64,000 bases of DNA from Halarcobacter sp. (GTDB lineage: Bacteria > Campylobacterota > Campylobacteria > Campylobacterales > Arcobacteraceae), in the NCBI GenBank assembly GCA_048571215.1, contig CP182352.1, positions 96,001 to 160,000 on the forward strand, in the 5' to 3' direction. The position numbers and the translations under genes are program-made. Below the pieces are notes generated by a model that was not told where the DNA came from, made no database searches, and saw nothing but the letters and a program-made list of their open reading frames with translations. Below, one piece after another: positions 1-64,000 of the stretch; within the stretch, counting starts at the first letter, position 1; each line of letters starts with the position of its first letter.

Positions 1-528
1 TAAACCAATTAGTGGTTCATCTATTTTCAATACATCTTGAGCGTAAACTTGACCCATAACTGCAAATTCAAAAAGGTTTTTTGCATCGCAATCAACATTT
101 GCACCAACATCTAATACCAAAGTATTTTGGTTTTCACTTGTTGGCATAAGTGTTGCAATAGCTGGTCTACTTACACCTTTGATTCTACCTATTCTTAGAG
201 TTGCCAAAGACATAGAAGCACCAGAGTGTCCAGCTGATACAGCTGCATCTGCATGACCTTCTTTTACTAAGTCAATTGCTTTATATATAGTAGATTCTTT
301 TCTTTTTAGTGCATCAGTAGCTGAATCAGTCATTTTAATAACATCATCTGTATGCAAAATCTCAATTCTATTTTTATATTGAGGAGGTATAAGTTTTTCT
401 ATTTGAGTTTGATTTCCTACTGCAATTGCAGTAAATGTATTGTTGTTTCTAAGAGCAGATATAAGTCCACTCATAATAGGTTCGGGACCAAAGTCCCCAC
501 CCATCGCGTCAATAGCTATTCTAAGCAT
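1..528 (-). CDS. plsX: Phosphate acyltransferase PlsX (5' part; runs off the window start)
   Basis: Manual translation from ATG at 528: [17 protein letters not shown]...AVSAGHSGA...[10 protein letters not shown]...LDVGANVDC, typical PlsX motifs; lies downstream of rpmF. Not in the supplied ORF track. Confidence 0.95.
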
Positions 529-680
529 TAGCTTTTATATTCGCCAGTATTTGGATTTACCGTGTGAGGCATTTTCCAAGTACCATCAGTATCTTTAACT
601 GGTTTCTTTAAAGTGATTTTGTAGTGTGTTCTTCTTTTTGCTGCTCTTGAATGAGACACTCTTCTTTTAGGTACTGCCAT
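528..680 (-). CDS. rpmF: 50S ribosomal protein L32
   Basis: Manual translation [50 protein letters not shown] (50 aa); AAGGAG RBS; TAATG stop/start overlap with plsX. Confidence 0.95.
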
Positions 681-693
681 TTGTTTCTCCTTA

Positions 694-1065
694 TTAAAAT
701 TCTTTTTCTATGAAATCTTTATCTGAACATTTTGAACAGATATGATAGTCACTATGTACAGATGATATTTCACTTTCGATAATTTCATCAAAGTTTATTA
801 TACCATCAACAATCTCTATAACCAAATCTTCCGATTCAGCTTCATAAATACCATCACTTATCAAAAAGTCAAACTTTTCATCCAAAGTTTTAGTATCATC
901 TTCGCCACATCTTGAACAAGTAATTGTTATATTTCCTGTAAGATTAGAGTCAATTTTGACTAAAGTTGGCGTAATTCTACAAAAAGTACCTTCAATTTTA
1001 ACTGAATTATATTCATTAACAAAGTTTTTTGGACTTTGAGGTACTTTTTTAAATTCTATTTTCAT
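694..1065 (-). CDS. YceD/DUF177-family protein
   Basis: CSRCGE and C-terminal CSKC motifs; conserved position upstream of rpmF. Confidence 0.8.
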
Positions 1066-1083
1066 TGCTATTTTTTAAATTTA

Positions 1084-1497
1084 TTAGCAAATTTCTCTAT
1101 CTGAAAAGAAGAATTTAATTTCGATTGCTGCATTTTCAACAGAATCTGAACCATGCACAGCATTTGCATCAATTGAGTCTGCAAAATCTGCTCTAATAGT
1201 TCCAGCTGCTGCTTCTTTTGGATTAGTTGCACCCATTAATTCTCTATTTTTAGCCATTGCATCTTCACCTTCTAAAACAGATACTACAACTGGTCCAGAG
1301 ATCATGAACTCTACTAACTCACCAAAAAATGGTCTTTCAGCGTGAACTGCATAAAAAGCTTCAGCGTCAGCTTTGCTTAATTGAACTTTTTTTGTTGCAG
1401 CAATTCTTAATCCTGCTGATTCAAATCTGTCTAAGATTTTTCCAACAACATTCTTAGCAACTGCATCAGGTTTGATAATTGATAACGTTTGTTCCAT
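1084..1497 (-). CDS. ndk: Nucleoside-diphosphate kinase
   Basis: [17 protein letters not shown] and NAVHGSDS (catalytic His) motifs. Confidence 0.98.
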
Positions 1498-1550
1498 TTG
1501 ATATTTTCCTCATAAAATTTTTAAGTCGCGGATTATACCTAAAAAATAAA

Positions 1551-1584
1551 AAAAAGGCAAGTAGTCGAAACTACTTGCCTTTTT
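1551..1584 (-). terminator. Intrinsic terminator downstream of the ferredoxin gene (possibly bidirectional)
   Basis: AAAAAGGCAAGTAGT-CGAA-ACTACTTGCCTTTTT perfect hairpin flanked by A/T tracts. Confidence 0.85.
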
Positions 1585-1609
1585 AATGAATCTATATATT
1601 TGTTATAAA

Positions 1610-1879
1610 TTAGTCTTCAACACAAGGTGTGCTTTCAGTCTTACCTTCTCTAATATTTTCTCCATCTCTTGAATCCCATTGGATACAACCCTCAGTAGGG
1701 CATGCTTCAGCACATGCTGGCTCATCATGATCACCAATACATTCTGTACATGTTTCTGGGTTTACATAATAGATATCTTCACCTGTTGGATTCTCATCAT
1801 TATCAACAATAGATTCCGTAGGACACTCATCCAAACATGCATCACAATTAATACAAATATCAGTAATTTTTACTGCCAT
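1610..1879 (-). CDS. 2x[4Fe-4S] ferredoxin
   Basis: CINCDACLDECP and CTECIG...CAEACP motifs; divergent from ahpC, as in Campylobacter fdxA-ahpC. Confidence 0.93.
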   Translation of the reverse strand: MAVKITDICINCDACLDECPTESIVDNDENPTGEDIYYVNPETCTECIGDHDEPACAEACPTEGCIQWDSRDGENIREGKTESTPCVED

Positions 1880-2117
1880 CTTTTCTCCTTAGTTTATATT
1901 AGAAAAACTTTATCACACAAAAAATAAATTTATCTTTAAAATAATATATAAAAACAATATATTAATATAATATAGGTATAAAGAAGCAGTTTAAAAGAAA
2001 AAAATTATCCTAAAATAAATCTTATCTTAATTTTAAAATCTTATATTATGTTCTATATTTATTTTAAAATTATTGTATTATAATTACAGAACAAATTTAT
2101 TTAAAAAAGGAAATTAA

Positions 2118-2714
2118 ATGTTAGTTACAAAAAAAGCTCCAGATTTTACAGCTACAGCAGTGCTTGCTGATGGTCAAATTGTTGAAGATTTCAATTTATA
2201 TGAAAATATCGGTGAAAAAGGTGCGGTATTATTTTTCTACCCACTAGATTTTACTTTTGTTTGTCCATCAGAGATTATTGCATTCTCAAAAAGAATTGAC
2301 GAATTTACTTCAAGAGGAATCAATGTTATTGGTGTTTCAGTTGACTCACAATTTTCACACTTTGCATGGAGAGAAACTGATGTAAACAATGGTGGTATTG
2401 GTAGAATCAAATATCCTTTAGTTGCAGACTTAAGTAAACAAATTTCAAAAGATTATGATGTATTATTCGGTGAAGCTGTAGCATTAAGAGGTTCTTTTCT
2501 AATTGACGCTGATGGAACTGTTAGACACGCAGTAATCAATGACTTACCACTTGGAAGAAACATTGATGAGATGATTAGAATGGTTGATACTATGTTATTT
2601 ACAAACGAGCATGGTGAAGTTTGTCCTGCTGGTTGGTCAAAAGGTGATGAAGGTATGAAACCATCAACTGAAGGTGTTGCTGAATATTTAGGTAAACATG
2701 AGGGTGATTTATAA
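2118..2714 (+). CDS. ahpC: 2-Cys peroxiredoxin AhpC
   Basis: FYPLDFTFVCPSE and EVCPAGW motifs. Confidence 0.97.
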   Translation: MLVTKKAPDFTATAVLADGQIVEDFNLYENIGEKGAVLFFYPLDFTFVCPSEIIAFSKRIDEFTSRGINVIGVSVDSQFSHFAWRETDVNNGGIGRIKYPLVADLSKQISKDYDVLFGEAVALRGSFLIDADGTVRHAVINDLPLGRNIDEMIRMVDTMLFTNEHGEVCPAGWSKGDEGMKPSTEGVAEYLGKHEGDL

Positions 2715-2734
2715 TATTGATATTATAAATTATT

Positions 2735-2763
2735 AAAGTAGAGCTTAAAGCTCTACTTTTTTT
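2735..2763 (+). terminator. Intrinsic terminator of ahpC
   Basis: AAAGTAGAGCT-TAA-AGCTCTACTTT followed by a T tract. Confidence 0.85.
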
Positions 2764-2783
2764 ATACTCAAAACTTCCTTTTC

Positions 2784-2812
2784 TTGACAAAACTGAAAAT
2801 AAAGACTAAAAT
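2784..2812 (+). promoter_or_regulatory. Sigma70-type promoter of rho
   Basis: TTGACA-N17-TAAAAT upstream of the rho start. Confidence 0.7.
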
Positions 2813-2898
2813 ACACAATCTTAAATTCAAAAACTGAAATAAAACTACAAAAAAACTACATAACATGATATGTAAATCTATAAAGGCAAAATGTACTT

Positions 2899-4239
2899 AT
2901 GGAAGATTCTACAACTTCACAACCAAAAACAAGAAAAGCAGGTGGACATACTGCAAAAAAATCAAGAACTCACATCCCTGTCGAGGGGTATAAAATAGAG
3001 CAACTAAGGGAAAGACCCCTTGAAGAGCTTTTAAAAATAGCAAAAGAGTTAGGTGTTGAAAACCCACAAGAGTTAAAAAGACAAGATTTGATGTTCAATA
3101 TCTTAAAATCTCAAATTGACCAAGGTGGATTTATCCTATTTACTGGAATTTTAGAGATAAAAGATGGTGGATTTGGATTTTTAAGAGCTATTGATGGAAA
3201 CTTTTCAGATACTTCAAACGACTCATATGTATCAGCAACTCAAATTAGAAAATTTGCATTAAGAACTGGTGATATTGTAACTGGACAAGTTAGACCTCCA
3301 AACAAAGATAGCGAAAAATATAATGCACTTCTAAAAATAGAAGCTATCAATTACCTTCCAATAAACGAATCAAAAAATAGACCACTATTTGATAACTTAA
3401 CACCACTTTATTCAACTGAAAGATTTAAGTTTGAGTATGATCAAACAAGAATGACTGGTAGAATGTTGGATCTATTTGCACCTATGGGTAAAGGGCAAAG
3501 GGGACTTATCGTTGCACCTCCAAAAACTGGTAAAACTGAACTTCTAAAAGAGTTAGCACACGGTATTAAAAAGAATCATCCAGATACAAGCTTAATGGTT
3601 CTTTTGATTGATGAGAGACCAGAAGAGGTTACAGATATGCAAAGATCAGTAAAAGGGGAAGTTTACTCTTCAACTTTTGATTTACCTGCACACAATCATG
3701 TTAGAGTTGCAGAGATTGTAATCGAAAAAGCAAAAAGACTTGTAGAGATGAAAAAAGATGTGGTTATCTTATTAGATTCTATTACCAGACTTGCAAGAGC
3801 ATACAATACAGTAACACCAAGCTCAGGAAAAGTACTTTCAGGTGGGGTTGATGCAAATGCACTACACAAACCAAAAAGATTCTTTGGAGCTGCTAGAAAT
3901 ATAGAAGAGGGTGGAAGTTTAACCATCATCTCAACAGCACTTATTGAAACTGGTTCAAAAATGGATGAAGTTATTTTTGAAGAGTTTAAAGGAACAGGTA
4001 ACTCAGAAGTTGTATTAAGTAGAAATGCAGCAAACAGAAGAGTATACCCAGCCCTAGACATAATCAAATCTGGTACAAGAAAAGAGGAACTACTTCTAAC
4101 ACCAGAAATCCTACAAAAAACTTGGATACTAAGAAATGCAATAGGTTCTATGGATGAAGTGGAAGCCTTGAAATTCTTGTATTCTAAAATGCAAAAAACT
4201 AAAAATAATGAAGAGTTTTTTGCAGGTATGAACGAATAG
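2899..4239 (+). CDS. rho: Transcription termination factor Rho
   Basis: GFGFLR RNA-binding motif, [15 protein letters not shown]alker [24 protein letters not shown]. Confidence 0.99.
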
Positions 4240-4376
4240 CTTTATAAATTTGTCTCTTTTTCAAAATTTCTGCGTTAGCGCGGAAATTTTGTTTCTCACA
4301 TACTTTAGTATGCTCCTATACAAAATTACCCCACTGCCTTGAACTTTTAAAAAATAGCCAATTTTCTAAAGCTATT
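4235..4376. repeat. ~140-bp imperfect palindromic element, ERIC/MITE-like
   Basis: Terminal inverted repeats AATAGCTTTA...TAAAGCTATT, nested internal IRs and a central CATACT-TT-AGTATG hairpin; motif order TGCGTT...TCACATACTTTAGTATGCTCC...GCCTT resembles the ERIC core. Confidence 0.6.
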
Positions 4377-4397
4377 AGATAAAAATATTATTTAACC

Positions 4398-4703
4398 TCA
4401 AAACCCGTAAATCAAAAAATCAATTGAGTTTTTTATTTCCTCTTTTTGTTCTTTCAAACTAGTAATTTTAGTTTGTAATTCATTTAGATGCACTGTACCT
4501 ATTTGTGCGGTAATCATATAAAGAGTTATGTCGTTGATTATAAACTTTTTTGTTAAGCCTTGGATAGTTTTTTTATTTATGGCTAATGGGATTACAACTC
4601 TTGTGTTTAGTGAGTTTAGAATATCATTTTGTACATCTAATAAGTAAGGTACAATTTGATTGGTATTTGGGTTTTCATTTTTATATACATCAAACTGTGC
4701 CAT
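4398..4703 (-). CDS. ccdB: CcdB-family toxin
   Basis: MAQFDVYKN...PYLLDVQNDIL..LNTRVVIPL...IKNSIDFLIYGF, the typical CcdB pattern; 101 aa. Confidence 0.9.
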   Translation of the reverse strand: MAQFDVYKNENPNTNQIVPYLLDVQNDILNSLNTRVVIPLAINKKTIQGLTKKFIINDITLYMITAQIGTVHLNELQTKITSLKEQKEEIKNSIDFLIYGF

Positions 4704-4945
4704 TAGAACATCCTACTATCTTGTAAAATCAATCCTTCATTCTCTACATCTTTGTTGTACTTTTCTATGGCTTTTTTATTTTCTTTTTCCCATAGAATTT
4801 TTTTGTCTTCTTTATCTAATAATCCAAGATAAACATGCAAGGCTTCTCTTATGATTTGAGTCTTTTTTTTCCCTGTTTTTTTTGAATTATGATTTAACTC
4901 TTCTATTAGAGTATCTTCTAAGGTTATAGTCATTTTTTTTGTCAT
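4703..4945 (-). CDS. ccdA: CcdA-like antitoxin with an N-terminal ribbon-helix-helix
   Basis: C-terminal WEKENKKAIEKYNKDVENEG...RMF CcdA signature; N-terminal MTITLEDTLIEEL...IIREAL is RHH-like; ATG at 4945 has an AAAGGA RBS; TAATG overlap with ccdB. Confidence 0.82.
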   Translation of the reverse strand: MTKKMTITLEDTLIEELNHNSKKTGKKKTQIIREALHVYLGLLDKEDKKILWEKENKKAIEKYNKDVENEGLILQDSRMF

Positions 4946-5032
4946 ATGAAATCCTTTACCATATTTTACCATACTTTATAAGGATATAGATTTATAATGA
5001 ATAAAATATTAAATAATTAAATTTTTTGTTAA

Positions 5033-6091
5033 CTAAAATTTTTTATTAATTGGTTTAGCTATAAAAAGATATTCAGATAATGCTTTATTTGAACGATTAA
5101 GTGCATAAGAGTGTTTTTTTATTAAATGTATTTTAATTGACATCTGATTTTGTATGAAGAGTTCTTTTAATTCATGAGGGGAAGGTATCCCCTTATTTCG
5201 ATATGAAAAAACAATAATTTTATTTTTATATTTTTTAATTATTTTCTCAATATCAGTATAAATTGTATTTTTTGATTCAAATTCTAAACTTTTCCCAATA
5301 TTTACTTCTTTATTTAGTTTATCGAAATTGATATGATTTTTAAAAGTATCATAGTTTACTAAAGCTTCTAAAAAATGATACCTTGAATGATAATCAACAT
5401 GGGAACCTTTTTCTGATACATAAGGAGGATCTATATATACTAAATCGACATTACTTTTACAAGCAAGTGCAGAATAGTTTACAGAGGTATTCTTTCTGTT
5501 ATTCGAGAAAATGTAGTTATTAACTTCACTACAAAATTTTTTAAATAATTCTACAATATTTTTTTCCCATGTTATTTTATTACCAAACTTTCTTTTTACA
5601 TCATTTGTTCTTAGATTTAGATTCTTTCTATGAAATGTATTAAATGGTCTTTTGATTAGACATGATTGAAATAAAGCATACCATGCGAGATATTTTGATT
5701 TATCATTTTTAAGTTGATTAATATTTTGAACAATGATATCAATTAGTCTATTTTCATCATCTAAATAGTAAATTCCTTGATAATTTTCAGTTATATAATA
5801 ATTATATTCAAAATTAGGCTGTTTAGTTATTATAAAATTAATTTCTTCATTTGTTATTTGATGAGAATTATTTTCTATTAATGCTTTTCCAATAAAAGAA
5901 TTAAATTTAAAAATATCATTATAAACTACTCTTTTTCCTTCAAGTTTAGCTTTGTATGCAAATGTTCCTGTACCACCAAATAAATCAAGCACAGAATCGA
6001 AATTTATGTTTTCATTTTCTATATATTTCCATATTATATTTATAATTTTTCTTTTTGAACCATAATATCTTGTTATAGGTAGTTTATTCAA
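5033..6091 (-). CDS. N6-adenine DNA methyltransferase, D12/Dam class (FokI/StsI-like)
   Basis: RYYGSKRK, LDLFGGTG (motif I), YIDPPY (motif IV) in alpha-group order; CLIKRPFNTFHRKNL segment recalls FokI-type methylase domains. Confidence 0.9.
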   Translation of the reverse strand: MNKLPITRYYGSKRKIINIIWKYIENENINFDSVLDLFGGTGTFAYKAKLEGKRVVYNDIFKFNSFIGKALIENNSHQITNEEINFIITKQPNFEYNYYITENYQGIYYLDDENRLIDIIVQNINQLKNDKSKYLAWYALFQSCLIKRPFNTFHRKNLNLRTNDVKRKFGNKITWEKNIVELFKKFCSEVNNYIFSNNRKNTSVNYSALACKSNVDLVYIDPPYVSEKGSHVDYHSRYHFLEALVNYDTFKNHINFDKLNKEVNIGKSLEFESKNTIYTDIEKIIKKYKNKIIVFSYRNKGIPSPHELKELFIQNQMSIKIHLIKKHSYALNRSNKALSEYLFIAKPINKKF

Positions 6092-6122
6092 TACTTATCT
6101 CACTTTATTTGAAATATGGTGA

Positions 6123-7844
6123 TTAAGCACTTGTATCTAAACTTTTTTCAATTCTAGATCTTAAATTATCATAATATATGTCTGCTATACAGTAAAGTTC
6201 TTTTTTTATTTGACCAGAAATAGGAACTTTAAAACTATATGCTTTATCGTGTTCTGTTATATTATCAACTTTTATTGGATTCTCATCAATAAAAAAGTTA
6301 AATTTATCTTTACAAGTTTCATCACTATTAAAACCGGCAATTATATACTCATCAAGTAAAGTTTTAGTTGAATTAGATTCATATTTAGAAGAAATTTTAT
6401 GTAAATCATTAAATTTCTTAAGTTGTTTTTCTATATAAAATCCTGTTAATTTAGTTTTTGCTTCTACTGTAAAAATTTTATTATTATCTGTAAGTAATAT
6501 AAAATCATATTCTCTATCATTTAGTTTTACACTATAAATTAAATCTATAATTTTTGAAGAACCTTTCATTTCATTAAAGAGTTCTTCTAATAAATCTTCA
6601 AAGAAGTGTTGTTGATAATAAAAACTATATTTTGGATTTAAAGTCATAACTGCACAAATTTCATCTTTAATAGTATTATTACTACTATAATTACATGTTG
6701 CCCCATTTTTGTTGACCCAGCTTCTTAAGCCTCTTTGAGATTGATCATCATGATTTCTACTCCTATCATCATTATAAATTCCAAAAAAAGCTTCTTCTTC
6801 TTTTTTATCAAAGTATGGGACAACAAATTGAAAATGTTTTAAATTGTATAAGGAATAATCGCTTTTTTCTATTTTCTTTTTTATTAAATATGATTTTTCA
6901 AAAAACTCGTCATTACTCTCCAAATCTTTCATATAAAAATTATTCTCTAAACTAGCTAATGTTTCTGCAGTATTATTCCCCTCTTTTTTAAAGTATTTTA
7001 AAAAAGATTCTTTTATATGTTTTCTTTTTTGATAACTATTATATCTTTCATTGTTTGTTGTATGGTCAAGGTTTATTTTTATATATTGGAAATCATAAAA
7101 AGCTTGTTTTTCTTTTTTAATTAGAAATCTAAATTGTTCATATTTAAAAGGAAATATAAATTCTCCCAAAATTATACATTCTATATCGTCAGTGAAATAA
7201 TCTAATTTATATTTATTAATTGTTGGTAAATCTACATTACATTTTTTTAAATTCACATAAGTATCAAACTCATCTTTTATATAATAATTAAGATTATCAA
7301 AATTATATTTTTTATTAATATCATCAAGGTTAATACCAACAAAGTCAACATAAGTTATTTTTTTTAGTTTAATATCATCAATAATTTTCTGAGTATCTGC
7401 AAATTTTTGAATAATTGTTTCTAAATCTTTATTTTGTAAATCTAATTCTGTATATGCATTTACAAATAATTCGCTTAATATTTTATGGTTGATTTTTCTA
7501 ATGATATTTTTTTCTAAATCATTTTTCATATTACTCATAATAAATGTTTTTTCATTTGGGATAATTATTTCACACTTGTGCATAGTATGTAAAATACTTT
7601 GAATATTACTAAATAAGCTTTCTTTTATTTTAGTATTCATTTTAAAATCTAATTTTTCAATTAGTAACTCTTCCTTTGATATATTTAGAAAGCTTTTTAA
7701 TCTTTTTCGGATTTTTTCTTTACTTATACATGGCATTAAGTTTATGGCAGTCTCTAATAAAAGGTTAAATTCATGTATTTTTTCTTCTAAACTATCATTA
7801 ATTGTAATTTGATAATAAGCAAATTGTTCATTTGATTTAAACAC
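6123..7844 (-). CDS. Hypothetical protein with a C-terminal PD-(D/E)XK nuclease-like motif
   Basis: FFEDLL...EYDFILLTDNNKIFTVEAKTK fits E...D-x(n)-EAK; GTG start overlaps the upstream TAG (TAGTG). Confidence 0.6.
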   Translation of the reverse strand: MFKSNEQFAYYQITINDSLEEKIHEFNLLLETAINLMPCISKEKIRKRLKSFLNISKEELLIEKLDFKMNTKIKESLFSNIQSILHTMHKCEIIIPNEKTFIMSNMKNDLEKNIIRKINHKILSELFVNAYTELDLQNKDLETIIQKFADTQKIIDDIKLKKITYVDFVGINLDDINKKYNFDNLNYYIKDEFDTYVNLKKCNVDLPTINKYKLDYFTDDIECIILGEFIFPFKYEQFRFLIKKEKQAFYDFQYIKINLDHTTNNERYNSYQKRKHIKESFLKYFKKEGNNTAETLASLENNFYMKDLESNDEFFEKSYLIKKKIEKSDYSLYNLKHFQFVVPYFDKKEEEAFFGIYNDDRSRNHDDQSQRGLRSWVNKNGATCNYSSNNTIKDEICAVMTLNPKYSFYYQQHFFEDLLEELFNEMKGSSKIIDLIYSVKLNDREYDFILLTDNNKIFTVEAKTKLTGFYIEKQLKKFNDLHKISSKYESNSTKTLLDEYIIAGFNSDETCKDKFNFFIDENPIKVDNITEHDKAYSFKVPISGQIKKELYCIADIYYDNLRSRIEKSLDTSA

Positions 7845-9373
7845 TATAATACTCCATCAAAAAATTTAAGTAGTACTTTTGAAATTTCCTCTTCAATTTC
7901 AAAATAATCAGAATCAATATATAACTCTAGTAAAGTAAATAGTTTCTTTGGATTATATGTTATTAATTCAATTTTATCAGTAATTTTATTATCATTGCCA
8001 AAATTATCTGTTAGAGAAAAGTCTATTTCTTTTGGTATCAGTAAAGTTACATCTTTACCATTTTGAATCGATTTTTTACAATTATTAATTTGATTCTCGA
8101 ATGATGTGTTTTCAAAGAATAAATATATATCTTTGTCTTTAGAAATTAATCTTCTATTTTGTTTATTTACTTCTATGTTTTCATAAGTAGATGTTATATA
8201 AGCTGTTAATGGTGCAAAAATATTTGCATACATATTTTTAAATAAATCATCAAATTCTAATTGAGATTCTTTCTCTTCAACATATTCCTCTATTTCAAAA
8301 TTAGTTATAATTTTTTCTATAGATTCATAATCTTCATTATTTTGTAAGATTTCCATAATTTCTTGTACTAAAGCTCTATTAGTTTCTTCTATTAAGCCTG
8401 CTTGACGAGCACTCTTAACTCTACTAGTGACTTTTTCAGCTGTTGTATTTATTGGTATTTCATTATTTTCAAGTAATGAAATGATTTTTCTTACTAATTC
8501 TTCTATGTTACTTTCATTTATTGGTTTTATTTCTATCCTATCTTTATCTATCCTAGATCTAAATGCTGGATTTTCATTTAAAATATTATCTGCTTGTTTA
8601 TCTCCTGCCGTCATGGCAGTCAATAATAAATGTCCATCTATTTTATTTGAAATATCAATTAACTCTCTGTAAGAAGTTAAAAAGTTTCTTAGTCTAGTTT
8701 TTGATTTATCATATATTTTTTCAATTTCATCAATAGCAAAAATAAACAATTCTTGGTTCTCGTATAATAAATTTAAAAATAATGCAAGTATTTGTGTCAA
8801 TGCATGATTTGTAAAAGGTTTTAAATTATAGTTATTGAAATAAGATTTATAATATAATCTTCCTGTCCCCATTTGAACTAATTCATTAAGTTTTTGTTTA
8901 CTATTTTTATATTTAAAGATTTGTTTAATATATTTTGGAATATCTTCAAATTGTTCATATAATATATCAGTTTCAGTTTCATCAAAATTTTCAATTGCTT
9001 CTATTATTTTTTCATAATGTCTATCATCTAATACATTTAAGAGCATTGATGAAATATTTGGTAAATCTATATCTGCTGTTATATATTCAAAATTGATATT
9101 AAAATTATTGGCATTAGAATGGGTTTTAAAATACAATTTCAAGTATTTAAAAAGATTAGTTTTTCCATTTCCGTAATTACTAGTTAAAATTAATCTATCA
9201 AAATTTTGTTCATCAAGTCTTTCTAACCTTTTTTCTACTTCATTTTTTACATTATGTTGACCTACTATAAAATAAGGAAGCTCTGGAACTAATCCTGCAT
9301 TATATGCTTTGACAATTCTTTTCGAATTTAATTTACTAATTGGTAAATCTTTCCATAAGTTATTTAATTTCAC
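7844..9373 (-). CDS. P-loop ATPase, BrxD/DUF2791-like
   Basis: N-terminal AGLVP...VG motif, Walker A-like SNYGNGKT, Walker B FIFAIDEIE, arginine-finger-like PAFRSRI; GTG start overlaps the upstream TGA (GTGA). Confidence 0.75.
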   Translation of the reverse strand: MKLNNLWKDLPISKLNSKRIVKAYNAGLVPELPYFIVGQHNVKNEVEKRLERLDEQNFDRLILTSNYGNGKTNLFKYLKLYFKTHSNANNFNINFEYITADIDLPNISSMLLNVLDDRHYEKIIEAIENFDETETDILYEQFEDIPKYIKQIFKYKNSKQKLNELVQMGTGRLYYKSYFNNYNLKPFTNHALTQILALFLNLLYENQELFIFAIDEIEKIYDKSKTRLRNFLTSYRELIDISNKIDGHLLLTAMTAGDKQADNILNENPAFRSRIDKDRIEIKPINESNIEELVRKIISLLENNEIPINTTAEKVTSRVKSARQAGLIEETNRALVQEIMEILQNNEDYESIEKIITNFEIEEYVEEKESQLEFDDLFKNMYANIFAPLTAYITSTYENIEVNKQNRRLISKDKDIYLFFENTSFENQINNCKKSIQNGKDVTLLIPKEIDFSLTDNFGNDNKITDKIELITYNPKKLFTLLELYIDSDYFEIEEEISKVLLKFFDGVL

Positions 9374-10485
9374 TTTAAATCCTCTAATATTTTGATATTT
9401 AATATAGGCTTTCTTCTAATATAAAATCTTTTTCTTGAATCTGCTCCACCTATTACATTATTTAATTTTACTTTTTTCCAGTTTTCTCTATCTTCTATAA
9501 GATAATTTAAAAATTCTTGCATTTTATTGTAAGAAAATTTTGCTTCTTTTGCAATATCGTATAAATTAATAAATGCATAGTTTTTTCTATCTTGTTGTTT
9601 AACTAGATTCTTATATATTTTATTTATAATTTGTAAATTTTCTTTATATTTCTCTTTTGGCTTAGCGTTTAGTTTTATAAATTGTTTAGCTTGATTTTCT
9701 ATTTGTTCATAATAATTTTTAACTTCTTCTATATTGAATATTTTTAATTTAAAAGAAGGCTTTATATTTCCATTTAGTCCTATACAATCTATATCTACTA
9801 GCCATTGATTTCTAACAACAATATAATTATTCCAGCTAACAGATGTATACACAAATTTTTTATGAGATAAAGCATCTGATATAAATTTTATAGAATCTTC
9901 AAATTTTGCTTTTTCTCCATGACCACTTATGATTTTAGGATGTTTTATTAATATAATATGCCAAAATATCAATGGAAGAATAAATAATATATCTTCTTCA
10001 ATAATTCTATCAAAGAAAAATTGTTTTTGTTTCAAGGTAAGTTTTGTAAAATCATTTTGAGAAGGATATGAAACTAATTTTAATCCCAATTCTGTTAGTT
10101 TATATTCCTTATCTATAAGACCAAATATTTCTGCGAGCCTTATGTAGTATCCTATGGTTTTAAATAAAGAAAAAACTTTTGTTTCTAATGCATTTTTATC
10201 TTTTTTTGCTAAATTAAATTTTTGTAGGTATTGGATTTGTTCTTTATATTTCTTTAGTTTAAAAAAATCATAAAGCTTTTCTATAGATTCATAACTAGTT
10301 ATGCCATATGTATCAGAAGTTAAATTATTTATATAAGAAGTATTCAATTCTTTTAATATATATATAAAAAATTCCTCTCTAACAGTCTTTTTATTAAATT
10401 TTTTATTTTTTATAAATTTACATACATGAACACAAGATTTTAATCTTGTGTTTGCTGGTCTATGAAGACTCTCAATAAAGTTCAT
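9370..10485 (-). CDS. Hypothetical protein, possibly a multi-winged-helix DNA-binding subunit
   Basis: 371-aa ORF heading the operon; YYIRLAEIFGLI...YKLTELG is a wHTH wing-like motif; basic; AAGGG RBS. Confidence 0.55.
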   Translation of the reverse strand: MNFIESLHRPANTRLKSCVHVCKFIKNKKFNKKTVREEFFIYILKELNTSYINNLTSDTYGITSYESIEKLYDFFKLKKYKEQIQYLQKFNLAKKDKNALETKVFSLFKTIGYYIRLAEIFGLIDKEYKLTELGLKLVSYPSQNDFTKLTLKQKQFFFDRIIEEDILFILPLIFWHIILIKHPKIISGHGEKAKFEDSIKFISDALSHKKFVYTSVSWNNYIVVRNQWLVDIDCIGLNGNIKPSFKLKIFNIEEVKNYYEQIENQAKQFIKLNAKPKEKYKENLQIINKIYKNLVKQQDRKNYAFINLYDIAKEAKFSYNKMQEFLNYLIEDRENWKKVKLNNVIGGADSRKRFYIRRKPILNIKILEDLK

Positions 10486-10850
10486 AAGATTTAGTATACC
10501 CTTTTAATTAAATAGTAATAATATAATGGCATAAAATATGTTATAAAATAATAAATATTATAGATTTTACAATTTATTGATCTTTTTATTTTTATCAAAA
10601 TATTTAAAACTACATAGTATTTAATATTAAATAATCTTCATATATAAAGATTACTTTAAAAAATAATATCCTTTTTATATAGTAAATTTATTAAATATGA
10701 TAACAATAACAAAATTAAAACACCCACCACAATCTTTAATACAATTTAAATACTTGTATATATTTTTATAGTATTCGCACTTATACAAAAGACTAGATCA
10801 ATAAAAAGAGCGGTTGATTTTTTTATTCTTGTACCTGTATTTTAGTACTA

Positions 10851-10882
10851 AATACAACTCAATAAAGAGATTGAGTTGTATT
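10851..10882 (-). terminator. Hairpin just downstream of the small ORF (likely terminator)
   Basis: AATACAACTCAAT-AAAGAG-ATTGAGTTGTATT, 13-bp perfect stem; short U tail. Confidence 0.6.
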
Positions 10883-10894
10883 AAATAAATCTAT

Positions 10895-10990
10895 CTAGTT
10901 ATCTTTTACAAAAAAAGTGATAAACCAAGACGCCAAAGTAAAAGCCAATAAACTTCCTACTACGAAAATCATAATTTCTGTCATATACAT
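10895..10990 (-). CDS. Small single-pass membrane peptide (31 aa)
   Basis: MYMTEIMIFVVGSLLAFTLASWFITFFVKDN; AAAGGAAA RBS, one hydrophobic helix, downstream hairpin. Not in the ORF track. Confidence 0.6.
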   Translation of the reverse strand: MYMTEIMIFVVGSLLAFTLASWFITFFVKDN

Positions 10991-11007
10991 ATAGTTTCCT
11001 TTTTTAT

Positions 11008-11027
11008 AAATGAATACTCATTCATTT
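11008..11027. promoter_or_regulatory. Palindromic operator candidate upstream of the small ORF
   Basis: AAATGAAT-ACTC-ATTCATTT inverted repeat. Confidence 0.5.
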
Positions 11028-11076
11028 TATTGTTGGAATTATAAGGAAATTTAGATTATGTAAATCTTAAGTGGCT

Positions 11077-11736
11077 TTAAGTTTTAAATATTTTTTTATA
11101 TTGTTCTATTCTAAAATCAAGTGTTGTGTAGTTTGGATTTTGTTTTTTCATTTTTTTATAGTAAGCATTTGCACCTATACTTCTATTTGCTGCATTTGAT
11201 GGTGAACTTAGGCTTATGGTTTTGAAACTTCTATTATCAAACTCAAAGAGGTGTTGTTTTGGTATATTTTCTGAGATTAGTTTCAATCTTATATTTTGTT
11301 CTTTTAAAACTTTTCTAAAAAAATATTCTGGGGAGTTTTTACATAATCCTCCTGTAAAGATTAGGGTATTTATATTTTTGTACTCTTTTAAATATCCTAA
11401 TATATCCCTTAGGATTATCTTACTCATACCTATATCACTTGCATCTACTTTTTCTCTTGAACAAGATTCAACTATATCGCAGATACCTATTTGATTTTTG
11501 ATTAGGAACTCTTTTCGTAAGTTTACTGCTTGCTTACTATTTTCAAAGGGAAGATTCAAATTATAGATTTTATCTAATGCTTTCCAAAGTAGATTGTCTT
11601 TTGAACCATAACAAAAGTCTACATCGTTTGTTTTAAACTCTTTATTACAAAATCTTGGAGGTGGTAAGGTTCCTACTATTATCTTTTTTGTGTCTTTGTT
11701 TAAAAAGGGTTTATATGGATGAAAGTGAAAAAACAA
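11077..11736 (-). CDS. Uracil-DNA glycosylase superfamily protein (MUG/HDG-like)
   Basis: IIVGTLPP, FCYGSKDNLLW and SLSSPSNAAN motifs. Confidence 0.8.
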   Translation of the reverse strand: MFFHFHPYKPFLNKDTKKIIVGTLPPPRFCNKEFKTNDVDFCYGSKDNLLWKALDKIYNLNLPFENSKQAVNLRKEFLIKNQIGICDIVESCSREKVDASDIGMSKIILRDILGYLKEYKNINTLIFTGGLCKNSPEYFFRKVLKEQNIRLKLISENIPKQHLFEFDNRSFKTISLSSPSNAANRSIGANAYYKKMKKQNPNYTTLDFRIEQYKKIFKT

Positions 11737-11869
11737 TTATAAAATCCTTTTTGATTTGATGATAAATAAAATTTGCTTTAAAAATACTTTATATGAGGAT
11801 GCTTTAAACTTTAACATAGTAGTTATAACTTTTTTGATATAATCTCTTCAAATAATAAAAAGGTACTAA

Positions 11870-12670
11870 TTGAAAGTTGGTGTTTTTGATTCTGGACTTG
11901 GCGGATTAACTGTAGTAAAAGCTATCACTCAAACCTTTAAGGGTGCGCAGATTTTCTATATAGCTGATACTCTATTTGCTCCTTATGGGCAAAAGTCAAA
12001 AGAGCAGATTTTAAATCATAGTTTTGATATCGCAAATTATTTAATAAAAAATCATAACATAGATGCCCTAGTGGTTGCTTGCAATACGGCAACTTCTGCT
12101 GCAATAAAAGAGTTAAGAGCCCACTATCCTAAGTTGATAGTTATAGGAACAGAACCTGGAATTAAACCAGCTATTAATATAAGTAAAAATGGCAAGATAG
12201 GTGTTTTGGCAACTCCTGCTACCTTAAAAGGGGAAAAGTATCAACTTTTGGTTGATAAACTTAGCTCTTCAAGTTCAAATATAACCTTGTATGAGAGAGC
12301 TTGTCCAGGTCTTGTGGAACAAATAGAAAAGGGCAAAATAGAAGATGAAAAAACTTTTTCTATGTTAGACTCTTGGCTTAAACCTATGAAAGAGGATGGT
12401 GTAGATACTATAGTTTTAGGTTGTACCCACTATCCTTTAGTACAAAAAGTTATAAAAGATATAATGGGTGAAGAGATAAATTTGATAGAAACAGGTTATG
12501 CCATAGCAAATAGATTATGTGATTTGAGTAAAGATTGTGGACATAACAACAATGGAGATTTATTGGTAAATATTTACTACACTTCAGATATAAATTTAAC
12601 AATGGTAAATCAGATATTAGGTTCATGGAACAATGGCGGAAAAATTAAAGTGAGGAATATAAATGAGTGA
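11870..12670 (+). CDS. murI: Glutamate racemase
   Basis: FDSGLGGLTV, VACNTAT and LGCTHYP motifs. Confidence 0.98.
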   Translation: MKVGVFDSGLGGLTVVKAITQTFKGAQIFYIADTLFAPYGQKSKEQILNHSFDIANYLIKNHNIDALVVACNTATSAAIKELRAHYPKLIVIGTEPGIKPAINISKNGKIGVLATPATLKGEKYQLLVDKLSSSSSNITLYERACPGLVEQIEKGKIEDEKTFSMLDSWLKPMKEDGVDTIVLGCTHYPLVQKVIKDIMGEEINLIETGYAIANRLCDLSKDCGHNNNGDLLVNIYYTSDINLTMVNQILGSWNNGGKIKVRNINE

Positions 12671-14480
12671 GAATCAAAATATACAAAAAAAAGTATTGGC
12701 TTTAAAATATAGACCAAAAAGATTTGAGGATTTAGTTGGACAAAGCACTATTTCCCAAACACTAAGCCTTGCTCTTGATTCAAATAGACTTTCCCACGCT
12801 TATCTTTTTTCAGGTCTAAGGGGAAGTGGTAAAACAAGTACTGCTAGGATTATGGCAAAGGCACTACTATGTTCAGAAGGTCCCACTTCAAAACCTTGTG
12901 AGGTTTGTGAAAACTGTGTTAGTTCAAATACAAATAGACATCTAGATATTATAGAGATGGATGCTGCTTCAAATAGAGGTATTGATGATATCAAAGATTT
13001 AATTGAACACACAAAGTACAAACCAAGCAGTGCAAGATTTAAAGTGTTTATCATCGATGAGGTTCATATGCTTACTCCCCAAGCATTTAATGCCTTACTT
13101 AAAACTCTAGAAGAACCTCCTGGATTTGTAAAATTTATTTTAGCTACAACAGACCCACTTAAATTGCCAGCTACTATTTTAAGTAGAACACAACATTTTA
13201 GATTCAATAAAATAGCACCTGCTGATGTACTACATCATCTTTCACATATTTTAAATGAAGAGAATATTGATTTTGATACTCCAGCATTGGAGATACTAAC
13301 AAGGAGTGGGCAAGGGAGTTTAAGGGATACTTTAACGCTCCTTGACCAAGCAATTATATTTTCAAAAGGGAAGGTTACTCTTCCTGCTGTTGTGGATATG
13401 TTAGGGCTTATTGAACCTGCACTTATGGATAAACTTTTTGATATAGTGCTTAAAAAAGGGGAAATAACAAATATAGTAAAAGAGCTTGAAAACTATGAGA
13501 TTTCACAAGTTTTTGATGAGATGACTATTTATTTAAAACAAAAGATGTTAGATAAAGATACAAAATTTGATTTACTTTTATATGATAGATTTTTTAGAAT
13601 CTTAGGGGATGCAAAACATCTTTTAGCTCTAAACTCTGATAGTGGATTTGTACTTATTTTAACTTTATCAAAGATGATAGAAGCAACAAATCTTAAAACT
13701 ATACAAGAGATTATAAACCAAGTAGAGCAAGTAGAGGTAAAACCTGTAATAAAAGAGGCAATTGTCCCAGAAAAAGTTGTAGAACATGCTAAAAATGATA
13801 TCAATCACGCTTATGATGATGAGGTGGTAAAACTTGATGAACAATACCATGAAAATAAAAAAAATATAGATACAGAACAAATCAATGAGCTTCAAAATAT
13901 TGAAGATAACTCTATAGCTAGTGTAGAGGTAAATGAAGTTGAGAGTTTAGAAAATTTAGATGAAAACTTAGAAATAAAACAACAAATTCCAAGTGATGAT
14001 TTTGCAACTCCCTTTGATGAAACACCTTTTGATGAACCACAACTTGAAACAAAACCTATAAAAGAAGAGATAAAAGTTCAAGAGGTTCAAGTTGAAAATG
14101 TAGCACCTAAAGAGGAAGAGTCAGCACAAGAAGAAAATAAACAAGAAACACCCAAAGAGCAATTTGATGATATAGTTTACGAACCAATTAGCCAAGTAGA
14201 AATTGAAGATAAACCTATGGATAAGAATACTCTTTTATATGAGGAACTAACCGAAAAGGTTTATGAAAGAGATTATGATTTAGGTGAAATGTTTGAAAAA
14301 AACTTTATATATAAAAGTTTTGAAAACAATAAACTACAAATTATTTCTCATGCCCAAGGGGATGAGAGAAAATTTTTATTTAAATACTTTGGTGTTATAA
14401 AAACTTTTATTTATGATACTTTTGGAAATGATATTGAATTAGACTTCCTAAAGGAAGATTCCTCCACAAGAAGAAACTAA
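12663..14480 (+). CDS. dnaX: DNA polymerase III subunit gamma/tau (zero-frame product; the C-terminal tail continues in the +1 frame to 14715)
   Basis: KYRP, GLRGSGKT, Zn-module cysteines, DEVHML and SRT motifs; long acidic linker. Confidence 0.95.
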   Translation: MSENQNIQKKVLALKYRPKRFEDLVGQSTISQTLSLALDSNRLSHAYLFSGLRGSGKTSTARIMAKALLCSEGPTSKPCEVCENCVSSNTNRHLDIIEMDAASNRGIDDIKDLIEHTKYKPSSARFKVFIIDEVHMLTPQAFNALLKTLEEPPGFVKFILATTDPLKLPATILSRTQHFRFNKIAPADVLHHLSHILNEENIDFDTPALEILTRSGQGSLRDTLTLLDQAIIFSKGKVTLPAVVDMLGLIEPALMDKLFDIVLKKGEITNIVKELENYEISQVFDEMTIYLKQKMLDKDTKFDLLLYDRFFRILGDAKHLLALNSDSGFVLILTLSKMIEATNLKTIQEIINQVEQVEVKPVIKEAIVPEKVVEHAKNDINHAYDDEVVKLDEQYHENKKNIDTEQINELQNIEDNSIASVEVNEVESLENLDENLEIKQQIPSDDFATPFDETPFDEPQLETKPIKEEIKVQEVQVENVAPKEEESAQEENKQETPKEQFDDIVYEPISQVEIEDKPMDKNTLLYEELTEKVYERDYDLGEMFEKNFIYKSFENNKLQIISHAQGDERKFLFKYFGVIKTFIYDTFGNDIELDFLKEDSSTRRN

Positions 14481-14715
14481 AGCAGAAATACCAAAACCAA
14501 AAGAGGAAAATCAAGAACAAAATAGTGATGAGGTTGGTTCTATGTTAGAAGATATAGAAGTGGGTTCTGGATGTGTTGCAGATATGCAAAAAACAGAAAA
14601 TCCAACACCATCACAACAAGAGTTACAAATACAAGATATTTTAGACTCACCCATGTTAAACAAAGCAAAAGAGCTGTTTGATGTTAGAAAAATAACAGTC
14701 AGACCAAAGACTTAA
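14452..14715 (+). other. Out-of-frame (+1) continuation encoding a DnaX-like C-terminal tail
   Basis: Open frame RKIPPQEETK...SMLEDIEVGSGCVADM...DILDSPMLNKAKELFDVRKITVRPKT*; internal ATG at 14542 preceded by GAGGT. Confidence 0.75.
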
Positions 14716-14769
14716 TCATATGTTAACTTTTGTTTTATATAATAAATTCAATTTTTAATAAGGATTTCC

Positions 14770-15597
14770 ATGATTAGATTTTTTATACTACTTACAGGTT
14801 TATGTTTTAGTCTGTATGCCTCTACAATTGAAAACAAAATAATCAAATTTGAAAATGATAGATTTTCAAAAAATACAAGAATAGAAGTGCAAACTATCTC
14901 TGTGGTGATGAAAAAAAGTTTACCAGTAAAAGGTTGGTATGGTTTTATAGTTGAGATAGAAGCCTTGATGGCAGGAAAAAATGTAAAAGCAAAAGATATA
15001 GTTTTTAGTGATGGCAAAATAGTATCTTCAGAACTTTTTGATTTAGATACATCAAAATCTTATAAGGATCTAATGAATCCAACACTTAGCTCAAAATATT
15101 ATGATAAGAGTAAGCTTATAGCTGGAACACATAATGCAAAAGATAAAATTGTAGTTTTTTCAGATCCTTTGTGCCCTTTTTGTATAGACTTTTTGCCAGA
15201 TGTTATAAATTATGTAAAGAAACATCCAAAAAAAATAGCTTTATATTATTATAATTTTCCACTAGTAAGACATCATCCAGCAGCCTTACCACTGTCAAAA
15301 CTTAGTATATTGGCAAAAAATAAAGGGATAAAAGATATTGAGCTAAAAGTTTATACCAGAGATTGGGATAAATATTTTACATCAAAAGAGAAAGATGAAG
15401 AAAAAATCATAAAAGCTTTTAATAGTGAGTTTATGACAAACTTTACTAAAAAAGATATAGATAAAAAAAGTATAAATGATGAGATAGTTCATGATATGGA
15501 TATGGGTGAAGATGTTATGGTACAAGGAACGCCAACTGTGTTTATAAATGGCGAAATAGATAAAACAAGAATAAAATATGAGAGTTTAGGAAAATAG
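14770..15597 (+). CDS. Exported thioredoxin-fold disulfide oxidoreductase (DsbA/DsbC-like)
   Basis: Signal peptide, FSDPLCPFC, VQGTPTVFING. Confidence 0.88.
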   Translation: MIRFFILLTGLCFSLYASTIENKIIKFENDRFSKNTRIEVQTISVVMKKSLPVKGWYGFIVEIEALMAGKNVKAKDIVFSDGKIVSSELFDLDTSKSYKDLMNPTLSSKYYDKSKLIAGTHNAKDKIVVFSDPLCPFCIDFLPDVINYVKKHPKKIALYYYNFPLVRHHPAALPLSKLSILAKNKGIKDIELKVYTRDWDKYFTSKEKDEEKIIKAFNSEFMTNFTKKDIDKKSINDEIVHDMDMGEDVMVQGTPTVFINGEIDKTRIKYESLGK

Positions 15598-15600
15598 TAT

Positions 15601-16539
15601 ATGAAAAAATTAATAATAGCAACAAGAAAAAGTAAATTAGCCCTATGGCAAAGTGAATATATAAAAGCGGAACTTTTAAAACATTATCCCCATATGGAAA
15701 TAGAGTTAAAAACATTTTCAACAAAAGCTGATAAGATCTTAGATGTACCTTTAGCAAAAATAGGTGGGAAAGGGCTTTTTACAAAAGAGTTAGAAATAGC
15801 ATTAGAGAATAAAGAAGCTGATATTGCAGTACACTCTTTAAAAGATGTTCCAGTTGAGTTTGAAGAGGGGTTTGTTTTAGCAGCACTTACAAAAAGATTT
15901 GACCCAAGAGATGCTTTTTTGAGTGAAAAATATGCAAGTATAAGTGAACTACCAGATGGTGCAATTGTAGGAACTACAAGTTTAAGAAGAAGAATGGAAC
16001 TAAAACTTTTAAGACCAGATATTGAACTTAAAGATTTAAGAGGAAATATCAATACAAGAATAGCAAAACTTAAAGCTGGGGAATATGATGCAATTATTTT
16101 AGCTGCAACTGGAGTTCAAAAATTGCAAATTGAGGATGAAGTAAAACATTTCTCACCAATCTCAGTAGATAACATGATTCCATCTATGGGACAAGCAACC
16201 TTAGGTATAGAAACTTTAGATAATCCAGAATTAGTTGAGTTGCTATCTGTTTTACACGATAAAGATGCAGAAATTGAATCAACTATAGAAAGAAGTTTTG
16301 TGCACACTTTAGAGGGTGGTTGTCAAGTTCCTATTGGGGTAAAAGCTACAATCTTAGATGAAAACTCAGTGGATGTTAGAGCAATAGTTGGGATGCCAGA
16401 TGGAAGTGAATATATCCAAGAGGATTTAATAGCAGATATTGAAGAGTATAAAACAGTAGGTCAAGTATTAGCACAAACTTTTATAGACCAAGGGGCAAAA
16501 GATTTATTGGCACGTGCAGAAAAGGTAGCATTTCAATAA
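15601..16539 (+). CDS. hemC: Hydroxymethylbilane synthase
   Basis: IATRKSKLALWQ, GKGLFTKELE, AVHSLKDVP, LEGGCQVPIG. Confidence 0.98.
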   Translation: MKKLIIATRKSKLALWQSEYIKAELLKHYPHMEIELKTFSTKADKILDVPLAKIGGKGLFTKELEIALENKEADIAVHSLKDVPVEFEEGFVLAALTKRFDPRDAFLSEKYASISELPDGAIVGTTSLRRRMELKLLRPDIELKDLRGNINTRIAKLKAGEYDAIILAATGVQKLQIEDEVKHFSPISVDNMIPSMGQATLGIETLDNPELVELLSVLHDKDAEIESTIERSFVHTLEGGCQVPIGVKATILDENSVDVRAIVGMPDGSEYIQEDLIADIEEYKTVGQVLAQTFIDQGAKDLLARAEKVAFQ

Positions 16540-16597
16540 AAATGCTAGACTTATGTTACGAAACTTAAGTATTATAAGCAATATTTTTTAAGGAGTA

Positions 16598-17143
16598 ATG
16601 ATGAGAATTAAAGCTGAAGATTGTGTTTTTGTACAAGTTGATGTTCAAGAAAGACTTTTCCCTCATATAGCAGACAATGAAGAGTTAGAAAAAAATTTAA
16701 TTACTTTAATAAGTGGATTAAAACTTCATGAGATACCAATTATTGTAAATGAGCAATATAAAAAAGGTATAGGTGAGACAATAGCTAGTTTAAGAGAGTT
16801 AACTGATGATTATCCTCACTTTGAGAAAACTACTTTTTCTTGTTGTGGAAATCCTGATGGCTTAAGTGCTATAAAAGCAAGTGGTAAAAAGTTTGTAATC
16901 TTAGCAGGTATTGAGACACATGTTTGTGTGTTACAAACGGCACTTGATTTATTAGAAGAGGGTTTACAACCTGTACTTGTTACTGATTGTGTAAACTCTA
17001 GAAAAGCAAAAGATAAGGATATGGCTATCCAAAGACTTATCCAAGCAGGAGTTATACCAACTACCTACGAATCACTTCTTTTTGAACTAACTGTTAATGC
17101 AAAAAATCCAGTATTTAAAGAGATATCAAAATTAGTAAAATAG
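16598..17143 (+). CDS. Isochorismatase-family hydrolase
   Basis: VDVQERL, EKTTFSCC, GIETHVCVLQT. Confidence 0.9.
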   Translation: MMRIKAEDCVFVQVDVQERLFPHIADNEELEKNLITLISGLKLHEIPIIVNEQYKKGIGETIASLRELTDDYPHFEKTTFSCCGNPDGLSAIKASGKKFVILAGIETHVCVLQTALDLLEEGLQPVLVTDCVNSRKAKDKDMAIQRLIQAGVIPTTYESLLFELTVNAKNPVFKEISKLVK

Positions 17144-17161
17144 ATTTTCTATTTTACTAAT
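17131..17161 (+). terminator. Hairpin overlapping the stop of the isochorismatase gene
   Basis: ATTAGTAAAATAGA-TTT-TCTATTTTACTAAT inverted repeat. Confidence 0.5.
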
Positions 17162-17206
17162 AAAGTGTTTTTATTTAAATTTTTATTTTTCATAGTATAA
17201 TATTTT

Positions 17207-18619
17207 ATGAAAAAATTAATATATATAATAATACTTTTAATCTTACCAATTTATTTATCTGCAATAGAAGATAAAGTTTACAAAGTAGCTATAACAAAGG
17301 ATTGGAAACCTTATTATTTTATAAATGATAAAGGTAAACCTGATGGTTATGGTGTAGAACTTTTTGAAAATATTGCAAAAAATCTTAATATCAAATATAA
17401 ATATATAGTAGTTGACAATTTCAAAGATTTGATTGATCTTTTTAAAAACAATGAGGCTGATATTATTCCAAATATAGGGATAAGTCAAAAAAGAGAAAAC
17501 ATATTTTTATTTAGTCAGCCAACAGATACCTTTCTTATAAAAATCTATAAAAGAAAAGAGACTAAAAATATAAACACAAAATATGATTTAATAAATAAAA
17601 AAGTTGGTGTTGGAAAAGAGAATATCTGTAATAAAATTATTGATAAAAGTATTACAAAAAAGAAAGTAGTTTATGAAAACTATAAAAATTTAATTAAAGC
17701 ATTAAATGACAAAAAGATAGATGCCTTTTGTTATCCAGAAACTTTGATTCAAAAAGCTAATTATAAAAATATTATACCTTTAGATAGTGCATTAAAAGAG
17801 ATAAAAAGAGGCTTTGGTATTGTAAAACATGAATTTGATTTACTCCCACGTATAAATGATGAGATTACAAATATAAAACTAAATGGAAAGTTTGAAAAAA
17901 TACATAGCAAATGGTTTAAAAATAAGAAATATATAGAGTTAACAAAAAATGAAACAATATTTTTAGTTGTAAGTTTTTTTGGTGTAATTTTTACCTCTTT
18001 TGTACTAATGTTATATTTTATAAATAAGAAAAAATGGTTAATTACAAAAGATATGTTAATAGATGAAGTAAATAAAAGAACTAGAGCTTTACAGATTCAA
18101 AATCAGAGATTAAAAAAAATACATAGAAAACTAAAAGAGCAAACAAATAAAGATGCCCTTACAAAAATATATAATAGAAAATTTTATAATCAAAAGATAA
18201 AAGAGATGATATCTTTATATAAAAGGTATAACCAAACTTTTTCTTTTTTGATATTTGATATTGATAATTTTAAAAAAGTAAATGATACCTATGGTCATGA
18301 TAAAGGTGATTTAGTTTTAAAAGAGGCAACTAAAACTGTAAATGAAGCTATTAGAACCAATGATTATTTTTTTAGGATAGGTGGAGAAGAGTTTGTTGTT
18401 TTACTTTCAGAAACTAATTTAAGTGATTCTAAAGAAGCAGCAGAAAAGATTAGAGTCCTTATCTCTGAAAAAGTTAATTGTATAGAAAATGAGATAATAA
18501 CTATTAGTATTGGATTAACAGAAATCAATAAAGATGATGATTGTTTATCTATTTTCAAAAGAGCAGATAGACTACTTTATGAAGCAAAAAGGGATGGGAA
18601 AAATCAAGTTAAATCTTGA
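17207..18619 (+). CDS. Diguanylate cyclase with a periplasmic solute-binding (SBP_bac_3) sensor
   Basis: Signal peptide, family-3 SBP domain, TM helix, DIDNFKKVNDTYGH and RIGGEEF. Confidence 0.9.
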   Translation: MKKLIYIIILLILPIYLSAIEDKVYKVAITKDWKPYYFINDKGKPDGYGVELFENIAKNLNIKYKYIVVDNFKDLIDLFKNNEADIIPNIGISQKRENIFLFSQPTDTFLIKIYKRKETKNINTKYDLINKKVGVGKENICNKIIDKSITKKKVVYENYKNLIKALNDKKIDAFCYPETLIQKANYKNIIPLDSALKEIKRGFGIVKHEFDLLPRINDEITNIKLNGKFEKIHSKWFKNKKYIELTKNETIFLVVSFFGVIFTSFVLMLYFINKKKWLITKDMLIDEVNKRTRALQIQNQRLKKIHRKLKEQTNKDALTKIYNRKFYNQKIKEMISLYKRYNQTFSFLIFDIDNFKKVNDTYGHDKGDLVLKEATKTVNEAIRTNDYFFRIGGEEFVVLLSETNLSDSKEAAEKIRVLISEKVNCIENEIITISIGLTEINKDDDCLSIFKRADRLLYEAKRDGKNQVKS

Positions 18620-18625
18620 TAGAAG

Positions 18626-18652
18626 AAGGTCAAAATATTAAATCTTGACCTT
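18626..18652. terminator. Hairpin between the convergent DGC and prpF genes
   Basis: AAGGTCAA...TTGACCTT inverted repeat. Confidence 0.5.
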
Positions 18653-18665
18653 GTTTTAATTGTGA

Positions 18666-19844
18666 TTAGTCCATAGTCCCAGCAGGAACAAATACATTAC
18701 CTTCCATGATAATTCTTGCACTTCTACTCATACTTGCTTTTTCAACTTTATATTTACCATCTTTGTTAGTTAAAGCAGCACCTACTTTTAAAGTTCCAGA
18801 TGGGTGTCCAAAGTTTACATCATCTTTTTCTCCCCCACCAGCTGCAAGATTTACCAATGTTCCAGGAACACAAGCTGCAACTCCAATAGCAACAGAAGCT
18901 GTTCCCATCATGGCATGGTGTAGTTGTTGCATAGATAAAGCACGTACGTGTAAATCAATTTCATTTGCTTTTATTGTTTTTCCAGTTGATGTAGTAAAAT
19001 CAGATGGTGGTGCGACAAAGGCAACTTTTGGTACATGTTGTTGAGTCTCTGCATCTTTTGGGTTTTTCATAAGTCCCATTTTCATAGCACCTGCTATTCT
19101 AATTGTTTCAAATCTTTTTAATGCTTCAACATCTGAGTTAATATCCCCTTGAAGTTCAGTTCCTGTGTATCCTATATCTTCTGCATTTAAGAAAATTGTA
19201 GGAATACCAGCTGTTATCATAGTAGCTTTAAAAGTACCAATACCTGGAACTTCTAAATCATCTACTAAGTTACCAGTTGGAAATAACTCTTCACTTGGAT
19301 CAACAGGTTCAACAAACTCTAATTTAATCTCTTCAGCTGGAAAAGTAACTCCATCGATTTCATAATCACCTATCTCTTTAACCATTCCATCTGCCATTGT
19401 TACATAACAAAGTATAGTTTTTTTGATATTTGCTTGCCAAATTTTTACACAACAAACACCGTTTTGGGGTACATTGTCAACTAAACCCTCTTTTATAGCA
19501 AAAGGACCAACTGCACTTGATAAGTTTCCACAGTTTCCAGACCAATCCATAAAATCTTTATCAATAGCAACTTGACCAAAGTAATAATCAACATCATGTC
19601 CTGGAACTTCACTTTTTCCTACAAGTACAGTTTTTGATGTACTAGATGTTGCACCACCCATACCATCTATTTGTTTTTTATAGGCATCAGGGCTTCCAAC
19701 AATTCTTTGTAAAAGTTTATTTTTTGCTTCTTGATTCTCTTGTGCCTCTTTAGGTAAATCAGCTATATTAAAAAATGTTCCTTTAGAAGTTCCACCTCTC
19801 ATATATGTAGCTTTTACTTTAAATTGTGGCTTATAATTACTCAT
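18666..19844 (-). CDS. prpF: 2-methylaconitate cis-trans isomerase
   Basis: YMRGGTSKG, GATSSTSK, SGNCGNL, HHAMMGT; follows acnD. Confidence 0.96.
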   Translation of the reverse strand: MSNYKPQFKVKATYMRGGTSKGTFFNIADLPKEAQENQEAKNKLLQRIVGSPDAYKKQIDGMGGATSSTSKTVLVGKSEVPGHDVDYYFGQVAIDKDFMDWSGNCGNLSSAVGPFAIKEGLVDNVPQNGVCCVKIWQANIKKTILCYVTMADGMVKEIGDYEIDGVTFPAEEIKLEFVEPVDPSEELFPTGNLVDDLEVPGIGTFKATMITAGIPTIFLNAEDIGYTGTELQGDINSDVEALKRFETIRIAGAMKMGLMKNPKDAETQQHVPKVAFVAPPSDFTTSTGKTIKANEIDLHVRALSMQQLHHAMMGTASVAIGVAACVPGTLVNLAAGGGEKDDVNFGHPSGTLKVGAALTNKDGKYKVEKASMSRSARIIMEGNVFVPAGTMD

Positions 19845-19915
19845 TGCTTTTCCTTAAAAAATATTTTAAAACTTTTTAAAAATATCATCTGATTTCTTTA
19901 AGAAGTTTTATAAAT

Positions 19916-19945
19916 CATAAAAAGCATCAAAAGATGCTTTTTATG
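19916..19945 (-). terminator. Hairpin between acnD and prpF
   Basis: CATAAAAAGCATC-AAAA-GATGCTTTTTATG. Confidence 0.65.
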
Positions 19946-19951
19946 GATTTG

Positions 19952-22555
19952 TTATTTAGATGCAATTACATCTTTAGCGAATTTTTGTAAAATACCACCA
20001 GCTTTATAAACTTCAACTTCTGCAGAAGTATCAAGTCTACATAAAACTGTAAATTCAACTTTTTCACCATTTGCTCTTGTCATTACAACTGTTAAATCAG
20101 TTCTAGGTTTAATATCTCCAACAATATCAAATGTTTCTGAACCATCTATATTATAAGTGTGTCTAGTTTCACCCTCTTTAAACTGTAATGGTAAGACACC
20201 CATACCAACTAAGTTAGTTCTGTGGATTCTTTCAATTGATTCAGCAATAAGAACTTCAACACCTGCAAGTCTTACACCTTTTGCAGCCCAGTCTCTTGAA
20301 GAGCCTTGACCATAGTTAGTACCTGCTATGATAATAAGTGGTTGTTTTCTTTGTGTATATGTCTCAATAGCTTCCCACATTCTAGATTCAGTACCCTCTG
20401 GCATAATTTTTGTCAATGAACCTTGTTTAACATTTCCATTTTCATCTTTAACCATTTCATTAAATAGTTTTGGATTTGCTAAAGTTGCTCTTGAAGCTGT
20501 ATTGTGATCCCCTCTATGGGTTGCATAAGAGTTTAAATCTTCAACAGGTAATCCCATTTTTAAACAATACTCCCCCGAAGCACTTGTTGGTAAGATTGCA
20601 TTTGAAGGTGACAAGTGGTCTGTTGTGATATTATCAGGGAATACACCTAAAGGTCTCATCCCTTTTAATTCTGGCATTCCCATAAATTCATCTTCCCAAT
20701 AAGGTGGTTTTTGAATATATGTAGAGTTAGAATTCCAGTTATAAAATGGGTCGATTTTAATATCAGCTAAAGGATTTCTTGCAAACATTGGGTCATAAAT
20801 TTCACCAAACATTTCAGGTTTTACAGCTGATTTTTCAATTGCGTCAATCTCAGCATCACTTGGCCATAAATCTTTTAGAGTAATAGGATTTCCATTTTTA
20901 TCAGTTCCTAAAGAATCTTTTTCAATATCAAATCTAATAGTTCCTGCTAGTGCATATGCAATTACAAGTGGAGGTGAAGCTAAAAATGCCTCTTTTACAT
21001 ATGGGTGGATTCTACCATCAAAGTTTCTATTTCCAGATAATACAGCTGTTGAATAGATATCATTATCTACAACCTCTTTTTGGATAGCTGGGTCTAATGC
21101 TCCACTCATACCATTACAAGTAGTACATGCAAAACCAACAATACCAAATCCAAGTTTTTCAAGCTCTGGTAAAAGACCTGATTCTTTTAAGTAAAGTTCT
21201 GCAACTTTTGAACCTGGTGCTAAAGATGATTTAACCCATGGTTTTCTTGTCAAACCAAGCTCATTTGCTTTTTTAGCAACTAAACCAGCAGCAATAACAT
21301 TTCTTGGGTTTGAAGTATTTGTACAAGATGTAATTGCAGCAATTAAGATACCACCATCAGGAATTTTATCCCCATCTTGTTTCCATTCTTTTGTAATCCC
21401 TTCTGATTGTAAAGTAGAAGTTGGAACTAATTTATGTGGTTTAGAAGGTCCAGCTAAAGATCTTGTGACACTTGTTAAATCAAATGTTAAAGTTCTAGCA
21501 TATGTTGCATTTTTGAATGAATCTGCCCATAAACCATTTGCTTTAGCATAAGCTTCAACTAACTCAACTTGTTTTGGATCTCTACCTGTAATTTTTAGAT
21601 AATCAATAGTTTTATCATCAATTCCAAACATTGCAGCACTTGCACCATATTCAGGAGTCATATTAGAAATAGTAGCTCTATCTCCTAGGTTTAGGTATTG
21701 AATCCCTGAACCAAAGAACTCTAAATATGCTGAAATTACATCGTTTTCTCTTAAAAATGAAGTTAAAGATAAAGCAATATCAGTTGCAGTAATACCAGGA
21801 GCTCTAGTCCCTATAATTTCAACACCAATTATATCAGGTACTCTCATATATGAAGGGTTTCCAAGCATTACATTTTCAGCTTCTAATCCCCCAACACCAA
21901 CAGCAATAACACCAAGTGCATCAACATGAGGAGTGTGTGAGTCTGTTCCAACCAATGTATCTGGACTTGCAATCCCATCTATATTGTGAACAACTGGAGA
22001 CATTTTTTCAAGGTTGATTTGATGCATGATACCATTTCCTGGAGGGATAACATCTACATTGTTAAATGCCTCTTTAGTCCAGTTAATAAAGTGGAATCTA
22101 TCTGCATTTCTTCTATCTTCAATATCTCTGTTTTTTTGAAATGCATCTGGGTCATATCCACCACATTCAACAGCTAATGAGTGATCAACAATAAGTTGAG
22201 TAGGAACAACTGGATTTACTTTTTCAGGATCTCCCCCCTCTTTAGCGATAGCTTCTCTAAGACCTGCTAGGTCAACAAAAGCAGTAAGACCTAAGATATC
22301 GTGACAGATTACACGTGAAGGAAACCAAGGGAAATCTTTGTCAGTTCTTTTTTCAATAAGTTGAATAAGTGAATCTTTTAAATCTTCACTTGGACACTTT
22401 CTAATTAGGTTTTCTGCTAATACTCTTGAAGTATAGTTTAGTTTTTCAAAAGAGCCAGGAGTGATATCTTCAACAGCAGCTTTTACATCGTAATAGCTTG
22501 TATCAAATCCTTCTAGCTTTTTTAGATATTTTTCATTTGTCATTGTTATATCCAT
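19952..22555 (-). CDS. acnD: Fe/S-dependent 2-methylisocitrate dehydratase
   Basis: Aconitase-family motifs (CHDILG, DSHTP, AITSCTNTSNPRN, ACTTCNGMSG); located between prpC and prpF. The start may be the ATG at 22543. Confidence 0.95.
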   Translation of the reverse strand: MDITMTNEKYLKKLEGFDTSYYDVKAAVEDITPGSFEKLNYTSRVLAENLIRKCPSEDLKDSLIQLIEKRTDKDFPWFPSRVICHDILGLTAFVDLAGLREAIAKEGGDPEKVNPVVPTQLIVDHSLAVECGGYDPDAFQKNRDIEDRRNADRFHFINWTKEAFNNVDVIPPGNGIMHQINLEKMSPVVHNIDGIASPDTLVGTDSHTPHVDALGVIAVGVGGLEAENVMLGNPSYMRVPDIIGVEIIGTRAPGITATDIALSLTSFLRENDVISAYLEFFGSGIQYLNLGDRATISNMTPEYGASAAMFGIDDKTIDYLKITGRDPKQVELVEAYAKANGLWADSFKNATYARTLTFDLTSVTRSLAGPSKPHKLVPTSTLQSEGITKEWKQDGDKIPDGGILIAAITSCTNTSNPRNVIAAGLVAKKANELGLTRKPWVKSSLAPGSKVAELYLKESGLLPELEKLGFGIVGFACTTCNGMSGALDPAIQKEVVDNDIYSTAVLSGNRNFDGRIHPYVKEAFLASPPLVIAYALAGTIRFDIEKDSLGTDKNGNPITLKDLWPSDAEIDAIEKSAVKPEMFGEIYDPMFARNPLADIKIDPFYNWNSNSTYIQKPPYWEDEFMGMPELKGMRPLGVFPDNITTDHLSPSNAILPTSASGEYCLKMGLPVEDLNSYATHRGDHNTASRATLANPKLFNEMVKDENGNVKQGSLTKIMPEGTESRMWEAIETYTQRKQPLIIIAGTNYGQGSSRDWAAKGVRLAGVEVLIAESIERIHRTNLVGMGVLPLQFKEGETRHTYNIDGSETFDIVGDIKPRTDLTVVMTRANGEKVEFTVLCRLDTSAEVEVYKAGGILQKFAKDVIASK

Positions 22556-22608
22556 TTTTATAATTTAGATTATCTACTATATGTAGAATTTGCATAGTTT
22601 TTTAGTTT

Positions 22609-22631
22609 AAAACCCCTCTTAGAAAGAGGGG
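22609..22631 (-). terminator. GC-rich hairpin after prpC
   Basis: CCCCTCTT-AGA-AAGAGGGG with a U tract on the minus strand. Confidence 0.6.
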
Positions 22632-22641
22632 AGAAGATGAA

Positions 22642-23751
22642 TTATGCTCTGTCTTCTAAAGCAACAAAGTCTCTTGGCTCTGGACCTGTATAAGTTGAAC
22701 CTGGTCTGATAATTCTATTATTTGCTCTTTGTTCAAATGCATGAGCAGCCCATCCAGCAGCTCTTGACATAATGAATAGTGGAGTATAATATAATCTTTC
22801 GATTTGCATATAGTGATAAATTAATCCACCAAAGAAGTCAATATTGTCTGGTAAACCTTTATCAGCTTTTACTTTATCTCTAATCGCTTTTGCAATATCA
22901 AATAGTTTTGGATCTGAAGTTGGAAGCTCTTTTAATTCTTTAGCTAATTCAAAACCAATTGGTGATCTTGGATCTAAGTTTCTATAAACTCTATGACCAA
23001 ATCCCATGATTTTTTCTTTTCTAGCAAAAATCTCATCTACTTCTTTTAATGCATGTTCAACATTGTCAAAACCAAGTACAAACTTGATTGCAACTTCATT
23101 TGCTCCACCATGTAAGTGACCTTTTAAAGTTCCAATACCAGTTGTCATACAAGAGTATACATCTGAAAGTGTTGAAGCTGTAATTCTGTTTGCAAATGTT
23201 GAAGCATTGAACTCATGCTCAGCATATAGAGTTAACATAGCATTCATAGCTTTTACTTCTACTGCTAAAGGTTTTTTCTCTTTTAATCTTTCTACAATAT
23301 ATCCAGCCATAGTTTTTTCATCAGATTTTAATTCAATCTCTTTACCATTTACATGGTAGTGATGCCAATAAACTAAAAATGATGGGAAAGCCCCAAGTAA
23401 TCTTAAGATTTTATCCATTTGATCAGAAAAATCTTCAGCTTCTGGTTCCATACAACCTAAAGCTGATGTTGCAGTTCTCATAACATCCATTGGGTGAGAT
23501 GATGCTGGAAGTGCTTTTAATACATCTTTAACACCTTGAGGTAAATCTCTACCTGCTTGGATTTTAGCCATGATCTCTTCTTTTTGAGCTACAGTTGGCA
23601 ATTCACCTTCTAGTAATAAATATGCTACCTCTTCAAAATCACATTTTAATGCTAAATCTGCAATATCATAACCTCTATAGTTTAAACCATTTCCTAATCC
23701 ACAAGTACAGATTGCTGATTCTCCAGCGATAACTCCTGCTAATCCTGCCAT
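22642..23751 (-). CDS. prpC: 2-methylcitrate synthase
   Basis: Citrate-synthase motifs (AEHEFNAST, LHGGANE, MGFGHRVY, NNRIIRP) in prp operon context. Confidence 0.92.
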   Translation of the reverse strand: MAGLAGVIAGESAICTCGLGNGLNYRGYDIADLALKCDFEEVAYLLLEGELPTVAQKEEIMAKIQAGRDLPQGVKDVLKALPASSHPMDVMRTATSALGCMEPEAEDFSDQMDKILRLLGAFPSFLVYWHHYHVNGKEIELKSDEKTMAGYIVERLKEKKPLAVEVKAMNAMLTLYAEHEFNASTFANRITASTLSDVYSCMTTGIGTLKGHLHGGANEVAIKFVLGFDNVEHALKEVDEIFARKEKIMGFGHRVYRNLDPRSPIGFELAKELKELPTSDPKLFDIAKAIRDKVKADKGLPDNIDFFGGLIYHYMQIERLYYTPLFIMSRAAGWAAHAFEQRANNRIIRPGSTYTGPEPRDFVALEDRA

Positions 23752-23809
23752 AATTGTCTCCTTTTCCCTATTTTAAATTAGATTTTTGTTTTTAAATTTT
23801 TTGTTAAAT

Positions 23810-24694
23810 TTATTTTGCTTTTCCCTTAGCAAAAAGTGCATCCATTTTTTGTTCATAATCATGGTAACCTAACATATCATATAGTTCCATTCTAGTTTGC
23901 ATAGTATCTAAAGTACTTTCTTGTGTACCTTTTTCTCTTAATTCTTTATATACATGTAGTGCAGCTTTATTCATTGCTCTAAATGCTGATAATGGATAAA
24001 GAACCATTTCGATACCAACAGAACCCAATTCTTCAGTTGTAAACATTGGAGTTGCTCCAAATTCAGTAATATTTGCTAAAACTGGTACAGTCATTTGATC
24101 TGTAAACTCTTTGTACTCTTTTAGAGTATGAATTGCTTCAGCAAAAATAGCATCTGCTCCAGCTTCAACATAAGCTTTAGCTCTATCTACTGCTGATTGT
24201 TGACCTTCACTTGCATGTGCATCTGTTCTTGCTATGATATAAAAATCAGGATCTAAGTCCATTTTTGCATCAACAGCAGCTCTGATTCTATCACACATCT
24301 CTTCAGTTGAAACCAACTCTTTGTTTGGTCTGTGTCCACATCTTTTAGCAGCAACTTGATCTTCAATATGTAATCCAGCAGCACCAGATCTGATAAATTC
24401 TTTAACAGTTCTAGCAACATTAAATGCATGTCCCCAACCTGTATCAGCGTCAACGATTAATGGAGTATCACAAATTGAAGTTACTCTTCTAATATCAATA
24501 CATACATCTTCAATCATAGTCATACCTAAATCTGGTAAACCATAAGATGCGTTTGCTATACCTCCACCTGAAAGGTAAATAGCTTTAAATCCTACTTTTG
24601 TAGCTTGTAATGCTTGGTAAGCATTAATTGTTCCAACAATTTGTAAAGGAGTTTCTTCTTTTAAAGCTTCTCTAAATTTTTTTCCTGCGCTCAT
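23810..24694 (-). CDS. prpB: Methylisocitrate lyase
   Basis: KRCGHRPNK motif diagnostic of PrpB. Confidence 0.97.
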
Positions 24695-24869
24695 ATAATA
24701 TCCTTATTCGTAATGTAAATAACATTATACATGAGCTAAAGATTCTTGTAGTGTATAATTATTGTTTTAGAAATTGCAACTTTTTTAACTAAACATATAA
24801 TTTGTACAATATTTGTTCTTATGTATGAAAGTGGTACAATAAAAAATAAAAAAAATTTAAGGTTGTGAA

Positions 24870-25847
24870 ATGACATATAAAAATGGAATAGAGAAATTCA
24901 TAGAGATTTTTAAACGTTCAAATTTAAGTATATCAAAATTTGCTAATTTGATAAATAAAGATAGAAGAACAGTAACTTCATGGATTGATAATATTTCTGA
25001 TATAGAACCAAATGATGATGTGAAAAATAAAATTTGCAATATCTTTAGATACCCTGATTTTATTTGGGAAGAGGGGTGTAGTGGAGAAGAGTTTATTAAA
25101 TCTATTACACAAATTCCCCAAAAAGAAGTAAGGATAATCGATGAGGATTATTATGGAAGATTGAAATATATCATGGATCTTGAAAAAAATAGAAGATTTG
25201 TTATCCAAGCTCAGTTTCCAGGACCTATGTATAGAGATACAGCAGTAAAAAGAGTATATAGAACAAAAACAAGTACAGAGATTGAGGAATTAAAACAAGA
25301 AAGAATTAAACAGATGCTTAGGTATGATTATGATACTACAGAGTGGTATTCTATCAAATCAGTATTGAGTTTTTGTTTTGCAAGTATTGGGAATTTTTAT
25401 ACAAAAGAGGAAAAAATACAGATATTAGAGTTGATTTATGAACTATTTAATAATAACTACAACAAAAAGCTATTTTTGTTTGATTCTTTTTCTAGGAAAA
25501 TTTATGGGATGGAGACAACCTACATCTCTATAAATGTAAAACAAAAAATACTTTTTTTTAAATCTCCTATTGAGTCTGTTTTTATAGAGATAAGAAATAG
25601 GAATCTAGTAGAAAGGATGCATAAATACTACTCTTCACCTATAGAAGCCCCTAGCCATGTAAATTTTTTAGAATCAGTTAAAATTATAAAAATCCTAGAA
25701 GATGCAGTTAGATATAACAATGGTATAACTCAAGCCTATGAGACTATCAATAGAACTACAGATTATGGGGAACTATTTTATAATAACTTAAGTGTTGATT
25801 TACAAAAAGAGGTTAGCAAACCAAAACAGGGACAAAGAAGAAATTAA
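24870..25847 (+). CDS. XRE-type HTH transcriptional regulator (putative regulator of the prp operon)
   Basis: N-terminal SISKFANLINKDRRTVTSW HTH; divergent from prpB. Confidence 0.65.
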   Translation: MTYKNGIEKFIEIFKRSNLSISKFANLINKDRRTVTSWIDNISDIEPNDDVKNKICNIFRYPDFIWEEGCSGEEFIKSITQIPQKEVRIIDEDYYGRLKYIMDLEKNRRFVIQAQFPGPMYRDTAVKRVYRTKTSTEIEELKQERIKQMLRYDYDTTEWYSIKSVLSFCFASIGNFYTKEEKIQILELIYELFNNNYNKKLFLFDSFSRKIYGMETTYISINVKQKILFFKSPIESVFIEIRNRNLVERMHKYYSSPIEAPSHVNFLESVKIIKILEDAVRYNNGITQAYETINRTTDYGELFYNNLSVDLQKEVSKPKQGQRRN

Positions 25848-26464
25848 TGGATTATTTGAATCAGTTTTTATTAATAGCAGTTGCCCATGTATTTGCTATG
25901 ATGTCTCCGGGACCTGATATTGCAATTGTTTTAAGACAAAGTATAAGTTATGGAAGAAAAGAAGCCATACTAACTGCACTTGGTATTAGTAGTGGTATTG
26001 TTGTTCACTTAACTTATATACTTTTAGGTTTTGGTTTAATAGTATCAAAATCTGTGTTTATATATACAAGCCTTAAATATTTAGCTGCTTTTTATTTAAT
26101 TTATTTAGGTATAAAAATATTAAAATCAAGCACTTATAGGATAGATGATAATATAGAAAAAGCTTCAATGAGTAATTTTAAAGCTTATCGTATTGGTTTA
26201 TTTACTAATCTTTTAAACCCTAAAGTTACACTTTACTTTTTAGCTTTATTTACAGTTGTTGTAAAACCTGATACTCCATTTAATATACAATTTTTTTATT
26301 GTTTGTTTTTTGTTTTTGGAACATTTTTGATTTTTTCTATATTCTCTTATATTTTTAGTGCAAATAGAGTAAAAAGTTTTTTTAACTCTTTTGGAAAGTA
26401 TTTTGATAGAATTATGGGAATATTTTTAATTTTATTTGCACTTAAATTGATTTTTGGTGAGTAG
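25847..26464 (+). CDS. LysE/RhtB-family exporter
   Basis: SPGPD and TNLLNPKV motifs; multiple TM helices. Confidence 0.9.
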   Translation: MDYLNQFLLIAVAHVFAMMSPGPDIAIVLRQSISYGRKEAILTALGISSGIVVHLTYILLGFGLIVSKSVFIYTSLKYLAAFYLIYLGIKILKSSTYRIDDNIEKASMSNFKAYRIGLFTNLLNPKVTLYFLALFTVVVKPDTPFNIQFFYCLFFVFGTFLIFSIFSYIFSANRVKSFFNSFGKYFDRIMGIFLILFALKLIFGE

Positions 26465-26526
26465 ATGACATCAAGCTTTAAAATGTTAAAATACAAAAAT
26501 CAATTATAGTTTACTAAGGGATAATT

Positions 26527-27390
26527 TTGAAACAGTATTTAGATTTACTACAGCATATATTAGATAATGGTATAAAAAAAGAGGATAGAACAGGTACAGG
26601 TACTTTATCTGTTTTTGGTTATCAAATGAGATTTGATTTAAGTGAGGGCTTCCCTTTAGTTACTACAAAAAAGACCCATCTAAAAGCTATAATAAGTGAA
26701 CTTTTATGGTTTATTGAGGGTAGTACAGATGAAAGAAGATTAGCAGAGATTCATTATGGTCAAAAAAGAGAAGAGCTCATTGGTAAAAAAACAGTTTGGA
26801 CTGCTAATGCAGATTGTCAAGGTAAAAATTTAGGGTATACAAATACAGAAACTATTAAGGAGTTGGGACCTGTATATGGTTCACAATGGAGAAGTTGGGA
26901 AGGTGTTGATGGTAAAAAACTTGATCAACTTGCACAACTAATAGAACAAATAAAAACAAATCCTGATAGTAGAAGACTTATCTTAAATGCATGGAATGCT
27001 TCTGAAATAGAGAAGATGGCTCTACCTCCATGCCATACTTTTTTTCAGTTTTATGTTGCAAATGGAAAATTATCTTGTCAGCTATATCAAAGAAGTGCAG
27101 ATGTATTTTTAGGAGTACCTTTTAATATTGCTTCTTATGCACTTTTAACTATGATGATAGCACAAGTTTGTGATTTAGAACTTGGTGACTTTGTTCATAC
27201 TTTTGGTGATGTGCATATCTATTCAAATCATATAGAGCAAGTAAACTTACAGTTGTCACGAACTCCTTTTGAAAAACCAACAATGAAAATCAATCCAGAT
27301 GTAAAAGATATAAATAGTTTTAAAATGGAAGATTTTGAGCTTGTAAATTATAAATGTCATGAAGCAATAAAAGCACAGATGGCTGTTTAA
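26527..27390 (+). CDS. thyA: Thymidylate synthase ThyA
   Basis: [29 protein letters not shown]-terminal MAV. Confidence 0.98.
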
Positions 27391-27406
27391 AACAAAGGTA
27401 AGAATA

Positions 27407-27910
27407 ATGAAAATATCAATGATAGTAGCATATGGAAAAAATTGGGAAATAGGTTTAGATAATCAAATGTTGTGGCATATTTCTGAAGATTTTAAAAATT
27501 TTAAAAATATAACCTCAGGACATCATTTGATAATGGGTAGAAAAACCTTTGAATCGATTGGAAAACCTTTGCCAAATAGAACCTCAATTGTTTTAAGCAA
27601 GACAGGCTTTAGTTGTGAAGGTGTTTATTCATTTTCTGATATTCAAGAAGCCTTTGATTTTGCTAGAAGTTCAGGTGAAGAGGAGCTTTTTGTGATTGGT
27701 GGAGCTAATATTTATAAAACTTTATTTCCTTTTGTTGATAAATTGTATCTAAGTGAAGTTGATTTTGAAGGTCTTGCTGATGCGTATTTAAATCCTATAG
27801 ATTTCTCAAATTGGGATTTAGTTGAACAAAAAGATTATGAGGCAATAGTTGAAGATGGGAAAATAAAATCCCCTTCATGGAAGTTCAAAGTTTATATAAA
27901 GAAAGACTAA
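27407..27910 (+). CDS. folA: Dihydrofolate reductase
   Basis: IMGRKTFESIGKPLPNR, VIGGANIY; directly follows thyA. Confidence 0.96.
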   Translation: MKISMIVAYGKNWEIGLDNQMLWHISEDFKNFKNITSGHHLIMGRKTFESIGKPLPNRTSIVLSKTGFSCEGVYSFSDIQEAFDFARSSGEEELFVIGGANIYKTLFPFVDKLYLSEVDFEGLADAYLNPIDFSNWDLVEQKDYEAIVEDGKIKSPSWKFKVYIKKD

Positions 27911-27916
27911 AAGTAA

Positions 27917-28486
27917 ATGGGTAATCCAAGGGAAAAACTACTTCAAGTTGCATTTGATGAGATTTATCAAAATGGTTATTCTGCAACTTCTATTGATAAA
28001 ATTTTAAAAAAAGCAAATATGAACAAAGGCTCAATGTATCACTTTTTTAAATCTAAAAAAGACTTAGCCCTTGCAGTTATAAATGAAAAGATAAATGCTT
28101 ATATTGAAGATAAATATGCTGTATTGTTAAATTATGAAGAAAATATTTGTGATGAGATGATAAAAATGATCAAAGATAGAAAGAACTTTGATTTTGCTTG
28201 TGGTTGTAAACTAAACAATCTTATGCAAGAATTGTCTCCTATAGATAAAGATTTTAAAGCAGCTTTAGAGATTGTTTACACAAGATTTGAAAATATTTTT
28301 GAAAAAGTTTTGGATAATGCAATTGCAAAAAATGAAATCTCACATAATGACACAAAGGCACTTTCAATGTATATAGTTGCCTCAATAGAAGGCTGTATTG
28401 GAACTGCAAAAAAATCACAAGATGGAAAATATTTTCAAACTTGTATCTCTCAACTTGAATTGTTTTTAAACTCATTAAAAAAATAA
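27917..28486 (+). CDS. TetR-family regulator
   Basis: N-terminal TetR HTH (GYSATSID...KGSMYHFFKSK); GC motif as in NemR-like members. Confidence 0.93.
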   Translation: MGNPREKLLQVAFDEIYQNGYSATSIDKILKKANMNKGSMYHFFKSKKDLALAVINEKINAYIEDKYAVLLNYEENICDEMIKMIKDRKNFDFACGCKLNNLMQELSPIDKDFKAALEIVYTRFENIFEKVLDNAIAKNEISHNDTKALSMYIVASIEGCIGTAKKSQDGKYFQTCISQLELFLNSLKK

Positions 28487-28487
28487 T

Positions 28488-29126
28488 ATGAAGATTCTTG
28501 AGCTAAGTAATGATGAGATAGAATCTTTTAAAAAAATAGGACAAATAAAAAACTTTGATGCAAATGGAATACTTTTTTATGAAAATGATATTGCAGATAA
28601 CTTTTATGTAATTCTTTCAGGGCTAGTCAAAGGTGGAATATTTGAAAATAAAAAAGAGAAAATATTTCACTATTTTTTTCCAAATATGTTAGTTGGAGAA
28701 ATATCATATTTAGAAAAGAGTAACTATCCTTTAAGTGCAATGTTTGTGACTTCAGGAGAAGTAATAGTTGTAAATAAAAACTTATTAAAAAATTCAAATT
28801 TTTCTGAAATACAGCTAAATCAAATTTTCCAAAAAGCGATGATAAGCAAAGTAAGATTTTTGCAAAGAAGTATAAAAACAATCGCTTCTGTAAATATAAA
28901 AGTTAGATGTGCAATATTTTTGTTAGAACATAAAAACTATTTACAATATATTTCTATGAAAGAGATGGGAAGTGTTTTAAACACCACAAGGGAATCGGTT
29001 TCTAGAGCTATTGGATTTTTTATTGAACAAAAAGCTATCAAAAAAGATAAAAATCAAATCAAAATTTTAGATGAAAAGTTTTTAGAAAAATTTGTAAAAA
29101 AACAGGAAAATGATATAACTTTTTAA
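28488..29126 (+). CDS. Crp/Fnr-family regulator
   Basis: cNMP-binding-fold N terminus; C-terminal HTH TTRESVSR. Confidence 0.9.
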   Translation: MKILELSNDEIESFKKIGQIKNFDANGILFYENDIADNFYVILSGLVKGGIFENKKEKIFHYFFPNMLVGEISYLEKSNYPLSAMFVTSGEVIVVNKNLLKNSNFSEIQLNQIFQKAMISKVRFLQRSIKTIASVNIKVRCAIFLLEHKNYLQYISMKEMGSVLNTTRESVSRAIGFFIEQKAIKKDKNQIKILDEKFLEKFVKKQENDITF

Positions 29127-29154
29127 TCTCTTATAATCAAAATAAAAGCAATAA

Positions 29155-29172
29155 GTGTGATAAATATCACAC
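29155..29172. promoter_or_regulatory. CRP-type binding site upstream of the MOSC gene
   Basis: GTGTGA-TAAATA-TCACAC, a perfect TGTGA-N6-TCACA. Confidence 0.8.
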
Positions 29173-29221
29173 ATGGATTTTTTTAAACTGATACAATTAT
29201 TAAAAAGTTTGGAGTATTTTC

Positions 29222-29923
29222 ATGAATAAAAAAATCGCAGATGTTTTGTATGTAAAAGTGGGAATTGTAACTACTACAAAACTTGAAAATAGTAAACGTC
29301 AAGAGTTAGTTTCTGGGATAAAAAAGTACCCAATAGATAAATCATATCTTACAAAAACAGGTTTTAAAGATGATTTTCAAGCTGATTTAGTTCATCATGG
29401 GGGAGAGAATAAAGCATTATTTCTTTTCTCTTTACTTACTTATGGGAAGATAAATTCCCATTTTGACAACAATTTTGATATGACAAATATGGCTTATTTT
29501 GGTGAAAATCTTATATTATCAGATATTTGTGAAAAAGATGTTTGTGTTGGAGATATCTTAAAGATTGGAGAAACTTTAGTTCAAATAACACAACCAAGAC
29601 AACCTTGTTGGAAATTAAGTGCAAATACAAATAAAAAAAATATGACAAAGTTTATCTTTGATAGTGGTTTTACTGGATGGTATGCAAAAGTTTTAGAAGA
29701 GGGGTTTATTTGTAAAGATGATGAAGTTATTTTAACAGAAAGAAAAAACCCTAATTTGACAATTGAAAAATTAAATCAATTGATGGTAAATCCAATATCT
29801 GATGTAAACATAACATTAGAAGCTTTACGTTGTGAAGATTTAGGAAAACCATTTCTAACATCACTTGAAAAAAGATTTAGACTAAAAGATAAAGATGAAC
29901 AATTCTTACATTATCACATATGA
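29222..29923 (+). CDS. MOSC-domain protein (YiiM-like)
   Basis: HHGGENKA, FGENL, QPRQPCWKL, TGWY motifs. Confidence 0.92.
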   Translation: MNKKIADVLYVKVGIVTTTKLENSKRQELVSGIKKYPIDKSYLTKTGFKDDFQADLVHHGGENKALFLFSLLTYGKINSHFDNNFDMTNMAYFGENLILSDICEKDVCVGDILKIGETLVQITQPRQPCWKLSANTNKKNMTKFIFDSGFTGWYAKVLEEGFICKDDEVILTERKNPNLTIEKLNQLMVNPISDVNITLEALRCEDLGKPFLTSLEKRFRLKDKDEQFLHYHI

Positions 29924-30004
29924 TGACTAAAACTAAACGATGATTCTTACACTTGCAAATAGTTCAATAGGTGTATTAAATAAAAGAATTATAGATAATT
30001 GCTA

Positions 30005-30062
30005 AAATTCTTGACTATTTAGTCAAGAATTTGTTATACTTTTACTTGACTATATAGTCAAG
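30005..30062 (+). promoter_or_regulatory. Promoter with two palindromic operators
   Basis: CTTGACTATTTAGTCAAG and CTTGACTATATAGTCAAG flank an extended -10 TGTTATACT; the first overlaps the -35 TTGACT. Confidence 0.8.
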
Positions 30063-30131
30063 GCATAATCATTAGAAGTTAGATTTTATCTTTTGTTATG
30101 AATTTTGCCAGAAAATTTAAAAGGATAAAAG

Positions 30132-31007
30132 ATGAGTTGGTATATTCAAAAATCAATTTTGTCATTTTTTTTCATGTTTTTATATGGAAGTGGATTTATT
30201 TTTACTCAATATGGTTTGCAAAACTCTTCCCCAATGTCATTTTTAGGAATAAGATTTTTTATGGCATTTTGGATTTTATTAGCCATTGCTTACCTTCTAA
30301 AAGTATCACTTCCAAAAACAAAAAAAGAGTTTTTCCAAATAGCATTTGCAGGAAGTTTGACAGTAGGAACCTTTTCCATAGGTGTTTTTATGTCGATTTT
30401 TTATGGGGTTTCAGGGGCATTAAATGCTTTGATTATATCCTTGCAACCAATTATTGTGACTTTTTTAGCTTTGAAGTTTTTGGATGAAGAGATAAATAAA
30501 AGGGTTTGGTTTGGATTGATTATAGGATTTATTGGGGTATCTTTTGTAGTAGTTTCAAAATTAGATACTTCATTTGATTCTATTTTAGGTGTGTTTTGGT
30601 CTGTTGTGGGATTGTTAGGGCTTAGTTTTGGAAGTTTATATCAAAAGAAGTATTGTACAGGTATGAACCTATACTCAGGTGGTGCAATACAAACCCTAAG
30701 TTCAACGATACTTGTTATTCCATTTTTGTTTTTTGAAGATATTCATATATCATGGAATGGGGAGTTTGTAATTGCCTTACTATATATGGCAGTTGGAGTT
30801 AGTATTGGTGCCTTATCACTTTTGTATGTGATGATAAAAAATGCAGAGGTTTCAAAGGTATCTTCAATCTTTTATTTGGTACCAGTAAGTGCAGCTATTG
30901 TTTCATATCTTTTATTGAATGACAAAATAGAATTTAGTGAAATCATAGGAATAATTACTATAATAATCGCAATAGTATTAATAAATAAAAAGAAAGGAAT
31001 AAAATGA
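30132..31007 (+). CDS. DMT/EamA-family transporter
   Basis: About 10 TM helices, two EamA repeats, GSLYQKK motif. Confidence 0.9.
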   Translation: MSWYIQKSILSFFFMFLYGSGFIFTQYGLQNSSPMSFLGIRFFMAFWILLAIAYLLKVSLPKTKKEFFQIAFAGSLTVGTFSIGVFMSIFYGVSGALNALIISLQPIIVTFLALKFLDEEINKRVWFGLIIGFIGVSFVVVSKLDTSFDSILGVFWSVVGLLGLSFGSLYQKKYCTGMNLYSGGAIQTLSSTILVIPFLFFEDIHISWNGEFVIALLYMAVGVSIGALSLLYVMIKNAEVSKVSSIFYLVPVSAAIVSYLLLNDKIEFSEIIGIITIIIAIVLINKKKGIK

Positions 31008-31933
31008 AAATAGTTATTTTAGATAGAGCAACTTTAGGTGAAGATATAAATATAGATGTTTTTAAAGAGTTTGGGGAAGTTGTATCTTATGCTACAACAA
31101 GCGAAGAAGAGTCAAAAGAAAGAGTAAAAGATGCAGATATAGTACTTACAAATAAAGTAGTTTTGAGAAAAGAGCAAATGGATGATTCTGCTATAAAACT
31201 TATTTGTATCACCGCAACGGGAACTGATAATGTAGATTTAGAGTATGCCAAATCTAAAAATATAGAAGTTAAAAACGTGGCTGATTATTCCACTTCAAGT
31301 GTGGTTCAAGTTGCATTTGCGATGATATTTTATTTTGTTCAAAAACTAAACTATTATAAAACTTATGTTGATAATGGAGAGTGGGAAAAATCACCTGTAT
31401 TTACCCATATAGATGAAGTGTTTTATGAGTTGGATAATAAAAGAGTGGGGATTATTGGTTTTGGGAATATTGGAGAAAACTTAGCAAAAAAAGCCCAAGC
31501 TTTTAATTGTGAAGTTGTTTATTATTCAACAAGTGGAAGAAACTCTAATCCAAACTACAAAAGAGTTGAGCTAGATGAGTTATTAGAAAGTTCAGATATC
31601 ATAAGTATCCATTGTCCATTAAATGAGAAGACAAGAAATCTATTGACCTATGAAAATATGAAAAATATAAAAGAGGGAGCGATTCTTTTAAATCTTGGTC
31701 GTGGTGGAATTATAAATGAAGATGATTTAGCCAAAATAATAGATGAAGAAAAGATTTATTGTGGTATTGATGTGGTTTCAAAAGAACCAATTGAGAGTAC
31801 AAATCCTTTATTAAAAGTTGTAAATAAAGATAGATTACTTCTAACTCCACATATTGGTTGGGGTTCAAGTGAAGCTAGAAATAGACTTATAAAAAAAGTG
31901 GTACAAAATATAAAAGATTTTTTAGATAAATAA
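31004..31933 (+). CDS. D-2-hydroxyacid dehydrogenase
   Basis: ATGTDNVD, GIIGFGNIG, HCPLN, NLGRGG, LTPHIGW. Confidence 0.93.
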   Translation: MKIVILDRATLGEDINIDVFKEFGEVVSYATTSEEESKERVKDADIVLTNKVVLRKEQMDDSAIKLICITATGTDNVDLEYAKSKNIEVKNVADYSTSSVVQVAFAMIFYFVQKLNYYKTYVDNGEWEKSPVFTHIDEVFYELDNKRVGIIGFGNIGENLAKKAQAFNCEVVYYSTSGRNSNPNYKRVELDELLESSDIISIHCPLNEKTRNLLTYENMKNIKEGAILLNLGRGGIINEDDLAKIIDEEKIYCGIDVVSKEPIESTNPLLKVVNKDRLLLTPHIGWGSSEARNRLIKKVVQNIKDFLDK

Positions 31934-31942
31934 AGGAAAAAC

Positions 31943-32485
31943 ATGAGTAAAGCATTGATTTTAATAGATATTCAAAATGACTATTTTGAAGGTGGAGCTT
32001 TTGAGTTAGTAAATTCTCAAGAGGCAAGTTTAAAAGCAAAAAAACTTTTAGAGTATTTTAGAAAAGAAAAAATGCCTATATTTCATATCCAACATATAAA
32101 TATAAGAGAGGGATCAACTTTTTTTTTACCAGATACAAAAGGTATTCAAATACATGAAAATGTAAAACCACTAGAAAATGAAATTATTATAGAAAAAAAT
32201 TTCCCAAATAGTTTTTTACAAACCTCTTTAGAAGAGCAGTTAGACAAACAAAATATAAAAGAGTTAGTAATTTGTGGAATGATGAGTCATATGTGTGTAG
32301 ACTCAACCACAAGAGCAGCCTTTGATATGGGTTATTCTTGTACACTTGTACATGATGCTTGTACCACAAGAGATTTAGAGTTTCATGGAAAAAAGATAAA
32401 AGCTAGTGAGGTTCACAACTCTTTTATGTCAGCACTTGGCAGTGTTTTTGCTAAGCTTGTAAGTATTGATGAGGTTTTAAAATAA
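31943..32485 (+). CDS. Cysteine hydrolase (isochorismatase family)
   Basis: IDIQNDYF, KNFPNSF, GMMSHMCVDSTTR. Confidence 0.92.
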   Translation: MSKALILIDIQNDYFEGGAFELVNSQEASLKAKKLLEYFRKEKMPIFHIQHINIREGSTFFLPDTKGIQIHENVKPLENEIIIEKNFPNSFLQTSLEEQLDKQNIKELVICGMMSHMCVDSTTRAAFDMGYSCTLVHDACTTRDLEFHGKKIKASEVHNSFMSALGSVFAKLVSIDEVLK

Positions 32486-32537
32486 TATTAACTTTAAAGC
32501 TATTTTTGTAGAATAAGAAAAAAAGATTGGATAGCTT

Positions 32538-33464
32538 ATGATAAAAAAAATCTCTATACTATTTCCTTTGTGGGCAGTTTTATTTTCTTTGCTTGCATAC
32601 TTACAACCAAGTTTAGTTGTGGGGTTTAAATCTTGGATTATTCCACTTTTGATTCTTATTATGTTTTGTATGGGTATTACCCTTAAAGTTGAAGATTTTA
32701 AAAGGGTTTTTAAAAGACCAAAAATCATAGCCTTGACTGTGGTATTGCAGTTTTTATTTATGCCTTTTTTTGCTTTTTTAGTATCTAAGTTATTTAATCT
32801 ATCTGATGAATTACTTGTTGGTATGGTACTTGTTGGGGCAGTTTCTGGGGGAACTGCTTCAAATGTAATAGCATTTTTAGCAAAAGCTGATGTGGCACTT
32901 TCTATTACTATGACTATAGTTTCAACTTTATTATCTATAGTTGTAACTCCATATTTGACACTTTTTTATGTGGGGCAAACAGTACCTGTACCAGCTCTTA
33001 GTATGCTTCTTAGTATTTTGAAAATAGTGTTTGTACCTGTTGTTGTAGGGCTTATATTAAATCAAATTTTTAATAAATATATTGAAAAAAGACATGATAT
33101 TTTTGCTTTGTTGTCTATTATCTCTATTGTATTTATTATAGGAATTATAATTGGACTTAACGAAAGTAAAATCTCTACAATTGCATTATCTTTGATGTTA
33201 GCAATAGTTTGTCATAATCTTTTAGGTTTAGTTGCTGGATACTATTTTGCAAAAATGTTTGGATATGATAAAACAGTATGTAAAACAGTTGCCATAGAAG
33301 TTGGTATGCAAAACTCTGGTTTAGCTGTTGTCTTAGCTATGAAATACTTTTCTGCTTTGAGCGCGCTTCCAGGAGCTATATTTAGTATTTGGCATAATAT
33401 TTCAGGGGCAATTCTTGCAGGTATTTGGTCAAAGCAAGAGGATCTTAGCAATAACTCAAAATAG
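32538..33464 (+). CDS. Bile acid:sodium symporter (BASS) family transporter, PanS-like
   Basis: MFCMGITL, GGTASNV, IEVGMQNSGLA. Confidence 0.92.
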   Translation: MIKKISILFPLWAVLFSLLAYLQPSLVVGFKSWIIPLLILIMFCMGITLKVEDFKRVFKRPKIIALTVVLQFLFMPFFAFLVSKLFNLSDELLVGMVLVGAVSGGTASNVIAFLAKADVALSITMTIVSTLLSIVVTPYLTLFYVGQTVPVPALSMLLSILKIVFVPVVVGLILNQIFNKYIEKRHDIFALLSIISIVFIIGIIIGLNESKISTIALSLMLAIVCHNLLGLVAGYYFAKMFGYDKTVCKTVAIEVGMQNSGLAVVLAMKYFSALSALPGAIFSIWHNISGAILAGIWSKQEDLSNNSK

Positions 33465-33534
33465 CAATATGGGAGTAGTTTTAATTTCTAAATCTTAATA
33501 CAATTCCTACACAAAAGAGTTTGAAAGAGAGCAG

Positions 33535-34380
33535 ATGAGTAAGACCACAAAAGATGATTATATACAAAGTGTATGTAGAGTGATTTTGTACATTGAACAA
33601 AACTATAATAATGAGCTAAGCCTTGATGAATTATCAAAAATTGCCAGCTTTTCTAAGTATCATTTTCACCGTATCTTTAAATCTATTGTGGGTGAGAGTA
33701 TGGGTGAATATATTAGAAGAGTAAGACTTCAAAGCACAACCTTACAGTTTATGACAAATCAAAAAATCACTCAAATAGCAATGAACAGTGGATATGAAAC
33801 CAATGCCTCTTTTTCAAAGGCTTTTAAAAAGCATTTTGGAATAACTCCTAAAGAGTTTGCAAAAAATGCAAAATTAAAAAGAGGAAATAAGATGTTAGAG
33901 CCAAAAATAGTGGAGCTTGAAGATATAGATATTTTATATGTAAGAAGAACAGGTGAGTATCAAAAAGCAGCTCAAGAAGCGTGGGAAGTACTTATGCCCT
34001 TTGCTTATGGACATAAAATAAAAAACAAAAAAAACCTAATGGGTGATAATGCCATGATGTTTGGAATAGGGCATGATAATCCACATGTAACAGAAGTAGA
34101 AAAACTAAGATACGATGCGTGTATCTCATGGGATGATAAAACAGTAAAACCAGAGGGTGAGATTCAAAGTAAAATAATCGATGGTGGAAAATACGCCATG
34201 TTTTTACATAAAGGTGCATATACAGAACTAATTAATACTTATGATGGTGTATCTGATTGGATTGTAGAAAGTGGAGCCCAGTTGAGGGATTTGCCTATAG
34301 TTGAAAAGTATTTGAATAAAAATCCAAGAAGCACTAAACCTGAGAATTTAAGAACAGAGATTTATATCCCTTTGGTTTAG
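33535..34380 (+). CDS. AraC-family regulator with a C-terminal GyrI-like effector domain
   Basis: SKYHFHRIF and FKKHFGITP HTH; LRYDAC and GGKYAMFLHKGAY. Confidence 0.92.
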   Translation: MSKTTKDDYIQSVCRVILYIEQNYNNELSLDELSKIASFSKYHFHRIFKSIVGESMGEYIRRVRLQSTTLQFMTNQKITQIAMNSGYETNASFSKAFKKHFGITPKEFAKNAKLKRGNKMLEPKIVELEDIDILYVRRTGEYQKAAQEAWEVLMPFAYGHKIKNKKNLMGDNAMMFGIGHDNPHVTEVEKLRYDACISWDDKTVKPEGEIQSKIIDGGKYAMFLHKGAYTELINTYDGVSDWIVESGAQLRDLPIVEKYLNKNPRSTKPENLRTEIYIPLV

Positions 34381-34565
34381 TAAATTAGTCTCATAAAGAC
34401 TTAAATATTTCGTTTCTAGTATACTTAAAAATATCAAACTTGTCGCCAATCTTGACAAGTTTAAAAATCTAAACAGTTAAATGTAAACTTCTTTAGAATT
34501 CTAAATACATTTATATTTATTTTGATAAACTGATTTAATTTTTTTAATTTATACTAGGAAATGAT

Positions 34566-35612
34566 TTGTTTGACCAGCACAAATATAGAAATGAGCTTCT
34601 AAAAAAATATCTTCTTATAGGGTTTGTAACTTCTGTATTATTATCACCACTATACTACGAAATAGGTATAAGCTATATAGCTATTACCTTAAATATTTTT
34701 TCGGTACTAATGGTATATTTATTTATAAATAGTAAGAAAACCAATAGATATATATATAATTCAAGATTTTTTATGATTTCAATAAGTTTTTTATTTATTA
34801 TTGGATTTATAGATGGAAATCAAGAGATTAATAGTATATTTTTTATTTTACTTTATCCCATAGCTTCATTTTCTATACGAGGTCCTAAAGAAGGGATATT
34901 GTGGTCTATTGTGCTACTTAGTATCTTAATATCAATATTTACCATTTTTTCACTTCCTTATAATAAATATTCATTTTTATTTTTTTGTGTAGCTTATTTG
35001 ATGGTATCTTATCTTCTTTATTTTTATAGGTATTATGAAATTATGAGGTTTAAGAGTATAAATGAAGAGTTGGAGAATATTGTAAAAGAGCGAACCAAAG
35101 AACTTGAAATATCAAATAAAAAACTTGAAAAATTAGCTTCTACAGATGTTTTAACTAAACTTCTCAACCGTGGAAAACTTAACGATTCTTTGGAAAGTGA
35201 AATTAATAGAGCAAATAGGTTTAAACATATATTTGGAGTGATTATAATGGATATTGATTATTTTAAATCTACCAATGATACATATGGGCATAATGTAGGA
35301 GATAAAATACTTGAAGAGTTTGCAACTATACTAAAAAGAAAAACAAGAGTAACTGATATAGTTGGACGTTGGGGTGGAGAAGAGTTTGTAATTATTTGTC
35401 CTCAAACGGATATAAAAGGTATAAAAAAACTTGCAGAAGAGTTAAGATATACAATTGAAAATAATAGTTTTTCTATTGTAGGTCAAAAAACAGCAAGTTT
35501 TGGTATTACTCTTTATTGTGAAGGTGACACTATAAAAAGTTTAATATCAAGGGCAGATAAGGCTTTATATAGAGCAAAAGAAGAGGGGAGAAATAAAGTA
35601 GTAGTATTTTAA
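34566..35612 (+). CDS. Membrane-bound diguanylate cyclase
   Basis: N-terminal TM helices; RVTD I-site followed by RWGGEEF. Confidence 0.9.
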   Translation: MFDQHKYRNELLKKYLLIGFVTSVLLSPLYYEIGISYIAITLNIFSVLMVYLFINSKKTNRYIYNSRFFMISISFLFIIGFIDGNQEINSIFFILLYPIASFSIRGPKEGILWSIVLLSILISIFTIFSLPYNKYSFLFFCVAYLMVSYLLYFYRYYEIMRFKSINEELENIVKERTKELEISNKKLEKLASTDVLTKLLNRGKLNDSLESEINRANRFKHIFGVIIMDIDYFKSTNDTYGHNVGDKILEEFATILKRKTRVTDIVGRWGGEEFVIICPQTDIKGIKKLAEELRYTIENNSFSIVGQKTASFGITLYCEGDTIKSLISRADKALYRAKEEGRNKVVVF

Positions 35613-35632
35613 TATTATTTTAACTTTTAAGA

Positions 35633-36265
35633 TTATAAATTCATCTTCTCCAACATCTCTTTTCCTTTTTGTGTTAAAAAAGGGTAAATCATAAATTCAA
35701 AGAAAATCTCTTTTGCTTCTTTTATAGATTCTTTTGAAACTTCTCCTGAAGATGAGGCAAACACTTGCCAATAGGAAGTGACAAACCAATGTAGTTTTGC
35801 TCTTTTTTTTAAACTTTGATCAGCTTGATATTTAAGAATATTTTCCTTTATCAAAAACTCTAAAAGCTTTTCTATTTGAATTATTCTTTTATCTTGATTT
35901 ATTGAAAAAGCTTGTTTAAAACTTGGATATAGTGCCATCAAAACCATAGAATCTCTTAGTAAAAAACGGTATTCATAAAACATCTCACCATAATTTTCAA
36001 AATTTTCATGAAGAGTTTGTATGGGATTCTTACTCATAAGTAAAGATTCAAAACTGTTTAGACTTTCGAATCTATTTGAAAGATTCTTATATAAGTAGAG
36101 GATAATCTCTTCTTTGTTTTTAAAATGATAATAAAGATTTCCAGGTGAAATACCAGCTTCTTTTGCTATATGATTGGTTGTTACACTTAGAGTTTCTTGT
36201 TCATTGAAAAGTTTTTTTGCACTGTTTGTGATTTTTGTTTTTGTATCGATTTTAATTTTTTTCAT
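35633..36265 (-). CDS. TetR-family regulator
   Basis: TTNHIAKEAGISPGNLYYHFKNKEEI. Confidence 0.93.
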   Translation of the reverse strand: MKKIKIDTKTKITNSAKKLFNEQETLSVTTNHIAKEAGISPGNLYYHFKNKEEIILYLYKNLSNRFESLNSFESLLMSKNPIQTLHENFENYGEMFYEYRFLLRDSMVLMALYPSFKQAFSINQDKRIIQIEKLLEFLIKENILKYQADQSLKKRAKLHWFVTSYWQVFASSSGEVSKESIKEAKEIFFEFMIYPFLTQKGKEMLEKMNL

Positions 36266-36297
36266 ATATTATTTTATCATAATAGAGCTTTTAATCT

Positions 36298-36325
36298 AAA
36301 TTTTAGAGTAATTACTCTAAAATTT
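36298..36325. promoter_or_regulatory. Perfect palindromic operator between the divergent TetR and DinB-like genes
   Basis: AAATTTTAGAGTAATTACTCTAAAATTT. Confidence 0.75.
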
Positions 36326-36346
36326 TAAATATACAAAGGAGTTACT

Positions 36347-36910
36347 ATGAGTTTAGGCGTTGCTGGAGCTGGATTACCCCAGTTTGAAAGATTGTTTATA
36401 AAAAGAGTTTTAGTCCCTTCTGTTAGGATTGTATGCACTTGGAATATAGCATTGTTTATGATTAAACGAGAAGTTAAGATAATAGAAGAGTTAATCGAGA
36501 ATTTCGACAAAGATACTTTACAAAAAAGGGTTGTGATAAAAAGAGCTTTTGCTATTGAAGATCATAGTAGGGATTATTCTATAAATATGACTTTGGAGCA
36601 TTTAAGAATAGCAGGTACTGCAGTTATGGCTGTAATTGAAACCCTTTCAAATGAAAAAGAGTTTCCCAAAGATATTACAATAGAGGCTGTAAAACCAAAA
36701 GATAATGGGAAAGATGAAGCTAAAAAGTTTTTTGATTTTATGAAAACATATGAAGAGTATATAAAAAATCATAAAAAAAACTATTCCAAAAAAACAAAAA
36801 AACACCCTTGGTTTGTAAACTTCAATAATTTTGATTGGGCATGTTTTATGTATATGCACACTTTTATCCATAGACGACAAGTTCAAGCTATTATAAAGGA
36901 GCTAAGATGA
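36347..36910 (+). CDS. DinB-like protein
   Basis: YSINMTLEHL, HPWF and HTFIHRRQ metal-binding His pattern. Confidence 0.75.
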   Translation: MSLGVAGAGLPQFERLFIKRVLVPSVRIVCTWNIALFMIKREVKIIEELIENFDKDTLQKRVVIKRAFAIEDHSRDYSINMTLEHLRIAGTAVMAVIETLSNEKEFPKDITIEAVKPKDNGKDEAKKFFDFMKTYEEYIKNHKKNYSKKTKKHPWFVNFNNFDWACFMYMHTFIHRRQVQAIIKELR

Positions 36911-37110
36911 GTAATCACACAGGTACATTGTTACGAATCATCGGTATATTTATTGGATTGATTAGTTTTTGGTTTATAATAAGTTTAGTATTTACCCTAT
37001 TAATTGTTTTGATTACTAATATTCAATTTAATATTTCAAATGCTTTATATGTTTTTGCAATCTTACTTTTTATCAGGGTTTTTTATCCAAGATATATATT
37101 TAAAACTTAG
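36907..37110 (+). CDS. Small two-TM membrane protein
   Basis: ATGA overlap with the DinB-like gene; hydrophobic 67 aa. Confidence 0.65.
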   Translation: MSNHTGTLLRIIGIFIGLISFWFIISLVFTLLIVLITNIQFNISNALYVFAILLFIRVFYPRYIFKT

Positions 37111-37213
37111 ATTAGTATTTTTCTTTTTATATGAAATTTAAGATAATAAAAATTTATAGAATTATTATATTAAATTAAGAGTATAATAAGGTATCTAATT
37201 TAAGGAGGACGTT

Positions 37214-37849
37214 ATGAAAAATATAGCAAAAGTTAGTCCTATATTTTTTGGTTTAGTATGTTTACTTTCAACAGGTGTTTTTGCACAAGATTTACCTCCA
37301 AGAGGTCCTATGTCTTTTTCAATGTATGATACCAATAGTGATGGTTTTGTTAGTGAAGAAGAGTTTTATTCTTTGCGAGCAAAACGGATGGAGAAAAAAG
37401 CTACTGCTGGAATGCCAATGAAAAATGCAGGAAATGCACCTACTTTTGAAGAGTTCGATATAAACAAAGATGGAAAGATAAGTGAAATTGAACTTCTAAA
37501 AGGACAAAATGCCCAAATGATGAAAAATAAAGGCAATATGAAAAACAAAGGAAATATGGGAAACAAAGGAAATATGGGAAACAAAGGAAATATGGGAAAC
37601 AAAGGAAACAAAGGGATGATGCAAAGAGCAAATATGCCTGTCTTTGAAGATTTTGATTTAAATGGTGATGGTGGTATTACAAAACAAGAGATGATGGATA
37701 CCAGAGCAAAACGAATGGAACAAAAAGCTGCACAAGGTAAGATGATGAAAAATGCAGGAAACCAATCAGATTTTTCAGATATTGATACAAATGGTGATGG
37801 AAAAGTTGATAAAAATGAGTTCATCTCTAATCAAATGAAAAAACGATAA
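37214..37849 (+). CDS. Secreted EF-hand protein
   Basis: Signal peptide; four DxNxDG loops in a duplicated module; AAGGAGG RBS. Confidence 0.88.
   Translation: MKNIAKVSPIFFGLVCLLSTGVFAQDLPPRGPMSFSMYDTNSDGFVSEEEFYSLRAKRMEKKATAGMPMKNAGNAPTFEEFDINKDGKISEIELLKGQNAQMMKNKGNMKNKGNMGNKGNMGNKGNMGNKGNKGMMQRANMPVFEDFDLNGDGGITKQEMMDTRAKRMEQKAAQGKMMKNAGNQSDFSDIDTNGDGKVDKNEFISNQMKKR
37520..37614 (+). repeat. 18-bp coding tandem repeat (NKGNMG/K)
   Basis: AACAAAGGAAATATGGGA x3 exact from 37544, plus degenerate flanking copies. Confidence 0.9.
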
Positions 37850-37856
37850 ATCTTAT

Positions 37857-37887
37857 AGAAGGTGTCTTAAAGACATCTTCTGTTTTT
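37857..37887 (+). terminator. Intrinsic terminator of the EF-hand gene
   Basis: AGAAGGTGTCT-TAA-AGACATCTTCT then GTTTTT. Confidence 0.75.
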
Positions 37888-37914
37888 ATTAGTCATTAAA
37901 TAATTCCTTTTTAC

Positions 37915-37947
37915 TATTAATATTGATAATTGTTTTCAATATTAATA
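37915..37947. promoter_or_regulatory. Fur-box-like palindrome
   Basis: TATTAATATTGA-TAATTGTTT-TCAATATTAATA containing TGATAATTGTTTTCA (7-1-7 Fur-like). Confidence 0.65.
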
Positions 37948-38002
37948 AAAAATTAATCTTTAATATATTAATATTCTTTCCAAATATATGGAAAGGATAT
38001 AT

Positions 38003-41000
38003 ATGGGAAATAAAATTAAAGGAATAGTTGTTATATTTGTAACAATTTTTTTATTATCAGCTTGTGGGAGTGGTGGTAGTACAAAAAGTGGAATTCTAAT
38101 AGATGGAATAGTTTCAGGTATCAAATATATAAATGGCACTAAAACGGGATTTACAGACGAAGATGGAAAGTTTCCATACTCAGGTGGTGTTGTAGAGTTT
38201 TATCTTGGAAATATAAAAATTGGACAAATAGACTCTCTTTCATCAGACAATAAAGTTTTTATTCAAGATATAGTTGGTCTTGATAGAACAAATATAAGTG
38301 ATGAAAAAGTTCTTAAAATAGCTACTTTATTACAATCTTTAGATTCAAATAACAATACAGATAAAATTGAAATCACGCAAGAGATATTTGATAAGTTTAA
38401 TGACAATAATAAACTAATTGATGATATTGATATAGATGAACTATTAAGAGAAAAAAATATTGAAAAAGTCTCAGAAGAGAATGTAAAAAGACATATAAAC
38501 AATGTACTGAAAGAACACGGTATTAAAAAGGATTCAGAAGACAATTCAAAAGCTATAAAAGTTTCAAATATTTTTACAAAAAGAGGTCTAAACTCTTCTA
38601 TTACAATAACTTTTAATCAAGATATTAAGAGATTTGAAAATCAAGAGATTTTTCAATTGAAAGATGAAAGTTCACAAAATGTATCTTTTGATTTAGTTTA
38701 TAAGTTTAATAAAATAGATTTAATACTCAATAAAGAGCTAAGTTAATATGAAAACTATAAATTAAATATTGATATCTCAAAACTAAGAGGCTATGGAATA
38801 GAAGGTTTAGAAGATGACAATATAGAGTTGACTTTTGGGAAAAATGGAAGTGTTCAAACTATTGCAGATTTGGTTCCTCCTGTTATAGAACTTGATGGGG
38901 ATTATAAAAAAGAGATTTCTACAAATAAAACCCTTGCAAATTTTTCAGGGAAAGTGATTGATAATACAGAATTTGAAAAAATTGTTTTAAGCATAAATGG
39001 CAAAAATTTAGAGTTTAATGATATTATAGAAGATTTTGATTTGGATGTATCATTAAAAGCTGGTAATAATAAATATGAACTTATTGCTTATGATGGATCT
39101 GGAAACAAAACATCACTTACTGGTAATATCTATTTAGGTGATACTGTTGCAGCTGGAAACTCACACTCAGGTGCACTTTATAATGAAGAGTTATATACTT
39201 GGGGTAGAAACAATTATGCTCAAACAGGTTTGGGTTATACATCTAGTTTAAGTGATAGTTCGGAAACTGAACCACATCCTATCTCTCCTATAAAAATAGC
39301 AACACCAAGTAAGTTTGTTGCCATATCTTTTAATCAAAATTTTTCATTAGCAATTGATGAAAATGGAGACTTATATAGTTGGGGTTCAGATAAAGCTGGA
39401 GAACTAGGTAGAGGTGATGATTTAAAAGATAGTTGTAGTAAAGATAGCGATTGTAGAAAAAGTATAAAAAAAGTTGACAATTTAAATAACATCATCTCTG
39501 TTTCTGCTGGTTATAGTCACTCTTTAGCGATTAAAGATGATGGTACAGTATGGGGCTTTGGTAGTAACAAAGATGGAGAATTGGGAACAGGAACTACAAG
39601 TACTTATGTTTCTACTGCTGTAAAGGTTGTGTTTAATGATATAAATACAAATATTGTACAAGTAAGTGCAGGGTCTGATTTTTCTATAGCCTTAGATGAC
39701 ATGGGACAAGTATGGGCTTGGGGTAAAAATAATTATGGACAGATGGGACAAGGTTCTGAGTTTGGAACTGCTGACCAACTTACTCCAATAAAAGTGCCGA
39801 TTCCAAATAATGAAAAAATCATTTCAATTGCAACTGGAAAAGGACATATATTAGTTTTAAGTGAAAGTGGAAATCTCTATGGATGGGGATTAAATGCAAG
39901 TAGTCAAATTGGATATTATGGATACCAATATAAAGATACTGAAAATGCTTGGGATAGAAATATACAAGCTGTAAAACTTATATTAGAAAATGATGAAACA
40001 AATCCGATAATAGAAGTTTATGCAGGTGGAAATTCAAGTTATATTTTAAGAAAAGATAAAAAAATATATCCTTGGGGACAATATGGTGAAACAACAGATG
40101 AGGGTAAACAAGAATACAATAACTTAGATTATCCAGAAGATAAATTGACAGCTATAAAATCTGTAAAAGATATAGCCGCAGGAGCACTTCATGTGGCAGC
40201 TGTTCAAGAAAATAATACTATCTTTACTTGGAGATGGAGTTATGAAGGTTCTCTTGGTGGTGGAGAGGCTACAACAAATATTTGGTTTTATAATTATCCT
40301 ATTAAACCTATATTTGAAGATGATTCAGGTGATTCTGAAACAGATGAACCTTCTGGAAATGATGGTGAAGATTCAAAGTGGAGTTCACCTGGGGGAAATG
40401 CAACAGTTAGTTATGATGCTTTAGAACCTTTTATGAAAATTTCAAAGAGTATTTCAGAAGATGAAATTACAGGTGTTTCTCAAGGTAGAGAACTTTTTAT
40501 AGCCCAATGGCAAGTGGCACCAGGACCAAGAGAGACCTTAGATGGTCTTGGTCCGTTGTTTAATGCAAACTCGTGTACATCATGTCATATATCAAATGGT
40601 AGAGTTGCTCCATATAATGATGATGGTAGTACAGATAAATCTTTTTTATTTCGTGTAGGAAATGAAAATGGAGATACTCACCCAATATTTGGTGGACAAT
40701 TACAAACACAAGCAACAAAAGGTGAAGCAGAAAGTAGTATCACTTGGACTAAAAATTCAGATAATAAAATAGAGTTTATAACTTCTGCTGATTTAAGTTC
40801 GGATGGTTTTAATATAGGTGGTAGAATATCTCCACACCTATTAGGAACAGGACTTTTAAATTTAGTATCCCAAGAAACTATTTTAGAGTATGAAGATATC
40901 AATGATTCAAATGCAGATGGAATATCTGGAAGGGCTCACTGGGTTATAGAAGAGGGTCAAAGAAAAATTGGTAGATTTGGTTGGAAAGCAATAAATTCTA

Positions 41001-41605
41001 GTTTAAGAACACAAAATGCAGGAGCTTTACATCAAGATATGGGATTAACAAGTTCTGTAAATCCACAAGAGAATTGTACAAGCAATCAAACTATTTGCCA
41101 AGAAGAAGAGAATGGAGGAAGCCCCGAAGTTACAGAAACCTCACTTCAAGCAATTGTAGATTTTATGAGTGCCTTAGGTGTACCAGAAAGAAGAATTGAT
41201 AATCAACAAAGATTTGAAGAGGGAGCTTTAGTATTTGAAACAATTGGTTGTACTTCTTGCCATAGACCAACAATGACAACCTCTTCTAGTAGTAAATTTA
41301 GTAGTCTAAGTAATCAAAAAATCTATCCATATACAGACCTATTATTACACGATATGGGTGAAGGATTGAGTGATGGTGTAAAAGAGAAAGATGCAAGTGG
41401 AAGTGAGTGGAGAACACCACCTCTATGGGGAATTGGAATAGTTGAAGCAAAACAAAATTCAAGATTTCTACACGATGGTAGAGCTTCAAGTATAAAAGAA
41501 GCAATTGAACTTCATGGAGGGGAAGCTCAAAAAGCAAGGGATTCTTTTAGTCAATTGAATTTGGAAGAACAAGAGAAACTTTTAGAGTTTTTACGAGCAA
41601 TTTAA
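38003..41605 (+). pseudogene. ~1200-codon lipoprotein (Ig-like + RCC1 repeats + di-heme oxidoreductase DHOR/DUF1111) interrupted by one in-frame TAA at 38744-38746
   Basis: ORFs 37988..38746 and 38828..41605 share a frame and the gap is open apart from the TAA. Lipobox LSAC; RCC1 repeats (WGRNNYAQTG, WGKNNYGQMG); DGLGPLFNANSCTSCH, GRFGWKA, GCTSCH, EWRTPPLWG and LHDGRA DHOR motifs. Confidence 0.8.
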
Positions 41606-41614
41606 TATATCTAG

Positions 41615-41652
41615 TAATAGCCCTTTAACTTAGAAAAGTTAAGAGGCTATTA
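41615..41652 (+). terminator. Hairpin after the DHOR-fusion gene
   Basis: TAATAGCC..TTAACTT-AGAA-AAGTTAA..GGCTATTA. Confidence 0.65.
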
Positions 41653-41711
41653 TAAGTACCACAATACTTTTTTCATACACCCCTTAATTCAAACTATGCT
41701 AAAATCCCCCA

Positions 41712-43826
41712 ATGAATAATAAACATAAAATACTAAAAGATATTTTCGGACATGAACACTTTAGAAGCTTTCAAGAGGAAGTTGTTGATTGTATAACTAA
41801 CAAACAAGATGTTTTAACTATCCTTCCAACAGGTGGGGGAAAATCTCTTTGTTATCAACTGCCAACCTTACTTATGACTGGAGTTACTGTTGTAATATCT
41901 CCACTAATTGCACTTATGCAAGACCAAGTAAAAGCACTCAATGACTTGGATATAAAAGCAGAAATGATAAGCTCTTCCCAAAGTGCTGATGAAAATAGTT
42001 TTACAATGCAAAAGCTTTTAAAAGGTGAATTAAAATTTATCTATGTGGCACCAGAAAGGTTGGTTTCAAACGATTTTGTAGGAGTACTTCAAAGAATAGA
42101 TATAAACTATTTTGTAATAGATGAAGCCCACTGTGTATCTGCTTGGGGTCATGAGTTTAGAGCAGAGTATAGAAACCTTGATAAATTAAAAAGATTTTTT
42201 CCAAATACACCAATTGCAGCATTTACGGCAACTGCTACTAAAAAGGTTGAAACTGATATTGCTTCAAGTTTAAATTTACAAAATGCAAAACATTTTAGAG
42301 CAAAAACAGTAAGGGAAAATCTTGATATCAAGGTGGAACCACGAATATCAAATGGAAAAAAACAGATATTGAATTTTTTGAAAACCCATAAGGGTTTATG
42401 TGGGATTATATATACTTTTACACGAAAAGAAACAGAATCAACTGCACTTTTTTTACAAGAAAATGGATATAGCGCAAAAGCTTACCATGCGGGACTTAGT
42501 CCTGTAGTAAAAGATGAGGTTTACAATGACTTTGTATATGAAAAGATTGATATAGTTGTGGCAACTATCGCTTTTGGTATGGGAATTGATAAATCAAATA
42601 TAAGATTTGTTATACATACTTCTTTACCTAAAACCTTAGAAAACTATTATCAAGAGATTGGTCGTGCAGGGCGTGATGGTGAGATGTCTTATGTATATTT
42701 ACTTTATTCAAAATCTGATGAGGTAAAAAGAAAAATCCAAATAGAAGAAGCAATTGACAATGCATACAAACAAACAGGACTAGATAAGCTTGAAGCGATG
42801 TATCGATATTGTGTTAGTAATAAGTGCCGACATAAACTTATAGCAAACTATTTTGAAGATGAAATTGAAGATTGCAAAACCCTTTGTGATAATTGTACAA
42901 AAGGGGAGATTGAACTTGTAGATGTAAGTGTTGATGCCCAAAAGTTTCTAAGTGCTGTATATAGGAGTGAACAAAGATTTGGACAAAATCATATTATAGA
43001 TATTTTAAGGGGTTCCAAAAATCAAAAACTTTTAGAGTTTGGACATGACAAACTTAGTGTTTATAATATAGGGCTTGATAAAAGTAAAAATGAGTGGATA
43101 GCTATAGTTGATAAACTAATAGATATGCAAGCCCTAGCTTTAGGAGAATTTAGAGCTTTAAAAATCACCAATTTAGGTTTGCAAATATTAAAAGGGCAAG
43201 AAAAAGTTTTAATAGATAGTGATAAACTTGGACTTGCACAAAAAATAGAAGAACAGCAAGATGAGCTTAGTTTTGATGAAGAGTTATTTGAAAGATTTAG
43301 AACACTAAGACGAGAGATTGCATTGGAACATGAGGTTCCAGCTTATGTGATTTTTGGAGATAAAAGTTTAAAAGAATTAGCTTCGAAACTTCCTACAACA
43401 AAAGAGAAGATGTTGGAGATAAATGGAGTAGGTCTTGTAAAGTATGAAAAATATGGAGAGGCTTTTTTAAATTTGTGTCAAAGTATTAAGCAGGAGTATA
43501 AAGAGGTTTTAGAAACGAAAAAACCACTTAAGAAACTCACAAAAACATATTTAGAAACATTGGATTTAGTAAAAGAGAATAAAAGCTTGGAAGAGATATC
43601 TCAAATTAGAGATTTAAATATCACATCTATTTTATCCCATATATCACTTTTAAGTGAACACCAAGAGATAACAAAAAATCAAAAAGTAGAACTTCTCAAA
43701 CCTTTAGAAGTTCCAAAAGAGATAAAACTGTGGATAGAACAAGGTATAAAATTGGAGAGTTTCAAGGAACTAAGACAGCACTTATATTTATATGAATATT
43801 TATCAAAGGAATTAGATGAACTATAA
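41712..43826 (+). CDS. recQ: DNA helicase RecQ
   Basis: PTGGGKSLCYQ, DEAHCVSAWGHEFR, QEIGRAGRDG, Zn module, RQC and HRDC domains. Confidence 0.98.
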   Translation: MNNKHKILKDIFGHEHFRSFQEEVVDCITNKQDVLTILPTGGGKSLCYQLPTLLMTGVTVVISPLIALMQDQVKALNDLDIKAEMISSSQSADENSFTMQKLLKGELKFIYVAPERLVSNDFVGVLQRIDINYFVIDEAHCVSAWGHEFRAEYRNLDKLKRFFPNTPIAAFTATATKKVETDIASSLNLQNAKHFRAKTVRENLDIKVEPRISNGKKQILNFLKTHKGLCGIIYTFTRKETESTALFLQENGYSAKAYHAGLSPVVKDEVYNDFVYEKIDIVVATIAFGMGIDKSNIRFVIHTSLPKTLENYYQEIGRAGRDGEMSYVYLLYSKSDEVKRKIQIEEAIDNAYKQTGLDKLEAMYRYCVSNKCRHKLIANYFEDEIEDCKTLCDNCTKGEIELVDVSVDAQKFLSAVYRSEQRFGQNHIIDILRGSKNQKLLEFGHDKLSVYNIGLDKSKNEWIAIVDKLIDMQALALGEFRALKITNLGLQILKGQEKVLIDSDKLGLAQKIEEQQDELSFDEELFERFRTLRREIALEHEVPAYVIFGDKSLKELASKLPTTKEKMLEINGVGLVKYEKYGEAFLNLCQSIKQEYKEVLETKKPLKKLTKTYLETLDLVKENKSLEEISQIRDLNITSILSHISLLSEHQEITKNQKVELLKPLEVPKEIKLWIEQGIKLESFKELRQHLYLYEYLSKELDEL

Positions 43827-44616
43827 AGATATAGATTTTAATGAACTTTATATAAAACAAAAACAGGCTTCAACTTTTAAGATAAAAGATAAACAAGAAT
43901 GGAATAAAAAAGCTCCTTCAATGAATAAAAAGGTGCAAAAAAGCATATACAATGAAGAGCTTATTTCAAAATTAGATTTTACTGATTGTAAATCTTTACT
44001 TGATGTTGGATGTGGAGTTGGAAGTATTACAACTAAAATAGCTAAAAAACTAACTACTGTTTATGCCCTTGATTATTCGGAGACTATGTTAGAGCTTTTA
44101 AGTGAAAATATGAAAAAAACAGGTGTTGAAAATATAATAACTGTTAAAAAATCTATTGAAGATTCTTGGGATGAAGTTCCAAGTGCTGATATAGTATTGG
44201 CTTCAAGATCTATGGAAGTAACTAATATGAAAAGTTCACTTGAAAAGCTAAATGAAAAGGCAAATAAAAGGGTTTATATCTCATATAAAGTTGGTGGAAG
44301 CTTTGTTGATAAAAAAGTTTTAAAAGCTATAGATAGGGAAGTGTTTGATAAGCCTGATTATATCATAGTGTTAAATATCTTATACTCTATGGGGATAAAT
44401 GCAAAGCTTGATTATCTTAGAAGTGAGGGTAGACGAGAACAATATGATTCTAAAGAGAGTTTCATAAAAAGTGTAGAGTGGAGTTTGGATAAGTTAAGCA
44501 ATAAAGAGAAAGAACAGCTTTCAAACTATTATGATGGTTTAGAAAACAAAGAGGATTTAGGGGATAAGTTCAATTATTGGGCATTGATTTATTGGGATAA
44601 GAATAGTATATTATAA
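43816..44616 (+). CDS. Class I SAM-dependent methyltransferase
   Basis: LLDVGCGVG motif I; ALDYSETML. Confidence 0.88.
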   Translation: MNYKDIDFNELYIKQKQASTFKIKDKQEWNKKAPSMNKKVQKSIYNEELISKLDFTDCKSLLDVGCGVGSITTKIAKKLTTVYALDYSETMLELLSENMKKTGVENIITVKKSIEDSWDEVPSADIVLASRSMEVTNMKSSLEKLNEKANKRVYISYKVGGSFVDKKVLKAIDREVFDKPDYIIVLNILYSMGINAKLDYLRSEGRREQYDSKESFIKSVEWSLDKLSNKEKEQLSNYYDGLENKEDLGDKFNYWALIYWDKNSIL

Positions 44617-44628
44617 GAGTTTATCCTC

Positions 44629-45768
44629 TTATAATATATTTAGTTGATGTGCTAAATCAGCTGCAATTCTTTTATAGTTTCTAATCTCAAGAAGTCTTTC
44701 TTGACCCCTTTTACCAACCTGTGCCACATCCTCTTTTGATAAAGAGATGATATATTCGATTTTTTCTTTTATAGAGTCTTTATTAAACTTACAAAACCAA
44801 GCATCATAATCATCTGTAAAAAGTGTATTATTATTTGCATTGTTGGTCATAATACAAGGTACAGTTGATGAGTAATAATCTAAGATTTTTACTGGGGTTG
44901 AGGTATTAAATAGTGGGATATCAGGTAAGATAGATACTCCAATATCAGCTTTAGATATCAAATCAAGAAGTTGTTCTTTATTTTTTGCATTATGAATTAT
45001 CACATTATTGTTTAGATTTCCAATTGAGTTTACAACTTTTTGAGCATAATCGGGGTCTTTTGTTGAGATTGTTAATTTCCAATTATCATTTCCTATCTCA
45101 CTAAAAGCTTCTAGTACTGTTTCAAACTCTCTTAACTTATCTAAAGTCCCAGCATAGAAAAACCTCTTTTCACTACCTTCATGTTGAATATTTTCATGTA
45201 AAATTTCTGGGTCGATTGCAGGGGGACATATCATTGTTCTTATTGTTACACCTTCAAAAAACTCCTCTTTCATTTGAGTTGATGTTGGTAGGAAAATATC
45301 ACATTGATTTATAAGTTTTGTTTCTGAATAAGTGGTTAGGGTGTTGTTTAAATATTTTAAAAAACTGTTTTTATTGTTTGCTTTATCCACTTGCATTTTA
45401 GCTCTTCTTTTAGGAAAAGATAGTCTATAACCCACTTTATATTCATAGGTTCTACTTAGTGATAAAACATGTTTTAGTACATCACTACTATTTCTTACTA
45501 CTACATAAGAATAAGAAGAGATGTCTATATTATTGTTTTCTAATATATTTAGTGTTTTTGCTTTTTCCGATTTTGGTAAAATAAATTCATGTTCTTTTCT
45601 TTTTTCAAAATCTGTTTTAAACTCACTAAAGTAAACAATATCAATATCAAAATACTCTTTTAAATATTTTTCAAACAAAGGACCTATAAAACTGTGGTCT
45701 GTATATTCATCTTGATCTGTAATGTATAAAAATTTTTCCATGGCTTTACTCCTTAAATAGTTAGACAA
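44629..45768 (-). CDS. GT-B fold glycosyltransferase (GT4-like)
   Basis: FYAGTLDKLR, ADIGVS and STPVKILDY C-terminal domain pattern. Confidence 0.75.
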   Translation of the reverse strand: MSNYLRSKAMEKFLYITDQDEYTDHSFIGPLFEKYLKEYFDIDIVYFSEFKTDFEKRKEHEFILPKSEKAKTLNILENNNIDISSYSYVVVRNSSDVLKHVLSLSRTYEYKVGYRLSFPKRRAKMQVDKANNKNSFLKYLNNTLTTYSETKLINQCDIFLPTSTQMKEEFFEGVTIRTMICPPAIDPEILHENIQHEGSEKRFFYAGTLDKLREFETVLEAFSEIGNDNWKLTISTKDPDYAQKVVNSIGNLNNNVIIHNAKNKEQLLDLISKADIGVSILPDIPLFNTSTPVKILDYYSSTVPCIMTNNANNNTLFTDDYDAWFCKFNKDSIKEKIEYIISLSKEDVAQVGKRGQERLLEIRNYKRIAADLAHQLNIL

Positions 45769-45960
45769 TTATATATCTTAATAGTTGCAAAAAGAAAGCA
45801 TTGTAAAAAGATGAATAAATTTATTTAATTATATATTAGTTATTTCTTTTATGGAGAATTTAAAGTTTTTTATCTAATAATTAATTAGTTTTAATTATAA
45901 ATGATAGAAAGAGTATATATAAGGTGTTATTTAGCGTTATTTTTTAGGTAAGGTTTTAGT

Positions 45961-47022
45961 ATGTATGAAAGTATAAAGTATTATAAAGAATTTAATCAAT
46001 TAAAAAATACTAAACTTAATACTAAGGCTGAGTATATTATATTTGTAACAGAAAATTCAAATATTGATTATACTTTATTTTTATCTTTAAATATAAAATT
46101 CTATGGTGCAATTTTCCCTCAAATTATTTTTGAAAATAAAGCTTATGAAAAAGGTATATTGTTAGTTGAGTTAAAAGATTGTGCAAAGGTAGTTTTTTTT
46201 AACAATATGGCAGATGCAACTTTTGAAGAGTATCAATTTGAATATACAAAATCTATAATGACTATATTTGATGGTTTTTCTACCTCTTCATCAAAATTTT
46301 TAGAAGAGATATTTGAAAACATCAAACTTCATACAAATATATTTGGAGGAGGTGCAGGGTATTTAACTAAACCTAGAGAGAAAAATATATTTTCAAATAG
46401 TGGTAGATTTTTAGATGCAGCTTTTTTTATTTTTTTGGAAAAAAAAGTTAGTTTAGGGATAAGTCATGGATGGGAGTATTTAGAAGGTCCTTTTATAGCT
46501 ACTAAGACAGATAAAAATCAGATTGATGAGATAGATTATGAAAATGCTTTTGAAGTTTATAAAAGAGTTATTCAATTACATTGTGAAGAAAAAATCTCTA
46601 GAGCTAATTTTTTAGAAATTGCCAAAAAATACCCTTTAGGTATTATTAAATTTAATGGGGAATCGTTGATTAGAGATCCTTTTGAGATTGATAATAAAGG
46701 TAGTATAAAATTAGCTGGTGATATACATACTAATACTATTTTTAATATTTTAAAAGGTGAAAAAAAAGCATTGATAGATGCAGCTTCAAATGCGGCAAAG
46801 CAAGCTTCTGAGTGTAAAAATAAAGAGCTATTTATGTTTGAGTGTATAACTAGATTACATTTTTTAGAAAGTGATTTAGAAACTGAAATCGAAGAGATTA
46901 TAGAAAACTCAAAGGTTGAAAGTATTTATGGTGTTTTTAGTGTAGGTGAGATTGGAAATAATGGTGATAGATATATCAATATTTTAAATAAAAGTAGTGT
47001 ATTGGCTGGAATATGGCACTAA
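45961..47022 (+). CDS. FIST-domain sensor protein
   Basis: GAIFPQII, IFGGGAG, HGWE, EIDYENAFEVY, CITR, SVGEIG. Confidence 0.88.
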   Translation: MYESIKYYKEFNQLKNTKLNTKAEYIIFVTENSNIDYTLFLSLNIKFYGAIFPQIIFENKAYEKGILLVELKDCAKVVFFNNMADATFEEYQFEYTKSIMTIFDGFSTSSSKFLEEIFENIKLHTNIFGGGAGYLTKPREKNIFSNSGRFLDAAFFIFLEKKVSLGISHGWEYLEGPFIATKTDKNQIDEIDYENAFEVYKRVIQLHCEEKISRANFLEIAKKYPLGIIKFNGESLIRDPFEIDNKGSIKLAGDIHTNTIFNILKGEKKALIDAASNAAKQASECKNKELFMFECITRLHFLESDLETEIEEIIENSKVESIYGVFSVGEIGNNGDRYINILNKSSVLAGIWH

Positions 47023-48236
47023 ATAAATTAGCAATCTCATATAAGTGTTTAAACTCAATTGGAAATTCACTAAATTTAAGGCAAATGAGTAGTGAGTTTT
47101 TAAAAACTTTTGTTTTTGAAACCGATGCAGTTCATGGTTCATATTATATAAATGAAAATAATAGATATGAACAATTTATAAGTATTGGAAATAATATTTG
47201 TTTAGTATTGTCTGACTTGATTGTAGATGAAACAGCAGAGCTTATTATAGATGATTTTAATTCAACGTTTAAAGTTTTTATTTTTAAAGTTGAAAATGGA
47301 TATATGGTTTTTATATATAGTTTAGAGGTTAATATTGATTTTTTAAAAAAGATATTTGAAGCACTTAAAAATAGACTAAATATAAGTATCAATTCTTGTT
47401 TAAATGTACAAGAGTTAAAAAAAACAAATGAAGATTTATCTGAGCAAAAACTACAATTAGAAAATTTAACTATGTATTTAAAAGATGAGATAGATGCCGC
47501 AATAAAAATAAATATGCAAAAAGAGAGAAAACTTTTCGAACAATCAAAAATGTTACAAATGAGTGAACTAATAAGTAATATAGCCCATCAATGGAGACAA
47601 CCTCTAAGTGTAATAACAACATCAGCAAGTGGTATGAAAATAAAAAAAGATTTAGATATGTTATCTACTGAGGATTTTTTGCATTATGTTCAATCTATTT
47701 TAGATAATTCCAAATATTTATCAAATACTTTAGATGAGTTTAGCGAATATATAAAAGAGGGGCAAAAACAAAAAGAGGTAATCTTACAAGAAAGATTAAA
47801 ATTAGCTCTTAGTTTAATAGAATCTTCTTATAATGTAGAGAAGATAAAAGTAGTAGAAGGGTTTATAGAAAAAAAAGATATCACAATAAATATTGTTGTT
47901 GGGGATTTACTAAGAGTTTTGGTATCTATGTTCAATAACTCTAAAGATGCATTTATAATAAAAGAGATAGAAGATAGATGGGTAAAGTATGAGATTTACA
48001 AAAAAGATGAAAAAACAGCACTTATTACATTAGAGGATAATGCAGGAGGAATTCCAGAATCAATTATTGATAAAATTTTTAATCCATATTTTACTACAAA
48101 ACATCAATACAAAGGGACAGGTATAGGTTTATATTCTGCTTATGATGTTATTGTAAACAAATTAAAAGGTAAGTTAAAAGTTGAAAATACTAAAGGTGGT
48201 GCAAAGTTTTATATAGAGATACCAATATATAAATAG
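47013..48236 (+). CDS. Cytoplasmic sensor histidine kinase
   Basis: H-box IAHQWRQPL, N-box NNSKDA, DNAGGIP, FNPYFTTK, GTGIGLY. Confidence 0.93.
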   Translation: MALNKLAISYKCLNSIGNSLNLRQMSSEFLKTFVFETDAVHGSYYINENNRYEQFISIGNNICLVLSDLIVDETAELIIDDFNSTFKVFIFKVENGYMVFIYSLEVNIDFLKKIFEALKNRLNISINSCLNVQELKKTNEDLSEQKLQLENLTMYLKDEIDAAIKINMQKERKLFEQSKMLQMSELISNIAHQWRQPLSVITTSASGMKIKKDLDMLSTEDFLHYVQSILDNSKYLSNTLDEFSEYIKEGQKQKEVILQERLKLALSLIESSYNVEKIKVVEGFIEKKDITINIVVGDLLRVLVSMFNNSKDAFIIKEIEDRWVKYEIYKKDEKTALITLEDNAGGIPESIIDKIFNPYFTTKHQYKGTGIGLYSAYDVIVNKLKGKLKVENTKGGAKFYIEIPIYK

Positions 48237-48267
48237 GATTATAGTTTAGCTTGAATTGAAAGAAAAA

Positions 48268-49095
48268 TTATATTATTTTAGTAAGGTTACATAAACCTTT
48301 AAATTGTGGGAAATTATTTGAACCTTTTACAAATCTATTTGGTGTATCATTAGTAAAGTGTTTAAACTCTCTAATAAAATGAGATTGGTCAGAAAAATTA
48401 TGTTTTAAAGTAAGTTCATTAAAGTCTATATTAAATTGTCTAAATTTCATAAAGTCTAACACTGAATAAAATCTTCCTATTCTACTTATATTTTTGGGTG
48501 TTAATCCAGTGAAATCTTTTACTTTTCTTTCTATTTGTCTTATTGATAGGTTTTGTTCTTTAAAAAATCTATTTAAATCACCATCTTTATATAGTCCATT
48601 TATATTAGAAATTAGTTCATCAGCATAAAATTTGTTTTTATTGAATAATTCTAAAAAATAGGAATTAATTATATTATTTACTTTACTAATATTATGTTTA
48701 GTATCATTTATTTTGTCAATAAGTGTTTCATCAAATTGAACTCCTAAGTCTTTTGCTGTGTAGATTTTATTAGAAAACTCTATAGCTGGTATTTTAAATA
48801 ATTGATAAAAAATACTTGGATTAAAATGGATATCAATAGCATAAAAATCATCACTAATATAAGCTTCATGACTATCTAATGGAGGCATTATATAAATGCC
48901 TCTTTTAAAACTTCTATTTTCAAATAAACTTAAAGTAAGACTTCCTTCAATTACAATAAATATTGTCGCGCATCCATCTTGAAGTATTCTTTTGGCTATT
49001 TTATTTTCCCCAATGCCATTACCTATTAAAAACCAATAGGCTTTAATCCAATTTGATAATTGAAAATTTGGTAAAAACATTTTAGAAGTTAACAT
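48268..49095 (-). CDS. AraC-family regulator (DUF6597-type N terminus)
   Basis: SIRQIERK...GLTPK and FSDQSHFIREFKHFT. Confidence 0.9.
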   Translation of the reverse strand: MLTSKMFLPNFQLSNWIKAYWFLIGNGIGENKIAKRILQDGCATIFIVIEGSLTLSLFENRSFKRGIYIMPPLDSHEAYISDDFYAIDIHFNPSIFYQLFKIPAIEFSNKIYTAKDLGVQFDETLIDKINDTKHNISKVNNIINSYFLELFNKNKFYADELISNINGLYKDGDLNRFFKEQNLSIRQIERKVKDFTGLTPKNISRIGRFYSVLDFMKFRQFNIDFNELTLKHNFSDQSHFIREFKHFTNDTPNRFVKGSNNFPQFKGLCNLTKII

Positions 49096-49108
49096 TTAAT
49101 CCCTTTAT

Positions 49109-49783
49109 TTAAAAAGCATATATTATTGATGCAACAAGGTTTTTTTCATCTTTCATACCACTAATTGTATCCGCTTCAAAATTTGAAAAGGTTAAATCTA
49201 AAATTACTGCATTGTTATTTATAGGGAATACCTTAGATATACCTATTGTTTGGTTTGTTCCTATATCTTCTAAGTCTCCAGCACTTGCTCTTAGAGAAAA
49301 TTGATCAAAATCATATGAAGTGAATCCTTCAACATAATCAGATTTAGAAGCATCGTTCTCAACCCAAGTATTTAACCCATAACTAGCACCAATTGTTAAT
49401 TTATCAATATGATATGCAAGTTCTAGTTTTAATTCATCTAAATCATTAATAATATCAGAATTATAAGTAAATCTAGAATATCTTAAATTTGCATCAAGAT
49501 TGTTGATACTTGTTTTATATCCAACATAATAATCTATTTCTATGTCAGCGTCTGCTCCAACATAATCCACATTTGAAGCCCATGTTCCTACATAAAAACC
49601 TTTATAATCTGCAGTAAGTTCCCCAATTAAAGCAGCTTTGTCATCTGTTTGTGTCATCCCTTTAGAAATATAGTTACTTGTTAAAGCAACACTCCCACTT
49701 ATATTAATATCTTCTGCATACATAGAAGAAGAAAGTGCTGTAGCTAATACACAGCTAAGTAAGATTTTATTTGTTGTGTTCAT
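49109..49783 (-). CDS. TorF/TIGR02001-like outer-membrane beta-barrel (putative porin)
   Basis: Signal peptide, SNYISKGMTQT, GFYVGTWASNV, EIDYYVGY, C-terminal YAF; ATG at 49783 has an AAGGA RBS. Confidence 0.82.
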   Translation of the reverse strand: MNTTNKILLSCVLATALSSSMYAEDINISGSVALTSNYISKGMTQTDDKAALIGELTADYKGFYVGTWASNVDYVGADADIEIDYYVGYKTSINNLDANLRYSRFTYNSDIINDLDELKLELAYHIDKLTIGASYGLNTWVENDASKSDYVEGFTSYDFDQFSLRASAGDLEDIGTNQTIGISKVFPINNNAVILDLTFSNFEADTISGMKDEKNLVASIIYAF

Positions 49784-49894
49784 ATCTATCCTTGTTTTTG
49801 AATTGTAAAAGTATAACTTCAAAAGTTGATTAATAAAATAGTTTAATGTTTAAAAAAAAATCAGAAAAAATAGAATTACTCTATAAAAATATCT

Positions 49895-49994
49895 AAAATG
49901 TCGTTTTTATTCTATTATTTGATATAAATAATTAAAAAAAATTATATACACATTGTTGTATAAAATATATACAAAAATGTCGTTTTTATTCTAT
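49895..49994 (+). promoter_or_regulatory. Two identical 21-bp direct repeats upstream of qhpA (likely AraC-type activator sites)
   Basis: AAAATGTCGTTTTTATTCTAT at 49895-49915 and 49974-49994; TATAAT at 50015-50020. Confidence 0.7.
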
Positions 49995-50063
49995 ACATTA
50001 ATTTACTTTATCCATATAATTTCATAAATCATCAAAAATGGTGAAAACAAAAAGGAGAAAAAA

Positions 50064-51650
50064 TTGAAAACTACTTATTTGAATTCAGTTCTTAAATTTG
50101 GCGTTGGTTTATTACTAACAAGTTCATGTTTAAGTGCTTTAGACTTTGAAGATGGAAAAAATGTCGTTGAGACAAAATGTACTGCTTGTCATAGTGGTAA
50201 TTTAAAATCTGGTCTAAGTCGTATTTCTGAACAAAGAAAAAGTCCAGAAGGTTGGTATATGACAGTTTCTAGAATGCAAAGGTTAAATGGTTTATCTTTA
50301 ACAGCAGATGAGAAAAAAAGTGTTATAAAATACTTAGCTGATACTCAAGGTTTAAACAAAGAAGAGAGTGAGCCATATAGATATGTTTTAGAAAAAACCC
50401 CAAACTATCAAGAGGGTGAACATAATCAACTTTTCGTTGAAATGTGTAATAGATGCCACAGTGCAGCCAGAATTGGTCTTCAAAGAAGAAGTCCAGCTGA
50501 ATGGGCAAATTTAGTTGAATTTCATATGGGACATATCCCATCTATAGATTATCATGCCTTATCAAGGGATAGAAATTGGTATGAAATTGCAAAAAATAAA
50601 ATGGTTCCATATTTGAGTGAAAAGTATTCTCTTGATAAAAAATTTGTAAAACAAGATGCTAATTATGAAGGTTCATGGATTCTTTATGGACATAGATTAG
50701 GTGCAGGTGATTTCACTGCAACAATGAAAGTAAAAAAAATCTCTACTGATACTTATAAGTTAACTTTAAAAGGAAACTATCTTGATGGAAGAGAGTTTAG
50801 TGCTACAGGAAAAGCTGATGTTTATTCAGGCTATGAATGGAGAGCAAATTTAGATTTAGATGGTATTGATACAAAACAAGTATTTAAAATGGATGCAAAA
50901 AATTCAACATTAAGTGGAAGTATGTTTGAAAAACTTCATTCAGAAGAGCACTCTTTTATCACAGGGGTAAAACAATCAGATAAAAAAGTAACTATTTTAG
51001 GTGTTTATCCAAAATCAGTAAAAGCAGGTACGAATGGGGTTATCACAATCAGTGGTAATAATTTAGACAAAAAAGTTACATTATCTTCTGCTTTAAAAGT
51101 AAATAAAATATTAGAACAATCATCAAATAAAATTGTTTTGGATGTAACTGCAAGTTCAAAATATGATTCAAAAGAGATAGATATAAAAATAGGTTCATCG
51201 TCATTTAAAGATAAACTTGTTGTATATAAAAAACTTGATGCTTTAAAAGTTTATCCATCTTATGCAATAGCAAGAGTTGGTGATGGTGGAGGAACTATTC
51301 CTAAACAACATGCTATTTTTGAAGCTTATGGTTATCTAAAAGGAGCTGATGGAAAAATTGGTACTGCTGATGATATTTCTATTGGAGAAGTAGATGCAAA
51401 ATGGAGTTTAGCACCATTTGATGAAAGATCTAAAGAGGATCAAGATATTAAGTATATTGGAACAATCGATTCATATAGTGGAAGATTTATTCCCTCATTT
51501 GCAGGACCAAATCCAAAAAGAAAATTTAGCACTAACAATGCAGGAAATGTAAAAGTTATTGCAACATATAAAGAAAAAAACGAAACTTTTAAAGCTGACT
51601 CTCATATGATAGTTACAGTTCAAAAATGGGTAAACCCTCCAATAGAATAG
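50064..51650 (+). CDS. qhpA: Quinohemoprotein amine dehydrogenase alpha subunit
   Basis: Signal peptide, two CxxCH (CTACH, CNRCH), QRKSPEGWYMTVSRM, ARVGDGGG, TNNAGN. Confidence 0.95.
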   Translation: MKTTYLNSVLKFGVGLLLTSSCLSALDFEDGKNVVETKCTACHSGNLKSGLSRISEQRKSPEGWYMTVSRMQRLNGLSLTADEKKSVIKYLADTQGLNKEESEPYRYVLEKTPNYQEGEHNQLFVEMCNRCHSAARIGLQRRSPAEWANLVEFHMGHIPSIDYHALSRDRNWYEIAKNKMVPYLSEKYSLDKKFVKQDANYEGSWILYGHRLGAGDFTATMKVKKISTDTYKLTLKGNYLDGREFSATGKADVYSGYEWRANLDLDGIDTKQVFKMDAKNSTLSGSMFEKLHSEEHSFITGVKQSDKKVTILGVYPKSVKAGTNGVITISGNNLDKKVTLSSALKVNKILEQSSNKIVLDVTASSKYDSKEIDIKIGSSSFKDKLVVYKKLDALKVYPSYAIARVGDGGGTIPKQHAIFEAYGYLKGADGKIGTADDISIGEVDAKWSLAPFDERSKEDQDIKYIGTIDSYSGRFIPSFAGPNPKRKFSTNNAGNVKVIATYKEKNETFKADSHMIVTVQKWVNPPIE

Positions 51651-51659
51651 GAAAATATT

Positions 51660-53060
51660 ATGAGTAATAATGAGTTAAAAGTAAATAAACACAACTATCG
51701 TATTATAAAAAATGATAGTGATAATTTACTATTTCATGTTCCCTCTAGTTCTTTATATGAATTAGATAAAGATGGGATAGATTTAATTAATAGAGTTGAA
51801 AATAAAAATCTTACAAAAGAGGATTTTTTTGGGGAAGATTTACAGATGCTTCATAAGCTGAATGTTGTTGGAACTGAAGAGGTACAAGATTATATTGAAG
51901 TGAAAAATTTTCCAGCAACAACGCTTATTTTAAATATTGCATCTGGATGTAATCTAAGTTGTACCTATTGTTATAAGGCTGATTTAGAGACACTTAAAAA
52001 TAGTGGAAATATGACATATGAAACAGCAATAGAAGCAATAAATCACCTATATGATGGGGCACCAAATCAAAAGAGATACAATATAACTTTTTTTGGAGGT
52101 GAGCCTTTAAGTAATATTGAATTGATAAAAGAGATTACAAATTACTCAAATGAGTTTTTCAAAAAAAGAAAAGCAAATGTAGATTTTACAATCACTACAA
52201 ATGCAACACTTTTGACAAAAGAGATTATTGAGTTTTTAAAAGAGAATCAATTTGGAATCACTATTAGTATAGATGGACCAAAGGCTATTCATAATAAAAC
52301 AAGACTTACAAATAGTGGAAGTGGAAGTTATGACATGGTTAAAAAGAAAGCTGAAATGCTACTATCTATGTATAGAGATAGACCAATTGGAGCAAGGGTT
52401 ACTTTAACAAGAGGAATAACTCAAATCGATGAGATTTGGGAACACTTATTCAATGACTTAAAATTTGCAGAAGTTGGTTTTGCACCAGCAACTGCCAGTG
52501 ATAACTCTATTTTTAATCTAAGTGAAGAGGAGTTGTTAAATGTCTTTGAAGGATTTAAACAATTAGGAGAAAAATATATTGATTCAGCTTTAAAAGGTGA
52601 GTTTAATGGTTTTTCAAATCTTCATAGATTAATAGGTGATATACATGCAGGAAGAAAGAAAAAACTTCCTTGTGGTGCAGGGGTTGGTTTATTATCAGTA
52701 AGTTATGATGGAAATTTTGATTTATGTCATAGATTTACAGGAAGTGATTTTACAAACTTTGGAAATGTAAAAACTGGACTTGATAAACCAAAGCTTTCAA
52801 ACTTTATTGAAAAAAGATTGAATACAAATGATGGGGATTGTTCAACTTGTCATATTAGAAATCTATGCGCTGGTGGATGTTATCATGAAAGTTATATAAG
52901 ATATAACGACCCATCAAAAGCGGTACTTCATTACTGCGATATTATGAGAGATTGGATTGATTTTGGCTTAATGGCATATTCAAAAATTAGAAATAACAAT
53001 CCAGAGTTTTTTGACAAATATTTTAAAGAAGAAAAAGGAGATACAAATGGGCTTATTTAA
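51660..53060 (+). CDS. qhpD: Radical SAM/SPASM thioether-forming maturase
   Basis: [19 protein letters not shown] cysteines ([22 protein letters not shown]); sits between the alpha and gamma genes. Confidence 0.95.
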
Positions 53061-53370
53061 ACCTTTAAATCCAAAAGCAGATTTATTAAATAAATCTATA
53101 AAAGAGGGAACACAAAAAGAAGTAGTTGCTATGCAAAGTATAGTTGGATGTACATCAACATTTGACCCAGGTTGGGAAGTTGATGCCTTTGGTGGAGTGG
53201 CAGGACTTTGTCAACCAATGGAGGCAGATCTTTATGGTTGTGCTGATCCTTGTTGGTGGCCTGCTCAAGTACCTGATACTATGAATAATCCACAATGGAG
53301 TGCACAAGCAGCTGATAGTGTAAAAGGTTGGCGAAATCTAACAACAATTTATCCAGATGATATGAATTGA
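53047..53370 (+). CDS. qhpC: QHNDH gamma subunit (CTQ precursor peptide with leader)
   Basis: Leader followed by [11 protein letters not shown]...[33 protein letters not shown] before the ATG at 53047. Confidence 0.96.
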
Positions 53371-53378
53371 GGTATAAA

Positions 53379-54518
53379 ATGAAAAGAATAAAATTATTAA
53401 CATTAGTATTAGTAACTGGACTTATCTCTGGTTGTAGTATAAGTACTCAGCCTAAAACACTTGAAAAAGGCAAATTAGAGAGTTCTTTACAATTAAAAAA
53501 TGATAGAGATTATGTAACATATGTTACAAAGGGAAATTATTTAAATATAATTGATGGGAAAGAGCATAAATTATTTAAAAGTTGTAAACTAAGTGGAGCT
53601 CAATCTCCAGGTGGACTTATAATCTCAAAAGATGGGACAAAAGCATTTATATTGCAAAACAATTCAAGAGGTATCAATGGATACAATTTAAACACTTGTG
53701 AAAGGTTTTTTAGTGTTGATTTCAATCATGATAATGTGATTGGTACCTCAATGTTCTCTTTTAATCTAAGTGCAGATAATAAACAACTTTATGCAATTGC
53801 AAATGAAGTTGAAAAACAAATTGATAGATATAAAGTTTTAGATCCAAAATTTATGGTGTATAACATTGAAGATGGATTAGATGCAAAACCAATAAAAAGT
53901 TTTAAAGCACCAAGACAAATATCTGTTATGGGTGTAGATGATATGAATAATGTTTACGCAGCTGGTTCAGAATTGTATAAAATAGATGCTAACGCAGGCA
54001 AAATAACTATTGCTGCAAAACTTAGAACATGGACAAGAGCAAACTATTCACAACCAGACTCTTTAGCAATGTGGCCAATTGGTCAACAATCAGATGAGTT
54101 TTTACTAATGTATACAGCAGCCAAATTCAAAGATGATAAAATGGAAGGTGAACCTGAAATTATTTGGGGATATACAAGAGTAGATTTAAAAACTGGTAAG
54201 ATAGTACAAAAAGATTTAGCTCCTTTTGAAACTATTATGTTTACAGCAATGACAAATCCAAAAGATAAAAATCAACTTTTTGGAGTTTTAACAGATTTAA
54301 GCAAATTTGATAGAAAAGAACAAAAGCTAATAAAAAGAGTAGATTTAGATCATACTTATTACTCTTTAAGTTTTGCTACAGATGGACATGAGTTATATAT
54401 TGCAGGTTTAAATAATATCTTAATTGTAGATCCTGAAACATTAGAAACAAAAGAAAAACTTGAATTACCTTATGGTGATATTGGTGCAGGTACTCTACAA
54501 GTATTTAGGGTTAAATAG
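53379..54518 (+). CDS. qhpB: QHNDH beta subunit (beta-propeller) with a lipobox
   Basis: Position after gamma; APRQI, PDSLAMW and LDHTYY motifs; LISGC lipobox. Confidence 0.9.
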   Translation: MKRIKLLTLVLVTGLISGCSISTQPKTLEKGKLESSLQLKNDRDYVTYVTKGNYLNIIDGKEHKLFKSCKLSGAQSPGGLIISKDGTKAFILQNNSRGINGYNLNTCERFFSVDFNHDNVIGTSMFSFNLSADNKQLYAIANEVEKQIDRYKVLDPKFMVYNIEDGLDAKPIKSFKAPRQISVMGVDDMNNVYAAGSELYKIDANAGKITIAAKLRTWTRANYSQPDSLAMWPIGQQSDEFLLMYTAAKFKDDKMEGEPEIIWGYTRVDLKTGKIVQKDLAPFETIMFTAMTNPKDKNQLFGVLTDLSKFDRKEQKLIKRVDLDHTYYSLSFATDGHELYIAGLNNILIVDPETLETKEKLELPYGDIGAGTLQVFRVK

Positions 54519-54520
54519 TT

Positions 54521-56170
54521 ATGAAAAACAAAGCGCTTAATAGTTTAATATCTTATATAAAAAAAGAGAATATAACTATTATTTTACTACTTGGTATCTC
54601 AATGATATCAAGTGGTATTGCTGTTATTCAACCATTATTGATGCAAAAGTTTATCGATGAAGCTTTAGTATTAAAAGATATTGATAACTTCTATTTTTAT
54701 GTGATTTTAATCGCATCTATCTCTGTTTTTTCTATTGCATTATCTGTATTTTTACAATATAGATATACTAAGCTTTCTGTAAAAATCTTATACAACTTAA
54801 GGGTTGATATTTTTGAAAAGATATTTTCAAACAATAAACTATTTTTTCAAAAAAATCAAATAGGGGATTTACTCTCAAGACTTCAAGGTGATATTAGCGA
54901 ATTACAAAGATTTGGAGTTGATTCTCTTTTTGCTCTTTTTTCAGCTATTTTAGGTCTTATTGGGGCAATTGTTGTAATGTTTTTTTATGATGCCACTTTA
55001 GCTTTTTTTGCACTTATTTTATTTCCTATAGAGTTTTTTTTATTAAAGCCTATGTATCCTAAAATGCATGAAGTTACCAAAGAAGTAAGACAAAGTAGTG
55101 CAATTATTGGAAGTTTTATTATTGAGTCTTTACGTTATGTAAGTTTTCTAAAAAACTTCAATAGTATAGAAAATAGAAAAGAAAATCTAATCACACTTCA
55201 AAAACATAATCAAAATAGAATTTTAAATCAACAAAGAGTACAAATCATTTTTGCTCAAATCCCTTTAATAGTGAGTCTAATTGCAAGGGTTGCTTTGATT
55301 GTTTTTGGAGGACTAAGGGTAATAAGCGGGGAACTTTCAATAGGGGAGTTAATAGCCTTTTTGAGTTATTTTACTATGGTTTTGTCTCCCGTACATACTG
55401 TTTTGGGTATTTTAAACAATATACCTAAACTAAAAGTTAGTATCAATAGATTAAATGAGATATTGCCTGAGAATTTAGATACTAATGAAAATGAAAACTT
55501 GCCAGAAAAAATAGATATTGAGTTTAGAAATATAGGTTTTTCATATGATAATTCACCTTTATTATTTGATAACCTAAATTTAAAAATATTTTTTGGAGAA
55601 AAAGTTGTTTTAACAGGTTCTAATGGGATAGGAAAAAGTACCTTGGTTGATTTGCTTTTAAAACTTCTACCAATACAAAAAGGAGAGATATTTTTAGCCA
55701 ATAATAATATTAAAAATATAGACAATAAAGTATTAAATCAAGCTATTGGATTAGTTGAACAAAACCCTGTGATACTTTCATGCACTTTAAGGGAGAACTT
55801 ACTAATTGCCAATAAAAAAATAGAAGATAAAATACTTTTGGAAGTTATAGAAAAAGTTGGTTTAACTCCTTGGTTTGAGGGCTTACCATTAGGCTTAGAG
55901 AGTGTTTTAAGTGAAGATGGACAAAGTTTATCAGGTGGTCAAAAACAAAGGATTTCTATAGCTAGACAGATTTTAAAAAATCCTTCAATTTTAATTATGG
56001 ATGAGCCAACTTCATCTTTAGATAAAGAGTTTGTTGAACTCATGGATGCTTTGATTGATGAAAACTTTAAAGACTCAACGAAGATAATTATCTCTCACCA
56101 TTATACTTATAAAAATGCCAGATATTTAAAAGTAGAAAATAAAACTATAAAAGAGTTAAAACATGTCTAA
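54521..56170 (+). CDS. qhpF: ABC exporter (permease + ATPase) for the gamma subunit
   Basis: TM domain, [17 protein letters not shown]; qhp context. Confidence 0.85.
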   Translation: MKNKALNSLISYIKKENITIILLLGISMISSGIAVIQPLLMQKFIDEALVLKDIDNFYFYVILIASISVFSIALSVFLQYRYTKLSVKILYNLRVDIFEKIFSNNKLFFQKNQIGDLLSRLQGDISELQRFGVDSLFALFSAILGLIGAIVVMFFYDATLAFFALILFPIEFFLLKPMYPKMHEVTKEVRQSSAIIGSFIIESLRYVSFLKNFNSIENRKENLITLQKHNQNRILNQQRVQIIFAQIPLIVSLIARVALIVFGGLRVISGELSIGELIAFLSYFTMVLSPVHTVLGILNNIPKLKVSINRLNEILPENLDTNENENLPEKIDIEFRNIGFSYDNSPLLFDNLNLKIFFGEKVVLTGSNGIGKSTLVDLLLKLLPIQKGEIFLANNNIKNIDNKVLNQAIGLVEQNPVILSCTLRENLLIANKKIEDKILLEVIEKVGLTPWFEGLPLGLESVLSEDGQSLSGGQKQRISIARQILKNPSILIMDEPTSSLDKEFVELMDALIDENFKDSTKIIISHHYTYKNARYLKVENKTIKELKHV

Positions 56171-56804
56171 GAGAATCGCTGTAGCTATTTTAGATAGTGG
56201 ATGTAGTTTTGATACCTTTGAAAAAATATCAATAGAGGTAGATGAAAAATACAATTGTAGAATAGAAAAACAAAAAAATATAAATCAAAATCATGGGGAT
56301 GTGATAGCAAATATTATAAAAGATCAAGATATAGATATTTATGATATTCAAGTGTTTACACAAGATCTTACAACTACCCCTTTACATATCTATTATGCCT
56401 TAGAGTATTTACTTGATAAAAAAATTGATGTGATAAATTTAAGTTTGGGTTTGAGTGCAAATTATAAAGAGATAGAAGAACTTTGTAAACAACTTATAAA
56501 AAAAGGGATAACAATAGTAGCTTCTTATCCAAGAAGAGCTAAGGTACAAACCTACCCAGCCTCTTATGAAGATGTTATAAAGGTTACCTCTGAGGGGATG
56601 TGTCTTGATGATAAAGTGGTTGCCCTATATCCCGATAAACTTTTTTTTGGAGCTAATCCTTTTTCAAATAAAAAAGAGGTTGCAGGTTCTAGTGTGGCAG
56701 TTGCAAAGTTTACAAGTGAGTATTGTGCTTACTTACAAAATGGATTTACAAAAGAGCAGATTTTAAAAGAGTTTGAAAAAAGGAGAGTAAATGAACCCTA
56801 CTAA
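56163..56804 (+). CDS. qhpE: Subtilisin-like leader peptidase
   Basis: ILDSG, NHGD, INLSLG, YPASY, GSS catalytic-triad pattern. Confidence 0.88.
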   Translation: MSKRIAVAILDSGCSFDTFEKISIEVDEKYNCRIEKQKNINQNHGDVIANIIKDQDIDIYDIQVFTQDLTTTPLHIYYALEYLLDKKIDVINLSLGLSANYKEIEELCKQLIKKGITIVASYPRRAKVQTYPASYEDVIKVTSEGMCLDDKVVALYPDKLFFGANPFSNKKEVAGSSVAVAKFTSEYCAYLQNGFTKEQILKEFEKRRVNEPY

Positions 56805-58101
56805 AAAAATCATGGTATTAGGTGCTGGCATAGCAGGAGTTACCACTGCAATTGGATTAAAAAAATTAGGATTTGATGTAACAATTATATATAAAAACCG
56901 TCCCTTTAGAGCATATGAAGGACTTAGTCAAAAAACAAAAGATGGTTTCTCTTTACTTGATTGTAAAAACTGTTTTTCACAGTTAAATACTCAATCTGTA
57001 AGAAATTCAAATTGGGCGGGGATGAATAGTCAGGTAAATTATGAATATGTAGTTTGTAGAGATGACTTTGATAAGGCTTTATTACAAGATGCAAAGGAGC
57101 ATAATATTTCACTTATAAGGGGAAATATTCTTGGAAAAATAGATTTTCAAGATAAAGTAAGTGTGAAATATAAAAGTGAAAATATTGAAAATACCTTTGT
57201 AGCAGACTTTGTTGTGGACACCAGAGGAAGATTTACTCCATATAAAAGTGAATATAAACATGGACCTAAAAGCTTTTCTATTTTACAAGAGTTAGAATTA
57301 GATAGTATGAGTCAAAGCAAAACTTCAATTGATACCGTAGAAAACGGTTGGATTTGGCAAGCTTATGTGGGAGAAAATAGAGGATATATTCAATTTACCT
57401 GCGATGAAGAACTTGCAAAAAAAATAGAGAGTTTTGAAGATGTAAAGCCATTTTTAGAGAATCAAGGTATCGATTTATGGAGTTTAAAAAATCATAAATT
57501 AAAAGGCTCTTTAGTAAAAAGAGATTCCTATTGTAAAGTACATAAAACAATTGTTACAGATAAAATGATATTAGTTGGAGATAGTGCTTCAAGTATTGAC
57601 CCACTTTCAGGGAATGGAGTTTTTCAAGCATTGAGTATGTCAAGTATTGCTCCGTATGTTATAAATACTATTTTAAATAGAGAAAAAAATAAAGAGATTG
57701 CAATAGATTTTTATAAAAAAAGAGTGAATTATATTTTTGAAAAGTTTTCAAAGGTTGGTAAAGATTTTTATTCTTTAGAAAAAAGATTCAAAACAGATTT
57801 TTGGATAAAAAGACAAACTTGGCCTTTAAATACTATTCAGGATGAGAGTATAAAGATTGCAAATTATGCCATTGTAAAAGATGGGTTTATAGAACCTAAA
57901 GAGGTAGTTATAACAAAAGACAATCCCCTTGGTATCTATTTTTTAGGAAATATTGAAATAGTTGAATTGGTTAAATATTGTTTAAATAATAGTGTAGAAA
58001 AAGCCTTAAACTTTTTTGATGATTTTTGTGAGAAAAAAAGTTTATCTTTAGATAGTAGGATATTTTTGAAAAAATGGTTATTGAATCAAAGTATAATATA
58101 G
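56791..58101 (+). CDS. qhpG: FAD-dependent monooxygenase (CTQ biogenesis)
   Basis: VLGAGIAG, DTRGR, VGDSASSIDPLSGNG; qhp context. Confidence 0.9.
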   Translation: MNPTKKIMVLGAGIAGVTTAIGLKKLGFDVTIIYKNRPFRAYEGLSQKTKDGFSLLDCKNCFSQLNTQSVRNSNWAGMNSQVNYEYVVCRDDFDKALLQDAKEHNISLIRGNILGKIDFQDKVSVKYKSENIENTFVADFVVDTRGRFTPYKSEYKHGPKSFSILQELELDSMSQSKTSIDTVENGWIWQAYVGENRGYIQFTCDEELAKKIESFEDVKPFLENQGIDLWSLKNHKLKGSLVKRDSYCKVHKTIVTDKMILVGDSASSIDPLSGNGVFQALSMSSIAPYVINTILNREKNKEIAIDFYKKRVNYIFEKFSKVGKDFYSLEKRFKTDFWIKRQTWPLNTIQDESIKIANYAIVKDGFIEPKEVVITKDNPLGIYFLGNIEIVELVKYCLNNSVEKALNFFDDFCEKKSLSLDSRIFLKKWLLNQSII

Positions 58102-58103
58102 AT

Positions 58104-58979
58104 TTACTCTTTTTTTAACTTTATCTCTGCAAGTAATAGTGCAGTTATTATTAATCCAGCACCAAAAAATTGTGTCATAGTTAATAATTCATTTCCTACA
58201 AAATATCCATAAACACCTGCACTTACAGGTTCCATTGAAAAAATAATTGCAGTTTTTGTTGGAGTTGTAAACTGTTGCATATAGGTTTGAATTAAAAATG
58301 CATAGACTGTAGCAAAAATTGAAGTAAGTACTATAGCTTTAACAAATGGACTACTTAGTGTTATATTAAATGTAATATCATCTAAAGATAGAGAAAATAT
58401 TAGTGAATATATTGTTACAGTTAAAAATTGAATAAGAACAAGCATAAAGACATTTACTCTTTTTGAGTATTTGTCTGTAAATAAAATCTGTAAAGCAAAT
58501 AAAGCGGAGCAAATAAGTGATAATAACTCTCCATAACCAAGTATTAACTTCCCACTCATTGTTAATAGGTATAGACCAATAACCGCAATAATTGAACCTA
58601 AAAAGACCATTTTTCTAACATGGTCTTTAAATATCACATAGGCAAAAAATGGAACTAAAATTACATTAAGTCCTGTTATAAAAGCTACTATTGAACTTTT
58701 TGTATGGGCAAGTCCAAAGGTTTGTGTAGCAAAAGCAAAAAATAAAAAACTTCCCAATATAAATCCATAAAAGATAGTTTGTTTATTTATTTTGTCATAA
58801 AATTTATATGAAATAAAAGCCATTAGAATTGTAGCTATTAAAAATCTATAAAATAAAAAAGCATATACAGGTATCGTGGTAATAGCCTCTTGAACCATCA
58901 AAAAGGTTACACCCCAAGCAATTGCAACTGTCAAGAGTAGGAAGTCTGCTCTAAATTCAAGTAGTTTTTTTCTATTCAA
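58104..58979 (-). CDS. DMT/EamA-family transporter
   Basis: AWGVTF, AFITGL, IFSMEPV; about 10 TM helices. Confidence 0.9.
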   Translation of the reverse strand: MNRKKLLEFRADFLLLTVAIAWGVTFLMVQEAITTIPVYAFLFYRFLIATILMAFISYKFYDKINKQTIFYGFILGSFLFFAFATQTFGLAHTKSSIVAFITGLNVILVPFFAYVIFKDHVRKMVFLGSIIAVIGLYLLTMSGKLILGYGELLSLICSALFALQILFTDKYSKRVNVFMLVLIQFLTVTIYSLIFSLSLDDITFNITLSSPFVKAIVLTSIFATVYAFLIQTYMQQFTTPTKTAIIFSMEPVSAGVYGYFVGNELLTMTQFFGAGLIITALLLAEIKLKKE

Positions 58980-59126
58980 ATATATCTCCTAAATAAAGAG
59001 AAGAATTATACATATAAGTTGATTAAAGTTTTAGTTTTTAAAAAATTGTATAATTGTTGCACATTTATATACAAATTTAAATCTATTTATTATATTATAA
59101 TTGATTAGACAAAAAAAAGAGATAAA

Positions 59127-59867
59127 ATGAGTGACAATATTATTAGTATGAATAAAATTGATAAGTATTATGATGATTTTCATGTTTTAAAGGGTATCGA
59201 TTTTAATGTGAAAAAAGGTGAAATTGTAGTAGTTTGTGGACCATCAGGTTCAGGTAAATCAACACTTATTAGATGTATTAATGGCTTGGAAGATATTGAT
59301 ACAGGAACAATAATTGTGGATAAAATTGATATAAATGAGAGTAAAAAAAATCTACAAACTATTAGAGGTGAAGTTGGGATGGTATTTCAACACTTTAATC
59401 TTTTTCCCCATTTAACAATATTAGAAAATATTACATTAGCACCAGGATTAGTTAAAAAAGTTAAAAAAGCAGAAGCTAGAAAGATTGCTATGGAATTACT
59501 TGCAAAAGTAAAACTAGAACATAAAGCAGATGCTTATCCAGGTGATTTAAGTGGTGGTCAAAAACAAAGAGTAGCAATTGCAAGAAGTTTAGCAATGAAA
59601 CCAAAAGTTATTCTTTTTGATGAACCTACATCTGCTTTGGATCCTGAAACAATAGGGGATGTTTTATCAGTTATGAAAGATTTAGCACATGAAAAGTTTA
59701 CAATTGTTTGTGTAACTCATGAAATGGGTTTTGCTAAAGAGGTTGGAGATAAAATTGTATTTATGGATCAAGGAGTAATTGTTGAAGAAAATACACCTGA
59801 AGAGTTCTTTAAAAATCCAAAAAGTCAAAGAGCAAAAGATTTTCTAAAAGAGATTTTAACACATTAA
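59127..59867 (+). CDS. Polar amino-acid ABC transporter ATP-binding protein
   Basis: [33 protein letters not shown]. Confidence 0.95.
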
Positions 59868-59878
59868 AAGGAGAAACA

Positions 59879-60694
59879 GTGAAAAAACTAGTATTAGCAC
59901 TAATGGTATTTGCTACATTTAATCTATTAGCAGATGATATAAATTTATGGAAAAAATCTACATTAAACAAGATTTTACAAAAAGGTGAATTAGAAGTATG
60001 TATGGAACCAGGATATATGCCTTTTGAGATGAAAGATAAAAAAGGAAGAATTATAGGTTATGATGTAGATATGGCTAAAAGAATGGCAAAAGATATGGGA
60101 GTTAAATTAAAACTTCTTCCAACTGCTTGGGATGGTATTATTGCAGCATTAGTTACAGGTAAGTGTGATATTATTATGTCTGGTATGACTATTACTCAAC
60201 AAAGAAATCTAAAAATAAATTTTGCTGACCCTTATGTAGTTGTTGGTCAAACAATTCTAATGAAAAATGAACTAAAGGGTAAAATTAAAACTGCCAAAGA
60301 TTTAGATAAACCAGAATATACAATTGTTACTAAACTTGGTGTTACAGGTGAAGTTGCAACTAGAAAATTTTTCAAGAAAGCAAAAATTGTAACTTTTGAA
60401 ACTGAAGCTGATGGTTCATCTGAAGTATTAAGTGGAAAAGCAGATGCCTTTGTTTATGATCAACCATATAACATTTTATTTATGAGTGATAAAGGTAAAG
60501 GAAAATTAGTTCATTTAGATGAACCTTTAACTTATGAACCATTAGGCTGGGCTATTAGAAAAGGTGACCCAGATTTTCTTAATTGGTTAAATAACTTTTT
60601 AAGACAAGTAAAAGAAGATAAAGTTGTTGGCTTTTACGATAATATAAATCAAAAATGGCTAAAAGATACTGATTGGTTAAAAAGAGTTCAGTAA
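59879..60694 (+). CDS. Amino-acid ABC transporter substrate-binding protein
   Basis: Signal peptide; YMPFEM, GYDVD, SGMTIT. Confidence 0.93.
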   Translation: MKKLVLALMVFATFNLLADDINLWKKSTLNKILQKGELEVCMEPGYMPFEMKDKKGRIIGYDVDMAKRMAKDMGVKLKLLPTAWDGIIAALVTGKCDIIMSGMTITQQRNLKINFADPYVVVGQTILMKNELKGKIKTAKDLDKPEYTIVTKLGVTGEVATRKFFKKAKIVTFETEADGSSEVLSGKADAFVYDQPYNILFMSDKGKGKLVHLDEPLTYEPLGWAIRKGDPDFLNWLNNFLRQVKEDKVVGFYDNINQKWLKDTDWLKRVQ

Positions 60695-60697
60695 TAA

Positions 60698-61663
60698 ATG
60701 GCTAGAAAACAATCATGGACACAAAATAAAAACACAGGGCATTTAATTGCCCTAGTGTTTTATGTATTAGTTGGATACTTCTTCTATATGGCTGCTTCAA
60801 GTATGAACTATGTTTGGAAGTGGAATTCAGTTCCTAAATATTTTGCATATGAAGAAACTATAAATATAGAGTCCCCAGCAGATGGAAAACTAGTATTAGA
60901 AAATGGCAAGTACTTTATTGTAGGTGATGATAAAGTAGAATTAACTAATTTGGATAGTAGTTTTTCATTTGATTATAAGATTGGAGATTATGTTTATCAA
61001 TATGATTATATTGCTTCAAAAACACAAACAAAAGCTGGTCCAATTTTAAATGGGCTTTGGGTAACTTTAAAAATATCCTTTTTTGCAGGAATATTAACCT
61101 TCTTTATTGGTATTATTGTTGCTTTTATGAAACTCTCGTCCTTGAGTTTTTTAAGAAGTATAGCAACAGTTTATATTACAATTGTAAGGGGTACTCCTCT
61201 TCTTGTACAGATATTCTTATTTTATTTTATTATTGCAAATATATTTGAATTAGAGAGATTTATTGCGGGGGTTTTATCTTTAGGTATTTTCTTTGGTGCA
61301 TATATGGCAGAGATATTAAGAGGTGCGATTCAATCTATTGATAAAGGGCAACTTGAAGCATCTACATCTTTAGGTATTTCAAATTTTCAAGCAATGAGAT
61401 ATATCATTTTACCTCAGGCTTTTAAAAGAGCATTGCCAACATTAGTTGGTGAGATGATTGCACTTGTAAAAGATTCATCTTTAGTTTCTGTTATCTCAAT
61501 TACCGATTTAACTAAAGTTGGGAAAGAGATTGTTGCAAATACATTTTCTCCTTTTGAAACATGGATAGTAGTAGCACTTTTATATTTATGTATTACTTCA
61601 ATTTTGAGTTTTATTGGACATAGAATAGAGAAAAATATGCAAGCTAAAGGTGGAATAAATTAA
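60698..61663 (+). CDS. Amino-acid ABC transporter permease
   Basis: RGTPLLVQ, AEILRGAIQSIDKGQLEA, KDSSL. Confidence 0.95.
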   Translation: MARKQSWTQNKNTGHLIALVFYVLVGYFFYMAASSMNYVWKWNSVPKYFAYEETINIESPADGKLVLENGKYFIVGDDKVELTNLDSSFSFDYKIGDYVYQYDYIASKTQTKAGPILNGLWVTLKISFFAGILTFFIGIIVAFMKLSSLSFLRSIATVYITIVRGTPLLVQIFLFYFIIANIFELERFIAGVLSLGIFFGAYMAEILRGAIQSIDKGQLEASTSLGISNFQAMRYIILPQAFKRALPTLVGEMIALVKDSSLVSVISITDLTKVGKEIVANTFSPFETWIVVALLYLCITSILSFIGHRIEKNMQAKGGIN

Positions 61664-62287
61664 TTGGAAATTTTTCAAAATTTCTTACAGCAAACAATAA
61701 CTTTTTTTGCGATAATGGACCCCATAGGAGTTAGTGCAATAGCACTATCTCTTTTAAGTACAAATACTACAAAAACACAAATATCAATTATCGCAAAAAA
61801 AACTACAACCACTATACTTATAGCTTTTTTTGTAGTTTTGTTAAGTGGAGATCTAATTTTAAAACTTTTTGGAATACATGAAGATTCATTAAAAGTAATG
61901 GGTGGGATAATTCTTCTTCTTATGGCGATTACAATGGTTAGAGGAGGTGCTACTAAAAATAAAAAAGATGATAATGAAAAAGATGATCAAGAGTTAGCAG
62001 TCATACCTATTGGAATCCCAATTGCTTTTGGTACGGGTTTATTTACAACTATCATTATTTTTAAAAACCAAGTAGAAAATAGTGTAGAACTATTTTCATT
62101 GGTTCTTGCTTTTTGTATTAATGCTTTGATTTTTTATATTGTGTTAAAAAACTCTATATATATTAAAAAATATTTAGGAATGACAGGTCAGAATATCATT
62201 ACAAAACTTATGGGACTTATTGTTGGAGCTTTAGCAGTTCAGTTTATAATCTCAGGAGTAGTTCACTTATCTCAAAGCTATTTATGA
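61664..62287 (+). CDS. MarC-family membrane protein
   Basis: MDPIG, GGIILLLMA, IPIGIP, TKLMGL. Confidence 0.9.
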   Translation: MEIFQNFLQQTITFFAIMDPIGVSAIALSLLSTNTTKTQISIIAKKTTTTILIAFFVVLLSGDLILKLFGIHEDSLKVMGGIILLLMAITMVRGGATKNKKDDNEKDDQELAVIPIGIPIAFGTGLFTTIIIFKNQVENSVELFSLVLAFCINALIFYIVLKNSIYIKKYLGMTGQNIITKLMGLIVGALAVQFIISGVVHLSQSYL

Positions 62288-62904
62288 TGGAACTAGATAC
62301 TTTTTTTAGAGGTTTTATTATTACAATTACTTTGATTGTAGCAATTGGAGCTCAAAATGCATATATTTTAAAACTTGGGCTTTTAAGACAACATGTATTA
62401 AAAGCAGCATTGTTTTGTATTTTTTCAGATATATTTTTAATTAGTGCTGGAGTATTTGGTCTTGGATATTTTATAAGAGGTGAACAACTTTTTATAAATG
62501 GTATTGCAATCTTTGGGATAGTATTTTTATGTTTTTATGCTTTTTTATCTTTTAAATCAGCGTTTAATAATGAATCATTAAGAATAGATGACCAAGTAAA
62601 AACAAATCCCTTAAAACAAGTTCTAATATTACTTTTTGTATTTACATATTTAAATCCACATACTTACTTAGATACAGTACTTTTAATTGGTGGGATTGGT
62701 GCAAATATAGAAGCTAATTTAAAAATATATTTTATTACAGGTTGTGGATTAGCTTCTTCTATCTGGTTTTTATCCTTAGCATACGGGGCAAGGCTTTTAA
62801 TACCTTTATTTAAAAAACCAATAACATGGAAAGTTTTGGATATATCAATTGGATTGTTAATGCTTTATATTGCATACTCATTAAAAGATTTAATTGTTTT
62901 TTAA
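62284..62904 (+). CDS. LysE/ArgO-family amino-acid exporter
   Basis: AIGAQNAY and TYLNPHTYLDT motifs. Confidence 0.92.
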   Translation: MMELDTFFRGFIITITLIVAIGAQNAYILKLGLLRQHVLKAALFCIFSDIFLISAGVFGLGYFIRGEQLFINGIAIFGIVFLCFYAFLSFKSAFNNESLRIDDQVKTNPLKQVLILLFVFTYLNPHTYLDTVLLIGGIGANIEANLKIYFITGCGLASSIWFLSLAYGARLLIPLFKKPITWKVLDISIGLLMLYIAYSLKDLIVF

Positions 62905-64000
62905 ACTCAATCCTACCCTTTGTTTCTCCAAATCAACACTAAGAACTTTTATATTTTCAAGGTTTTGATTTATACTTAAAACTTCACTTGGATGAGAGAT
63001 TCTTTTATTAGATATTTGTGAGATATGAAGTAGGGCATCGTTTTTAAGTCCTATATCTACAAAGGCTCCAAAATCTGTAATGTTTCTAACTATTCCTGAA
63101 AGGGTAAAGCCTTCTTTTAAATCCTCTATTTTAGTTATATCACTTGCAAATTTTACTTGATTGAAGTTTTCTCTTATATCAAAGCCTGGTTTTTGAAGCT
63201 CATTTATTATATCTTCTATTTTAATTAGTGAAGTGTTTAGATTAGTGGCTAATGATTGGTATTGATTTTTTTCTACAGTTTTTATATCACAAGTTTTCTC
63301 TAATCTTTTTACTAAATCATAATCTTCAGGGTGAATAGCTGTATTATCTAAAATAGAATCACCTTTTTTAATTCTAAGGAACCCAACACTTTGTTCATAA
63401 GCTTTTGCTCCAACACCTTTCACATCAAGAAGTTGTTTTTTAGACGTAAATATTCCTAGCTTTTTTCTATGTTCAACAATATTTTTTGCTAAAGTTTCCG
63501 TAATACCAGATACAAAAGATAAAAGTTTAAAGGAAGCGGAATTTAAATCAACTCCAACTTTATTTACTAAATCTACTGTTATGTTTTCAAGTTTTAAACT
63601 TAACTCTTTTTGGTTTACATCGTGTTGGTATTGTCCTATTCCAAGTGATTTTGGGTCTATTTTAACTAAGGCTGCCATAGGGTCTCTTAATCTACTAGCA
63701 ATTGAAATAGCACCTCTAATTGTAACATCAAGATTTGGATACTCTTGGGTTGCTATTTTTGAAGCAGAATATACACTTGCTCCTATTTCACTAACTATTG
63801 CATAGTTTATATTAAGGTTGTTTTCTTTTATAAGATTTGAGATGAAGCTTGCAGTTTCCCTAGAAGCTGTACCATTTCCTATTGCTATTGAAGTTATTTT
63901 GTGTTTTTTAATAAGCTCCAAAACTATTTTTGATGAGGTTTTTATATCCTCTTTTGGTTTTGTTGGATAGATAACACTTGAATCCAAATACTCCCCATTT
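62890..64000 (-). CDS. tex: Tex-family RNA-binding transcriptional accessory protein (3' part; start lies beyond the window)
   Basis: AIGNGTASRET, GASVYSAS, IGQYQHDV, HhH motifs, C-terminal S1 domain (FGAFVDIG). Confidence 0.95.
   Translation of the reverse strand, partial: NGEYLDSSVIYPTKPKEDIKTSSKIVLELIKKHKITSIAIGNGTASRETASFISNLIKENNLNINYAIVSEIGASVYSASKIATQEYPNLDVTIRGAISIASRLRDPMAALVKIDPKSLGIGQYQHDVNQKELSLKLENITVDLVNKVGVDLNSASFKLLSFVSGITETLAKNIVEHRKKLGIFTSKKQLLDVKGVGAKAYEQSVGFLRIKKGDSILDNTAIHPEDYDLVKRLEKTCDIKTVEKNQYQSLATNLNTSLIKIEDIINELQKPGFDIRENFNQVKFASDITKIEDLKEGFTLSGIVRNITDFGAFVDIGLKNDALLHISQISNKRISHPSEVLSINQNLENIKVLSVDLEKQRVGLSLKNN

Follow-up and report, generated by a model that had tools for sequence, protein, structure and literature searches.

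A conserved, horizontally moving four-gene operon in Halarcobacter sp. is likely an undescribed anti-virus system

Four adjacent genes in the window, i.e., the 64,000-nucleotide stretch of Halarcobacter sp. DNA analyzed here, are conserved together as one operon that moves horizontally; it likely constitutes an undescribed anti-virus system. On our best reading the cassette is related to BREX, Ssp and MANTIS but is helicase-free, and with a probability of roughly 0.4 it works as an ATP-dependent restriction-modification (RM) system in which an asymmetric site would be read by gene product A, B would form a ring, C would cut and D would mark one strand. ORF analysis placed all four genes on the minus strand at the position given by an earlier note on this DNA. 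Gene A (9370..10485; 371 aa) encodes a predicted DNA-recognition subunit, gene B (7844..9373; 509 aa, GTG start) an AAA+ ATPase that belongs to the ORC/Cdc6 clade, gene C (6123..7844; 573 aa, GTG start) a predicted nuclease with a C-terminal PD-(D/E)XK domain, and gene D (5033..6091; 352 aa, TTG start) a single-domain D12-class N6-adenine DNA methyltransferase. The co-orientation and translational coupling described previously were confirmed, with a GTGA overlap at the A/B junction (9373-9370), a TAGTG overlap at the B/C junction (7846-7842) and a 31-bp spacing between C and D. A promoter scan returned 74 sites where 64 were expected, and no terminators.

The four-gene grouping drawn in the earlier note recurs elsewhere in fixed order. 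The same four families were found in the same order in 81 of 81 related loci, counting only loci with room in the flanking DNA and leaving out of all locus counts two weak partial matches without a B profile match (L107 and L108); the arrangement is therefore more than chance. Junction gaps were at most 35 bp for A-B in 97 of 100 cases, for B-C in 97 of 98 and for C-D in 84 of 94. The genes are co-inherited: across 54 cassettes the pairwise identities covary with Spearman coefficients of 0.87 (A-B), 0.85 (A-C) and 0.83 (B-C), and of 0.59-0.65 for D against A, B or C, to all of which kinship contributes. D is kept in 92 of the 93 loci with room, never in more than one copy per locus, and the entire host genome holds a single D-family gene. 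No fifth conserved gene, be it a transposase, an integrase or another, was present in 22 genome loci, and PglZ, PglX, DUF499, helicase, HerA and a second methyltransferase are all missing from the conserved unit. Carriers are mostly Bacteroidota with a few Campylobacterota, come from gut, soil and water, and include records named Segatella copri and Bacteroides cellulosilyticus; if our reading is right, phage and DNA transfer would meet a hitherto unrecognised barrier in these common gut Bacteroidota, relevant for ecology and for genetic tools. A and/or C is disrupted in five decayed loci (L052, L067, L071, L075, L076), in which D is unbroken as far as the contigs reach, and no locus has a broken D beside an intact ABC; this asymmetry concerns five loci, some possibly assembly errors, and D accounts for just one fifth of the coding sequence. 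In the present genome the cassette is a recent insert of foreign origin. The higher AT content claimed for it was borne out, with a GC fraction of 0.20-0.25 against 0.28-0.34 in the housekeeping flanks; its overall value of 0.221 is lower than that of every one of 662 same-sized genome windows (mean 0.285), and the operon was not found in 183 genomes of the same family.

Protein A is predicted to be the DNA-recognition subunit on the basis of its AF2 model (pLDDT 90.7), in which residues 1-259 resemble BrxA and Type IIS recognition domains, and a long helix then leads to a winged helix (278-371). The designation "wHTH protein" proposed earlier therefore holds for residues 278-371, whereas fold matches indicate that most of the protein is a BrxA/Type IIS-like recognition module. 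The best match was BrxA (7zge; Z 8.7, 171 aligned, rmsd 4.4), ahead of PaqCI (Z 7.5), N.BspD6I (7.3), the BrxA homologue 3bhw (7.3), the BpuJI binding domain (6.4) and FokI (6.0); for a helical protein such scores are only intermediate, but the first four matches belong to one structural family. Many generic winged helices are also among the fold matches of A. A Foldseek search with A gave nothing at E≤0.001, comparison with PDB sequence profiles gave no meaningful match, and no BrxA sequence-profile match was obtained with Pfam, PADLOC, NCBIfam or PDB profiles. According to the available text of PMC9240713, the sites of FokI and BpuJI are asymmetric, and those used by BREX are non-palindromic. 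A prediction of the A+B complex scored 0.26 against a mark of 0.32 and weighs neither way in the reading given below.

According to its model (AF2 pLDDT 92.0), B is an intact AAA+ ATPase of the ORC/Cdc6/TnsC clade. Its best fold match was Cdc6/Orc1 (Z 15.7, 250 aligned, rmsd 3.8), with TnsC (14.3), MuB (12.2) and BrxC (11.7) further down. The Walker A motif SNYGNGKT (residues 65-72; 9158..9181, minus strand) was assigned from sequence and conservation, all 54 non-redundant cassettes compared have G68, G70, K71, D215, E216 and R274 unchanged, and full-length homologues measure 499-518 aa. All of the motifs listed in the earlier note (AGLVPELPYFIVG, SNYGNGKT, DEIE and DPPY) are present. Its label "BrxD-like" fared less well: PF10923 reached its low cut-off (34 bits), but the match extends over residues 12-83 alone, and the BrxD model NF033438 gave 15.3 bits against a cut-off of 350. 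With that score and no helicase in the unit (BREX type 2 has BrxHI), a true BrxD and BREX type 2 were rejected. The C-terminal alpha/beta domain of B (~375-509) is modeled as helix-3 strands-helix-strand with no wHTH after it; its identity as an inactive REase or a paralogue of C had no profile support. Searches with B in BFVD returned generic AAA+ proteins only. For the sister ATPase family (520-580 aa), no match came from plasmids and a single one from viruses, at an ATPase-subtilase locus that is unrelated.

The C-terminal domain of C has a PD-(D/E)XK site, and nuclease activity is predicted for it. Conservation and profile matches place the predicted catalytic motif region between E416 and K463 (6456..6599, minus strand), and each of the 66 sequences compared has E416, E445, D447, E461, K463 and T464 without exception. 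The E...D...EAK pattern noted before corresponds to E416..E445-x-D447..E461-A-K463, which upholds the assignment of this 573-aa protein as nuclease-like. With a limit of E≤0.05, NERD was matched by 33 of these 66 sequences, the best of them at 1.1e-5, and the C-terminus aligned with four PDB profiles, all across the motif, the best being Can2 (E 0.001) and DUF1887 (0.009), with VC1899 also aligned to it. In the Atlas, C is modeled poorly (pLDDT 0.39); its N-terminal 400 aa are fast-evolving. Some of these features bear on sensor-effector abortive infection, an unlikely explanation in which A or the variable N-terminus of C would sense phage DNA or protein, B would be a STAND-like switch, C would degrade DNA or RNA irrespective of site, and D would regulate or shield only part of the genome. 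It would suit the Can2/Card1 nucleases as the nearest solved relatives of C, the fast evolution of its N-terminus, the occurrence of D sisters in operons unlike RM, and the use of ORC/Cdc6-clade ATPases as immune switches as described in the available text of 10.64898/2026.10.19.760177. The retention of D as a cassette-specific clade in nearly all loci, and the likeness of A to site-specific recognition domains, argue the other way.

Protein D carries the motifs FGGTG (38-42) and DPPY (221-224), matches PF02086 with 55 bits and PADLOC MTase_II (PDLC03261) with 160 bits in the C-terminal half of that model, which has 643 positions, and is the only protein of the four that PADLOC 2.0 detects clearly. 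The 58 cassette methyltransferases form one clade (support 100/99) and share a highly conserved putative target-recognition segment (147-175), within which residues 151-175 are the best-conserved 25-residue block. Two-domain methyltransferases next to AlwI-family nucleases are homologous to D in their C-terminal half, and A resembles the recognition domain of Type IIS enzymes (FokI, BpuJI, AlwI family). In Type IIS systems, however, one ATP-independent polypeptide combines recognition and nuclease and two methyltransferase domains mark both strands, whereas in the cassette recognition and cleavage lie on separate genes with an ATPase in between and there is one methyltransferase domain. The operons in which the closest sisters of D sit (L109, L120, L123) are unrelated, and no restriction nuclease was recognised in them, so that D alone is no proof of restriction. 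Other single methyltransferases of the wider family adjoin DpnII-family nucleases (L110, L112, L113, L124), and one methyltransferase therefore fits a palindromic site equally well. A possible, if doubtful, alternative accordingly keeps the same RM logic, but has D methylate a palindromic or degenerate-palindromic site fully, with B as a proofreading switch or loader; A may then read an asymmetric subset, as in PleI/MlyI-type systems, and no inverted site pair would be needed. Besides its relatives at DpnII-family nucleases, this account draws on D being stand-alone-sized with sisters lacking A or B, and on N.BspD6I being among the best folds of A. Moreover, the recognition segment of D is nearly invariant while A is only ~30% identical, and in L003 ABC is paired with a non-cognate D in opposite orientation, which together suggest one shared site and an independent D. 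On the other hand, an ATPase kept in every copy would stay unexplained, and the DpnII-linked methyltransferases differ from D in their recognition segment.

In the reading that we prefer, a short asymmetric DNA site would be read by A, and ATP-bound B would assemble as a ring on the DNA at this site and license the nuclease C. The host would be protected by D, which would methylate one adenine on one strand. C would cleave efficiently only where two unmethylated sites stand in inverted orientation with B oligomers bridging them; this two-site rule would prevent post-replication self-cleavage in the manner of other hemimethylating systems, in a cassette that has neither a helicase nor a second methyltransferase. 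The split of recognition, ATPase, cleavage and self-marking over four proteins envisaged in the earlier note is compatible with the predicted folds. We infer defense itself, site asymmetry, hemimethylation, the two-site rule and all protein contacts. ATP-dependent RM systems so far mostly link their sites by an SF2 helicase or the McrB GTPase, and an ORC/TnsC-type ATPase linking sites by itself would be new. A more specific version, which we hold only tentatively, is that of a minimal helicase-free and PglZ-free system in which a free-standing FokI/BrxA-type reader nucleates an ORC/TnsC-type ring that activates the PD-(D/E)XK nuclease: the AAA+ ring alone would join two inverted unmethylated sites and fire the separate nuclease, and one half-FokI-sized methyltransferase would mark a single strand. 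If true, this would be a new RM type linking BREX/Ssp with Type IIS enzymes, and it would offer the simplest setting in which to learn the function of the BrxA-BrxC pair. How the methyl mark controls restriction in BREX-type systems, and what BrxA does, are open questions; with the theme reduced in the 5.5-kb unit to four proteins, of which one reads like BrxA, one is an ATPase of the ORC/Cdc6 kind, one cuts and one is a small methyltransferase, the BREX question becomes directly testable by reconstitution.

No named system matching the four genes was found in PADLOC, Pfam, NCBIfam or the literature searched (supplements of PMC10853773 and PMC12839542 excepted), in agreement with what had been supposed. 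The likeness to BREX lies in the predicted fold of A alone as far as BrxA is concerned (Z 8.7), in its C-terminal wHTH, which resembles the extra one of some BrxA variants described in the available text of PMC12839542, in the ORC/Cdc6 clade that B shares with BrxC and BrxD, and in the one adenine methyltransferase. The cassette differs in having no PglZ, PglX-type methyltransferase, BrxL, BrxB match or helicase, and a dedicated PD-(D/E)XK nuclease; profiles and the conserved gene set bear out the absences listed in the earlier note, PglZ giving no match among the four proteins in Pfam, PADLOC or NCBIfam, and no Pgl/Brx match occurred in 146 neighbours at E≤1e-8. B has 509 aa against 1200-1300 for BrxC (same source, in part), and D, with ~350 aa and of the D12 class, is not a large PglX/BrxX-type enzyme. 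DUF499-centred systems, including MANTIS/Gao_RL and Hma, combine a DUF499 ATPase, an N6-methyltransferase and a helicase-containing protein, as far as PMC12839542 was available; membership was rejected, as no DUF499 or helicase match was found in the four proteins at E≤1 (Pfam, PADLOC). In the available part of bioRxiv 10.64898/2026.09.23.753747, MANTIS is equated with Gao_RL, a Type-2 DUF499 BREX-related system, and hemimethylation of an asymmetric site goes together in it with a preference for inverted sites and an ORC/Cdc6 ATPase; the hemimethylation and inverted-site restriction proposed here are modeled on it, and D may by analogy be loaded by B (with A) as MtsC is by MtsA in the same account. 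MANTIS differs in its DUF499 ATPase, small co-regulator and helicase-PLD nuclease, whereas the nuclease of the cassette is PD-(D/E)XK and its fourth gene BrxA/FokI-like.

The architecture is less isolated than first thought, lying near MANTIS and near published ORC/Cdc6, triple-wHTH and REase neighborhoods. The latter, in the available text of PMC10853773, join Orc/CDC6, an iREase, a REase and a DndG/SspB/FokI-like wHTH protein with HerA/FtsK or an ASCH-fused REase. Shared with the cassette are a multi-wHTH recognition protein, an Orc/Cdc6 ATPase and an active REase, and the C-terminal alpha/beta domain of B might correspond to their inactive REase, which in those proteins lies between the AAA+ core and a wHTH. 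That text, as far as available, mentions no methyltransferase, whereas D is a core gene here and HerA is absent (no HerA/FtsK match among the four proteins in Pfam, PADLOC or NCBIfam). The operons with an ASCH-fused REase would lend some substance to a Type IV-like reading, in which ABC attacks modified phage DNA and D is linked but mechanistically separate; D also covaries with A, B and C less tightly than these three with one another. This is very unlikely, as A and C show no SRA, ASCH, EVE or PUA domain in Pfam, PDB profile and fold searches, and the near-universal linkage of D would be unexplained. SspABCD-E likewise has an SspB-like triple-wHTH protein and the Cdc6/Orc-clade ATPase SspC (PMC10853773, in part), but uses a sulfur mark, whereas the cassette would use adenine methylation and has no cysteine desulfurase or PAPS reductase gene. 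Like LlaJI, LlaI and McrBC-like systems, it pairs an AAA+ NTPase with a PD-(D/E)XK nuclease that would act on unmodified DNA, with methylation protecting; LlaI restriction is described, in the part of the source available, as three genes in one operon with llaIM. McrBC uses the McrB GTPase with McrC, and LlaJI has two methyltransferases. Membership of McrBC/LlaJI was rejected, as B folds like ORC/Cdc6 and TnsC and no McrB/McrC match was found in Pfam, PADLOC or NCBIfam, and so were Types I and III, for which there was no HsdS/HsdM/HsdR or Mod/Res match while D matches Type II methyltransferase models; the misfit to these three classes had been recognised in the earlier note.

The neighbors of the cassettes are often defense genes, among them Septu, AbiE, QatA and Type I, II and IIG RM genes. 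PADLOC matched 34 of the 146 nearest neighbors, whereas among window genes it matched 5 of 52 (Fisher p 0.04), a modest enrichment in which weak and mobile-element matches were counted and the control is one genome; the association with defense proposed before stands to this extent. One locus (L004) adjoins TniQ, TnsC and a Mu-type transposase, and copies were found in three viral contigs. Together with TnsC and MuB as close folds of B, this would suit a module that serves a mobile element in targeting or mobility, with a TnsC-like ATPase, a target selector and a nuclease. Such a non-defense role is most improbable: the conserved set includes neither a transposase or integrase nor any other fifth gene, full-length B had no match in PLSDB plasmids or INPHARED phages, and the conserved methyltransferase would have no role. 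Self-site avoidance was assessed for 4-6-mers by synonymous shuffles of 231 cassette genes against 344 flank genes, and in 313 kb of cassette DNA no motif was clearly depleted beyond the flanks. Six organism names were looked up in the methylome supplements of PMC4752239, and no carrier species turned up. A ccdA-ccdB toxin-antitoxin pair (4398..4972, minus strand; Pfam CcdA 32 bits, CcdB 93 bits) was rejected as a core part of the system, since it is not conserved across loci, with no homologues in 22 clustered genome loci and the pair at this site in 0 of 14 same-genus genomes; in the present genome it lies directly downstream of D, within the same inserted stretch.

The window carries four minus-strand genes encoding a predicted recognition protein (A, 10485-9370, 371 aa), an AAA+ ATPase (B, 9373-7844, 509 aa), a predicted nuclease (C, 7844-6123, 573 aa) and an adenine methyltransferase (MTase; D, 6091-5033, 352 aa), and the window sequence and its ORFs bear out the co-orientation, overlaps and motifs described in the earlier note, which had proposed a defence system here. 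The cassette is a recent insert in this genome. Its GC content, 0.221, is below that of every one of 662 same-sized genome windows, a search of 183 other genomes from the family yielded no B, and the interval between rho and a glycosylase gene lacks both the operon and the neighbouring ccdAB in all 14 same-genus genomes examined (of 18 listed). From our own reading of the translations, we take the flanking genes to be rho, murI, dnaX and hemC; the glycosylase is the sole flank label with a scan match, which lies below the cut-off. The chromosomal ccdA-ccdB pair (4398-4972), co-oriented with D and 60 bp downstream of it, may aid retention of the insert. The ~590 bp upstream of A (10486-11076) are very AT-rich and contain no ORF reaching 70 aa and no evident control (C-protein) gene. 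An imperfect inverted repeat of ~130 bp (4243-4370) comes right after rho. It resembles a MITE or REP-type element bordering the insertion; the genome has several other, diverged copies, and the same-genus locus L131 has two matches. The content of the rho-glycosylase slot varies among relatives. In L131 (692-5387) its occupants are HipA and a PLD-helicase-DUF3427 nuclease, which makes this site a possible small hotspot for defence genes.

Outside this genome the four genes form a conserved unit. Retrieval through a B-family alignment of 108 sequences gave loci from genomes (22), metagenomes (80) and viruses (5); two of the viral ones, matched weakly and in part only, were left out. The family profiles were built from 9-13 seed sequences each, the window's own among them. 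As the set was chosen through B, linkage counts apply to loci having B. Where the available DNA extended at least 1.2 kb upstream and 3 kb downstream of B, all four genes were found at every locus (81/81), and beside B the single families were present in 95/96 (A), 96/100 (C) and 92/93 (D), counts that take in near-identical and broken copies; cassettes with four full-length genes at <90% B identity numbered 54. L003, whose D is on the other strand, is the sole exception to the order A-B-C-D, and clustering of the 22 genome loci showed no fifth family in more than four of them. Median identities to the window proteins were 29% (A), 31% (B), 21% (C) and 48% (D), while A, B and C of a Sulfurimonas record are 71-77% identical. 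Named genomes with the cassette are 20 Bacteroidota and two Sulfurovaceae. The B family is rare: a sample of 400 genomes from the phylum Bacteroidota yielded no full-length member, and weak partial matches in four. It is also sharply bounded, full-length members scoring 440-690 bits and other families at most 77. Three IMG/VR contigs carry the cassette: L105 and L106 have it complete, and in L104 it breaks off after 18 codons of C. In Sulfurovum sp. UBA7648 (L004, 13436-18087) a Tn7-like set of TniQ, TnsC and Mu-type transposase adjoins the cassette as a possible vehicle.

In the AF2 model of A (pLDDT 90.7), residues 1-259 matched BrxA (Z 8.7), PaqCI (7.5), N.BspD6I (7.3), the BrxA homologue 3bhw (7.3), BpuJI (6.4) and FokI (6.0), all middling values; the set corresponds to the family of structures that PMC9240713 describes around BrxA. 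Residues 278-371 are predicted to form a winged helix, and the Atlas pointed weakly to FokI-type recognition (0.85). The nearest folds to the B model (pLDDT 92.0) were Cdc6/Orc1 (Z 15.7), TnsC (14.3), MuB (12.2) and BrxC (11.7); that the four genes serve as a mobility module is nevertheless, in our estimate, improbable. Walker A, Walker B and R274, by its position the probable arginine finger, are invariant in 54/54 sequences, and a score of 15 bits, where the cut-off is 350, rules B out as BrxD. A sister ATPase family of 520-580 aa (P0207, P0208, P0211, P0215, P0217, P0220, P0224, P0228, P0231, P0232 and P0248), one member from Brevibacillus formosus, is homologous to B end to end (hhalign 99.8%). 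In C, E416, E445, D447, E461 and K463 are invariant in 66/66 members, NERD matched in 33/66, and PDB profiles matched Can2 and DUF1887; the first 400 residues are unassigned. Family profiles place D among D12-class MTases; the 58 cassette MTases (alignment A4; DPPY in 41, DTPY in 16) form one clade (support 100/99, midpoint root).

The most economical reading of the four genes, at a probability of about 0.7, is restriction-modification: A would read a DNA site, B would serve as an ATP-dependent ring or switch, C would cut and D would mark self DNA. Matches to PADLOC at E<=1e-8 were obtained for 34/146 nearest neighbours (of 176 listed, from 42 loci) against 5/52 other window genes (Fisher p 0.04), modest support for defence; they include Septu, AbiE, QatA, Type I, II and IIG RM and several PDC candidates, besides mobile-element and weak matches, and the five control matches look like housekeeping cross-matches. 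Among decayed loci, A and/or C is disrupted with D unbroken in five, and intact ABC with a broken D occurs in none; L104 has lost both C and D, and in L093 B is truncated. This asymmetry is weak support for restriction-modification because the loci are few and assembly errors possible. Defence by abortive infection we judge unlikely, and restriction directed at modified DNA about as improbable as a mobility role.

The relatives of A read asymmetric sites, yet no locus has more than one MTase domain; LlaJI has two MTases, according to the accessible text of PMC12707154. MANTIS (Gao_RL / Type-2 DUF499, BREX-related), whose four genes are different but likewise include an ORC/Cdc6 ATPase, hemimethylates and prefers inverted sites, according to 10.64898/2026.09.23.753747. 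On these grounds we tentatively favour a scheme in which D would hemimethylate and cutting would need two inverted sites. Against it, related single MTases serve DpnII-family nucleases, an avoidance test revealed no site, and D's sisters, each the lone MTase of an unrelated operon, function although A and B are absent. The alternative, in which D would fully methylate a site that is palindromic or degenerate, is somewhat more doubtful, hemimethylation being slightly preferred. The more distant relatives of D fall into two groups, the C-terminal halves of two-domain MTases adjoining AlwI-family nucleases and the DpnII-linked single MTases; in both, the recognition segment differs from D's. The near-invariant recognition segment of D, together with the mismatched D in L003, suggests that the family may share a single site.

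The four-gene system is real and well-delimited, and apparently undescribed. It does not qualify as BREX, BrxD, DUF499/MANTIS, McrBC/LlaJI or Type I, III or IIS RM by the criteria that define them; in its presumed working it is most like BREX, Ssp and MANTIS. The nearest printed architecture (PMC10853773) joins an Orc/CDC6 ATPase to a DndG/SspB/FokI-like wHTH protein and an REase; HerA/FtsK or an ASCH-fused REase accompanies them, and the section describing it mentions no MTase. Among the methylomes of PMC4752239, a look-up under six organism names met no carrier species. No description of the operon was found in the accessible portions of the literature searched (PMC10853773, PMC12839542, PMC1459862 and 10.64898/2026.10.19.760177 among it), a search that took in few subscription papers and six member accessions; the supplementary lists of PMC10853773 and PMC12839542, outside its scope, might list it. 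For the function that we infer, the system is best filed under methylation-based, ORC/Cdc6-ATPase defence.

A sister of D also recurs in a second operon with a ~235-aa protein, a beta-RFAP-synthase-like protein and a Ham1 pyrophosphatase fused to a kinase-like P-loop domain (L003:7415-11739, L109:6926-11323, L123:7847-12801, L142:5512-9924 and, probably, L143:5461-10043), found in Rhizobium, Bacteroidota and probably Cupriavidus. Two scanned proteins of its L003 copy had no PADLOC match, and the operon is a further candidate for an undescribed defence system linked to nucleotides. In Pedobacter alluvionis, whose genome also has the four-gene system, a D sister stands with a 412-aa AAA_15/ABC-type ATPase and a 526-aa GHKL ATPase (L120:6912-10827).
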